A DNA stretch of 64,000 nucleotides from Chiloscyllium plagiosum (Eukaryota). A model generated the notes under the pieces. The model made no database searches. It saw only the letters and a program-made list of their open reading frames with translations, and was not told the DNA's origin. Location: contig NC_057727.1 in NCBI RefSeq assembly GCF_004010195.1, positions 32,854,507-32,918,506 on the forward strand, in the 5' to 3' direction. Made by a program: the position numbers and the translations under genes. Within the stretch, counting starts at the first letter, position 1, and every line of letters starts with the position of its first letter. Positions 1 to 64,000 of this stretch are shown here, one piece after another.

Positions 1-256
1 CAAAACTATAGATGTTACGACACTGTTATCCTTGTTTATATAAATATCAATGTTAGCACGATTCACTTTGCAGTGAGCAAAGACCGTATAATTATACTTG
101 GGACTCAGAAACTATTCATTCTGGTCCACACGCAGCCACTTCCTTAACCGATAAGATTCAAGGTAGAGTGAGGCAGCTACAAACTCTCCTTCACAAATGC
201 CCTCAAGTTTGAAGACCCCTCACTGCGGATAGCTGCACACATGCGGGGTGACTTAC

Positions 257-390
257 TTTGGCAGCGCGTGTTTGATCTCGTCCACGGCGGATCCCAGCGG
301 ACAGCCGCCGTTACCACCGCCGCCGCAAACAACCTGGTTACCATGGAGACGGGACTTCCGGCCCGGCCGAGGTTACTTCCGGCACGTCTC
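257..390 (-). promoter_or_regulatory. CpG-rich promoter and first exon of an unidentified minus-strand gene, with RFX X-box and two ETS sites
   Basis: X-box GTTACCATGGAGAC at 337-350; ACTTCCGG (ETS/GABP) at 354-361 and 375-382; CpG-rich. On the minus strand a consensus donor CCAAA|GTAAGT has the intron starting at 256. The rest of the gene would lie left of the window. Confidence 0.65.
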
Positions 391-819
391 TCTCCCGATC
401 CCTGACGATGGAGCGTCAGGTGCAGCTCCTTCAATTGTGTAAATTGGGTCTCTTAGTTATCGTTCCATCACATCTTACTTAAAAACCTGGTTGATCATTT
501 ATGTAAAAGTCTGTTTAACTTTACAGTAGCTTTTCCTGGTGGAATTTTTTTGTCAGGATTCTCTATGTCGAATCAAAGCAGCTGGCGGCACGGCTGGAAG
601 AACCGGGCAGTCCTACTCTCGCAGAAACGTTTTGTTTCCTCGGAATAGCGAATTTATCTGTTTAAAAATGACCATTCTGATATGTATCTGAAGATGCGTT
701 CCTCATCTTCATTTCTCGATGCCAGACAAGGGGTGTGCAGTTTAGAGATCGTAGTAAATTCGGAAAAAAGGTACTAGTGAGACCCACGGCTGGAACACTG
801 AACAGTTTTCGGCCCCTGG

Positions 820-950
820 GTAAAAACAAGGACTGCAGATGCTGGAAACCAGAGTCTAGATTAAAGTGGTGCTGGAAAAGCACAGCAGGCCAGGCAACAT
901 CCGAGAAGCAGGAAAATCGACGTTGCAGGCAAAAGCCCTTCATCAGGAAT
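820..950 (-). mobile_element. Penelope-like terminal (pLTR) mini-element, degenerate hammerhead family A
   Basis: Minus strand reads CCTGATGAAGGGCTTTTGCCTGCAACGTCG...CCAGCATCTGCAGTC. Same family as 33986-34121; the GAAA of the core is mutated. Confidence 0.7.
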
Positions 951-1690
951 AGAGTTTTCGGCCCCTATCTAAGGAAAAATATACTGTACTGGCATTGGAT
1001 GAACTCCAGAGATATTAACTTGGCTAATCCCGGGTATTTGTATGAGGATGGGTTGAGTAGATTGGACCTATAATCATTGGAGTTTAAAAGAATGAGGTGA
1101 CTTTATTGAAACATAGAAGATTGTTGGAGGATTGCACAGGGTAGATGTGCAGCGGGTTGCTTCACCTTGTGGAGAGTCTAGGACCAAAAAGCATAATCTC
1201 AGAGCAAAAGGTCACACATTTAGGACAGAAATAAGGACTATCTTCTAAGGGTAGTAAGTCTGGAATTTTTTACCATGGGCTATCAAGGCTGGGTTATAGA
1301 GTCATAGAGATGTACAGCATGGAAACAGACCCTTCAGTCCAACCCGTCCATGCCGACCAGAGATCTCAACCCAATCTAGTCCCACCTGCCAGCACCTGGC
1401 CCATATCCCTCCAAACCATTCCTATTCATATACATTAAGTAAAAAGTTAAAAATCACACAACACCAGGTTATAGTCCAACAGGTTTAATTGCAAGTACCA
1501 TCTTTCGGAGTGCTGCTCTTTCATCAGCTGGTTAAGTATTCTCTGGTCTGATATTTTTATCAATATAATCAGGGTGGTAGGGTAAAGGCAAGAAACTGTG
1601 GAGGATTAATCAGATTAGCCACGATCTGGTTGAATATTGGAGCTGATTCAATAGGTTGAATGGTCCACTCTACTTCTATGTCTTACAGGT
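951..1690. mobile_element. Nested CR1 3' fragments and a Penelope terminal fragment (~1445-1530)
   Basis: Degenerate CR1 ORF2 end (YEDGLSRLDL..LEFKRMR-like); CR1 tail ATAGAGTCATAGAGATGTACAGC at ~1297; AAAAATCACACAACACCAGGTTATAGTCC motif at ~1450. Confidence 0.6.
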
Positions 1691-4194
1691 TTATAACGTT
1701 ATCGAGAAATAAAAAAAGGATAAAACTTAGTAGAATACAAATGGCAAAACTATAGCCATGGTGAGAGAATTTATTTCAGGAAAAGAGGATTCTGGGTAAT
1801 CCAAGATGGAGAATGGGGAGAAAATTATGGCTGTAAGAGCTGCTCTTTTTTTGAGGTAGTTTAGGTGTTGAGATGATTTCCTTGAATTCCAGAAGCAGCA
1901 ATTACTGTTTTATATGCTGTTGCATTTTTTTTGGAACTTCGGAGAAAAATTGTCAGAACAATGGCACTTTTAAAAGGGAGAAAGATAGACAAAGACAGCA
2001 TGTACATGGTCAGCGAAGGAGAGGAAGAAACCTACACTGCTAACTGACACAGTAGTGAATCTGCACAGTTGCTGCCTTTGCTCTTTGCATTATGTAACTC
2101 TGAACATCGGAGTCCGTCTAGGAAAAATTAACAAACACCAAAATTCACAACTGATCTTGAAAGAACCTGTGTGGGAGAGCTCATAACACAGGAACAGATA
2201 AGTGCAGTTTTTAACATGTAACCTTGCTGTAAGTCTACAGTAGTGAGTAGAGTGGGTTCTATCTAGTTTATATTTTTAAAATGTAATCTATCAGTATTAA
2301 GTTAGCCTAGAGCACATTTTTAGGGCAAAAGGACAGTGCTATTTTCTGGGTCTGTAAATTGTGAAGGAGCAAAGATGGTCTTTAGTAGAGTGATACGCTC
2401 ATCTTGTTGGATGAGTGAGTTTCTGGAGAGATTACATGTTACTGAGGATTATGTCTGCAGGAAGTGTGTTTGGTTGGAAATCCTATCAAATCAATTGGAT
2501 TGGTTGGAGCAACGGTTAGAGGCAATGATGGAGTGTGATGGATGGCAGTTAAAGGGAGAAACGCTCCAGATACAGTCAGATAAATGGGTTAACTACAGGA
2601 AAGGTAGGATAGCTAGGTAAGTAGTGGCTATCCCCATTTCAAACAAGTTTGTTGTCTTGAAAAAATGTAGGGGGGTGATGGACTCTCAGGGGAACATGGC
2701 ATGAACTGCCAAGTTTCTGGTATCAAGACAGGCTCTAACGAAATGAGGGGTACATCAGGTTCCAAGCGATTGATTGTGATAGGGGATTCTCTAGTCAGAG
2801 GCACAGACAGATGTTTCTGTGGCCAGCAGTGAAAAGTCAGAATGGTGTGTTGCCTCCCTGCTGCCAGGATCAAGGATGTTTCGGAAACGGTGCAGAATGT
2901 TCTTAAAAGGGGTGAGAGACCAGCTGGAGGTCATCATACATATTGGAACCAATGATATAGGAAGGGAAAAGGATGTGATTCTGAAGGAAGAATATAGGAT
3001 TTGGCAGGAATTTAAAAAGGAGGTCCTTGAGAATAGTAATATCTGGATTACTCACTGCTACGAGCTAGTGAGGATAGAGCAGATGAATGCGTGGCTGAGG
3101 AGCTGGTACATGGGAGAAGGATTCACATTTTTGTATCATTTGAATCTCTTCTGGGGTAGAAGTGACTTGTACAAGGAGGATGGATTGCAACCAAATTGGA
3201 AGGGGACTAATATACTGCCAGGGAGATTTGCGCGAGAAAATTTAAACAAGTATTGGGGGGGGGAGGGGGAGATAGTGAGGAAAGAAATCAATCTGAGACT
3301 GGTATAATTGGGAAAGGGAGCGAGTCAAACAGTCAGGGTAGGAAAGAACAAAGAGTACAAAGTAGAACTGATAAACTGCATTTACTTCAATGCAAGAGGC
3401 CCAACAGAGAAGGCAGATAAACTCAGGGCATGGTTAGGAACATGGGACTGGGATTTCATAGCAAGAACAGAAACATGGCTCAAGGATGGGCAGGATTGGC
3501 AGCTTAATGTTCCAGGATACAAATGTTCTAAGGATAGAAAGGAGGGCAAGAGAGGAGGGGGAATGGCGTTTTTGATAAGGGATAGCATTACTGCTGTACT
3601 TTGGGAGGATATTCATGGAAATATATCCAGGGAAGTTATTTGGATGGATCTGAGAAATAAGGAAGGGATTATCACCTTATTGGGATTGTATTATAAACCC
3701 CCTAATAATCAGCAGGAAACTGAGAAACAGATTTGGAAGGAGATTTCAGTTATCTCTAAGTATAATAGTATGGTTATGGTAAGAGATTTTAACTTTCCAA
3801 ATATAGACTGGGACTGCCATAGCATTAAGGGTTTAGATGGGGAGGAATTTAAGTGTGTACAAGAAAATTTTCTGATTCATTATGTGCATGTTCCTACTAG
3901 AAAAGGTGCAAAACTTGACCTATTTTTGGGAAATAAGGCAGGGCAGGTGACTGAGGTGTCAGTGGGGGAGCACTTTGGGGCCAGTGACCATAGTTCTATT
4001 AGTTTTAAAATAGCGATGGAAAAGGATAGACTGGATATAAAAGATGGAAGTTCTAAACTGGAGGAAGGCTAATTTTGACAGTATGAGACAAGAACTTTCA
4101 AAAGCTGACTGGGGGCAGATGTTCGCAGGTAAAGGGACGGCTGGAAAATGAGAACCTTTCAAAACTGACATAACAAGCGTCCATTATATTCCTA

Positions 4195-4345
4195 CAGGTT
4201 TAATTGGAAGCACTAGCTTTCGGAGTGCTGGAGTACAACCACCTGATGATGTAATGCTTCCACTTAAACCTGTTGGACTATAACCTGGTGTTGTGTGATT
4301 TGTAACTTTGTATACTCCAGTCTAACACCAGCATCTCCAAATCAG
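4195..4345. mobile_element. Inverted Penelope terminal fragment (family C) inserted in the CR1
   Basis: CAGGTTTAATTGGAAGCA...TGCTTCCACTTAAACCTG inverted arms with a CCTGATGA remnant; ATTCCT flanks both sides. Confidence 0.65.
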
Positions 4346-4438
4346 TAAATTCCTGTTAGGGTGAAAGGAAAGGCTGGTAGGTGTAGGGAATGCTGGATGA
4401 GTAGAAAAATTGAGGTTTTGGTTAAGAAGAAAGCATAT

Positions 4439-4758
4439 TGGGCGGCACAGTGGTTAGCACTGCTGCCTCACAGCGGCCAGAGACCCGGGTTCAATTCCCG
4501 CCTCAGGCGACTGACTGTGTGGAGTTTGCACGTTCTCACGTTCTCTCTGTGTCTGCGTGGGTTTCCTCCGGGTGCTCCGGTTTCCTCCCACAGTCCAAAG
4601 ATGTGCAGGTCAGGTGAATTGGCTATGCTAAATTGCCCGTAGTGTTAGGTAAGGGGTAAATGTAGGGGTATGGGTGGGTTGCGCTTCGGCGGGGCGGTGT
4701 GGACTTATTGGGCCGAAGGGCCTGTTTCCACACTGTAAGTAATCTAATCTAATCTAAT
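4439..4758 (+). mobile_element. tRNA-derived V-SINE (HE1-like)
   Basis: A/B-box-like head (GTGGTTAGCACTG...GGTTCAATTCC), V-domain TGTGTGGAGTTTGCAC...GTGGGTTTCCTCCGGGTGCTCCGGTTTCCTCCCACAGTCCAAAGA, (AATCT)n tail, CATAT on both flanks. Confidence 0.9.
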
Positions 4759-4799
4759 CATATGTCCAGTATAGACAGGAGAGATAGAGAATCCTTAAA

Positions 4800-5409
4800 C
4801 TCGATTATCCAAATGAGATGGGCAGGCACGATCTTTTGGATAATTCATTATGCCGTTAATTGATTCACTGCCTTTCCTCTGGGGCTTAGTTTTCTGTAAA
4901 GTCCACTCCCTGTTCAGGAGACTGTGCAGCATCACACCATGCACAAGCACCCGTGCGCTACCCATCCAAGACTGCCCCCACCGCTATCTAACACCATCCC
5001 CTGCCTGAGCCCAACCCCGTCCAACAATCCACCCCACCTGCCAGACTGGACACCAACAACATACACAAACTTTTCACTGCAACATTTTGATAGGTTCCAA
5101 CCTTGCCCTGTACAGAACAACGTTGGAGATTATCTGGGGGAGGGGTGGGGTTTAGGGTGAACGCCTGCGTAGAACTCCACGGAAAGTGTAGGGGGAGAGA
5201 GAGGGTGGGAAGTCAGTCATTTGGAGACGGTGCCCAGGCTCCCATCGATGTCCAGGATTGTTCTCGGCAGCATTTCAGTAAAATGAGTTCACTTTTAATC
5301 ACTAAACAAAAAATACGATCAGCATTGGAAATACATCTTTGATGTAATGTTTCTATTGGGGCCTCGAGATCTTTGGATAATTGATATTTGGATAATCGAG
5401 ATTCCTCTG
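4800..5409. mobile_element. Non-autonomous Tc1/mariner (pogo/Tigger-like) MITE
   Basis: Terminal inverted repeats CTCGATTATCCAAAT ... ATTTGGATAATCGAGATTCCTCTG followed by TA. The left TIR is truncated. It interrupts the CR1 ORF2. Confidence 0.65.
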
Positions 5410-6509
5410 TATACTTAAGGGGGGAATTCAGGATGGCAAAAATGGGGACATGAGATAGCTTTGGCAAATAGGGTTAAGGAGAATCCAAAGGGATTCTATA
5501 AATACATTAAGGACGAAAGGGTAACGAGGGAGAAAATAGGGCCCGTCAAAGATCAGCAAGGCACCCTATGGGTGGAACCACAGGACAGGGGGGAAGATAC
5601 TGAGTACTTTGCATCAGTGTTTACTGTGGAGAAGGACATGGAAGATATAGAATGTGGGGATTTAGATGGTGACATCTCAAAACATGTCCATGTTACTGAG
5701 GAGCAGGTGCTGGATGTCCTAAATGCATAAAAGTGATAAATCCCCAGGACCTGATCAGGTGTACCTTGATCAGGTGATATTTGTATCATCAATAGTCACA
5801 GGTGAGGTGCTGGAAGATTGGAGGTTGACTCATGTGGCGCCACTATTTAAGAAAGGGGGTAAGGAAAAGCCAATGAACAATCGATTGGTGAGCCTGAGAG
5901 TTTTAGGCAAGTTGTTGAAGGGAATCCTAAGGGACAGGATTTACACGTATTTGGAAAGGTAAGGACTGAATAGGCATAGTCAGCATGACTTGAGCAATGG
6001 GAGATCATATCTCATGAACTTGATTGAGTTTTTAAAGAAGTAACAAAGAGGTTTGATGAGGGCAGAATGGTAGATATGATCTATATGGACTTCAGTAAGG
6101 CATTCAACAAGGTTCCCCATGGGAGACTAGTTAGCAAGGTTAGATCTTATGGAATACAGGGAGAACTGGACATTTGGATACAGAACCGGCTCAAAAGGTA
6201 GAAGATAGAGTTGCTTTTCAAATTCGAGGCCTGTGACCAGTGGAGTTCCACAAGGATCAGTGCTGGGTCTGGTACTTTTAGTCACTTATACAAATGATTT
6301 GGATATGAACATAGGAGCTATAGTTAGTATTCTCAAATCAGGTTTCCTAATATATCTTTCCTTAACAGAAAACCAATGTTGTATACAGTAAAGTACTCCA
6401 GATATGAACTTACCAGTGTGTTGAATAACTGAAGCATGACCTCCTTATTTTTGTATTCAATTTCCTTTTGCAATAAATAAACTCACTTTTCTAATTACTG
6501 ACTGTACAG

Positions 6510-6722
6510 TTAGAACTATACAACATGGAAACAGACCTTTGGTCCAACTCATCCACACCAACCGAATATCCTAAATTAAACTAGTCCCATTTGCCAGTAT
6601 TTGGCCCATATCCCTCTAAACCCTTTTCAAATCATATACCCATCTAGATGTCTTTTAGATGTTATTATACCAACCTCCACCACTTCCTTCAGTAGCTCTT
6701 TCCATACATGTACAACCCTCTG
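6510..6722 (-). mobile_element. CR1 3'-end fragment
   Basis: Minus-strand frame QRVVHVWKELLKEVVEVG...KRHLDGYM, the typical CR1 ORF2 C-terminus, plus tail. Confidence 0.75.
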
Positions 6723-7516
6723 TACAGGAAATACTGTGCTGAATATACATTTGACTTGTTCTAGTAACCATGAACAGAAGTTTGGCACACTAAGCACAAG
6801 ATGAAATGTGACCTTCTCCATGTTTGTGGGTAGAAAATAAAACAATTATTAATTAAATAGAACAAGATTGCAGAATTCTGTAGCAGTACTACATAAGTTA
6901 GTTTGATTGCAGGTTTACCAAGTGACAGGAAGTCAAATTAAATGTTATTTATCATTTAGAGATTAGAGCGTACAATAATGGAAATTTTGTTTTAATTGTA
7001 AGGGCATTACTGAGACTACATTATCGTGCTATATCCACAAGACACTGATGTTTCATAATTCTGACAAGGCAAATATTGAAAGAGCAGAAGATGGTTAGGC
7101 CAGATCACTGCCCTGAGTATCCTGCAGTGATGGATGGAGCTGAGATAATTACCCTCTAAAAATGTAACCATTTTTCTTTGTGCTAGGTACAGCTCCAACC
7201 AGCAGAGTTCCCAGATTTCCAGGGATTTCAATTTTACACTGTCAACTACTGGATATAAAATATTTTTTCATCTTATCACCATAACTAAGAACTGCTGCAA
7301 TAAGCAATATCAGAGTGGATTATCAGTTCAATAAAAGTCAGATATACCATACGTCCCAACAGAAAACAAATGATTAATAGTTCATAGAACTTGTTTGTCA
7401 AAACAAATATAAAATCCTGGAGTGTATTTTCTCAAGACTCTATCAGAACTGGTGAACATAGAAAAAGTTTGAATACATGCAGACATAACTTCTGACATCA
7501 TCTTTTTTTAAAATGT

Positions 7517-7522
7517 TTTATT
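7517..7522 (-). promoter_or_regulatory. Polyadenylation signal of rps23
   Basis: AATAAA on the minus strand about 30 nt downstream of the stop codon. Confidence 0.8.
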
Positions 7523-7550
7523 TTTCATCTTTGTTAATATACTGAAAACT

Positions 7551-7697
<147 letters not shown>

Positions 7698-9027
7698 CTA
7701 AAAGACAAGGAAGTTAGACCATCATTGAAACAGCTCAAAGCATGTACGAATTTGGAACCATCCAGTCTTTAATAGTTAGTGAGAAAGGTGAAAGACCACC
7801 AAAAGGTTGTTAGCTCTTGACACTGTGCAACATTTTTTGGTACTTTTAATGGGAGTCAAAGAAAACTAGGGAATGCCACAAAACAAATAGTTAAGTGCGT
7901 ACGAAACAAACTCCAAGTTTTTTAGATCACCATATTTGAACTGTAACGAGATTTTCAAATGTTTTGTATAAACATTCTTTGAATTTGTAAGTGAAGCGCA
8001 CGTGGAATAAGCTTAAGTGCAGTAAATGTATAATCAGTTTCATAAGAGGTAGAACATAAAGATGACTACTACATGAAAAGTAGTCAGAATACGATTCAAT
8101 TCTAAATACAGACCCAATACTATCAGTAAATAACTGATCAAACTCAGAAGTATGAGCAAGGTAAATGGGAAGGATCAGGAAAAAAAAAGCTGGTTTAAGG
8201 TATCATCTTTCAATTGAGCATTTTGAATTTTTAATCATTAATGCACTGCACCAATCAGAAATTTTTGCTACTGATCTTTTTGGGAGAGTGAATGAATTGG
8301 AAGGAGGGGATGCAGGAACTTGAAGAGTGCATACGTACATCTATAAGCTTGACAAATTTTAAAAGAGCACAATATAATGTGGCACCAAGCTGATTTTTTG
8401 CATAAATGTGCCAGGGTGACAAGAATCATATCAACACCATAAATGTTGTGTCTCATGCAACCTTCTATTGTGTGACGCTCTAAAACTTTATCCTCCAATT
8501 TGCAACCTCAAATGATAGTAAATACTGTATTTGAAAGTATATACGGATGAGTTACCCCATACTGTTCTTATACTTTTGCCAATTTTGAATTTTTGATTCA
8601 AAAATCAATGGATCCAAGCTCCCCCATTCTACCCACAAACAACAAAATACATTTGTACTACAGTATAAATTGGTTTCTATACTTATGAAGTATAGAATAA
8701 TTATCTGTTATATAATTTAGTAGAGTGCTTATTCTGGCCCAGATCTTAAGGACCTATACAATAATTAATTTGCTGTTCTAGAATCTACTCAACTACTATT
8801 TTAATATGTATGGAAATGGGTACAACAATAATTTAGAAAGGAAATCTCTGCTGATCAGCTTTACTACAGTTTTCCCAGTTTATACTGCTCCACTCATTTC
8901 ACAGCAGTGCAGAGATCAGTATTCACACACATTGATCAGGACAGTAAGCTAATAATGATGGCCACTATCATCAATCTTTTCTCCTCTTGGCGATTTGAGA
9001 TTTATAGCTCAGGTTGATGATAAGTAT

Positions 9028-9184
9028 GTAAGTTAGTTCGTTGAGCTGGAAGATTTGTTTCAGACAATTCGTCACCATATTAGGTAACATCATCAGTAAG
9101 TGTCTGGTGAAGTGCTGATGATGCTACCTAGTATGGTGACGAAACATCTGAAAACAAATCTTCCAGCTCAGCAAGCTAACTTAC
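9028..9184. repeat. Inverted pair of Penelope termini (hammerhead family B) in rps23 intron 3
   Basis: Arms 9028-9096 and 9115-9184 are reverse complements; each carries CTGATGA-TGYTACC-loop-GGTGAC-GAA. Confidence 0.8.
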
Positions 9185-9549
9185 TTATTTCTCCTGTTGT
9201 CCACTCACAGCAAATTCTTAATTTTCACATTTTATTATTGATGATTTGTCACATTACCACAAAATGTACTGTTTGGGTCTTTATAACCATAAAAAATTCA
9301 AATGACAAGAATATTAATTTATACACTACTCTTGCTGTGAGAGAAGTTACTTTTTGTTGAAATTAGGTATAGTCTGACTGGATTTTTAAACTGTTCAGAG
9401 TTTATAATGTCTTCTAAATAGCCTCAATTTCCCTGAAAGAAATATTTTTGAAAAGTCAAATTTCCCTATTATTTCAATGGTGGAATTTTGTACATTTGAT
9501 ATTTTAGTTTCAACCTTAATCCCAATAAACTTCAAACATTTATTTTGAT

Positions 9550-10100
9550 CAGATTGTAAATTTGCTCGCTGAGCTAGTAGATTTGTTCTGACGTTTTGTC
9601 GCCATGCTAGGTAACATCATCAGTGAGCCTCCAATGAAGCATTGGTGATCTGCCGCATTTGCTATTTATCTGTCTTGGTTAATTGTGGTAGAATATATCA
9701 TTTCCCATTCTGTTTCTGACAAGTTAGTAAACTGGGTCCAAATATATATGTTTTGTTAATAGAGTTCCAGTTTGAATGCCTGGCCTGTAGGAATTCCCAT
9801 GCATGTCTTTGTTTAGGCGGTTGCAGGATGATTGTATTGTCCCAATTACACTGGTGTCTCTCTTCGCCAGTATATATGGATCCAGTGATAGTTGGTCATA
9901 TCTTTTGGTGGCTAGTCAGTATTCATGTATCCGTGGCTAGCTTCCTGCCTGTTTGTCCAATGTAATGTTTTTTGCAGGGTATTTTGTATATGACATTCTT
10001 TTTGCTGGTTGTTAGCACTGAAACAGCTCCTGATTAATTTAAAGGACCCCGTACCAACAACCAGCAGTACAACCTGAGCTACAAATCTTCTCCAAAATCT
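9550..10100 (-). mobile_element. Penelope-like element 3' fragment (GIY-YIG end and terminus) with short inversion
   Basis: Minus strand carries HYIGQTGRKLATDT-like GIY-YIG sequence; a family B hammerhead remnant lies at ~9588-9625. Confidence 0.75.
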
Positions 10101-10459
10101 CATTTATTTCAAAATCTATAAAATTTGAAAGATTAAGTGAAGATTTCATTTTTTTTTTCCTAGTTTCCTGCTAGGAATTTCAATCTGACTGGGCACTTAT
10201 TCTCTTTAATTACATCACTGCTGCTAGATGGCTAGAGCATAACCACTTGACTTGGTGTCTCTTGAATAATCTATGATTGGTCTCCTTGATGCTGGTTATA
10301 TCTAACGAGTTGCTCAAACTCTCTTCCTCATTCCCAATAACTTCATGCCACAAGGGATGCTGTTTGTTGAAAAGTAAAACGTGGAAATAGAATATAAAAA
10401 GTCATTTATAGGAGAAAACAGGTTTAAAAGTAGTATACAAAGAGGAAATAAGGTGAATC

Positions 10460-10960
10460 ATTAAATTGTTATTGCAAGAGGAATGGAATATAAAAAAATT
10501 GAAATGTTTTACTTTAGTTGGAAGGGCATTTGGGTGCCCACATCTAGAATAATTTGTACAGTTTTGATTATCTTATTTGAGAGGGCATACTAGGGCTGGA
10601 CACAGTGCAGAGAAAATTACTCAACTGCTACCTGGGATTAAATGATTATGTTAAAAGGAAAGGTTGAGCATGTTGAACTTGCCTCCATTGAAATTCAGAA
10701 GAATGAGAAGTGATATTATTGAAACAAAGTTCCCAAGAGAACTTGACAGAATAGTTGTTGTAAGGATGTTTCCTTATAATGGCGGAGATTATAAGTGGGA
10801 TGCAGAATTTAAAAGCAACAGTCTTCCACTTGACAGGTGAGAATGTTTTTCTCCCAGAAGGTCACGAATCTCTCTTGCCCCAATAGCACTGGAGGAAGGG
10901 TCATTGAATATTTTTTAAAAAGTAGAAGTAGATAGATCTTCAACAAGTGACTCAAAAGGA
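10460..10960 (+). mobile_element. Old CR1 3' fragment
   Basis: Degenerate IARGMEYK...LEFRRMRSDIIET pattern. Confidence 0.55.
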
Positions 10961-11076
10961 TACCGAAAATCAGTGGTTATCTAGAATATCAAAGTTGATT
11001 TAATACTATGATTAACATATGAAAGCAGCATACAATATAAAATTATACTATTTACACCCTGCTTTTAAACAGTTCA

Positions 11077-11316
<240 letters not shown>

Positions 11317-11711
11317 TTAATTATCAATGGATTACATTTTTATAAACATGCATTAAATGATACAATACTGTGTTAAATTGTATATGTGGATCTCTTATCT
11401 CTTGCATCGTGAAATTGATCTGAATGTTAATGTTCTATTCAACCTAGAGTTCAGTCCATAGTCTAGCAAAGTGTCATGGCACCAGGCAACAATTGCTTAT
11501 AATTAACCATAACATCAGATCTATGTACCAAACAGTACTTTTCCCAGAGAACAAGTGACCAATTAGCAAGACCATATTCTGACACATTCTAACAGTCTTT
11601 TTTTTGTAAAATGAGGAGGAACAGCTGTAGTACAAAGGATGCATTAGAGAAAGCATAAAACCTTACAGCAACCAGTTACAGTCAACAAAATCCTCAATTT
11701 CAAAACACTTA

Positions 11712-11885
<174 letters not shown>

Positions 11886-12210
11886 TTAAAAATCTTGATT
11901 TCTGGTTTCTGATACTCATACGTGAGGAATAATAAGTTGTAAGAATAAGTATAATCTGCACAAAGAAGTCAATAGTCAAACTCAATTCAATGGTTTGCTA
12001 ATGCCCAAGATATCATTTGCATAAATCTAATCAAGTGATTTCAAGCAATACAAGTTGTTTACAAATTACAAACCACTAAACTGCTCGGTGCCTTTTTGCA
12101 TACTTGAGAATGCCAGTTTCAAATGTCTGTTAAAACTCAAAGTTGATTGAATATATTGGAATATTTCCTTCAAAGGAGATTTTGTAAGAATTAAGTATCA
12201 CATAGAATGT

Positions 12211-12360
12211 AGTTCAAAATCACACCACCAGCTTATAGTCCAACAGGTTTATATGGAAGCACTGCCTAGCGCTTCCAAATAAACCAGTTGGACTATAATC
12301 CGGTGCTGCGTGATTTTGAACTTTGTCCACCTAAGTCCAAAACCGGCACCTCCAAATCAA
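12211..12360. repeat. Palindromic Penelope-terminus derivative (family C) in rps23 intron 1
   Basis: ~50-bp inverted arms at 12211-12260 and 12271-12322 around a 10-nt loop. Confidence 0.75.
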
Positions 12361-12444
12361 GGTGTAGAACGTATATAGTCCAACGATGCTGTCATTTTTT
12401 TTGCACACCCCCCAAAAAAAAAAACAGGCAATTACAATAACATT

Positions 12445-12770
12445 GCCACACTGTGGCTTAGTGGTGAGCACTGCTGCCTCAGAGCACCAGTGACCCAGGT
12501 TCGATTCCAACCCTTGGGTGACTGTGTGGTAGAGTTTGCACATTCTCCCAGTGTCCTGCGTGGGTTTCCTCTGGGTGCTCCTGTTTCTTCCCAGAATCCA
12601 AAGATGTGCAGGTTAGGTGAATTGACTATGCTAACTTGCCCAAAACGTTCAGTAGGTGCATTAGTCAGGGGTAAATATAGGAAAATAGGGTAGGGGGAGT
12701 GGTTCTGGATGGGTTGCTCTTCAAAGGGTCAGCACAGATTTGTGGGGCTAAAGGACCTGTTTCCACACTT
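12445..12770 (+). mobile_element. V-SINE (HE1-like), diverged
   Basis: tRNA-like head, V-domain, and tail ending CCTGTTTCCACACT. Confidence 0.85.
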
Positions 12771-13338
12771 GGAACTCAAAACCAAGAACCTTGGCCTTGG
12801 GAGGAATGGCAGGCTGCAAAGTGATAACCTCAATCCAAAGTATTAAAAAACGGTCTGGTGGTAACGTCATTACCTCTGAGCCAGAAGGGCTGGATTCCGA
12901 GGGGAGTAATAACAACTCTGAACAGGTTGGTTGAAAAATTCTATTTTAAAAAATCCAGCACTTCCTTCGATACTTTCCAACAAATAATCCTAACCAGTTA
13001 TATTTATTTTTTTTCCACAACTGAGAAGTATGTATTGTGTTTTTCTCATTAGGCTTTTGAAAAAATGAATTTATTTCTTAACAAGCTGAAAGCAAGGCGA
13101 CAGCTTGGAGCAGGCCCCAAGCCTGGGCCTAAAGCCTCGAGTCAGGAAGCCATGGCGTGGCGGCTCTCATGCGGTTGCTTGTCGCATTAACAAAATACAA
13201 AGAAATAAACTGCCAGCGCCCGGATGGTGGATGCGAGCTGTGCAGAGTCCGCGTCGCAATTTTATTTTTTCAAAAGGAGATTCTGCGCGAGGAGTGTCGT
13301 CTCAGTCCGCTCTCGCTCTCACCCATTCACCCACTTAC

Positions 13339-13342
13339 CCAT
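13339..13342 (-). CDS. rps23: 40S ribosomal protein S23, exon 1 coding part (ATGG)
   Basis: ACAATGG|GTAAGT. Exon lengths 4+160+121+147 = 432 nt = 143 aa plus stop. Confidence 0.95.
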
Positions 13343-13747
13343 TGTGACGGACTCGGCCTCGCAGCAAAAAGACCAGAGCAGCCGTGCGCCGCTTCTATTA
13401 CCAAGCACAAGACCCTGACCGGCGGCCCTCTCAGTGCCTGTCGTAAAACACAATAAATTCACCTTTTACGTGCAACAGCACAAGGTCGGAGAGGAAATAA
13501 TCTCCCCATTAGCAAAGAAAATACATAATTAGCAACATCATGCTTTTTTCTCAGTTTAAAACTAGTAAAACCTGAGATCCCGCCTCCTGCGGGCCTAATT
13601 GGCTTCATGACAGGAGCCCAAGCGCTGAGTGGTGGTGACCGCTGTCAATCAGAAGGAGGTTGCCCCACCTCTATTGCCGCGGGCTGAAACTTGTCTTTGG
13701 CTGAGGATCCTCGAAGGTTGTGTCACACGCGCTGCTGGTATTTATCA
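13343..13747. promoter_or_regulatory. Bidirectional promoter rps23 / atp6ap1-like, with 5'TOP/TCT initiator
   Basis: Minus-strand pyrimidine tract TCTTTTT at 13366-13372, ~30 nt upstream of the rps23 ATG; CpG-rich; CCAAT-like boxes at ~13598 and ~13645; the two ATGs are about 405 bp apart. Confidence 0.8.
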
Positions 13748-13848
13748 ATGGAAACCTATAAAATACAGTGCTTAACAATTTCCCTTCTCATGAGACTTTC
13801 TGTTACTGCTGATCATACCGTGCCCGTTATCATGTGGTCGTCAGCAAA
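13748..13848 (+). CDS. atp6ap1l: ATP6AP1/Ac45-family V-ATPase accessory subunit, exon 1 (signal peptide)
   Basis: METYKIQCLTISLLMRLSVTADHTVPVIMWSSA, ending AA|GTAAGT (phase 2). VPVIMWSS matches the Ac45 VPLVLWSS motif. Confidence 0.88.
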
Positions 13849-14775
13849 GTAAGTTAAAGTGTTCAAACTACAAGTTGTTTCAATATTTACTACTATATGC
13901 ATACATCTATTATAATAATGTTATGAAGGATCAATAAGGGACATGCTATTTTATCAGTAGATGATCATGGACATTTGGATTGCCTAATACAAATTTCGCA
14001 TAAGGCTGTAATGTTGAAAACTTAACTCGGTACTAACTGCTGAGATTATCAATTTATTACTGAATATTACATACACTATGGCAATTTCGTAAACAGCTAA
14101 AAGTTTAAATGATTTATTATTTTCATTATTTATGTTAACGTAACTTAATTCCATATTATCCATTTTAAGTAACTAATTTGTTTTTGTATTTCTTCCATTC
14201 CAGTTAAAGCAGTGTTCAAATGAAACAATTGCAGTGTCCCTGTAACTTGGTCTATCCACAAACGTTGATTTTGTAATATAAATATTGGAACCTTTTGATA
14301 TCAGTAACATTTCGATTTTTTTATTTCAGATTTCTAAAATTTGCAGTTTGTTTTTCCTTGTGCGTACCAGATTTTAACTCAACATAAAATTTAATTGTAT
14401 TTGTGAGTGGAGAATAAGACTAAAATGTATGTGTTTTTAATCATACTTATTTCCCAATGATGAATTCAATCTTAATATCTAACTGTACTGCACAGATGGC
14501 ACTTTACCGATTATGTAGGCCAATGTGGACATGTGATTCCGTTAATCCGTATTAGATGACCTGAGATCCAACAATAAATCAGTGCTCGGACAGTGTTCAC
14601 GGTTCCGAAGTGCCTTCTCCCATTTTATAATTTCTTTCCAATACAAATGAGGTTCAGATAGCCGCGATGCTTGGTAGTATATCCAATACGAGAGAAGGAC
14701 AGCCATGCAGAAAAACATAACTTACATAATGTATGCACCAGTGTATAAATTCCATACTTTAAATGGGTATACAAA

Positions 14776-15115
14776 GTTAAAAATCACACAACACCAGGTT
14801 ATAGTCCAACAGGTTTAATTGGAAGCACACTAGCTTTCGGAGCGACGCTCCTTCATCAGGTGGTTGTGGAGGGCTCGATCATAACAGAATTTATAGCAAA
14901 AATTTGCAGTGTGATGTAACTGAAATTATACATTGAAGAATTGATTGTCTGCTAAGCCTTTCATCTGTTAGAATACAGTGATAGTTTCACTTCTTTCATG
15001 TGTAAATCACAAAACCCTTTTTTTTTTAAGTTGCATTCTCTTGTTAGCTGTTAACCATGGTGATAGCTAGACAATATGTTGAAGGTGTTCGCCCCCTGTG
15101 TTCTCTGTCTATGAC
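14776..15115 (-). mobile_element. Penelope-like terminal fragment (family C) with intact hammerhead core at 14828-14862
   Basis: Minus strand reads CAC-CTGATGA-A-GGAGC-GTC-GCTCC-GAAA-GC-TA-GTG. Confidence 0.8.
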
Positions 15116-16885
15116 CAAATGGGTATGGTCTCTTTTTATAACAAAAACCGCTGGAGAAACTCGGCAGGTCAGGCAGCTCCGAGAGTCATAGAGATGTACA
15201 CCATGGAAACAGACCGTTTGGTCCAACCCGTCGTTTCGAATCTAGCCGCCCTTCTTCAGAAATATTAACCCTGTTTTCTCCCCACAGATGCTGGCAAACC
15301 TGCTGAGTTTCCAATGTAGGCAGTTCTCTGCTTTATTTGTATTTAACATCTCTGTTTATAACACTTTCTCAGTTCGGTGGCAGTACTTACCATCCTAGCA
15401 CCAAATTACGCAACGTAACAATAGTGGCAATATAGTGTCATTTGGATAGAGTGCACTCTGAAGAGTCATCTAAACTCGAAATGTTAGCTTGTTCTCTCTG
15501 TGGCTGCTGTATGACCCACTGTGTTTGTTGTTTTAAGTTTAGATTCCAGCATCTGCAGTAATTTGTTCCTATAGTGCCGTTTATATGTATAAAAATGTTC
15601 AAAGTTAAAATGTTCTAGGAATAACATTTAAGAAATAGTTGAGCCATGATGCTACTTACATATATTGGCCGCTTAAAGATATATTTTGTGCAGCTGAATC
15701 ATGTTCAAAGCCTCATGTTCCTATTTCCATCAACTATCGTCTAACAAAATGCTGATAGATATTTCGGTAAATATCTTGCGGAGCTTTTATAAAGCTTCGC
15801 AACAAAAACATCTCGTGCAGTTTATGCATTTTCAGCAACAATGCTATTCAAAAATAATTAACCCATTGCTTTCTTTGCTGTTTAATTCTTGATGTCCTAT
15901 ATCCGTTCACAAATGCAGTACTATTGCGAAGTCTTTTCCTGGTCGTATATCCGAGCTTCTCGTTAATTACAAAAACTGAAACTACAGTTTTTGACCTGCG
16001 GTAAACTTTGAAGGGATATGAGTACTAAACGACAGGCCGAAGTTTCTGTGTTGCGGAGGGTATGAATTGGGATTTAAGACTTTATGATTCTAGGAATTTC
16101 TTGTTCTCCGATTTTCAGCAACACGATTCCACGGCGAGCCAGCTATTCACAATCCAACAAATCTGTGTGCGACAGTTATTCTGAAAAGAGATGAGACATT
16201 CTGCTGTTTGGATATTCACCAAATAAAACTAAAATACTGTGGATGTTGCAGATCTGAAGTAAATCAGGACGTCAGTAAGTTTGGCAGCATCAATGGTGAG
16301 AGTTAACGTTTGGCATCAAATTTCTCTTCTGAAGAAGAGTATCTTTGGACTCCAAAAGTTAACTATGCCTGTCTGTCCACTGAGGTTACTACCTGCTGGG
16401 ATTCCCAGCACTTTCTGTTTTTGTTTTTGATATCTAGTCATATTGACCGAATTTTGAAGCAATTTGCTGAGTTATCCTTTTCTGCAAATAGTAAACACCC
16501 AACTGAACAGACCAGATAAGATTTCTCTTATTCCAATTCAGTTCTTCCAGCAGATGCATTGTGATATTTAAGCACGAAGAAAAAATGTATTTTAAAGTCT
16601 AGTACTTGCCACCTGATGTCACAAAGAACTTCAGGTTGAATATCACAATTTACTTTATCTCTTACATTTACCTGGCCAATTTGATTCCTACTCGCAGCAT
16701 GTTCAATTGTCTCAGGTATTGCAGTACAGGTAATTAAAGTCAGAATTAAATCATAAGATTAAATCATAATAAAATCACAAGTGCAAAAAAAGTAGTTACC
16801 ACATTGGTAAATGAAAATATCAAATATGTGGATGTTTCTATTTTGCAACTAATACAAATATATTACTTCATTCAATTTAATACAG

Positions 16886-17021
16886 GGCATTGTGGAAGAC
16901 AGTGAATATTCCACATCAAGAGCACAATGGATCACACAAAGAAGCACTGGAGCTGTTCAGGTACCTGAGTTCTGCAGTCAACAGAGGCCCAAAGAAAGTA
17001 ATACTTTTCTGGCAAAACGAG
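16886..17021 (+). CDS. atp6ap1l: ATP6AP1-family gene, exon 2
   Basis: TACAG|...GAG|GTAATT; ALWKTVNIPHQEHNGSHKEALELFRYLSSAVNRGPKKVILFWQNE aligns with Ac45 DLW...[20 protein letters not shown]. Confidence 0.9.
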
Positions 17022-17419
17022 GTAATTAAGGCAAAATTCTTTCTGTAAATCTATGAGTTAAATGGTTCTAATGTGTTAGATGGGCACAAAAGCATGATTC
17101 TTTTGATTAGTCCCAAAATCTGGAAAAGATTGTATTCCACAATAATCTTTTATCCATCTTTAGCTAATACCAACATAATGTTCCTATAAAATTGCTGCAA
17201 TATTTACTAAATTTCAAATCAGTTAAAATGCTAGCAAATAATCTTGAAATGTGAAAATTCATTATCAAATCCCACTTTTGACTGCTAAAAACTGCTCACT
17301 ATTTTATGACCATTCTGGAGTCATCTATGAATGCAAAGATCCTGGCTTCTTTTCTGCACTGGAAACCATATAACTATATCATTAGCTCCTCTATCATTAT
17401 ATCCAACAAGTGTCAGGAA

Positions 17420-17600
17420 CTAAAAAAATCAAAGAACTGTGGATGCTGGAAACCAGAAACAAAACAAAAACTGCTGGAAAACTCAGCAGGTCTGGCAGCA
17501 TCTGTGGTTTTAAAAAAAGCAGAATTAACATTTTGGGTCCAGTGACACTTCTTTGGAACTTCAGTTCTGAGTTTTTCAAGCAATTTCTGTTTTTTTATGT
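17420..17600. mobile_element. Inverted Penelope-terminus derivative
   Basis: GAACTGTGGATGCTGGAAA...AACTCAGCAGGTCTGGCAGCATCTGTGG with a short inverted return. Related copies at ~15140-15330, ~16225-16430 and ~50755-50880. Confidence 0.6.
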
Positions 17601-17989
17601 CAGGAGTTCTTGGATATCTTTGTCACTAAGATTTAAACAATCCCATCAGTTGTGCCTGCCACATTCATCCCTTCCATGAGCTGATCTGGTCAAATTTACT
17701 TTAATATCCTTCCCTGCTCTTGCCCGAAGTTTGTATATTTCTCTATTTTTTTTCTCATCTTTCCTCATCCCTGATCTGAATTCAACTGTCCCTAAAATTC
17801 ACCTTCTCTTGATCTTTCTCTAAATTGCTGATCACCTAACTCCCCGCCTCATTTTGGACAATATTGTAAAGAGTACAGCGTCTATAGAGAACAGAGTTGA
17901 GATAAAGTATATACTTTGAGTATTATCCCTCTTTCCATTTTATATGCAATCATCACTCCCTCCTCAAAAAGAACCCTTGACCTCTCCAG

Positions 17990-19030
17990 AGCATATGGAA
18001 CAATGGTTTACAAGAATGAAGTCCTTGAATACATTGACTCCTTCCAAATCTGTGCCATGTTTTCCTCAGGCTTCTTGTCTGAATCCCTTTGACATGGCTT
18101 CTGTATTTCCCTTAATACCAAAACATCACTTCTCCAAAGTTACCAATCAGATCCTATGTGACTGTGACAAAGGTAAATTATCCTTTCTTGTTTGTCTGGG
18201 CCTATCTACAGCCTTTGACACATCATTCTCCTCCAGTCCTCTGCACTGTCATCCACTTGGGTGGCACTGCACTTGCCTAGTTCAACTCTTACTAATTATA
18301 TATAGAGTTTTACTTGAAATGGCTTTACTTCATGTTCTTGCTCCATTAGTGTTTCCCAAGGATCTATCCTTAGCCCTCCTCCTTTTTCTCAGCAATATCA
18401 TCCAAAGACAGTCTTAGATTTCACACGAGTACTGAGATACCCCAATTCTACCATGATACTATTTCTCTGGACTCCTGCACTATTGATAAAATATTATTCT
18501 GCCTATCTGACATCCCTGAACAGAGAGACAGAAATTTTCCTCAATTAAACTTGGGAAAATCAAAGTCTTTATTCCTCACCACAAATTCTGTTTTCTAGCT
18601 ACTGATCCTATTTCTTCTCTGGTAACATTCTGAGATCAAACTACCTTGGTGCCATATTTCAACTCATGATGTACTTTTGATCAGGTAGCTCTAGCACTAA
18701 AATATAACTGATTTGCCTCAGTTCATCTGCTGATAAAATCCTCACTTATGTTTTTGTTATCTGTAGATGTGGCTAGTTAAATGGACTCCTGGTAAACCTC
18801 TCAGATTCTTTCTTCTGCAAAACTTAGGTCATTCTAAATTTTGCTGCTGTCCTATTCATCTTTTATCCCTGTGCTTGCTAATGTACATTGGTTCCCAATC
18901 AAGCAATAGCATGATGTTAAAATTCTTATCCACATTTTCAAATCCCACTGTGACCTTGCCCCTCATCTGTATAATTCCTTCTATTTCCACAATTTTGAGA
19001 TATGTGTGCTCATCTAATTCCAAAGACTTA
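17990..19030 (+). mobile_element. Old L2-like LINE RT fragment
   Basis: KVTNQILCDCDKGKLSFLVCLGLSTAFDT resembles the L2 motif KVxNDIL...LLDLSAAFDT; degenerate VPQGSILxP. Confidence 0.65.
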
Positions 19031-19111
19031 TTTAACAGAAAGTTATATTTATTCAAATTAATACTAATCATCTAGTTCTTACATTTCTTTACATTTTGAT
19101 TGTACCTTCAG

Positions 19112-19174
19112 CTGAACATCCATGATATTATTACTGTTGATGGAAAGTTGGCCCACACATTTTCAAACATTCAG
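19112..19174 (+). CDS. atp6ap1l: ATP6AP1-family gene, exon 3
   Basis: Phase 0-0, 63 nt; LNIHDIITVDGKLAHTFSNIQ aligns with LSIEDF...AFSNLE. Confidence 0.88.
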
Positions 19175-19973
19175 GTATGGTGGAACTTAATTTCATAAGC
19201 ACATTTTTCAAAATTATATTTTTTTGCTTATTTTAAGGAAGCAGTAGCAAATTAAGACTTCATGTACAAAATAAAATTTAGTCTTTGAATTTTAGGAGTT
19301 AGTTTAGATTATGAACAATATTCATAACATAACTGATAGCTTAGAAAACAGATGTAACATTAACTAACTTTTCAGAAAGAATCGTATGAATAAAAAAGAA
19401 AGGATAGAATTAATATGTAATGATGGCAAAATAATTAGAAGAAACTGTGACTAGGACATTGTTTAACTCTATACTTGCTTGGCAGTCACAATACCAAATT
19501 TTGTTCTACTGTGGTTTAGGAGGAAGCCATTAGAGAGAAATTTTTAACTTGTTCTCCTCCTTCCAAAACAACAATACAGTTAAACACTATTAAATTCAAT
19601 AGCTTAATTTTAAAAAATAATTTTAATGATCATAATGATATAATTATAATAATTCTTTGGTATGTTTATAATCCTTTTATTCGGTTGAAAGTTAAATGAA
19701 AACATTTTGGTCATGATATCGGGTATGAGAACTGAAAGGATGGTCTTGCCATTCACCTCATGTATAAGTATCTAAAAACCATTCCCAGTTTGTCAAAAGT
19801 AATAACTTTTTCATTTGTCTTTGGTGGGATAATAGTGGATAATTGCCATAAATTCACACCATTGCCATAAGTTCATTGCCATTTTGCCATTGGTTCACAC
19901 CTGTGTATGGATTCTGCTTACCAAGGTTGCAATGTGTAGCCTGTGGACAGAAATTACTTCCCCAATTGCTGAA

Positions 19974-22900
19974 TGTAGTCATTGTAACAAAGTCTGCCAG
20001 GTGGATCTTCTAGAATATAAGTTCCCCAATTGCTGCTGTTAATCTGATCCAATCAGGGAATCCTGACTGACAGATAAAAAGAGGAATGTAAAAAAAAGAA
20101 CAGGAATATAAAAAAAAATAAACAGGGGACTAAGGGCAGTGTTTGTCACTGGCCACCCGGGTGTTTTCCTATCTTCCTGGTGGTGGAAATTGAATAAAGA
20201 TTGGTGCACTTTGTGTCTTCCACTGTGTCTCACACCTGCACATACACACCATGGGTGCTGGGGATAAAATAAGCACTACCGCACTTAGGTGGTAGTGTGG
20301 GGGTTAAATTATAAAAAAAAAAGAAAAAAAAAGGAATGTAAAAAAAAGAACAGGAATTAAAAAAATATATATATAAACAGGGGACTAAGGGCAGTGTTTG
20401 TCACTGGCCACCTGGGTGTTTTCCTATCTTCCTGGTGGTGGAATTTGAATAAAGATTTGTGCACTTTGTGTCTTTCACTGTGTCTCACACCTGCACACAC
20501 ACACACCATGGGTGCTGGGTATAAATAAGCACTACCGCACTTAGGCGGTAGTGTGGGGGAAAAAATAAATAAACAGGAGATTTTGGGCGTTTGCACTCCC
20601 TTTTTGATTTTCTGAAAAACCTCTTCCTCTGCTTTTGGCTGCACTTCAGTCCCACGCTCTAAAAAAAAATGAGGAATGTAAGAGCCCGGGTGTCCTTGGA
20701 GAAGGAGCACGCGGTGTCGACCAACACCCTGGGGTTGTTCAGGGAGAGGTGGGCGCCGCAGGGAGTGGAGTGCATTATTTCTCCCTCCAACTCTATTTTG
20801 ATTTAGTCCCTCCCCTCCCTTTCACTGTTTTGATCACACAGCACTGCCCTTTGATGTGAAGGGCAGTGTTTGTCACTGGCCACCCGGGTGTTTTCCTATC
20901 TTCCTGGTGGTGGAATTTGAATAAAGATTCGTGCACTTTGTGTCTTTCACTGTGTCTCACACCTGCACACACACACCATGGGTGCTGGGGCAAAAATAAG
21001 CACTACTGCACTTAGATGGTAGTGTAGGGGTTAAAAAAAAGAAAATTAAAAAAAGGAATGTAAGAGCCCGGGTGTCCTTGGAGAAGGAGCACGCGGTGTC
21101 GACCAACACCCTGGGGTTGTTCAGGGAGGGGTGGGTGCCGCAGGGAGTGGAGTGCATTATTTCTCCCTCCAACTCTATTTTGATTTAGTCCCTACCCTCC
21201 CCCTCACTGTTTTGATCACACAGCACTGCCCTTTGATGCAAAGGGCAGTGTTTGTCATTGGCCACCCGGGTGTTTTCTTATCTTCCTGGTGGTGGAATTT
21301 GAATAAAGAATCGTGCACTTTGTGTCTTTCACTGTGTCTCACACCTGCACACACACCATGGGTGCTGGGGAAAAAATAAGCACTACTGCACTTAGGTGGT
21401 AGTGTGGGGTTAATTAAAAAAAAAGAGGAATGTACTGCAGTTCGGCGGTAGTGTGGGGGTAAAAAGGGGAAAAAAAGAGTAAAAAAACATAGGAATGTCA
21501 GAGGTTCTGTTAAAAAAAAAGGAAGAAAAAAAGAAGAATGTCAGAATGGCAATCTGAGAGCTGGCTCTGAGGGCGCTAGACTAGTGTCAAGGATTTGGCA
21601 TATAAGGTGACTTTGTGATGGGATATCAGCCTTTGTGGAATTATTTCAGTGGCGAAGAGAGTAAAGCACATTCTTGAAGAAACTCACTCATAACAGTTGG
21701 CTTTGAGTTGAGGTAAACATTTTTGGCATCATGATTATTTGGGAAGCTTGACAACATTGCTGTTGAAAACTGGGGCCATTATATGGAAAAGTTGTGTTTT
21801 TTTTTTCCAAGGCAAATGACATTGGGGCAGATGAAAAGCAACGAATAATTCTCCTGACAGCTTGTGGATCGACAGCATTTTCAGTATTAAGAGTCTAACT
21901 TTCCCTGTGGCACCAGATACTAAAACCTTTCAAGAGTTAGTTTAGATTTAGTTGAGGAATATTACAGCCCAAGCCTCCTCAAATTCTGAGATGCTATTGC
22001 TTTTACTCAGCAATTCAAAAAACTAGGGAATCTGTATTGACTTTTTTGACTAGGTTAAGAAGACTGCAGAGGTTTAACCCTTAATGAGATGCAAAGAGAC
22101 GATTTGGTATGTGGGATTAATGATGTAACAATGCTGAAGCCCAACTGGACTTCAAATAGGTAAAGCTGGCTTTATCATTGGAAAATGTTGCAAGTGGAGC
22201 ATATAAGTTGCAAGGTATACCGATGAAAGTGGACACCCCTGCCAGTCTGACTGAGTTTGGGAAGCACCATCTGAATTAAGGAAATTGCATAGCCATACTC
22301 AGGATATATCCTGAACAGATGGACTGTAGGGCAGCCCACAGCAAAAACCCAAAACAAAGACAAACCTCAGCCAAACAGTTAAAGCCAAACAGTTAAAACA
22401 TTCTTGAGGATCTGGACGGGCAAGCCATTGTAATTGCAGACCTGAGACAGCAAAGGAGTCCTACTAGATCTAAACTCAGTAAGAGAACCCTTGGGCTGGT
22501 ATTCAGTAGGGTGTATATCCAGACCAAAGTTTGGTCTGGATTCCAACCCTTAAGTTTGCTCTGGATTCCAACCCTTAAGTTTGCTCAAGACCTTGGCTAG
22601 ACTGAGGACCTACACCAGGGAACCTTTACAGATTAAGGAACAACTTCGGTTCTGACCTCTTATGAGAAGTGGCTGGTTCTGTTACAACTGATTGTAGTAA
22701 CAGGCTGAGGCCAAGCTTGACGGAGCGAATTTGGTTGAGAAAGATTCACCTAGATTGGCTCAATACTCTTTGATTAGAAAATGGTTGCCTGGGTGAAGTT
22801 CTAATTAAATACCCAGAAGTCTTTCTGGAAGGTCTATGGACTAGCAAAGTCACCTTGAATGTTGACCAGGATGCAATTTCATATTTCTGTAAGAACTGCC

Positions 22901-24910
22901 CAGGGACATTTGCCTTTTGGGCAAAAGTAGAGGCCGAAATCAGAAGGTTGGAAAGTTAAAGAATCATCAAAGCAGTCCAGTTTGTGGAATGGGGAGCACC
23001 AGTCTTAACAATTTTGAAGCCCTATGAGTCGGTTTATCTTTGTAGGGATTTTAAACAAACCGTAAACCACTTTTTGCAGCTGGATAAATACCCAGATCCT
23101 TGCATAGAGGAGTGGGGGCTATCCTTCATGAAGCTGGACATGAGCCATGCATCTGAAATTGCAGTTAGATGAGAATTCCCAGAAGTATTCGATGATTAAT
23201 ACCCATTAGGATTTGTATGAAAAAGAGACTGCAATTTGAGGTATTGTCAGCCTCTACAATTTTTCAGTAGACAATGGTGAACATTTTGCAAGGTCTACCA
23301 CAGGTTGCCATTTATCTAGATAACATGCTAATAACAGGGAAGACCAATAAGGAACACTTAGAGAACTTGGGCATAGTCCTTAGACGTTTCTCCCAGGCAG
23401 GTGTATGCCTAAGAAGGGAATGATATCTGTTACAGTAAGTGACTTAGTTGGGCTACAGAGTCGACAGGAGTTTCTATACCGGAGTTTAGGACTTTCTTGT
23501 AGCTGGTGAATTATTACAGACAGTTCGTACGTAATCTGGCCTCCAGCATCCTAAACAAAACTCAGCCTTAGAAATGGTCACATGACCAAGCCATAACTTC
23601 CGGAGAAGTGAAGAAATAGCTATCATCTTCTAAGGTGTTGGTACACTGTGATCCCAAGTAAAATCTGGTATTAACATAAAGTACTTTCCCATACAGCATT
23701 AGGGTAGTATTAGCTTATAGGAGGCCCAGTGGAGAGGAACACTCAATAGTATTTGCATTTCAGACTTTGGCTCATACAGATGGAAGATGTACATAGCGGA
23801 AATATGCCCAGATAGAGAAGGAAGGTTTGACGGTCGTATTTGGAGTCAGCAAGTTCCACCAATACCTTTGCTGACATAAATTTGTGAAATTAATGGTTCA
23901 CAAACCCGTATTAGGTCTATTTAAAGAAGGCAAGGAAGTGCCGCCAAAAGTTCAGGCTGAATTCAGCGTTGGGCTATAAAACTAAGTGTGTATAGTTACA
24001 AGTTGGAACACCGTCTGGGAGGTCAAGTAGTGAATACGGATGCAATGAGCTACTTCCCATTGGCACTGGTGGAACTGCCACTTGAAGAATCCATAATGGT
24101 TTTACATTTTTTGGACACACTTCCAGTCACAGCTCACAATATCAGACTTTGGACGCAACAAGATGTAATCTCTATCAGGAATGCCAGGGTCAGATATTAG
24201 ATTCCACCCTGTGAGAGAGACAGTTTACTATAAGGGACAAAGTTTGGTGAGGGAACCACAGAAAGGGCCTGCATGGGTGAGAAGCTTGGTCAAAACAAAG
24301 TCTGGTCCACTAATGTATAAAGTTTGGGTAAGTGCAGTGGTCCTGAACAAGCATGTGGACCATATGAAACCTGCAAAGATGCAAATGGTGTGGCAGCAAA
24401 ACATGCCCTGCTCCTCGGAACAGTCATAATGGCTGTCAGAACCTGTGGATTTTCCCTCTCCATTAAGCGTTGAAGTGACCTTTGAATCGGCTATGGATTC
24501 AGCAGATCTCATTATGTAGACACCTTTGCCTCAGAATAAGACAGTGAATTTCTCTTGAGACAAGCTGGGCACAAGAGACTAACTGCTGTGCATTACACAC
24601 TGCTTGTATCGGATGTAGAGTCAGAAGAACCTGACCTGATGCTAAAAAGCCCCAGAAGGCACTGTAAAAGAAAGGACCAGCCTGTGCTCTCAGACTCAGA
24701 AGGAGAGGAATGTAGTGATTGTAATGATATCAGTCAAGGGGATCTCATAGGTTGGACCAGATTAACAGTCTCAGTCAGGGAGCCCTGGGCCTGGTTGATA
24801 GATAAAAAGAGGAATGTCAGATGTTCTGACACTCTGACGGATATATACTTTCCACATGTAAATAAAGGGTGATTTAGTGTTGGCATACCAGCCTTTGTGG
24901 AGTTACTTCA
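19974..24910 (+). mobile_element. Degenerate Ty3/Gypsy LTR retrotransposon with both LTRs and TSD
   Basis: 5' LTR 19974-21648 (interrupted) and 3' LTR 24711-24910, both TGTAGT...TTCA; CTGAA duplicated on both flanks; PBS-like TGGCGAAGAG at 21650; purine tract before the 3' LTR; RT YLDNMLITG (~23313); RNase H YAQIEKEGL..FGVSKFHQYL. No recognisable integrase core. Confidence 0.9.
20090..21541 (+). mobile_element. Tandem stack of 5'-truncated Tx1-clade LINE 3' ends inside the Gypsy 5' LTR
   Basis: Four 250-380-bp copies plus two short remnants, each ending in an A-rich tail followed by (A/G)GAATGT. 20678-20806 encodes VRARVSLEKEHAVSTNTLGLFRERWAPQGVECIISPSNSILI*, which resembles a Tx1 ORF2 C-terminus. 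Confidence 0.8.
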
Positions 24911-25238
24911 CTGAATAACTAAGCCATGCATCTGGCAGGGTATGAGACTGCTCACAGATTTGCTCTAGGACCAGGATTTTCTGTCAGTTTTATCATGCAA
25001 TGTCTATCTTTTTTTTTAAAACATGGGCTCAATTTCACCATCTGCAGTGGTGGAATTTGAACTCCGAGCCCCATAGCTTTAGTCTGAGATTCTGGATTAC
25101 TAGTGACAATATCACTATGCCACCTCCCTCATTTTTTAATTAGTAGAGTAAAATGAACCCTATGGACTTATTGCCTCCTGAATGTAAATGAAAGGAGTTA
25201 CCTTATGGGCTCAATGTAAACTTTTTCATTGCCTGTAG

Positions 25239-25432
25239 AATGCCCTGGATTCTTCTCCATCGTCCATTATCCTACCAGCTGTAAACCAGCATTGGACAAA
25301 TCAGCTGCCAAGATATCTTCAACAGAAACTTGGAGAAGACCCAATACTTGTGAATTATTTACCTTTTTGGAATCCAGGACTGAGCAGCACAAAATCTTCT
25401 CTATTAATCGTGAAGTTATCATCAAAACACAG
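25239..25432 (+). CDS. atp6ap1l: ATP6AP1-family gene, exon 4
   Basis: 194 nt; NALDSSPSSIILPAV...RYLQQKLGEDP...LLIVKL aligns with NALDLAPSSLVLPAV...YLQEKLG. Confidence 0.93.
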
Positions 25433-26419
25433 GTAAAATACATTTGCACATGTATTTTTGTTTAATATTCTCTTGTGGGACGTAGGCATTGCTGCCTGGC
25501 CAACACATATTGCCAGTCCGTAGTTACTCTTGAGAAGGTAATGGTGAACTGCCTTCTTTAACCGCCGCAGTCTGTGTGGTGTAGTTATCCCCACAATGCC
25601 GGTGAGGAGAGAATTCCAGGATTTTGACCCAGTAGCAGTGAAGGAGCAGCAATATATTTGAGTCAGGATGGTGAATGGCTTGGAGGAAAACTTGTGGGTG
25701 GTGATTTTCCCATGTACCTGCTGCCCTTCTCCTAGATGGAAGCGGTCATAAATTTGGAAGGTGCTCTGGGCACCTTAGCTTGCACGAAAAGGAAACCAAT
25801 ATCCAATTTTCCTTTCACTGAAATCATTTAAGAATGCAATAGAAGTTTGACAAGTATATAACTTTACCAGAAAGGATAATACAAATCTAATTTTTACCTT
25901 CCAGCAAAATTCTTCTTATTCTCTCAAGGATCAAGGAGCAGTTTTTCTTAACAGTGTCAGCTCTCTCATGCCTTGGTTAAGGGACTCATCTTCATGATTG
26001 AGTTGAGAGAATAAGTATAGGCTTACCAGGAATTTTAACCATGAGAGCTGAGCTTGACACAGACACCATCAATGTTTTCTTATATGTCCACTTTCCATCA
26101 GGATTTGCAGGATTTAACCTGGGAATGTGGAGGTCAATTCTATACACCTTTAATCATTCTAGTACAGATCTACTCATTTTGCACAAATCAATTATAAAAT
26201 ATGAGTTTCACTAATGTTCGAAGTATAACTGTGATCTTACCCTATGAGGAAATTATGGGAGCCATAAATTCTTCAGTAAGACAACTATATATACTATGTT
26301 TTACTTAATCTAGAAGCTAATAGAAAGTAAAGCTTTTAAACTCTTAACATCCTTCCTGATTGCTAAGCCATACAAGTGGCAAAGTCATGGCTTTGATCTC
26401 AGCATATGTAGAGGTATGA

Positions 26420-29400
26420 TGTGGAGGTGCTGGTGTTGGATTGGGGTGAACAAAGTTAAAAATTACAACACCAGGTTACTGTCCAACAGAATTATTTGGA
26501 AATACAAGCTTTTGGAGCTCTGCTGCTTCATTAGGTAGCTAGTGGGGCAGGATCATAGGGCACAGAATTTATAGTAAAAGATAAAAGTGTCATACAACTG
26601 ATGTGAAGTATTGAACAAACCTAGATTGCTGTTAAGTCTTTAATCACTTAGAATGGGTAAGCAGGTTTTGAGTAGTTAATATATAAATCCCAGAACTTCT
26701 TTCAAGTCACAGTCCTCAGATAAATTAAGATTTTATAAAAAGATGACATCTCAGCTCAGACAGTGCATCAAAGGTGTGAGGTTAGAGTCTGTCTGTATCC
26801 AAACCTTGAGTCAGACTGGTTCTATTTCTAAAGTAGGAATTTATCAAATGTCTACCTATAGATTGTGTACTTTTTGAACAAAAGAGAATGAATATGCAAA
26901 TACAGATCTGCAAATGCAAGTCAACCCCATAGACTTATATATGCATGTGTCTGTGTGTGGGTGTGTGAGTGACAGGGAGAGAGTGTGTGAGCCTGTGTGT
27001 GTGTTCATGTATGTGCTTGATAGCATATGTGTGCGAGTGTGATGGAGTATATGCCTGTGAGGACATGTGTGTGTGTGTGTCTGAGAGGGAGCATGTGTAT
27101 GAGAGAGGGTCTGTGTGAGGGTGTAAGAATGTGTGTCTGAGTGTATAGTGTGTGTATGTATGTGTGCTTATGTGTGGGTGTGCCTGAGTGTATAGTGTAG
27201 TGGGGTCATCTGTAGCATGTGTCATGAAGTTGAAGGCATGTACTGTATCTTTAAGAGAGAGTGACTGCTGTTCTGAACTGAGAGATTACAAGCACCTGTG
27301 TATATGAATAGATGGCAGTTCCAGAGTATACTGGAAAATTGAGAATATATAACATGTGGCTGTGAAATGGATACCTGAGTTTGGGTTGCTGTTTTGACAA
27401 CAATTTGAATTTAACCAATCAGTTTAAATTATGCACCAGGATGCTAAAACCCAATCAAGTTTGAAGGTATTGTTTTGCCAACATCGAACCAATGAGACGA
27501 TCCGATGTTGGGGGGTATAAAATGCAGACATTTTGAAAATTAGTCAGAGAGCAACTGTTGTTGAGACAGACAGAAATACGTGGACAGCTAACATCTTGTT
27601 CTCTAAGAAATTAGGAAACACCCTATCAAAGGTACCTTTTCATATGAAATATACTCGCAGTAAAAAGAAAGAAGACGACCCAGGGAGATCTTAGCCAGAA
27701 GAAGAAAAACACACAAGATGACAGCAACTGTCAGGTTTTGAAATTAAGATCATGTACTTTTAATAAGTGTCTTATTGGAACAGAATATTGTTATAAGAGT
27801 TGGAGGTAGATGGTAAGCAGTTAAGAGAAAGGGAGGCTTAGAGTTGTGAATAGTTTGTTTAATGTTTGCTTTTAGAGTTAAAATATAAATAAATGTTATT
27901 TTTGTCAAATAGTGGAAGTTGAGAGTTCTCTGTCACACATTTTTAACAATTACAAGGCGAGGTGAGCTTTTCTGGGTGTTTGGTTAACAGAAGGGTTCAC
28001 TGCTGTGACATGAACATCTGACATGAACCCAAGATCCCAGTTGAGGCCATCCTCATGGGTACCAAACCTGGCTATCAGCCTCTGCTCAGTGACACTGCAT
28101 TGTTGCGTATCCCGAAGAATGCCGCAGAGGAAAATCACCCGAAGACCCGAGGCCGAATATCCTTTTATATTGAAGTGTTCCTGATTGGGAAGGAACATCA
28201 CTGTCTGGCGATTGTTGCGCAGTGCCCATTCGTCTGTTATCATAGCGTCTGCTTGGTCTTGCCAATATAGCTTGCCTTGGGGCATCTTTGCCTGCAACAT
28301 ATGAGAGACAATGTTGGCCGAGTCACATGAGTACCTGCCGTGCACATGGTGGGTGGTGTCTCCACGTGTAATGGTAGTATCCATTTTGACACTCTGACAA
28401 GTTTTGCAGTGGTTGCCATGACAGAGTTGTATGGTGTTGTGGTCGATGTTATCCTGAAGGCTAGGCAGTTTGCTGCGAACAATGGTCTGTTTGACGTTTG
28501 GCGGTTGTTTAAAGGTGAGAAGTGGAGGGGTAGGGAAGATCTTGGCGAGGTGCTCATCCTCATCAATAACGTGTTGCAGGCTGCGAAGAACACTCCCAGG
28601 AAGTACTGGACAATGAAGGGTACCCTACTGGTCATATCTCGTGTCTGTCTCCTGAGGAGGTTATCATGATTTCTCGCTGTGGCAAGTTGGAATTGGCGAT
28701 CGATGAGTTGAGCATTGTATCCTGTTCTTATGAGGGCGTCCTTCAGCACCTTCAAGCGTCCATCGCGTTCCTCCTCATCTGAACAGATCCCGTGTATGCT
28801 TATGGCTTATCTGTAGGAAATGGCTGTTTTACAATGTTTAGGGTGGAAGCTAGAGAAGTCTAGCATTGTGAGCTTCTCCATGGGCTTCCAATAGAGTGAA
28901 GTTTTGAGGTGTCCATCTATGATGGAGATGTGTGTGTCAAAGAATGAAACTGATTCTAAAGACTAGTCCATGGTAAGTCTGATAGTGGGATGAAACTTAT
29001 TGATATCACTGTGTAGTTGTTTCAATGACTCCCCGCCATGGGTCCAGAGGAAGAAAATATCGTCAATGTATCTGGTGTATAGTGTTGGTCAGAGGTCCTG
29101 TGCAGCAAAGAAGACTTGTTTGAACTTGTGCATGAAAATGTTGGCATATTGAGTGCAAATTTGGTCCCCATGGCTGTTCCATGTGTTTGGATAAAGAACT
29201 AGTTGTCAAAGGTGAATATGTTGTGGTTGAGGATGAAGCGGATGAGTTGTAGGATAGTGCCTGGAAATGGCAGTCGTTGTATTGAGTACTGAGGCTGTTG
29301 CAGCAATGCCATCGTCATGGGGGTGCTGTAGGTGTAGAGTGTCGTTCATTGCGATGTGGAATCTTCCTGGTTTGACTGGTCCGTGGGTGTTGAGTTTCTG

Positions 29401-29450
29401 TAAGAAATTTGTAGTGTTGTGACAGAAGTTGGGGGTCCCCTGTACATGTT
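26420..29450 (-). mobile_element. Penelope-like element (RT, GIY-YIG, CA-rich region, family C terminus), interrupted by an LTR-like insert
   Basis: Minus strand TRYIDDIFFLW (~29045-29078) and YIGKTKQTL (~28250); degenerate (GT)n at 26940-27200; terminus AAAATTACAACACCAGG at ~26460. Confidence 0.85.
27220..28010 (+). mobile_element. Putative solo LTR
   Basis: TGTCA...TGACA ends, several CCAAT boxes, TATAAAA at ~27516, AATAAA at ~27888; it interrupts contiguous Penelope sequence. No clear TSD. Confidence 0.5.
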
Positions 29451-29699
29451 GTCAAGTCACTAATCATGCATGGTTGTGTTTGACGTTTTGCAGATGTAAC
29501 TAGCTCTGGAAATTAATATCTTGATGCTCCTTCAATCACTTTCAAAAGAAGAAATGTGTTTTACCCTGAACTGACATTTTCATGTTTCTTGTACAAAAAT
29601 GGGAGATACCATCTGGGCAACTTGTTCATAGCAAGCTTTCCTCCAGGTGAGTTTGTTCTTAGCTGGCTTTCTTCACTTCAGGCTTTCCTACATTGAACT

Positions 29700-30283
29700 A
29701 GATGAAACAAGAACTCTTCCAAGCACTCACTGTTTGAATAACAGGCCGCACAGCCATGGGGACCAAAGAAAGTGGTTATCACCAGTTCTATGAGTGAGTT
29801 TGGTCAGAAAATACCTTGCAAGAGCTGTAAGAAACACTACATTGGACAAAAGGCAGAAAATTAGCTGCCAGTTTACATGAACATCAACTAGCCACAACAA
29901 GATATGACCCACTATCACTGGTATCCTTACATATGGATAAGGAAGGCCGCAACTTCAACTGGGACAACACATTCATCCTAGGACAAGCCAAACAGATAGA
30001 TGCACAAGAATTCCTTGAAGAATTCCTTGAAGCATGGCATTCCAACTGGAACTCTATCAACAAACACGTCGACTTGGACCCCATTTACCACTCTCTGAGA
30101 AAAAGAATGGGAAATGACATCACCACAGGAAATGTCATCACCAACCCAAGGAAACCTAAACACATAAATAGAAAGCGGGTCATAACACCAGTGCTTCAAC
30201 AGTGGGTCACTGATGATGTTACCTAGTATGGTGATGAAATGTCTGAAAACGAACCTTCCAACTCAGCAAGCAAAGTTACAACC
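29700..30283 (+). mobile_element. Penelope-like 3' fragment with family B hammerhead (30208-30245)
   Basis: KHYIGQ...FNWDNTFILGQAKQ...EFLEAWHS...INKHVDLDPIY; CA-CTGATGA-TGTTACC-TAGTAT-GGTGAT-GAAA-TGTC-TG. Confidence 0.8.
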
Positions 30284-30477
30284 AGTTATGTGATTTTAGG
30301 AATCCTACTTTTAAAAATAAAACCTCCAAAGCCAATAACGAACTTTCAAGGACGGGTTTTAAAGAAACCAGTCTAGGTGTGGTCAGAAAATTTGAAACAA
30401 GTTCTTCTTTTCACAATCCTTCAAAACCTAAGCCCTCCAAACAATATTAGATATATAGCATCTTTGCAACACAAAGT

Positions 30478-30830
30478 ATGACACGGTGGCTCAGTAGTTA
30501 GCACTGCTGCTTCACAGTGCCAGGGACCCAGATTCAATTCCAACCTCGGGCAACTGTCTGTGTGGAGTTTGCATATTCTCCTCGTGTCTGTGTGGAGTTT
30601 GCACATTCTCCTCGTATCTGTGTGGGTTTCCTTCCACAATCCAAAAATGTGCAGGTTAGATGAATTGGCCATGCTAAATTGCCCATAGTGTTCTGGGATG
30701 TGTAGGTTAGGTGCATCAGTCAGGGGCAAATATGGGGTAGGGGAGTGGGTCTGGGTGGGTTACTCTTTGGAGGGTTGGTGTGGACTTGATAGGCCGAAGG
30801 ACCTGTTTCCACACTGTAGAGATTCTAATT
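30478..30830 (+). mobile_element. V-SINE (HE1-like) with a short internal tandem duplication
   Basis: tRNA-like head, duplicated V-domain start, and tail. Confidence 0.85.
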
Positions 30831-32291
30831 CTTTAACCATGCTCTGCTGAGTTGATAGAATTGTCTATTACAGGATTTTCAACCTTAATTTTAGATCCCT
30901 TTACAGCTTTGCTCTTTTCTATATCTGTAACCTCCTCCAGTGTTACAACCACCCGAAGTCTCAGTGCATCTCTCATCCTGGCATTTGTTCATCCATGATT
31001 GGCAGTGGTTTCTTCAGCTGCTTGGAACTTAGCCACAAATAGTTATCTCTGTCTCTTCCTTTAAGATGCTATAAAACCGAACACCTTTGCCAAGTGTTGT
31101 TTCAGTTATCCCATTAGCGACTCTTGATCTCCAATTTTGTTTGCTCACAGTAAAAGACACAATCCCAGAGCATTTTTATGACTATCGCACTTTACAGCCA
31201 AATACCCACTTCTTGTAGTCACCGTTGTAATTTAGGAAATGTGGCAGCCAATAAACACATGGGTAACTCCCACAAAAAATGTGATAATAACCAAATAACC
31301 TTTTCTTGTGCAGTTGATTGAGAAATATACATTGGTCAAAAAAATGGAGAAAATGCCCGGAGACCTTTTACTATCATCTAAACATGGTTTAACATTCCAC
31401 CTTTTACATTGCAGCACTCTCTCAGTAATGTACTGGAGAGTCATGATTGTTGTATTCAAGCCTTGGAATGGAACTTGAGCATGGAGCCTTGTGACTCAGC
31501 TGTCAGAGTAAACTCACTGAACCATGGCTACATTCTCTAATGTTTGGGATATTTGGGATGTTTTATTTCTTTAGAAGTTTTATAAAGATACCAATTAATT
31601 GTTTTATGATAGATGTTTTTCAAAAAATGCATAATATTTCACTTTTTGTAAGAATAAGTTTTTTGAGATTTTTAAACTTCTTTGACTTTACATCCAATCC
31701 TCGCTAGCTATATCTTGGCAGCTAATTCAATATCAAAGGTCCCAAATTCAAGAAGAATAATAGAAAAATATATTTTACAGGAAGAAGAAAAATAGTTATT
31801 TTATAATATATATTGTATATATTTGAAAGATAATAACAAAAAAAAGGAAACCTATAATATAAAGAATGAAAACATGGTTTCCTTATAGAAACAAAATTTG
31901 AGCTGCATTTTACCCTAATCCACCTGGTTTGTCAATGGAACATAAAATCAGATGGAGGGTAAAATTACTTTGTGGTCCAAACATGTTAATTAGCATTAGC
32001 CAGATTATGATTGAGGCCTATTTCTACAATAGACTCTTCTCATATATTATCAATTGAGGTAGGCTTTGCTTTCACACAGAATAGAGACAGCAAGATTCTC
32101 TCAGAATCAATTAATTGTGCATGACCTGTAGGAGCAGGTCAGGTCTGCACACCACTGTTAGACATGTCACACAAATACAATTTACATGTAATTATCTTCT
32201 ATGTTTAATTATCATACCAAATTCAAGATTATAAACATTGGTGAGACATTGTTGGTTATACTCAAGTAAGATCTCTACTTTCCTTTCACAG

Positions 32292-32332
32292 ACCTGCAAT
32301 GGTACCAGACACTAAATTCCTCAGTGATGATG
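32292..32332 (+). CDS. atp6ap1l: ATP6AP1-family gene, exon 5
   Basis: 41-nt AG/GT exon, phase 2 to 1, bridging exons 4 and 6 in frame; (R)PAMVPDTKFLSDD. Confidence 0.85.
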
Positions 32333-32749
32333 GTAAGCTTTCAGGCTATGTCACTCCTTTCAGTACTCTGAAATTTCAAATCAAAGAATTCAGTTTTAAT
32401 GAGGAATACTGCAACCTCATAAATGGATTGGTACTTTGGTTTGAAGTGATCCAAAAAAATCTAAAAAACTGGTTCAATTGTTGCAATTCCAGTATTTGCC
32501 TTTGTCTTAATCAAAATCAGCTGAATTCTTTGGGAAGAAATGAATATTACAATATGTTCTTAGACAACAGATAATATCAAAAACTGAAGTTTATAGAACT
32601 GGTCTTTTAAAAGGCAGTGTTTGCTGCCAATGCAGTCAGTGTCTGTGACATCATTGCATGATTTTTAATGAAAATTTAATACTTCTTTAGTAAATACTGT
32701 GATTTGTGAGACATATGTGGCTCTCAAGTTTTGCGATTTAAAGAACAAA

Positions 32750-33040
32750 TTAGATTAGATTAGATTAGATTACTTACAGTGTGAAAACAGGCCCTTCGGC
32801 CCAACAAGTCCACACCGCCCCACCGAAGCGCAACCCACCCATACCCCTACATCTACCCCTTACCTAACACTACGGGCAATTTAGCATGGCCAATTCACCT
32901 GACCTGCATATCTTTGGACTGTGGGAGGAAACCGGAGCACCCGGAGGAAACCCACACAGACACGAGGAGAATGTGCAAACTCCACACAGTCAGTCGCCTC
33001 AGGCGGGAATTGAACCCGGGTCTCTGGCGCTGTGAGGCAG
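32750..33040 (-). mobile_element. V-SINE (HE1-like), young copy
   Basis: (TTAGA)n tail; close match to the reverse complement of 4439-4758. Confidence 0.9.
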
Positions 33041-33884
33041 AATAGATGGAACACAAGTTTAAAAAATATTGAATTTCGACCAAAGGAGCTTCAATGCCCT
33101 TCACATTTGGACTTTTAAATGCATAATCTATTTCTATTCTAGGTCACAAATAAGATATTCATCAATATGACATCTAATTTAAATTGAAAGGTGTGTGATT
33201 TCAAAAGTTCAAATGTTTCAGCGTAAAATTTGAAAGACACAAATGTCGCTCAATCACAATATTTACTAAAGATGTATTAACTTTTGATTAGCCAATGTTA
33301 ACACAAAGTATTTAAAGTGGACTCCGTGAAGGGTCTAAAGAGAAAAGGGTAATTATAATATCTTTTTAAAACTAGCAGAATATAACTGTGTGGTTTCTAT
33401 TATGAATGTCTAATCAACAAAACTTGTTTTTAGCATAGAACACAAATTAAAAATTAATGGGATCTTTCCAGCTGGAGTTAGTGGGCTTAGATTTTCAGGC
33501 AGACTTGTTTCAATAAAAGTAAACAAAATCTAACCAATTAATCCTGAGTGAGGTTCGGTTTCATTGGTGATGATTGTTCTTTGGTGTCATTGCATTAAGT
33601 ATAACTAGACTAGTCTCTTAGGCTGGGTAATAGTGGAAAGTTATTACTTGAACTTGTAATATTTCCAGTTTATAAAACTGAGTTCTTCATTGGATAAAAC
33701 TGTTGGATTACCAGGAGAGCAATCCTTTATATGTGCAAATGTGGCAACCAACTTCATAAGTGACTTTTTCACACATATATAATTTGGAATTAGATGCAAT
33801 AAAATCAAATAAAAATTATAAACATTTGATTTTTAAACACTGGTTTATATGACAACCAATATTGGCTGAACTAACTAAACAAGT

Positions 33885-34220
33885 TTGATTAGCTCAGTTA
33901 TCTGGACAGCTGGTTTGCAGTGCAGAGTGATAGGCATAGGCTCAATTCCTGCACCAGCTGAGGTTACCACAAAAGACTCTCCTTCCCTGATGAAGGACTT
34001 TTGCCCGAAACGTCGATATTTTTTTTTCTGCTCCTTGGGTGCTGCCTGAACTGCTGTGCTTTTCCAGCACCACTCTAGTCCAGAATCTGGTTTCCAGCAT
34101 CTGCAGTCATTGTTTTTACCTACTCTCCTTCTCAGCCTCTCCCCTCAGCTGAGGTGTGCTGACTCTCAGGCTTAACCACTGCCAGTCATCTCTCTCTAGT
34201 GAGACAGCAGCCCTGTGGTC
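33885..34220 (+). mobile_element. Old tRNA-derived SINE split by a hammerhead mini-element
   Basis: TAGCTCAGTT...GGCTCAATTCC head; the body resumes after the duplicated ACTCTCCTTC. Confidence 0.55.
33986..34121 (+). mobile_element. 136-bp Penelope-terminus mini-element with hammerhead core and 10-bp TSD
   Basis: CTGATGA-A-GGAC-TTTT-GCCC-GAAA-CGTC; ACTCTCCTTC at both 33976-33985 and 34122-34131. Confidence 0.8.
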
Positions 34221-34496
34221 AATTACTTTTAATGCAGGTATGCTTTAGCTCCCTTTGCATTTTGCAGCAAAGGAGGAGTTAGTGCAGAAGTTACATTATG
34301 CCAGTGTACAATAAATATGAAAGCAATCAGCTAATCTTTAATTGTCTTTTTTTCACATTGTATAACAAGGAAAAGTGGGATATAATTGCAGATTTAATTA
34401 TGAAATAAACTTTGTGATATTGTGGTCAGTATTATGTTAGAAAGAGCAAAAAGAACTCAGAATCTGCTCAACAGTATTTTATTTATTTTTAAACAG

Positions 34497-34579
34497 ATGT
34501 CATTAAGTTGGTCACCAGTGCCTTAAAAGCAAACAATATTCCCTACACAGCTATTTTCACAGCTGGCAGGAGTTCACAG
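34497..34579 (+). CDS. atp6ap1l: ATP6AP1-family gene, exon 6
   Basis: 83 nt; (D)VIKLVTSALKANNIPYTAIFTAGRSSQ aligns with [27 protein letters not shown]. Confidence 0.93.
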
Positions 34580-34829
34580 GTATGAGATATAAAACCACTG
34601 CAAACTCATTTTTATTATCCAATTGGTTGCTCATAAATTATGTGCTTACTAAACATTTTGCTGTGCCAATGGATAATTATAGTACTTGTTCATACCCAAA
34701 ATGCTGCTAAATTTACAACTTAGCCATGCAATTTTGACAAACTGTTAAGATGAAAGCAGTTGGTGCTCAATCAGGAGAAAGGAATTAAGTAAGATTTTTT
34801 GACCTTTTCTCCACATCTCCTAGTGGCCA

Positions 34830-37800
34830 TCAAGAGGTCATTGTCCACATTTGAACCAACGACAGAGGAAGGGAAAAAGTTAAGATTCTGAAGGGAGATG
34901 ACAGAGAGTTAGGCAGGAATTTAAAAAGGAAGTCCTCGAGAGTAGTAATATCTGGATTACTCCCGGTCCTAGTGAGGGCAGGAATGGGAGGACAGAGCAG
35001 ATGAATGCATGGCTGAGGAGCTGGTGTATGGGAGAAGGATTCACATTTTTGGATCATTGGAATCTTTTTTGGAGTAGAAGTGATCTGTACAAGAAGGACG
35101 GATTGTACCTAAATTGGAAGGGGACTAATATACTGGCTGGGAGATTTGCTCGAGCTGCTCGGGAGGACTTAAATGAGTAAGGTGGGGGGACCCAGGGAGA
35201 TAGTGAGGAAAAGATCAATCTGAGACTGGTACAGTTGAGAACAGAAGCGAGTCAAACAGTCAGGGCAGGCAGGAACAAGGTAGGACTAATAAATTAAACT
35301 GCATTTATTTCAATGCAAGGGGCCTAACAGGGAAGGCAGATTAACTCAGGGCATGGTTAGGAACATGGGACTGGGATATCATAGCAATTACAGAAACATG
35401 ACTCCGGGATGGGCAAGACTGGCAGCTTAATGTTCCAGGATGCAAATGCTACAGGAAGGACAGCAAGGGAGGCAAGAGGAGGGGTAGTGGCGTTTTTGAT
35501 AAGGGATAGCATTACAGCTGTGCTGAGGGAGGATATTCCTGGAACTACATCCAGGGATGTTATTTGGGTGGAACTAATAAGAAAGGGATGATCACCTTAT
35601 TGGGATTGTATTATAGACCCCCAATAGTCAGAGGGAAATTGAGAAACAAACTTGTGAGGACATCTCAGCTATCTGTAAGAATAATAAGGTGGTTATGGAG
35701 GGGATTTTAACTTTCCAAACATAGACTGAGACTGCCATAGTGTTAAGGGTTTTTAGATTAGATTAGATTCCCTACAGTGTGGAAACAGACCCTTTGGCCC
35801 AACAAGTCCACATTGACCCTCGACGTGTTAAGTGCGTACAAGAAAATTTTCTGATTTAGTATGTGGATGTACCTACTACAGAAGGTGCAAAACTTGGCCT
35901 ACTCTTAGGAAACAAGGCAGGGCAGGTGACTGAGGTGTCAGTGGGGGAGCACTTTGGGGCCAGTGACCATAATTCTATTAGATTTAAAATACTGATGGAA
36001 AAGGATAGATCAGACCTAAAAGTTGAAGTTCTAAATTGGAGGAAGGCCAATTTTGATGGTATTCGGCAAGAACTTTCAAATGCTGACTGGGGATGGATGT
36101 TTGCAGGTAAAGGGACGGCTGGAAAATGAGAAGTCTTCAGAAGTGAGACAATAAGAATCCAGAGAAAGTATATTCCTGTTAGGGTGAAAGGAAAGGCTGG
36201 TAGGTATAGGGAACGCTGGATGACTAAAGAAATTGAGGGTTTGGTTAAGAAAAAGAAGGAAGCATAGGAAAGGTATAGACAGGATAGATCGAGTGAATCC
36301 TTAGAGTATAAACGCAGTAGGAGTATACTTATAGAGTCATAGAGATGTACAGCATGGAAACAGACCCTTCGGTTCAACCTGTCCACGCTGACCAGATATC
36401 GCAACCCAATCTAGTCCCACCTGCCAGCACCCTGGCTTGTCTTTACCGCCCTTCTTAAACAGTGGCACCACGTTTGCCAACCTCTGGTCTTCCGGAACCT
36501 CACCTGTGACTATCATTGATACAAATATCTCAGCAAGAGGCCCAGCAATCACTTCTCTAGCTTCCCACAGAAGTTCTCGGGTACACCTGATCTGGTCCTG
36601 GGGGTTTATCCACCTTTACCCTTTTCAAGACATCCAGCACTTCCTCCTCTGTATTCTGGACATTTTGCAAGATGTGGTCTTCCGGAACCTCACCTGTGAC
36701 TATCGTTGATACAAATATCTCAGCAAGAAGCCCAGCAATCACTTCTCTAGCTTCCCACAGAAGTTCTCGGGTACACCTGACCTGGTCCTGGGGGTTTATC
36801 CACCTTTACCCTTTTCAAGACATCCAGCACTTCCTCCTCTGTATTCTGGACATTTTGCAAGATGTCACCATCGATTTCCCTACAGTCTATATCTTCCATA
36901 TCCTTCTGGGCTCCCCAATCCCAGGGAACAGACCTTGTCTACTTATCCTATCCATGCCCCTCATAATTTTGTAAACCTCTATAAAGTTACCCCTCAGCCT
37001 CCGATGCTCCAGGGAAAACAGCCCCAGCCTCCTCTATAATAGGGACATTTTGCAAGGTATCACCATTTATTTCCCTACATTCTATATCTTCCATATCCTT
37101 TTCCACAGTAAATACTAATACAAAATATTCATTTAGTATCTTCCCCATTTTCTGTGCTCTACACAAAGGCTGCCTTGCTGATCATTGAGGGGCCATATTC
37201 TCTCCCTAGTTACCCTTTTGTCCTTAATGTATTTGTAAAATCCTTTGGATTTTCCTTAATTCTATTTGCCAAAGCTATCTCATGTCCCCTTTTTGCCCTC
37301 CTGATTTCCATCTTAAGTTTGCTGATGACACCAAAATTGGAGGTGTAGTGGACAGTGAAGAGGGTTACCTCAGATTACAACAGGATCTTGACCAGGTGGG
37401 CCAGTGTGCTGAGAAGTGGCAGATGGAGTTTAATTCAGATAAATGCGAGGTGCTGCATATTGGGAAAGCACATCTTACCAGTACTTATACACTTAATGGC
37501 AAGGTCCAAGGGAGTGTTGCTTAACAAAGAGACCTGGAGTGCAGGTTCATAGCTCCTTGAAAGTGGAGTCACAGGTAGATAGGATAGTGAAGAAGGTGTT
37601 TGGTATGCTTTCTTTTACTGGTCAGAGTATTGAGTACAGGAGTTGGGAGGTGATGTTGCGGCTGTACAGGACATTGGTTAGGCCGCTATTGGAATATTGT
37701 GTGCAATTCTGGTCTCCTTCTATCGCAAAGATGTAATGAAACTTGAAAGGGTTCAGAAAAGATTTACATGTACAAGGATGTTGCCAGAGTTGGAGGATTT

Positions 37801-37945
37801 GAGCTATAGGGAGAGGCTGAACAGGCTGGGGCTGTTTTCCCTGGAGCGTCCAGGTGGGACTAGATTGGGTTGGGATATCTAGTCGGCATGGACGGGTTCG
37901 ACCGAAGAGTCTGTTTCCATGCTGTACATCACTATGATTCTATGA
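34830..37945 (+). mobile_element. Rearranged CR1 LINE (same family as 1790-6330) with an inverted internal segment
   Basis: ORF1 end and APE on plus (34830-36330); minus-strand segment ~36332-37313; RT end KFADDTKIGG and tail on plus (37314-37945); SINE tail at ~35754-35822. Confidence 0.88.
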
Positions 37946-39378
37946 CTGTAAGAGAGCAGCCTTTATCTGGCGAAGATGAAATTAATGAACAGCAATTGCT
38001 GACAAGGCAAATAGATCATCCCAATAACCCTTGTGGACAAAGACCATTGTGGACAAAGACCATTGAACCGCCGTAACAATTCTTCCCTCCACCTATAATA
38101 TTTAGGTGGAATTTTATAAAGGCAAGAAGTTTAACCAATAGAGTTATATGTCAACATTTCCTAGTTGTCTACTGTAGCTAAAATTTATGTATCTGTAATA
38201 TATGGTAACTCCTGTTGAGTCCAGAAAGCTGGGTCCACGCTCTGTCTTAACCTCGGTCTTAAAAGACAGGAACATTGGGGAATTTTGATTAAACCCTTAA
38301 TCTTTATGATGATTCGATGAATAGTGGAGCACACAACCCAGAGAGATGTGACAATGTGACTTCCAAGAAATGTCTTAAAAAATAGTTCCAATGTTCTTTT
38401 ATTGAATGCTTTCTAAAAAAAAGAATCCAGGTATGTACAACATTTCAAACTTAAGTCCACAATAATTCTTAATATGAAGCCATCATAAAAGGTATATACA
38501 TTGAATTTTAGAAACCCTTTGTGGATAGTATTGGAGAAGACTAAGATGTACAAAATTGAGGAAATCAGTAGCAATTATTTTTAAAATGTAGTTTAAAGGT
38601 TGAAAACAAGGAATGAATTATGGACAGAGTGACTGAAGATGGGTTCTGGTGTTCTGTTCTGGTATAGATTCTATTTGAGACAAAACAGATCATTCAAACT
38701 AAAATCTGAGTTATATTATCCTCCACAGGAGCAATAGTACTGTCATGCAACTTCCACCTTTTCAATTGAAGTTCAGTGCTACCCAAGTCAGCTCCCACTG
38801 GTGGAATCGGTCCAGAATGAAGGGACACAATTATACAATCACATATAGATATTTATTATAGAAAGACCACTTAATGCATCAAGTTTTGAGGGAGGCTGTG
38901 GATTTTGCTAGCACAATTCGTGATTTGATCAGAAGCTGTTGATATTTAAGAACAAGTGAGATAAATTGTAGAAGGAAAGCGTGTAAAAAGATTTAGGAAA
39001 GGAAGGGTGTATTGGAACATGCTCATATAGACGATAAATATAGACTTATTAAAATCTGTTGCAATTTCTATGAAAGTGTATGCAATCACTATTGGTAGAT
39101 TGGTTACCTTTTGAAAAAAGGAGTTGTGAATTTAATATCTATTCTGCCAGACTTCAAATAATATTTACTTTGATGGAGTTGTCAGATAAAATATTTCGCA
39201 AACATTGTTTCGTCTTTCAGTTTCCAACCATATATGTTATACTTATCCTGTTTTCATTGCAACAGCAGATCATTCTTTAGTCTTTGAGTTCTTAAGTTGA
39301 AACAATGAACAAGTTTCATTGAATAGTTATCTCAACATTCATAAATAGGAATTCATTTCTGATATCTTTTTTTCATAG

Positions 39379-39623
39379 GTTGTTAGACATGCTTTCAATG
39401 AAGTAATGAATACAGGTAGACATCTTCTGCAGATCCCAAGCTGGAACCAGTATCCTCCCATAAATGTTACAGATGGTGAAATGCCCTGCATTCTCTTCAT
39501 AGCTAAGAAGGTAACACTCCGAATTGGAGACCAGCCCGAGATAGATTTGACAAACAGAACTTTTGGGAGCACTGCTCCCAAAATTAATACCAGGGATTCA
39601 ACATGTACTGCAGATAAAGCTAT
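39379..39623 (+). CDS. atp6ap1l: ATP6AP1-family gene, exon 7
   Basis: 245 nt; VVRHAFNEVMNTGRHLLQ...YPPINVTDGEMPCILFIAKK...DLTNRTF...DSTCTADKA. Confidence 0.95.
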
Positions 39624-40899
39624 GTAAGTCATAGATACATTGCACTTTTCATTTGGACATTTTACATTAGAATTAGAATATTTTAAAAGAACATTATTGC
39701 AAGTAGGTTAGAAACAAATGAACATAGTGATATTTAACTCATTTATTATTTTGAGGGGAGTAAGAAGTGCTATGAACATTATTTAAGTATGATAGCTGAG
39801 AATCATACAGATGATGGAAATGAAATATTTTAATTTAGTTGACTAAAATGAGTTTAGAGTTTTAACTCATTTCTCAGTCGGCACAAATCCACAACACAAA
39901 GCAAACTATAGTTGAGAGTCAAGTTTTAATTACAGATAGTGAGATCTTAGATGTGATTCAGAGAAAGATAGATGGGAGGAATGGAAAAGTAATTCTAAAA
40001 TAAACCATGTTATTTGTTTCTTTGCTTTTAAGGTTCAATTGTGTTTTGATCTTAAAATGGTATCTGTATTTAAGCAGTCATCAATTCCAATGACATGTAT
40101 ATTCTGTAGTGTATTGATCAATTCTGGTGTAAATAGTCTTCATATTTTAGCAGATAGAATTGCATGTCTTCATGTCATGGACCTAGTCTTTGGTATTTGA
40201 ATTTGTGCTGATGTTTCTGATTTTCTTTTGCAATATATTACATTAAAGTTGAGCAAGATATTATTTTGATTTGAAATGGGAAAAGAATAAATGAATCCTA
40301 GCTAAGTATTGGTTTTGATATTGCAGGAACTTTGGAGCAACATGTAATCTTTTATTTCACATGCTAGTGATTGCTAAAAAGCAGTCAGAAAAACAAGGAA
40401 AATTTCCATGAATTTGACACAAGTAAATAGAAATATGATGAAGCTGGTAGTAGTATATTTTGAGTGATCTATGGAGGAAACTGAATGACTTTACTCAGAA
40501 TTGCTGTCTTGAAAAATTGATGAGAACATTATAAGAGACAGTAAACCAAAACAATGTGATGTTTTGGGAAGATATTAGAAACTGATGCATTCCAAGGAGT
40601 AATATAGAAAATTGAGTGCAAGAGATGTGAAAAACGTTTGGAGGAGACAGAAAAGAGAGACCTAAAATTAGATCATTTGATCTTGATAACAAATGCAAAT
40701 TGTGAAAAATGTTGCATTGTCCATTGGTCTCATTCCTTACTTTGAAATGCATTTAAATGCATCTTAAAAATGATTTACAACCTGAATAATGATTAACACT
40801 ATATTGTCTGAATTTAACCTTTCTATATGTAAATCTTCATTTTGTTATGAAATACAGGACCAATTCTTTCTGCTTACAGTTTTACTTTGTTACATTCAG

Positions 40900-40950
40900 G
40901 CTTTCCTTGAACTATGGTGATGTTGGAAATCTAAAGCAACTTGTCATTAG
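40900..40950 (+). CDS. atp6ap1l: ATP6AP1-family gene, exon 8
   Basis: 51 nt, phase 2-2; (M)LSLNYGDVGNLKQLVI(R). Confidence 0.9.
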
Positions 40951-42855
40951 GTAAGGATTATTACTTAGTTGCTTAGCACTGTACACTGAACATTCCCTCT
41001 GAGTTCAGTCAAGCATATGTGATTTACAATCTGTTACATAGTCTAGTATATTGCTCTCTATCATTTTACTTGTTTCAAATGACAGATTTGGATTATAAAC
41101 TTTTTGACGTATAAAGATACATTACAGGCACAAATATATTGTAGAAGGAGTAAGGGAAAGATGCAATTGTGTGGGACCCAAAGAATAAGCAATCAGTTTA
41201 GATGAACGTACTATAATAATGCTCTTTAAATTACCCTTAATCCTGATTCCATCTCAAGAATATCTTAGTTAAATCTTTGTGGCTAGGATGGTAAATTGAT
41301 TAAGTGGTCAGAACAAGTTAAGCGAGATGAAAAAACTTGAACAGTAAATGGGAAATGTTTTCAATTTCTTTTAACTACAGACCATTGACTTTTGGGAAAA
41401 TAATTTTTGATGTTTCAATGAAGAGAACCAGCACAGACATTTCATGATTCATATCTATGTTTATTAATAATGTTAGTCAACCTTTTAGTTTGAATGCAGG
41501 ACAGTGGACATATTTGATTCTTGGGTCTAGATGTCTTTCTGACAGAATACAAGAAAAATACTTCCAGTGTTTCCTTGGTGGGTTTATGTGTTCATGGATC
41601 ATTATGCACAGTAGTAGACTGTCAGAGTGCAAGAAGCATATTTCAGCTTCAAAATCACTGATACATTAGAATGTCTGAAGCCAAATAGCAAAACACCCTG
41701 TACATTTAATCCCATTAATAACGAGCTAAGACATCATAATATATTCTTAAGCTTTAATTCATCCTTGGTATACTTGTAATAACTACATCATAACCCCTTT
41801 CATTCACAACAATTTCTCCTCTTTCTTCTTTTAAACACAATACTTTGCTGAGCTCCACAAATGTTAATCATCCTGTAATACTTCAGAATAAGTAGTCATC
41901 AGATATAAGTATACCTGATGATAAACGGTGGCAGTAACTCCTGCATAATGAACATTGCTCAGCTCAGTATTATCCTTTGGTGATATAAAGCAGTTAAAAT
42001 TGCTTGAGAGAGATATGGACACTTTTCATTTTCATAAGTCAGGTATGTTGAGCTCAGTTGCAGCATTTCTATGAGCACTCTAGGATCACCAAAGTCAGCA
42101 CAATCCAAGGATCAATCCAAGAGTATTCCTAATCTTTAAGGCTCCCAGTTGTAGCATTTGTTGAACCACTGTTACAGGGGTGGGGGGAATGCCACAACGT
42201 AATTTTAATCTTTCCATATAGATACCCTGTCAAAACATGTACCTGCACAATCTACACTATGGTCACCAAACAAAACAGAGTAAAATAACCTAAGTAAGTT
42301 AATGGTATATCTGGCTATCCCACAGCTATTGTTAGGGACATTTATCTGTCAACATCAACTGAATGCTTTAATCAATTTACTGCCTTGTACAGATATTTAG
42401 TATTGTCATTGCAAAATATTAGTTATCTAATTATGATATGACAACTTGTGCCAAAACAAGACAGGTGTTGTTCACAAATCAACAGAACTTATTTCCCAAT
42501 CACGGAGGGGCTCTTGAACCACAGTGGTAGAGTCTCTAAGTCTGAGACAGGAGAACTGTGTTCAAGTCCCATCTGCTTTAGCAATGTGAAATAACATCTC
42601 TGAACATTTTAATTATAGAGTATATATCTGTTCAACACTTGGGGTCTTGTGGCACAGTGGGTAATGTTCCTATTATCAGAGTTAGGAGACTATGTTTCAG
42701 TTCCTTTTGCTCTAGAGGTGTGTCATAACATCCCTGGGCAGATTGATTAAACATACCTTTTTGGCTAACACTGTGATACACAATGGTAATACAAGTTTTA
42801 ACATTTGAAATATTTTGTGGACAAGGACTTCAGTGCTTCTACTGTCTAATTATAG

Positions 42856-43099
42856 GTTTGAAATGTCATATAATTATCATACAACTTCTGTTCAGAAATG
42901 GTTTAGCCTGGATTTTGTGCAGATCTTCCACAACAATTCATTACAAGCAATATTCAATGCATCTGAAATCTATGCTCCAGTTACAAATTCATACCACTGT
43001 CAATACATCAGTAGTCTGCAGAAACATGAAGCACTACTCGTGTCCAGATTCCAAGAAGACAGAACAAGATTGTGGCATATTACCTTTGTGGAGTTTCAG
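42856..43099 (+). CDS. atp6ap1l: ATP6AP1-family gene, exon 9
   Basis: 244 nt; FEMSYNYHTTSVQKWFSLD...FNASEIYAP..SYHCQYISSLQK...WHITFVEFQ. Confidence 0.96.
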
Positions 43100-43499
43100 G
43101 TATAGTTTATTTCAATAAAGTAAAATATGTTTATAAAGTATTTGTGATAATTCAAATAGGAAATCTGCTAATTTGAGTAATTCAATGGAAATGCATGTTA
43201 TATTTTGATCAGTTGTAGCACTTTTTTCACCATTGGGCAATGTTGGACTTCATATAATGTTGCCACATTGAGAAGGACAGCTGAACAAAATCAGCTTTCC
43301 AACCACTGAATTTGCAACACAACAACATTAAAACCTTACTGGTGGCGGTTAGCGTTTAAAAAAAGTTACAATGGTTTTTGTGGTGGAAAATTGCTCAGTT
43401 GTGTGCAATGGCACTTCCGGATATTTATAGAAAAGTAAAATTAAAACCTTCAAAGTCCCTCAGAATTGATCTCAAAGGTTCCTAACCAGACTTTTTATG

Positions 43500-44060
43500 G
43501 AATCCCTACAGTGTAATAACAGGTTCTTCGGCCCAACAAGTCCACACCAACCCTCCAAACAGTAACGCACCAGACCCATTCTGCTACCTCAGGAAGGACA
43601 TACTGGCACTAGATCATATCCAGCGGAGATTCACACAGATGATCCCTGGCATGGAAGTAAAAAGGTAAAAACAATGACTGCAGAAGCTGGAAACCAGATT
43701 CTGGATCAGTGGTGCTGGAAGAGCACAGCAATTCAGGCAGCATCCGACGAACAGCAAAATCGATGTTTCGGGCAAAAGCCCTTCATGGAAGGCCTAACAT
43801 ACGATGAACAGCTGAGGATCCTGGAATTGTATTCATTAGAGTTTAGAAGGTTGAGGAGAGAACTAATAGAAACTTACAAGATAATACATAACTTAGAAAG
43901 GGTGGATGCTGGGAATTTGTTTCCGTTAGGTGGAGATACTAGGACCTGTGGGCACAGCCTTAGAATTAGAGGGGGTCAATTTAGAATGGAAGTGAGGAGA
44001 TATTTCTTCAGCCAGAGAGAGGAGAGCACCCAGTGGAAACCCATGTAGACACAGGAAGAA
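43500..44060. mobile_element. SINE tail and CR1 3' fragment containing a hammerhead-family A mini-element (~43658-43785)
   Basis: CR1 frame MEGLTYDEQLRILELYSLEFRRLR is interrupted; CATGGAAG is present on both sides of the insert. Confidence 0.75.
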
Positions 44061-44074
44061 CATATAAACTATTT

Positions 44075-46245
44075 TAGAAAAGATTTGTAGCTCAGATTTT
44101 GTATTAGATTGTAAGTTTGCTCATTGAACTGGTAGATTTGTTCTCAGACATTTCATCGCTACACTAGGTAACATTATCAGTGAGCCTCTGATGAAGCACT
44201 GGTGTTCTGTCCCACTTACTATTTATGTGTCTTGGTCTGTTGTGGTGGGTGATATCACTTCCAGTGCTTTTTCTCAGAGGTTGGTAAATGGGGTCCAAAT
44301 CAATATGTTTGTTAATGGAGTCCTGGTTTGAATGCCAGTCTCCTAGGAATTCAAGTGTGTGTTCTTTGTTTAGCCTGTCCCAGGATGGATGTATTGTCCC
44401 AGTTGAACTGGTGTCCCCCTTTGCCTGTGTGTATGAACATTAGTGATAGTTGGTCATGTTGTTTGGTGACTAATTGGTGCTCATGATCCTGGTGGCTAGT
44501 TTTCTACCTGTCTGTCCAATGTAATGTTTGTTGCAGTCCTTGCAGGGTATTTTGTTTATGATGTTCATTCTGCTGGTTGTTGGTACGGGTTCTTTAAAGT
44601 CATCGGGAGCTGTTTCAGTGTGGTGGTAGGCTTGTGGGCTACCATGGTGCCTATGGGCCGAAATTAACAAGACAGACTTCCAAAGAATGAAACCGGAAGG
44701 ATCCAACACACCCTGTTTCTATCGATTACATAAACAAGAGGCCCCCTCAGACACATAATTTCACTTCCCGATACAGCAACATACAGACTAGCAAAGGAAC
44801 TACAACGCAAAATGAAACACCCAGTAGAAGACTCAAGCCACTCCATCCACTCCACCCAGGAATTCCTTAATATCATCAAAGACACCAAGGTGGAGGATGA
44901 TGAGATCATGGTTTCCTTCAACGTGACAGCCCTTTTCACATCAATAAACATCACCCTGGCCAAAGAAACACTGGTCTCACTGCTAGATGAACCAAGGACA
45001 CAAACACCTGACAGCACCAACTCCATCAGCAAGGACAGCATCCTCAAACTAGTAGACCTGTGCCTCACAAACCTTTTCTTGTGAGGCACAGGTCTACAAA
45101 CAATTCAATGGGATGCCTATGGGGTCACCAATATCAGGACTTTTAACAGAAGCAGTTATGCAGAAGTTAGAATGAACAGCCCTTCCCACGATCCAGCCCA
45201 AGGTTTGAGTCTTCTATGTGGATGACACCTTTGTCATCATGAAATGCAACAAATTAGAAGAAACCCATAAACAACATCCTTACCGGTAGGAAGCTCACAA
45301 AAAAGGAAGAGAACAACAACAGACTCCCCTTCCTAGATGTCACAATAGAATGAAAAGCCAATGGAAAGTTGCAGACCGGCATCTACAGGAAAGCCACACA
45401 CACTGACCAGATACTCAACTACAGGAGCAATCATCCCAACACCTACAAATGGAGCTGCATCAGGACATTATTTAAACGAGCCACAACACACTGCAGAACC
45501 CAGGAAGTATGAGAAGCTGAGGAAAAACACTTACACATCATATTCATAAAACAACGGGTACTCGATTAAGTGCAGTCCACCAATTCCTACACAACAGACC
45601 TAAACAAGAAGATGCAACATGCCCAGAAACTCTAGCCACCCTGCCATACGTCAAAGATATCTCTGAGATGATGACCAGGCTACTCCGCCCCCTAGGCATT
45701 GTGGCCCCCTAGCCCACAAACCTACCACCACACTGAAACAGCTCTTGATGAATTTAAAGGAGCCCGTGCCAACAACCAGCAGAACGAACATCATACACAA
45801 AATACCCTGCAAGGACGCCAACAAACATGACATAGGTCAGACGGGCAGGAAACTAGCCACCAGGATACATGAGCACCAACTAGCCACCAAAAGACATGAC
45901 CAACTATCACTAATATCCATACACACAGACGAAGAGGGACACCAGTTTGGCTGGGACAATACATCCATTCTGGGACAGGCTAAACAAAGACATGCACTGG
46001 AAATCCTAGAGCCCCGGCATTCAGACTAGAACTCCATTAACAAACATATCGACTTGAACCCCATTTACCACCCTCTCAGAAAAAGAACTGGAAGTGCTAT
46101 CACCCACCACAACAGACCAAGACACACAAATAGTCAGCGAGACAGAACACCAGTGCTTCATCAGAGGCTCACTGATAATGTTACCTAGAATGGTGACAAA
46201 GTGTCCAAGAACAAATCTACCAGCTCAGCAAGCAAACTTACAACC
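44075..46245 (+). mobile_element. Penelope-like element with a long inverted 5' copy of its 3' end
   Basis: RT motifs SFNVTALFT, GMPMGSPIS and YVDDTF (~45215); GIY-YIG IIHKIPC...IGQTGRKLATRIHEH; ~44100-44650 is the reverse complement of ~45695-46243; family B hammerhead remnants at both ends. Confidence 0.9.
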
Positions 46246-46837
46246 AGAACATGTAAACTCCACACAGACAGTCCCCTGAGGATGGAATCCAGATCCCTGG
46301 CTTGTGGGGCAGCAGTGCTAACCAGTGAGCTACCGTGCCATCACTTATTGGAACCAACTCCCAGGTACTGACTTCATTAATAGCCAACTTCTACATCTGT
46401 TTAAATATAATGCTTTTCCCAGTGATGAAGCATCTGCAGAAACTCTTGTTCTGCAACCAGCTTGCAATTTAAAAAAAAAAGCTCAGGCCTGGCCTCACGA
46501 ATAAACAAAAGCTTATTTGGTCTGTTTTCCTTTTAACACAGCTGTTTCTCAGTTCAAAAGTGACAACTCCAAACCAAAATAGATGAAAGCATAAAAATAA
46601 TGAAAAATCAGCAAGGGCTAGAACAACAGCTAATAGTTCATGGATCTTATGTTTCTGATGCTGACAATATGCACCAATATAGTCAGAAGCATGGCAGCTT
46701 TATATGTTGCTGCTATAAAAGCGTCATTTCTTTCCTCAAATAAAGAAAAAAAAGTCTTTATTAGCAGAAGAAACGTTTGCCAGCCCATATCTCAATGCTT
46801 CCACTGCTAAAGCCCAATTCACTGTCTTCATCAGACA

Positions 46838-47115
46838 GTTAAAAAATCACACAACACCAGGTTATGGTCCAACAGGTTTAACTGGAAGCATTAGCTTTCG
46901 GAGCGCTGCTCCTTCATCAGGTGGTTGTGGAGAACACAATTGTAAGACACAGAATTTATAGCAAAAGTTTGCAGTGTGATGTAACTGAAATTATACATTG
47001 AAAAATATCTTGACTTGTTTGTTAAGTCTCTCATCTGTTAGAATGACTATGATAGTTTCACTTCTTTCATATGTAAATGCCAAAACCTGAGAATGTAAAT
47101 TTTAAAAAAAGTTTT
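46838..47115 (-). mobile_element. Penelope terminal fragment (family C), hammerhead core at 46889-46923
   Basis: Minus strand reads CAC-CTGATGA-A-GGAGC-AGC-GCTCC-GAAA-GC-TA. Confidence 0.8.
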
Positions 47116-47214
47116 GGGTCTAAAAGGTCATCCCTTCATTTTGAGGCTGTACACATGGGTTCTAGTCTCTCCTATTAGTGGTAACATCTTCTATAGGTAC
47201 ACTCTAACCATGAC

Positions 47215-47520
47215 AAGCTGGGACAACACTGCTATTATAGGACAAGCCAAACAGAGAACAGCCAGGGAATTCCTAGAGGCATGGCACTCATCCACAGATT
47301 CAATCAATAAGCACATCGACCTGGACCCAATATATCGACCTCTGCAACTGACAGCTGGAACTGACAACCGGAAGCGGCAGAGACAAACTACTATAAATGC
47401 CGGAGGAAACATCACAGAAGCGCTTCACAGGAGGCTCCCAAACACTGAGGATGTCACCTAGACAGGGGACGAAACGTCTGCAACACAAATTCCCAGCTCG
47501 GCGAACAGAACCACAACACC
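47215..47520 (+). mobile_element. Penelope-like 3' end with intact hammerhead core at 47443-47480
   Basis: WDNTAIIGQAKQRTAREFLEAWHS...DLDPIY; CA-CTGAGGA-T-GTCACC-TAGACA-GGGGAC-GAAA-CGTC-TG. Confidence 0.85.
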
Positions 47521-48296
47521 TGAACTATGTATCACTTGGATAGTGTCTCACTCCTGCTGTGATCTCTCCTTTCTGACTGTGAAAATCTTATTGATTGTGC
47601 ACTTTCAACAGACCAAATCTTAAATACAGTTGAGGTGAGCTGAGATAACTCATCCTAGTTAAGCATCAAGAGTAATTAACATCTATTAAGGCCGTGTTCA
47701 AGCTTCAGTTAATCGACAACTGTACGGCCATCAGCTGAGTCATGTTTCACTAGACGTGATCTCTACTTCCTACAGCAATAGTCCCAAAAGAATTTGGCAG
47801 GGACCGCAAAATCAGGTCCATTGTGGAGTAGTCACTTTGTTCTGATAACTTTATCTAGGCTACAGGGACATTCTTAGTTCCAACAAGTGACTGGTGGTCA
47901 GGATTATATTGGGCTTCAAGTGCTTTTTGCAACGATCAACCTTTACCTTTCCAGCCAGGAAAGGCTTGGAAGTTGATTTTGCTTCTGTAGCACTGGGGAC
48001 TTTTCTTTTCCATAAATTAGAAGTTTTATATAAATTGTAATTTCATATACCGGAGGGCTGGATCTGTTCAGAACTGCAGGAGTTTTCACAAGTGTGAAGT
48101 GAGTTTCTGCCTTATAGTCCATATACAGAAAAAAGTGTGTAGCGACTTGATTATGTTAAATGTATTGAAGGTTGGAATATCTGCACTGTTTGATATCTAA
48201 ACTGTTGCTTATTTAATGAAGTAAACTGTTTGGTTTAGAGCCTTAATCTTCATCCAATAGAGTGAATATTCAACATGTCATCGTAAATGCGCCAAG

Positions 48297-48825
48297 GTCT
48301 TCACAAAGGCACACCGCTGAGGCCAAACGCCAGCTCGCAGATACCTCCTCCTACTGCCCCCTTGACCATGACCCCACCCCCCACCACCAAACCATCATCT
48401 CCCAGACCATCCATAACCTCATCACCTCAGAGGATCTCCCATCCACCGCCTCAAGGGATGAACTCGGATTTCACCAGTTTCCTCATTTCCCCTCCCCCCA
48501 CCTTGTCTCAGTCAAATCCATCGAACTCAGCACTGCCTTCCTAACCTGTAATCTTCTTCCTGACCTCTCCGCCCCCACCCCAGTCTGACCTATCACCCTC
48601 ACCTTGACCTCTTTCCATCTATCGCATTTCCAACGCCCCTCCCCCAAGTCCCTCCTCCCTACCTTTTATCTTAGCCTGCTGGACACACTTTCCTCATTCC
48701 TGAAGAAGGGCTTATGCCCGAAACGTCGATTCTCCTGTTCCCTGGATGCTGCCTGACATGCTGCGCTGTTCCAGCAACACATTTTCAGCTCTGATCTCCG
48801 GCATCTGCAGTCCTCACTTTCTCCA
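48297..48825 (+). mobile_element. Internally deleted Penelope-like element with intact hammerhead core at 48696-48731
   Basis: AEAKRQLADTSSY..LDHDPT; C-rich region; TC-CTGAAGA-A-GGGC-TTAT-GCCC-GAAA-CGTC-GA. Confidence 0.82.
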
Positions 48826-49661
48826 TAAAAATGGATGTTGAGCAAAGGAGATATTAGGTAATGTGTCCAAAATCTGGGTCAACAGGAGAAGAAAATGGAG
48901 AAATTATAGTACTGAGATGTCTTAAGGAACAGCTACTGATAGTGGCAGTTGATCCGCATGGCAGGAGGCATGCATGGGTAGCTGAGGGCAATGCACAAAA
49001 ATATTTGGTCAGCCTTTAAAGATAAGAAAATTATCACAAGAGTCATTATTTAGATGTAGCATAAGAATGATTGCTTTCTGGATTATAGGGCACATAAGAT
49101 TTGCCGATATTAACACCAAACTCATGAAAATATCTAGAATTAAAAGGTCAAAATATTACAATAATTCTTAATATGTTTTAAAACATAGCAAAGTTCTGCT
49201 TTTTTCCCATCCATTTGTATTAGTATTCTACTTGTCAGCAATCCTCACTTTTATAGTAGTTTTGGTGCTGCTATTTTGCTCAACCCAGGGGGATGTTCTT
49301 GAATTATATGGGAAGACACGTGTTCCTAAAGTAGTGAATAACTTGTATAGAAATACAAATAAGGACATTTGTTTCAAATCTTTTTTTTCCCCAACAGTTT
49401 TACCTTAATGCCGAAGGAACATGCATGTGTATAGGTATATCTGAATCACATGTACATAAATGAATTTGGGTCTCCTGTAATGTTATTATAATATTATGCT
49501 CAACACCAAGCTGAGCATATAGTTTTAACTTTATACTTCTATTTTATGCTTACAGCTGTAATTGTCACTAATGATTATTGTAGCTTAAACCTGATCAAAG
49601 TTTTATGGTGAGTGTATTAGCTTAGAAAGATAATATTTTTTCTTCTTTGATATCTCTGCAG

Positions 49662-49832
49662 ATTCAAGGCTTTAATATTAAAGTGGGACACTTTGCTTCA
49701 GCAAGAGACTGTGCCTCATTCTTCACACCAGCTGTCTTGATGGGCCTAGTAATTTCTCTCATACTTGTGCTTGTTCTGGCTTATGCAGGGCATATGTTGA
49801 TCCATTTAAAAAGAATGGAAGAGTACAATTAA
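49662..49832 (+). CDS. atp6ap1l: ATP6AP1-family gene, exon 10 (transmembrane segment and tail)
   Basis: IQGFNIKVGHFASARDCASFFTPAVLMGLVISLILVLVLAYAGHMLIHLKRMEEYN*. The ten exons total 1329 nt = 442 aa plus stop, with all phases compatible. Confidence 0.96.
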   Translation: MQGFNIKVGHFASARDCASFFTPAVLMGLVISLILVLVLAYAGHMLIHLKRMEEYN

Positions 49833-50317
49833 TCCAAAACCATTGTTTACAGCCCTAAGGTGGAAGAAGCTCATGCAGAGTAATCTCTACCAAGACTTCC
49901 ACCAAAAACTGCAAATTTTTTAGCCTGCATTTTCCTCACCTATATTACCTGACAAAGGTACCTTACACCTCATCAAAATATGCCAGGTTTATATCTTAAG
50001 ACTGTTTCTTAAATCCACCTTAAGCAAGAATTTTATTTAATACGGTACATTATATCACTTCCTATTGTTTCTGGCATGTATGATACGATATGTAAAGGAT
50101 GCACATTCAAGTGGGTGCTTGATAGCAGTTAGTAAGCTAATGGTCACGAATGAGCAGGGTAATGTAAACATCAGCATAAAATTTAAATCAATTTTCTTTT
50201 AACACTTTGATTGACCCAAGGCTCATGGCAATCTATGCGTAATGTTACCCAAGCACCACCACAGGCATCAAAAGGTTTCCCAGTTATAAATACCTTATAT
50301 GACAGTGATAGGAGGTA

Positions 50318-50323
50318 AATAAA
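50318..50323 (+). promoter_or_regulatory. Candidate polyadenylation signal of the ATP6AP1-family gene
   Basis: AATAAA ~490 nt after the stop; an alternative lies at 50692-50697. Confidence 0.45.
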
Positions 50324-50538
50324 GCCCTACAGAGACTAAAGCAAAACAGGATGAGGTTTTTTTCACCAATTCACGAGTTAGAAATTAGAGGCAGAAACCC
50401 TGAGTATTTTTTCTTTAACATAGTCCAAGCACAAAGAAACTAGGAAAGCTAACCTGGCACAGACAGGAACAAACCCTGTGATTGATTCTTGTTGCTTTAT
50501 TATATACTGAATGCAGAAGCCAGGCCAATTTCTTTTTA

Positions 50539-51733
50539 TTGAAAATATCAAAATGTAATTTAACTTTTTTGATAAAACATTTTCAATGAATATCTGCAAA
50601 GAATTATTTAGAGTTTCACTTTAGGCATCAACTTTAGGGTTCTCACATTGTCAATCATCACTCCTTGCTTTTGTGGTCTTGTCAATCATAAAATAAACTA
50701 CAAAGGCAAAGAAACAACGATGGGATTACACAAAACTCCCTTCCTAGCTAAAAATCAAAGAATTGCAGATGCTGGTAGTCAGAAACAAAAACAGAAATTG
50801 TTAGAAAAGCTCAGCAGATGTTAGCATCAGTACAGAGAAAGCTGCTGAGCTTTTCAGCAATTTCTGATATGCATCTGCAGTTATAGAACATAGAACATTA
50901 CAGCGCAGTACAGGCCCTTCGGCCCTTGATGTTGCACCGACCTGTCATACCAATCTGAAACCCATCTAACCTACACTATTCCATGTACGTCCATATGCTT
51001 GTCCAATGACGACTTAAATGTACTTAAAGTTGGCAAATCTACTACCATTGCAGGTAAAGCATTCCATACCCTTACTACTCTCTGAGTAAAGAAACTACCT
51101 CTGACATCTGTCCTATATCTATCATCCCTCAATTTAAAGCTATGCCCCTTCGTGCTCGCTGTAACCATTTTTGGAAAAAGGCCTTCCCTGTCCCCCTTTC
51201 TAACCCTCTGATTATCTTATATGTCCCTATTAAGTCACCTCGCAACCTTCTTCTCTCTAACGAAAACGGCCTCAAGTCCCTCAGCCTTTCCTCATAAGAC
51301 CTTCCCTCCATTCCAGGCAACATCCTAGTAAATCTCCTCTGCACCCTTTCCAAAGCTTCCACATCCTTCTTATAATGCGGTGACCAGAACTGTACACAAT
51401 ACAACAAGTGCAGCTGCACTAGAGTTTTGCACAGCTGTAGCATAACCTCACGGTTCCGGAACTCGATCCCTCTATTAATAAAAGCTAAAACACTGTATGC
51501 CTTCTTAATAACTCTTTGGTTTTTAGCTAGGAAGGGAGTTTTGTGCAATCTTGTCATTTCTTTTTTCTTTGTAGTTTTTTTTATGATTGACAGGACCACA
51601 ACAGCAAGGAGCGATGATTGACAATGTGAGAACCCTAGAGTTGATGCCTAAAGTGAAATTCTAAATAATGCTTTGCAGATAGCAATTGAAAATGTTTGAT
51701 CAAAAAAGTTCAATTACATTTCAATATTTTCAA
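50539..51733. repeat. Inverted duplication (~220-bp arms) flanking a CR1 insertion
   Basis: 50539-50761 is a diverged reverse complement of 51513-51733. Confidence 0.85.
50884..51510 (-). mobile_element. CR1 3' fragment
   Basis: YCVQFWSPHYKKDVEALERVQRRFTRMLPG...SYEERL; ATAGAAC-repeat tail. Confidence 0.9.
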
Positions 51734-53509
51734 AATCATAAATTTTTGGAAAAGATGTTAGCATCAGAACAGAGAAAGCTGCTGAGCTTTTCCAGCAATT
51801 TCTGATTTTGTCCCTTAGCTCCTGTTAGCTACTTCTTAATAGTTGTCTCTACTTGGGTTCTCTCTCGCTTACATCTGTCATCATCATCCTTCTAAAAAGC
51901 AAACTAATCTTTTATTCTTCTATTCTACAAACTATCACACTTACCCCAGCCTCCTTGTCCTCTCCATGTGGTGTTCTCTCCCAGCATGTCCCAATCTTCC
52001 CAGAACTCTTTATTGTTTTTGTGTAAAAAAAAACGTAAATCAAAGAAAATGTCTTTCTTGAACAAGGGTAAAGAAAAATAAACTCTCCTCATCCAAAACA
52101 CAGAGACCAACAGTAGTACCCAGAACTCTTTATTTGAATCACTCCAACGACGATGGTAGACATTTGTTCAAATTAATATTCTAACAGAAAACTTATTAGG
52201 TTCTTGTCTATGCATTACTTCCTTAAAAAGAAATTCCTTTGTTTCAAAAGAAAAGTATACCTTTATATTTACTTGATTTGCTCTGTAATGCTTTGTATAA
52301 TCGCTAGTTATCTTCATTTAAAAACAGAAAAAAGTAAATCAGAAAAATAAAATCTCAGAAGTGTTCTTTGCTTACCTTCTTGAAACTACTTCAAGTTGTA
52401 ATTTTCTAAATGCTGCAGTAAGTATTTCACAATGTTTATGTTTCCATGTCATTAACTTTGATATTTAAAGTATTTAAGAACAAATTTTCCAGTTTTATAT
52501 TATTCTTTCTTGTTACTTTTCTATAAATGTTTGAATATTACCCTACAATAAGTAAATGCAGAATAGAAGTAATAAAATTATGGAACCGTATTTTATCACA
52601 AAAATAAATAGCAAATGCAGATCAGATAGAACTATAGCGATGGAAGAATATATATTTATATTTTGGTTCCTGGAAAATCTTGACATGCTGGAAACCTGAT
52701 GGGATCTTATCCAATTCCCTTACCAGGACATGTTCCAAAGGGGAGTAGGAAACCCTTTGAAGAGATTATGGGTCAATCATTTCAGTAATTAAATAATTTA
52801 ATTAATTGAATTCAACACTGAAATATCACTTTAACAACCAATGTTCTCGAGCTGCACGGAACACCGCAGGGTTAACAAGGTGAGAGCATAGTGGGGAGTC
52901 ATTACTCAGTTTAAATGAGAGCTGGAAAGCTTATAAATAATGATACTGCATAGCTACTACCTTACCCATGTGAAAGGCTTCCGGTGACTTGCAGCTTTTA
53001 CTTCAGTCTCTTTTAGAATTGAAGTGAGTAATAAAGAAGCATCATCATTATCCCATCTTTGGGATCCAGACAAATTTATCGCTATCCATTTGGCTTTTCT
53101 CTCATAATGATGGGATTTAAACAATATGTAGCCTCTACAGCTACAGGAATTACTTTCCTGATTTCCATTTATGGGAGCTCTCTTTCAAAATTTACATTTA
53201 ATCCTATTGTAACTTTACACGGGATGAATCACTGCTTTCTTCTCTGCATTTATGACCGATACTCAGTCTTCAAAATAGGTAGTCATTTCATCAAATACTC
53301 TCGATACATTTAGACACAATGCTTCCCTTGCTAATGATTGGAAGGTGTTGTACATTCAATCTTTATTATGGTTTATTGACATCAGCTACAGCTCTTCTTC
53401 ACAGCAGCTCAATCTGCAAAATCATCTGCAGTGACAGAGAACATATTGGTAATGTATTTTTCTTTGTGTATCTATTCTTCTAATTTAACTTCGTTGTTGA
53501 TTTTCAAAG

Positions 53510-54125
53510 GAAATAGGAACCGGGGAAGGCCATTCAATGAGATCATGGCTGATAGTGACCGATCTCTCTCTACCTGTCTTTGGTCCATGATTCTTTAATA
53601 CCATTATTGATCAAAAATTCATCTATCTCCAATTTAAAATTAATTAATCTAGTATCAACTACCATTTTATGGAAGAGAGTTCCAAAGATCTACCACCCTT
53701 GTGTGTTGAAATGCCACCCAACATCTCTCGATGGTCTGGCCTTAATCTTTAGGCACCCTAGTTCCAGAATCCTGAACTAGTGGAAATAATTTTTCCTTAT
53801 CTAACCTATCTTTTCCTGTCAATATCTTGAAGACTTTGATCACTTTTAACTTGCTAAATTTTAGGGAAAACAGGCCTAGTTTATATAATGTCTCTTCATA
53901 ATGTAACACTCAAAGTCCAGGTATCATTCTTGTAAACCTACGTTGTACACCTTCCAAGGACAATATATCCTTCCTGACATGTGGTGTCCAGAACTGCTCA
54001 CAGTACTATAAGTGGACTCTAACAATGGTTTTGTAGCACTGCAGCATAACTTCTGTATCCTTATACACCAATCTTCGAGGTATCAAGGCCAGCATTCCAT
54101 TAACCTTCTTGATTATATTCTGCAC
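53510..54125 (-). mobile_element. Old CR1 3' fragment
   Basis: Degenerate reverse-complement CR1 ORF2 end (QFWTPHVRKDILSLEGVQRRFTRMIPG). Confidence 0.7.
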
Positions 54126-54434
54126 CCATTTCTACCCAGTGCCGTCAACATGGTTATTTGGTTTCAGGGCATCTTTCTTTGGGTAGCTCTTCCAAAATTT
54201 CAGGAAAGATATTCGAGTTTAGTCTGGGTGGATATCAGAGTTCAGCTTCTGATTTGTGGTTATGGCCTTATTTCTCACCTTCTTCTTGATCTGAATGGTT
54301 GTGAATTTCTTTTTGCCAGGAGCTTCAGTGGGACAATCCATTTACAAGTATGGCTCACGTTATAATACTGCACGTAAGGAGGATCAGGCAAGCATGTTAA
54401 TTATAAGAAAGAGATTAATTAACATCGCGCTAAA

Positions 54435-55525
54435 AGGCAAGGACTGATTAGGGATAGTCAACATGACTTTGTGCGTGGGAAATCATGTCTCACAAACTTG
54501 ATTGAGTTTTTTGAAGAAGTAACAAAGAAGATGATGAGGGCAGAGCAGTAGATGTGATCTAAATGGACTTCAGTAAGGCGTTCGACAAGGTTCCCCATGG
54601 GAGATTGATTAGCAAGGTTAGGTCTCATGGAATAAAGGGAGAACTAGCCATTTGGATACAGAACTAGCTCAAAGGTAGAAGACAAAGGGTGGTGGTGGGG
54701 GGTTGTTTTTCAGACTAGAGGCCTGTGACCAGTGGAGTGCCACAAGGATCGGTGCTGGGTCCTCTACTTTTTGTCATTTACATAAATGATTTGGATGCGA
54801 GCATAAGAGGTACAGTTAGTAAGTTTGCAGATGACATCAAAATTGGAGGTGTAGTGGACAGTGAAGAGGGTTACCTCAGATTACAACAGGAACTTGATCA
54901 GTTGGGCCAATGGGGTGAGAAATGGCAGATGGAGTTTAATTCANNNNNNNNNNNNNNNNNNNNNNNNNNNNNNNNNNNNNNNNNNNNNNNNNNNNNNNNN
55001 NNNNNNNNNNNNNNNNNNNNNNNNNNNNNNNNNNNNNNNNNNNNNNNNNNNNNNNNNNNNNNNNNNNNNNNNNNNNNNNNTGGAGGATTTGAGCTATAGG
55101 GAGAGGCTGAACAGGCTGGGGCTGTTTTCCCTGGAGCGTCGGAGGCTGAGGGGTGACCTTATAGAGGTTTACAAAATTATGAGGGGCATGGATAGGATAA
55201 ATAGACAAAGTCTTTTCCCTGGGATTGGGGTGTCCAGAACTAGAGGGCATAGGTTTAGGGTGAGGGGGGGAAAAATATAAAAGAGACCTAAGGGGCAACT
55301 TTTTCACACAGAGGGTAGTATGTGTATGGAATGAGCTGCCAGAGGATGTGGTGGAGGCAGTACAATTGCAACAGTTAAGAGGCATTTGGATGGGTATATG
55401 AATAGGAAGGTTTTGGAGGGATATGGGCCAGGTGCTGGCAGGTGGGACTAGATTGGGTTGGGATATCTGGTTGGTGTGGACGGGTTGGACCGAAGGGTCT
55501 GTTTCCGTGCTGTACATCTCCATGA
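54435..55525 (+). mobile_element. CR1 3' part (RT and tail) spanning an assembly gap
   Basis: GVPQGSVLGPLLF...SKFADD; LSYRERLNRLGLFSLERRRLRGDL. Confidence 0.9.
54944..55080. other. Assembly gap (N run)
   Basis: 137 consecutive N. Confidence 0.99.
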
Positions 55526-57154
55526 TATTCTTGTAAAAAAGTGTCAGTCCCAACTTAAATAACTGCCACTGTACGTCAGTATTCATCAAGAAGATCAGTC
55601 TCTTAACTGTTGGAGTTCAGACCATATTGATGTCAGTGATAATTATAGTTTCTTTACTTGTTTTGGTAAACAAATTTTCTGACACTTATTGTCAGAAAGA
55701 ACTCTATTGCAGAGTTCATTTTACAAGAGCTAACATAATAGATAATGTTTGCTGACACTGGAACTGCAGAGCTACTGTGCATACACATGACTCTGAACAT
55801 CATATGCATAGTGCAGACTTTGCACATACACAGAACAGGTGCAACACTGAAACAGAATTGGGATGGGTCTGTGGGGAGAAAACTGACAGGGTTTTGAGGG
55901 CTGCTAAGCCCTGAAGATAAATTTGCCTCTTATTCTTTTATATTCCACTGAATATAAGCCTAACCTCCTCAACCCCTCCTCATTAAAAAAAATCCCCCTT
56001 ACCCAAAATTGACCTAGTAAACCTTCTCTGGACTGCTTTCAACGTCAGTGTTTCTATCCTTATATATGAGGAATTGAAATTACTGTTTGCAGAACTTCAG
56101 CTGTGTACTAACTATTGCCTTGGATAGTTTTAGCAAGACTTCCCTATTTTTATATTCCATTCACTTTGAAGTAAAGGCCAGCACAGTTACATTGCCATTA
56201 CCTGAACTTGTATGCTAGCTTTTTATGATTTATGAATGAAACTTCCTCATATATGGAAGCTTTCTCTTTTAATATTATTCTCCTTTATCCTTCCTGCCAA
56301 ACACGTTGTATTCCATCTGCCATGCCTCTGCTCAAATCACTTGCCTAGATCCTTCTGCAGACATTGTCATTGTCACCACTTGCTTCCCACCTATTTTGTG
56401 TCATCAACAATTTGGCAGTACAATAATCTCTCACCCAAGTCATTATGATACACTTTTTCTCTGATAACTCTTTTGTGTTTTGCACATCTTTTCACAGTTT
56501 TGGGACTTTCCATCAGATCCGCATGTGGTATATTTCCTTCTATATGAAATTGTGGTTATCACACCTCTCACACATCTTTCTCTCCAGTCCAAAAAACGAT
56601 ATTTGTTGACCCTTTTAGCCATTGCTGTGTTTAGGTATTGGACGTTAATTTCCATCTAAAAACAAACTGTTCAAACTGTCATCTTCATGGCAGCCTGGGC
56701 CTCCCTTTTCACTCTGGGTTGGTGACATGCGTTCATATTGCTGCACCATTTGGTTATTTTTGTACCATTCATAGTACTTTCCCTCTGGTACTAATCCAAC
56801 ATCCACTTGGTTTACAGTGATTAAGTTTTACTCAAATACCAGCCATCGCCGCATCTTTCTTGTGGTTCAACGGAATTTGAAAGAATAAATGTTAATCTTT
56901 TCCTCATCTCCATGTGTGGCGGAGTGATTACACGGTCGGTTCATACTGAGTGACAAGGCATTCTGGGTGTACATACACAAGACCATCTAGTTCCTGAACA
57001 ATTTTTGAAATAAATTAAACAATAATCCTCCTGCCGGCGGCGCCCACCCAGTTTTTGTAATTTCGCTCCACAGAATGTATTTAGTATTTTAATGTATTTC
57101 TAATCGGAAGCTGATATCTTTTCTGTTGGGGATCCCACGGCAGAGCTGGGCCCC

Positions 57155-58390
57155 ATGTGCGGCCTGGTCGGTGTCGCCGTCCGCTCTCTGCCCTCAGCCG
57201 GTTTGCAGCGGCTCGCTGCCCGCTTCTCCTCGAGCCGGAGCCGGAGGCCGAGCGCGGGCTCGGCGGCCATGCAGACCGCTGTTGTCCGCTGTGTCCCCAC
57301 CGAGACCAAGTTGACCATCTCGCTGCGGCTGGGGCCCGAGGGAGGAAGCCAGCGGCATCTGCAGCGGGAGCAGAGCGAGAGCCTGCAAACTGCGCTCGGC
57401 CGCATCGCCCACAACCTGGTCAAAGCTCAGGCCAAGAAAACCAAGAAAGGCCGCAAAGAGGCGGCCTCGGCCCAGGCCCCAGCTCAGGCCTCGGCCCCTC
57501 CTGTGACCCTGTACCAGGGAGAACAACCGGTTCCCGGGGACACGAGTAACGCCGAGGCCTGGCAGGATGGAGCTATCTTACAGGTGGGCGAGTCCAGGTA
57601 CCGAGTGGAGAGAAACCCGCCCAGTCTGACCCAGCTGCGGTTACCCACCTCCATCCTGGCCGGCTTCCCGGTCTGCCCCAAGGTGGAGGTGGAGTTCGGC
57701 GAGGCCTCGCACTCGTTGTTCGAGTGGTGGCTGAAGGAGGCGAGCGGTAGCTGGGAACCAGCGGCTAACGGCCGGGTCTTCACCCCGAGCAACGGCCACA
57801 TCGGCCTGAAGCTCAAGCTGAGATGTCACCCGGGCGACGGGCGGCGTTTCGGGGCGCCGGTGGAGCTGGAGAGTGACGGCGTGGTGGAGGCCGGCCCCGG
57901 GGCTTGTACCTTCGACAGCCGCCAGTGGCTCACCCGCCGGGCCCCGGAGGAACCGCTGCTCCGCGTGGTTTCTTACAACATCCTGGCCGACGTGTACGCT
58001 CAGACCGAGCTCTCCAAGAACACCCTGTACCCTTACTGTCCCCCCTATGCACTCGAGCTCGATTACAGGCAGAACCTCATCAAAAAAGAGCTCAGTGGCT
58101 ACAACGCCGACATCATCTGTCTCCAGGAGGTGGACAAGAGTGTTTTTACCAACAGCTTGTCCCCGGCCCTTGATGCTTTCGGCTTTCAAGGAGCATTTCG
58201 CATCAAAGAGAAGCAACACGAAGGCCTAGCAACTTTCTTCAGAGCCTCCAAGTACCGGCTGCTAAGTCAGCATGATGTGACCTTGAGCGAGGCTTTAGTT
58301 TCGGACCCTTTACACACCGAGATTTTGGAAAAGATTTCTACGAATCCTCAAGTTAAAGAAAAAGTCTTGCAAAGATCAACCACTCTCCAG
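57155..58390 (+). CDS. pde12: 2',5'-phosphodiesterase 12 (mitochondrial deadenylase), exon 1; later exons not found in the window
   Basis: GC-rich 412-codon exon ending CAG|GTACTG; Arg/Ser-rich N-terminus resembling a mitochondrial transit peptide; AVVRCVP, VEAGPGACTFD; EEP motifs VSYNILAD, YRQNLIKKELSGYNADIICLQEVD and EGLATF. Confidence 0.96.
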
Positions 58391-58845
58391 GTACTGTGGC
58401 AGATTGGAAATTTAGTGTTAATAAATGGAATAAATACCTAATAATTGCAGTATAATATCTGCTCGTTAAAACGCACTGTAATGAACAACATTGTAACAAA
58501 ATGACGGATATCCATTTAAAGAATAATATACAACATGACTGAGATCGTCAGAATGTTGTAGCATCAAGCTACTGCTAAACAGCCGAAATCCTAAAATGTG
58601 TTTGTTAGATTTTAGTATCGGAATCTATAACCTGGGATGGAGTGACTGAGCATCTTAAAATCGTTCACTGATCAGAGAGTTTGTAAATGTTGTCCTGCCT
58701 GACAAACCTTTTTTTAAAAAAAGTGGCCATGTATGGATGTTATTTCTACGACTCTCTAGAAGGCATATGATAAAACTCCCAAATTGAAGACAAATCATTA
58801 ACTTTTGATAAGAAATTAACTGCAGCAAGAGACTGGGTAGGGATT

Positions 58846-59090
58846 TAGATTAGATTACATTACATTACATTACAGAGTGGAAACAGGCCCTTCGGCCCAA
58901 CAAGTCCACACCGACCCGTAACCCACGCATACCCCTACATTTACCCCTTACCTAACACTACGGGCAATTTAGCATGGCCAATTCACCTAACCTGCACTCC
59001 ACATAGTCAGTCGCCTGAGGCAGGAAATGAACCCGGGTCTCTGGCGCTGTGAGGCAACAGTGCTAACCACTGTACCACCATGCCACCCAC
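58846..59090 (-). mobile_element. V-SINE (HE1-like), internally deleted
   Basis: (TTAGA/TTACA)n tail and tRNA-like head on the minus strand. Confidence 0.85.
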
Positions 59091-59379
59091 AAATGGGCAA
59101 ATGTATCTAGAAGGGATAATGGGCAAATGTATCTAGAAGGTTGTGTGCAACTCGTGGTGACCTGTGAGGCTCCATATTGGGGCCTTCATTATTTATCATA
59201 TTTATTAATTACTTAAATGATCGAGTGGGAAGTGACATGAATTTGCTGATATCTGAATACCCTTCAGGCCAAAATCACTCGCACTGTCTGTGCTCTCATT
59301 GTCTCCAGTGATCTCCTGTCCACTGTCTCCAACCTTATAGTCCCCAGTCCCACACTGCCCGGTTCTGCCTGCTCCCCAA

Positions 59380-61255
59380 GATTCACAAGCCCAACTATCT
59401 CGGCTGACCCATTGTCTCTGCATGCTCCTGCCCACCGAACTCATCTTATCTCAAATCCATTGTCTCCCCCTTGGTTCATGCACTTTTCACCTACATCCAT
59501 GATACCAACCACGCCCTCCACCTTTTCAGTAACTTCCAGTTCCCCAGCCTCCAACGTTTTATCTTCACTGTGGACCTGCAGTCCTTATACACGTCCATAC
59601 CACACAAGGATGGCCTTAAGGCCATCAGCTTCTTCCTCTCCAACAGACCCATCCAGTCTCCCTCTTCCACCTCGCAGAACCTATCCTCATCCTTAATAAC
59701 TTTTTCTTTAACTCCTCCCATTTCCTCCAAATCCAAGGGGTGGCCATGGGCACTAGGGGAGGCCCCAACTACGCCTGCCTCTTTGCCAGCTATGTTAAAC
59801 AGTCTCTCTTTAGCACCTACACAGGCACTGTGTCTTCCATCATTACATTGATGACTGTATCGTTGCAGCATCCTGCACCCAGGCTGAACTTTGTCCACAT
59901 TTCCACCCTGCCCTCAAATTCACTTGATCCATCCCGCTCACTTCCCTCTCCTTTCTTGACCTTTCCATTTCCACCTCCGGTGACAGTCTCCAGATGAATG
60001 TTTACTATAAACCCACAGACTCAAAACTGCCTGGACTACACCTCCTCCCATCCAGTATCCTGCAAGAACTCCATCCCATTCTCCCAGTTCCTCCTCTGCA
60101 TCTGCTCGGACGAGCAGACATTCTACTCCCAAGCATTCCAGATGTCCATCTATTTTGAACAAAATGCTTTGCCTCTTCTTTGTCATCCAGACAACACTCC
60201 ATTGCACCACCTCCATTCCATGTTCCACTACTCTAAAACCCCACAAACGCAATAAAGACTGGGTCCCCCTTCTCACCTATCACCCCACCAGTCTTCGCAT
60301 CCAACATGTCATCCTTAAGCACATCCGCCAACTCCAACTAGACCCCACCACCAAGAACATCTTCCCCTCCTCACCCCTTTCTGCCTTCTGCAAAGACTGT
60401 TCGCTTTGCCACTCCTTGGTTCGTACCACTGTCCCCACCAATGCCACCAAACCCCCAGTTACCTTTCCCTGCAACCGGAAAAGATGCCGACACACCACCC
60501 CCCTCACTTCCATCCCGGGCCCCAAACAGTCCTTCCAGGTGAGATAGTGGTTCACCTGCCTCTCCTCTAACCGAGTTTACTGTATCTAATGCTTCCAGTG
60601 TGATCTTCTCTACATCGGGGACACCAAATGTAAACTAAGGGAATGTTTCAGCTGGGCCCACAGGGGCTGACCTGACCACCTAGTTTCCACTCATTTTATT
60701 TGCCCTTCCCACTCCCTTTCTGACCTGACCATCCTTGGTCTCCTCCATTGACACAGTGAATCAAACCACAAATTGGCAGAACAACACCTCTCATCTTCCA
60801 CCTAGGCAGCCTACAGCCTGGAGGACTTAACATTGAGTTCTCCACTTTCAAATAACCTCCCTCTTCCCATCCCTCCCGCTCTTGTGATTCATCCCTCCCA
60901 TCGACCAACCAGGTCATACCCTCTACCTGGCTCCACCTATCCCAACCATCACTGCTTCCTTTCCCAGCCCCTCCCACACCCTTGCAACCCTCTCATCGGC
61001 CTTCTAGTCACCAACCAGATACATTCCCTCTCATTGACCCTCCTACCATCTACCTGTGTTCACCTAACCCCACCTTACCACCCTGTCCCCCACCCCCTTT
61101 ATTGGCAGCTCCCCTTACACACACCCCCGGTCCTGAAGAAGGGTTACACCCAAAACATTGACTTCTCCACCTCTTGATGCTTCCTGGCTTGCTGTGTTCT
61201 CCCAGGTTCCTGCTTGTCTACCTTGGCCTCCAGCATCTGCTGTTGTTTTTTGTGT
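59380..61255 (+). mobile_element. Degenerate Penelope-like element (RT, GIY-YIG, family A terminus) in pde12 intron 1
   Basis: FTVDLQSLYTSIPH, GVAMGTRGGPNYACLF, YIDDC, VYCI...LYIGDT; decayed hammerhead CTGAAGAAGGG...CCCAAAAC at ~61133. Confidence 0.85.
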
Positions 61256-61739
61256 CTCACATCTGTTCAAGTACAGTATAGATGGAAGCATAGGATTACA
61301 AATCAATATTAATAAATTAAGAATAGGCAGGTTCTGTGTAAAATGGATTTCAATGCAGTGTTACTGATTAATTCCACCTTTTCTTTCGCTTAAGGCCAGA
61401 CAAGACTTGGGGTTCTTTGTTATAAGTTTATTCATGCATGCATTGGAGAAGTACACATTAAAAAAAAAGGCATGCTACTCAAATCTTCACAAGAGCAAAG
61501 GTTTTATGCTACTCTTATAGATAACTATTTCTATAAGTAATTCCTTCCAATTAAACTTTGACCAACCATATTTGTATAACTTGCATTCCAAAGTAGTAGA
61601 CATTATATCGTCCAATCATATTTGAACAAATGTGATTTTATTACCATATGCCTCTCCTACCTGCAGTACGTACTTTGTGATTACTAACAAATTTACACTA
61701 TTTTCCCTTTAAGTCCTTCCTGTAGTTCCTTGGTAAACA

Positions 61740-62330
61740 GAGTCATAAAACATGGAAACAGTCCAAGCAAAGTCCATGCTGACCAAAATTCTAAACTAAA
61801 GTACTCCCACCTGCCTGACCTTGGCCCATATCCCTTCAAGCATTTCTTATTATGTACATATCTCAATGTCTTTTGAGCATCTACATCCACCACTTCCTCT
61901 GGAAGTTCATTCCACACAGTTCATTTCTACTCTTTAAAAAAAATTGCCCCCATGTCTTTTTAAAACCAATTTCTTCTCTCACCTTTTAAAAAAAAAAATA
62001 TGCTCCCTAGTTTTGAAATTCCCCAACCTAAGGAAAAGACACCTGCCATTATCTATAACCCTAATTATTTTATAAATCTCTATAAAGTCATCTCTTAGTG
62101 TCCTCCGCTCCAGTGAAAAAAGTCCCAGCCTCTCCTTATAACTCAAACCCTCCTTTCCTGACAACATCCCAGTAAATTTCTACTGAATCCTCTGCAGCTT
62201 AATAACGTCCTTCCTATAACAGGGTGACCAGAACTAGACACCAGTACTCCAGAATAGGGCTCACTAACATCCTCTACAACCCCAACTCCTATACTTAAAA
62301 CTTGGCCAAATAAAGTGTCTAATACTTCAG
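61740..62330 (-). mobile_element. CR1 3' fragment
   Basis: LSYKERLGLFSLERRTLRDD; WNELPEEVVD. Confidence 0.8.
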
Positions 62331-64000
62331 ACCACCCTTTCTGAACTGGAAGTGGAATGACTTTAAAGTTTCTCATTGGATGCATCTTGGTTACTGAAAA
62401 TTGTTGCTTAATTCTTTCCCAGCAACACCCCACCATGATCAATTACATTCCGATTGGCCAAGGTAAACATGACTTAAGGGTGATGGACATTGACTAACAT
62501 CACGCCCTCACCCCACTGTCTACAGACTGGCTCATGAAGTCATTAATGGGTCCATCCTCTTCATGAAGTTTGTCATTGTGAACATTGCTAAAATAAACAT
62601 TCTTTGCTTTATTAAAGAGAAAAGGGAGGCCCACGTAAACTGGACTCTGGATTGATGTCTTTGAGTTCATGTCTCAATCCTAGCTTAATTAGAGCACTTC
62701 CCAGTGAATCAGACACTCCTTATGACTAAGTTTGTTTTTCCTGGCTTGATTCTACTGTGGAATCTTAGAAACAATTATATACCTTATATACCTTAATACA
62801 AAAGATCAGAAAGTATGCTAAGTTCTACCAATTTGTAATAAAGTTTATAAGATCAATTCTGATTACATTTAGTCAATCACCATACTACAATCCCTTTATA
62901 AAGTTGACAAGCTTGGGAGCATCATCTCTTCTTTAACCTTGCAAGATCAAATTAACACTGTCTCTCAGTCTTGCAACTGCAATTACAACTTTAACTTTCC
63001 AACACTTTGTTTCTCTTTGCATGCTTTAAGTTGGTTTAAAATAGAAGTTTGGTTCCCTCACTTCCCTCATCCTTACTATGGTTAAATTACTTGTTGCATG
63101 ACTCTGATTCCGAACCATCTCACCTGTTGTTAAGATTAGTGGAGCTGATGCAAAAGATTTTATTCTCATCCTACCGGCTCTACTTCCAACAATTTATCTT
63201 CAATAAATACAATAATTCATATTCTGTCATTACACTGGTGTAATCCTAACCATTAAACAAATCATAAACAACATTGAATTTCATCAATGGTAATATGATT
63301 TTAATCATTTTCAGAGTTATAACTGTTATTTACAGCTTGACTGAGTCATAAAATTCCTTGAAATTTATGTTTTTACGGGACATGGTTTTACTTATTGTTC
63401 TTTGTCACATACCTTTACCTTTGAGTGTGATGGTTGTTCAAATTGTCTGCATTCATATTTTCTTTGAGTTTATTTATTTCCATAGTTTGTTCTTAAATTC
63501 ACTGTATTCTGTTATCCACACTCTCTTAATAATATCTTCCCTAATTTAGTTTTTATTTCAAGTTCTTTACTCACAGATCACTTCGCTCAATACCATTCAA
63601 ATAACATCATATATGAACTTAAAAATTTTAAATTTCAATTCAATTTCAAGGCTCTTTAACCACTTTAGAATGGAACCCATGCACTTCTTAATGCAATTCC
63701 TTATTATTTTTGTATGTGTATCCAGCCTTGGTGGATTTGAAATGCTTGATACTCAATGTAATTAATATTTTTTACAGCAGTTCTCCTATTCTCCATCACA
63801 TTGTTAACAAATGGCTTGGGTGGATTAAGGATATATTATATATCAACTTCCTGTATATTCAGGCAAAGTGAAGCATATATAAGAAGTGAAACTCCTCCTC
63901 ATACTTCTGTTAACTTGTTCTGCTTTTACTCAGCTGCTGACCATTAGCAAGCGATTTTATTTTAAAATTCTACAGTCCAGCATATGATGAAATATTTGGA

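Follow-up and report, generated by a model that had tools for sequence, protein, structure and literature searches.

Stacked Tx1-clade LINE insertions in an old shark LTR point to an insertion preference about 22 nucleotides downstream of CCAAT

Site choice by APE-type LINEs is usually ascribed to an endonuclease that reads the DNA at the nick, and factor-guided insertion of non-LTR elements has so far been known from Pol III genes of amoebae. Tx1L of Xenopus laevis (YTX2, P0008) inserts into another transposon, Tx1D, of which it nicks one defined sequence (PMC1950540). Crocodilian Tx1-8_Crp and Tx1-4_AMi are Tx1 families that prefer LTR retrotransposons, and SINEU-3 forms tandem insertions around the target site duplication (TSD), with transcription from the flank suggested (PMC4494074). 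The same source (Kojima 2015) describes two target regions without recognisable similarity; by Kojima's criterion a Tx1 family is target-specific when one sequence type makes up more than 20% of its flanks. TRE5-A of Dictyostelium, an L1-clade element, inserts at a fixed distance from a transcription-factor site and in a fixed orientation to it; the factors are those of Pol III, at tRNA genes, and an interaction of ORF1p with TFIIIB was shown (PMC5911963). R2Bm is an RLE element with DNA-binding domains of its own and a strict 28S site, a determinant 20-40 bp upstream of the nick, and a 5' end joined by pairing between cDNA and target (PMC6895275). In Drosophila TART a subterminal stretch of the 3'UTR recurs, to a variable extent, at the 5' end; the element forms head-to-tail arrays and adds to chromosome ends (PMC1636488).

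The LINE family described here shares with Tx1L the RT clade, half of its ORF2 residues and insertion into another transposon, but it cuts at a loosely defined site, with the determinant about 22 nt off. Unlike in the strictly sequence-specific R1Bm/Tx1L type, no nick sequence is common to nearly all sites. Preference for LTR retrotransposons and tandems around the TSD, both found here, are already published for Tx1 families; a CCAAT rule, polarity and junction copying are not part of those families as described there (PMC4494074). The set distance and orientation recall TRE5-A, with the difference that the site in the shark LINE is a putative vertebrate Pol II factor site, recognised by its motif. 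The upstream determinant recalls R2Bm, without its strict site. As in TART, the 5' end repeats the 3'UTR, but TART's repeat is far longer, against about 50-100 nt followed by an LTR-like piece in the shark. The CCAAT targeting rule is new; an NF-Y-type guidance route was not found described for a vertebrate LINE, and no CCAAT-anchored LINE was found in titles or opening abstract lines of the open-access literature.

The window is a stretch of 64,000 nt of Chiloscyllium plagiosum (contig NC_057727.1), and all positions below refer to it. It contains a stack of five local Tx1-clade LINE insertions, I1 to I5, at a TATA-like site of an old Gypsy-type LTR. The local duplication AAAAAGAGGAATGT was used as the divider in counting them. 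The features are as follows.

19969..19973, no strand: left target duplication of the LTR element, CTGAA, identical to the word at 24911-24915
19974-24910, + strand: LTR element with TG..CA ends and the 5-bp duplication CTGAA on both sides (19969-19973, 24911-24915)
19974..20089, + strand: left part of the 5' LTR, U3-like, up to the cut site, aligned with the 3' LTR
20049..20053, + strand: intact CCAAT box in the filled 5' LTR, 22 nt before the first base of the TSD
20076..20089, + strand: local target site and TSD, AAAAAGAGGAATGT, at the TATA-like LTR position, recurring behind every local insertion
20090..20339, + strand: insertion I1, probably the youngest and in the lowest divergence class (subfamily A2); it starts with a carried-in tail and site words (20090-20131), followed by the 3'UTR (20132-20302), an A tail and a TSD copy
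20340..20679, + strand: insertion I2, 5' junction as in I1; 3'UTR (20387-20558), foreign site word, internal ORF2 fragment (20584-20659), tail, TSD copy
20680..21061, + strand: insertion I3; last 41 ORF2 codons (20681-20803, stop 20804-20806), 3'UTR, tail, TSD copy
21062..21433, + strand: insertion I4, 5' junction as in I3
21434..21541, + strand: insertion I5, probably the oldest; 3' end of an older subfamily (about 27 nt), tail, foreign LTR piece (21489-21511), tail, TSD copy
21542..21648, + strand: right part of the 5' LTR, ending in ..TTCA, aligned with the 3' LTR
21649..24710, + strand: decayed interior of the LTR element, with a PBS-like TGGCGAAGAGA at 21650, fragments of pol and a purine tract ahead of 24711
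24711..24910, + strand: 3' LTR, empty; TCAGT (24771-24775) replaces CCAAT, with a 28-nt spacer before the site at 24804-24817
24911..24915, no strand: right target duplication of the LTR element, CTGAA, matching the left copy

The host element, presumably Gypsy from its motifs and structure, has TG..CA LTRs, a 5-bp TSD (4-6 bp is the range for Gypsy-type elements), a PBS and a PPT. Over long matches even the closest LTR relatives in the genome are only about 67-75% alike, so the element is old. One of five pol pieces gave a weak RVT_1 match (E 0.003), and a PDB search with pieces of the element found none.

The original prediction described about 1.45 kb of head-to-tail fragments, all in one orientation, in the 5' LTR and an empty site in the 3' LTR. 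Both are present: 1452 nt (20090-21541) are inserted, every unit is on the + strand, and the empty site lies at 24804-24817. The GAATGT motif ends at 20089, 20339, 20679, 21061, 21433, 21498 and 21541, six of these as given before and one moved from 21497 to 21498. Regeneration of the target by each tail and motif applies to the five local TSD copies. The motif at 21498 is followed by CAGAGGTTCTGTT, which is not the right flank of its own LTR; it is therefore probably a carried-in piece of another LTR copy, so that five local insertions remain. The truncation point formerly placed near 20132 is probably not local, since the junction recurs in locus L027 and is the commonest 5' start of the LINE family (43 units). 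The 76-nt ORF2 fragment of I2, behind the foreign site word AAACAGGAGAT, had been missed. I1 and I2 are discordant at the family-polymorphic columns q237, q251 and q336. I3 and I4, the longest copies, both begin with the last 41 codons of ORF2, in agreement with the Tx1-like C-terminus read there earlier. They differ at 11 of 351 columns and have two rare alleles in common, q54G (4%) and q326T (10%); for this pair one source and a local duplication cannot be told apart.

As far as testable from public contigs, the array is not misassembled. The left junction is covered by a contig from a separate study (X6; 19500-20157) with no substitutions and 12 gap letters, and the right end by another (X1; 21380-21826) with 2 differences. 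Contigs of X1, which may be the assembled sample, also cross the inner junctions, one side with just 22 letters. The stretch 21438-21684 is also matched, with 11 differences, by a contig (X13) from a related organism. None of the contigs among the public runs examined spans the whole array, and none of those examined represents an empty allele, organism B being without coverage of the left flank. A single insertion multiplied by tandem duplication, or an artefact of assembly, would account for the junction and rare alleles common to I3 and I4 and for the absence of the whole array from any single contig. It is extremely unlikely, and at most concerns the I3/I4 pair: three subfamily types stand in age order with differing tails and contents, I1 and I2 are discordant at polymorphic columns, sharing is 5'-biased across 115 pairs of neighbours (below), and both ends lie in public contigs, with I5 also in the related organism.

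The assembly searched comprises 3.56 Gb, in which five exact 3'-end patterns of the LINE match 279, 172, 142, 853 and 22 times. The endonuclease region is present in 20 loci examined, and some copies reach about 7.2 kb. The LINE belongs to the Tx1 clade, as had been proposed. Locus L161 holds an unbroken ORF2 piece of 891 aa (Pfam: Exo_endo_phos 49.4 bits, RVT_1 105.3 bits) that is 50% identical to Xenopus Tx1L over 98% of that length. In an RT tree of 24 rows (midpoint root, no L1 outgroup, Keno, Kibi, Koshi and Tx1-Mar not included by name) it falls in a 100/100 clade of 6 rows with Xenopus Tx1L and sturgeon and turtle copies. A zf-CCHC match occurs in two of five broken ORF1 pieces (19.8 and 15.3 bits, under the cut-off of 20.8). 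A PDB search with the LINE protein returned L1 and R2 relatives only.

Copies have an A tail and a target duplication of 11-19 nt (mode 15, 43 non-LTR sites) or 13-17 nt (23 further non-LTR sites, held-out-2). Among 21 rows examined at the 5' end, a copy of the element's own 3'UTR is present wherever the upstream part belongs to the LINE family. Its start points vary, it is about 50-100 nt long, and in most rows it is fused near column 214-223. Behind it an LTR-like piece, selected post hoc after inspection, reaches a local score of 31-42 in 15 of 24 LTR copies, against a shuffle maximum of 30 (n=1200). In L159 the right half of the LTR continues directly into this piece. A SINE or small-RNA head was considered and rejected: Rfam on 8 loci gave one 5S rRNA, fused to a truncated copy, and the long copies carry ORF1/ORF2. 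Raw polyA reads (X21), 90-99% alike and from the family at large, are mostly of a single orientation with A-rich loose ends. They reveal neither transcript start nor end and were left out of support.

For the survey of insertion sites, 90 of the first 100 places of pattern 1 (87 independent), 90 places of pattern 2 (87) and 122 of patterns 3 to 5 (105) were fetched. Overlapping BLAST loci (L001, L004, L010, L012, L021) were removed, as were overlapping loci before counting (L033, L053, L054; L184, L192, L199; 17 of 122 in held-out-2), L092 (degraded LTR), L179 (TSD call inside the array) and L394 (a false 'filled' call). At L099, L188 and L298 a CCAAT can be made out by eye; these loci had no automatic TSD call and were excluded from the counts. 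Forty loci of held-out-2 were chosen as apparent singletons. The TSD was callable at 10 of 42 (held-out-1) and 23 of 53 (held-out-2) non-LTR loci; many others abut N gaps or locus ends.

The left or right half of the LTR stands at the site in 46/87, 45/87 and 52/105 loci, each above 20% of flanks. The total of 143/279, from one pipeline, is a lower bound because gaps and locus edges hide LTR halves; a first block definition and pipeline gave 52/87. Each locus with a minus-strand LTR match also has a plus-strand match. These minus-strand matches are explained by an internal inverted repeat, and the orientation of insertion is thus fixed. Among LTR copies sampled by a downstream 32-mer, 8 of 50 have the LINE at the site and 4 more have other A-tailed inserts. 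Loci in the LTR hold 3.6 units on average (n=126), those elsewhere 1.5 (n=66). The claim of LTR-site targeting thus stands as a strong same-orientation preference, but the LTR is not the only place where the LINE is found: about half of its loci lie elsewhere or are unassignable. GGAATGT, which had been taken for the target of the family, is only the variant of this copy; ATAAAC is the commonest site word in filled LTRs (45/113). The LTR is the commonest good site under a wider rule.

A CCAAT about 21-22 nt upstream of the duplication was first seen on reading the non-LTR junctions. The spacing is as in the LTR, where the mode is 22 nt (16 of 31 LTR loci with a TSD call). The interval of 19-24 nt was fixed before the held-out loci were fetched, and the TSD caller is automatic and motif-blind. 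An exact CCAAT ends 19-24 nt upstream of the TSD at 16 of 66 non-LTR sites, where about 1% is expected. The discovery set contributed 10/34 (background 1.1%), held-out-1 2/9 (P 0.002) and held-out-2 4/23 (P 4e-5); the held-out sets pooled give 6/32 (P 3e-7). CCAAT at this distance ranks first among 95,232 tests of 5-mer by offset (Bonferroni 4e-14). With related repeats merged it is found at 14 of 61 clusters, so that the sites are largely independent, and the spacers of CCAAT non-LTR sites are not LTR-like (3-8 of 18 positions identical). A reverse-strand ATTGG rule, suspected by eye, was dropped: the word occurs at 2/66 non-LTR sites, which is not significant. Within one mismatch, CCAAT is found in the interval at 27/66 sites, against a background of 11%. 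Since 50/66 sites have no exact box and 39/66 no one-mismatch word there, the rule is a preference. Sites that were hit again have CCAAT within one mismatch in 9/13 cases, compared with 18/53 for single hits (P 0.03). Otherwise the non-LTR sites have in common only the T|A-rich letters of the cut site, which are partly imposed by the caller.

The flanks of the box resemble the NF-Y site RRCCAATSR (PMC11802806), which is complete at 10 of the 16 CCAAT sites and in 29 of 280 background boxes (P 6e-7). Among the 16, a purine stands at -2 in 13, at -1 in 13 and at +2 in 14, and C/G at +1 in 13; A occupies -1 in 8 and G occupies +1 in 5.

In the window, the filled 5' LTR has CCAAT at 22 nt and the empty 3' LTR has TCAGT at 28 nt. 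Natural variation across the genome runs the same way: CCAAT is intact in 95/113 filled and 11/26 empty LTRs (P 3e-5), or 22/49 empty LTRs after 23 more were added (P 9e-7), in sets so differently sampled that LTR subfamily confounds the comparison. An exact box is missing from 18 of the 113 filled LTRs. Four spacer 5-mers showed no gain in filled LTRs and were, if anything, better kept in empty copies; filled LTRs did not retain the site columns better than empty ones did; and the upstream reverse box ATTGG of the LTR did not differ (56/113 filled, 19/49 empty, P 0.23). As a side observation, RR precedes CCAAT in 34/95 filled and 0/22 empty LTRs; this fits NF-Y, is confounded by subfamily and sampling, and was not used.

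These counts bear on a reading in line with the original prediction: an endonuclease of strict sequence specificity would read the LTR word at the cut, and copies outside the LTR would be misses. Such an enzyme would agree with 143 of 279 loci at one LTR site and with the rarity of the LTR in control DNA, where 514,673 bases contain 25 hit bins. The reading is largely refuted and very unlikely, as only the CCAAT columns, and neither spacer nor site, are better kept in filled LTRs, and beyond an A-rich start no LTR-like word is common to the non-LTR sites. An insertion preference about 22 nt downstream of a same-strand CCAAT is, by contrast, highly probable, and copies pile up in the old LTR because of it.

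It is proposed, with a probability of roughly 0.6, that host NF-Y bound at CCAAT positions the cut about 22 bases downstream. Spacing and orientation are fixed relative to the NF-Y-like motif, as in host-factor-guided retrotransposons. NF-YB sits about 15 bp downstream of CCAAT (PMC3730095), and NF-Y binds LTRs and closed chromatin (PMC3730095, PMC12065363). In male germ cells it is prominent at stem stages (PMC11802806) and has a chromatin-opening role (PMC11802806, PMC13083884). A loosely specific endonuclease, tethered by an element protein or passively admitted at the edge of the footprint, would nick T|ATAAA-like words immediately past the downstream side of bound NF-Y. The old LTR family would be the main target because it offers thousands of sites with CCAAT, 22 nt and TATAAA.

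A rival explanation assigns the guidance to the assembled core promoter, with TBP or the pre-initiation complex at TATA and NF-Y helping, so that CCAAT merely marks an active promoter. The main site is indeed a TATA-like LTR word, and the non-LTR sites L022, L032 and L382 resemble CCAAT-TATA promoters. At L023 (ACAATTC), L026 (ACAAGG) and L365 (GAAAACC), however, the cut has no TATA-like word and the spacing of 20-24 is kept, and the signal is one-sided (16 vs 2), whereas promoter CCAAT acts in both orientations (PMC3730095). This explanation is considered improbable.

In the main rival no host factor is involved: a protein of the element itself would recognise a two-part target, made up of the A-rich nick site and a CCAAT lying two helical turns upstream of it. 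It is a live alternative because the Tx1L endonuclease alone nicks its target specifically (PMC1950540) and the R2Bm protein footprints -40 to -20 (PMC6895275); fixed spacing and single orientation fit it as well. Direct reading is nevertheless judged rather unlikely. The flanks at non-LTR sites follow the NF-Y motif RRCCAATSR and not the GGTCCAATC/GGGCCAATC context of the LTR where the LINE mostly lives, and in the 891-aa part of ORF2 Pfam shows only endonuclease and RT, with no additional N-terminal DNA-binding domain as in R2.

Guidance by NF-Y could take a more specific form, offered tentatively: an element protein might be physically tethered to NF-Y as a Pol II pioneer factor, with insertion two helical turns past the bound CCAAT. 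Equally tentative is the corollary that LTR promoters have been taken over as both landing pad and source of transcription. One rule may then underlie other Tx1 families said to target transposons, and by analogy a remote determinant could explain the dissimilar crocodilian Tx1 targets (PMC4494074).

The arrays themselves have a direction. Three LINE subfamilies are distinguished (divergence 1.1, 1.4 and 2.9%), with younger copies upstream of older ones in ratios of 72:20 and 55:6 loci. Divergence is lower in the first unit than in the last in 115 of 171 arrays, and higher in 50. Carried-in pieces could inflate such counts; for events bounded by a locus-specific TSD the polarity is 10:2 (P 0.04). 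Same-junction pairs, taken by themselves, show a weaker age order (13:6). Arrays grow at the upstream, CCAAT end. This bears out, over time, the serial re-insertion of the original prediction, and the local order fits it: I5 is of the old type and matched in the related organism, and the youngest type is represented by I1 and I2. Once an insertion has occurred, the upstream TSD copy alone would keep its distance of 22 nt from the box, and growth would take place there.

Neighbours that share a 5' junction were compared by thirds, from 5' to 3'. In 115 such pairs, shared rare variants number 66, 23 and 6, and subfamily discordance is 7, 19 and 26%, compared with 35% for random pairs. The two gradients indicate that the 5' part derives from the resident unit and the 3' part from a new RNA. 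Same-junction neighbours are thus chimeras and mostly not plain tandem duplications; I1 and I2 are consistent with such copying of a resident junction. The caution that pairs 1/2 and 3/4 might be duplicated was justified, and plain duplication does not account for most pairs of this kind. By pairing with the resident copy or with LTR sequence immediately downstream, new cDNA may often come to join the resident 5' junction to a new 3' end.

Pieces of LTR arrays also appear to travel. LTR-site words are found inside 24 of 66 non-LTR inserts, compared with 3 in their flanks, which points to source copies in LTR arrays that were read through. LTR pieces extend 8-61 nt behind AATAAA-type words (12/19 at <=25), and L125 and L263 carry one identical LTR-array piece. 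Array copies would be transcribed past the tail and cut soon after, often behind an AATAAA formed from tail and site, and pieces of LTR arrays would thereby reach new sites. The full-length 5' end, with its own 3'UTR repeat and LTR-like piece, may be a fossil of LTR-promoter transcription through an array.

If true, site choice by a determinant that lies 22 bases off and matches the motif of a Pol II factor would extend factor-guided insertion to vertebrate Pol II promoters. The model would explain polar arrays and shared junctions, and the CCAAT rule offers a testable account of the apparent targeting of unrelated transposons by Tx1 relatives. One retroelement apparently lives off the promoter of another, and for an animal that has no maps of germline NF-Y sites the thousands of insertions would serve as a record of them.

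In 14 of 29 loci this LTR site is also occupied by a second element, whose 3' end is unrelated and has 160 exact matches in the genome. Its own upstream sequence gave no coding match to Tx1L in these 29 loci. At nine of its non-LTR sites, read by eye, an exact CCAAT is present at two and one-mismatch words at four more.

The TATA-like LTR site used by the LINE also holds stacked copies of a second element, which ends in an A tail and has an extended 3' region without coding sequence; the two are intermixed within the LINE arrays (loci L100, L154, L160 and L433-L462). This element may be either a partner or a sister family of the LINE. At two further loci (L401 and L414), the insert at this site consists of the right half of the LTR itself plus an A tail; such inserts would be either long duplications or ends of LTR transcripts that were mobilised.

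5S rRNA sequence was identified with Rfam at the 5' end of a truncated LINE copy (locus L038, positions 817-941) and was found by eye joined to the 5' end of another (L204). Both fusions are likely to be template switches.

Insertions were also observed in other repeats. Four of them (L124, L312, L361 and L373) cluster in a stretch of about 30 nt of a different repeat family, and an exact CCAAT at the usual spacing (ending 19-24 nt upstream of the target duplication) was absent from this cluster. In each of two other repeats, a pair of non-LTR hits falls at homologous positions that bear CCAAT (L007 and L229; L022 and L330).

The LTR segment flanked by two inverted, CCAAT-bearing arms was found in both orientations among LTR copies L062-L090, and its flip alters the letters preceding CCAAT. 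The window contains this segment and the following additional features.

20023-20052 and 24752-24781: flippable LTR segment, in opposite orientation in the element's own two LTRs
22527-22586: 25-bp tandem repeat within the LTR element
36485-36865: tandem duplication of 190 bp
54944-55080: gap of 137 Ns
57104-58441, + strand: GC-rich open frame of 445 aa

The 445-aa frame looks like exon 1 of a putative PDE12-like nuclease gene.
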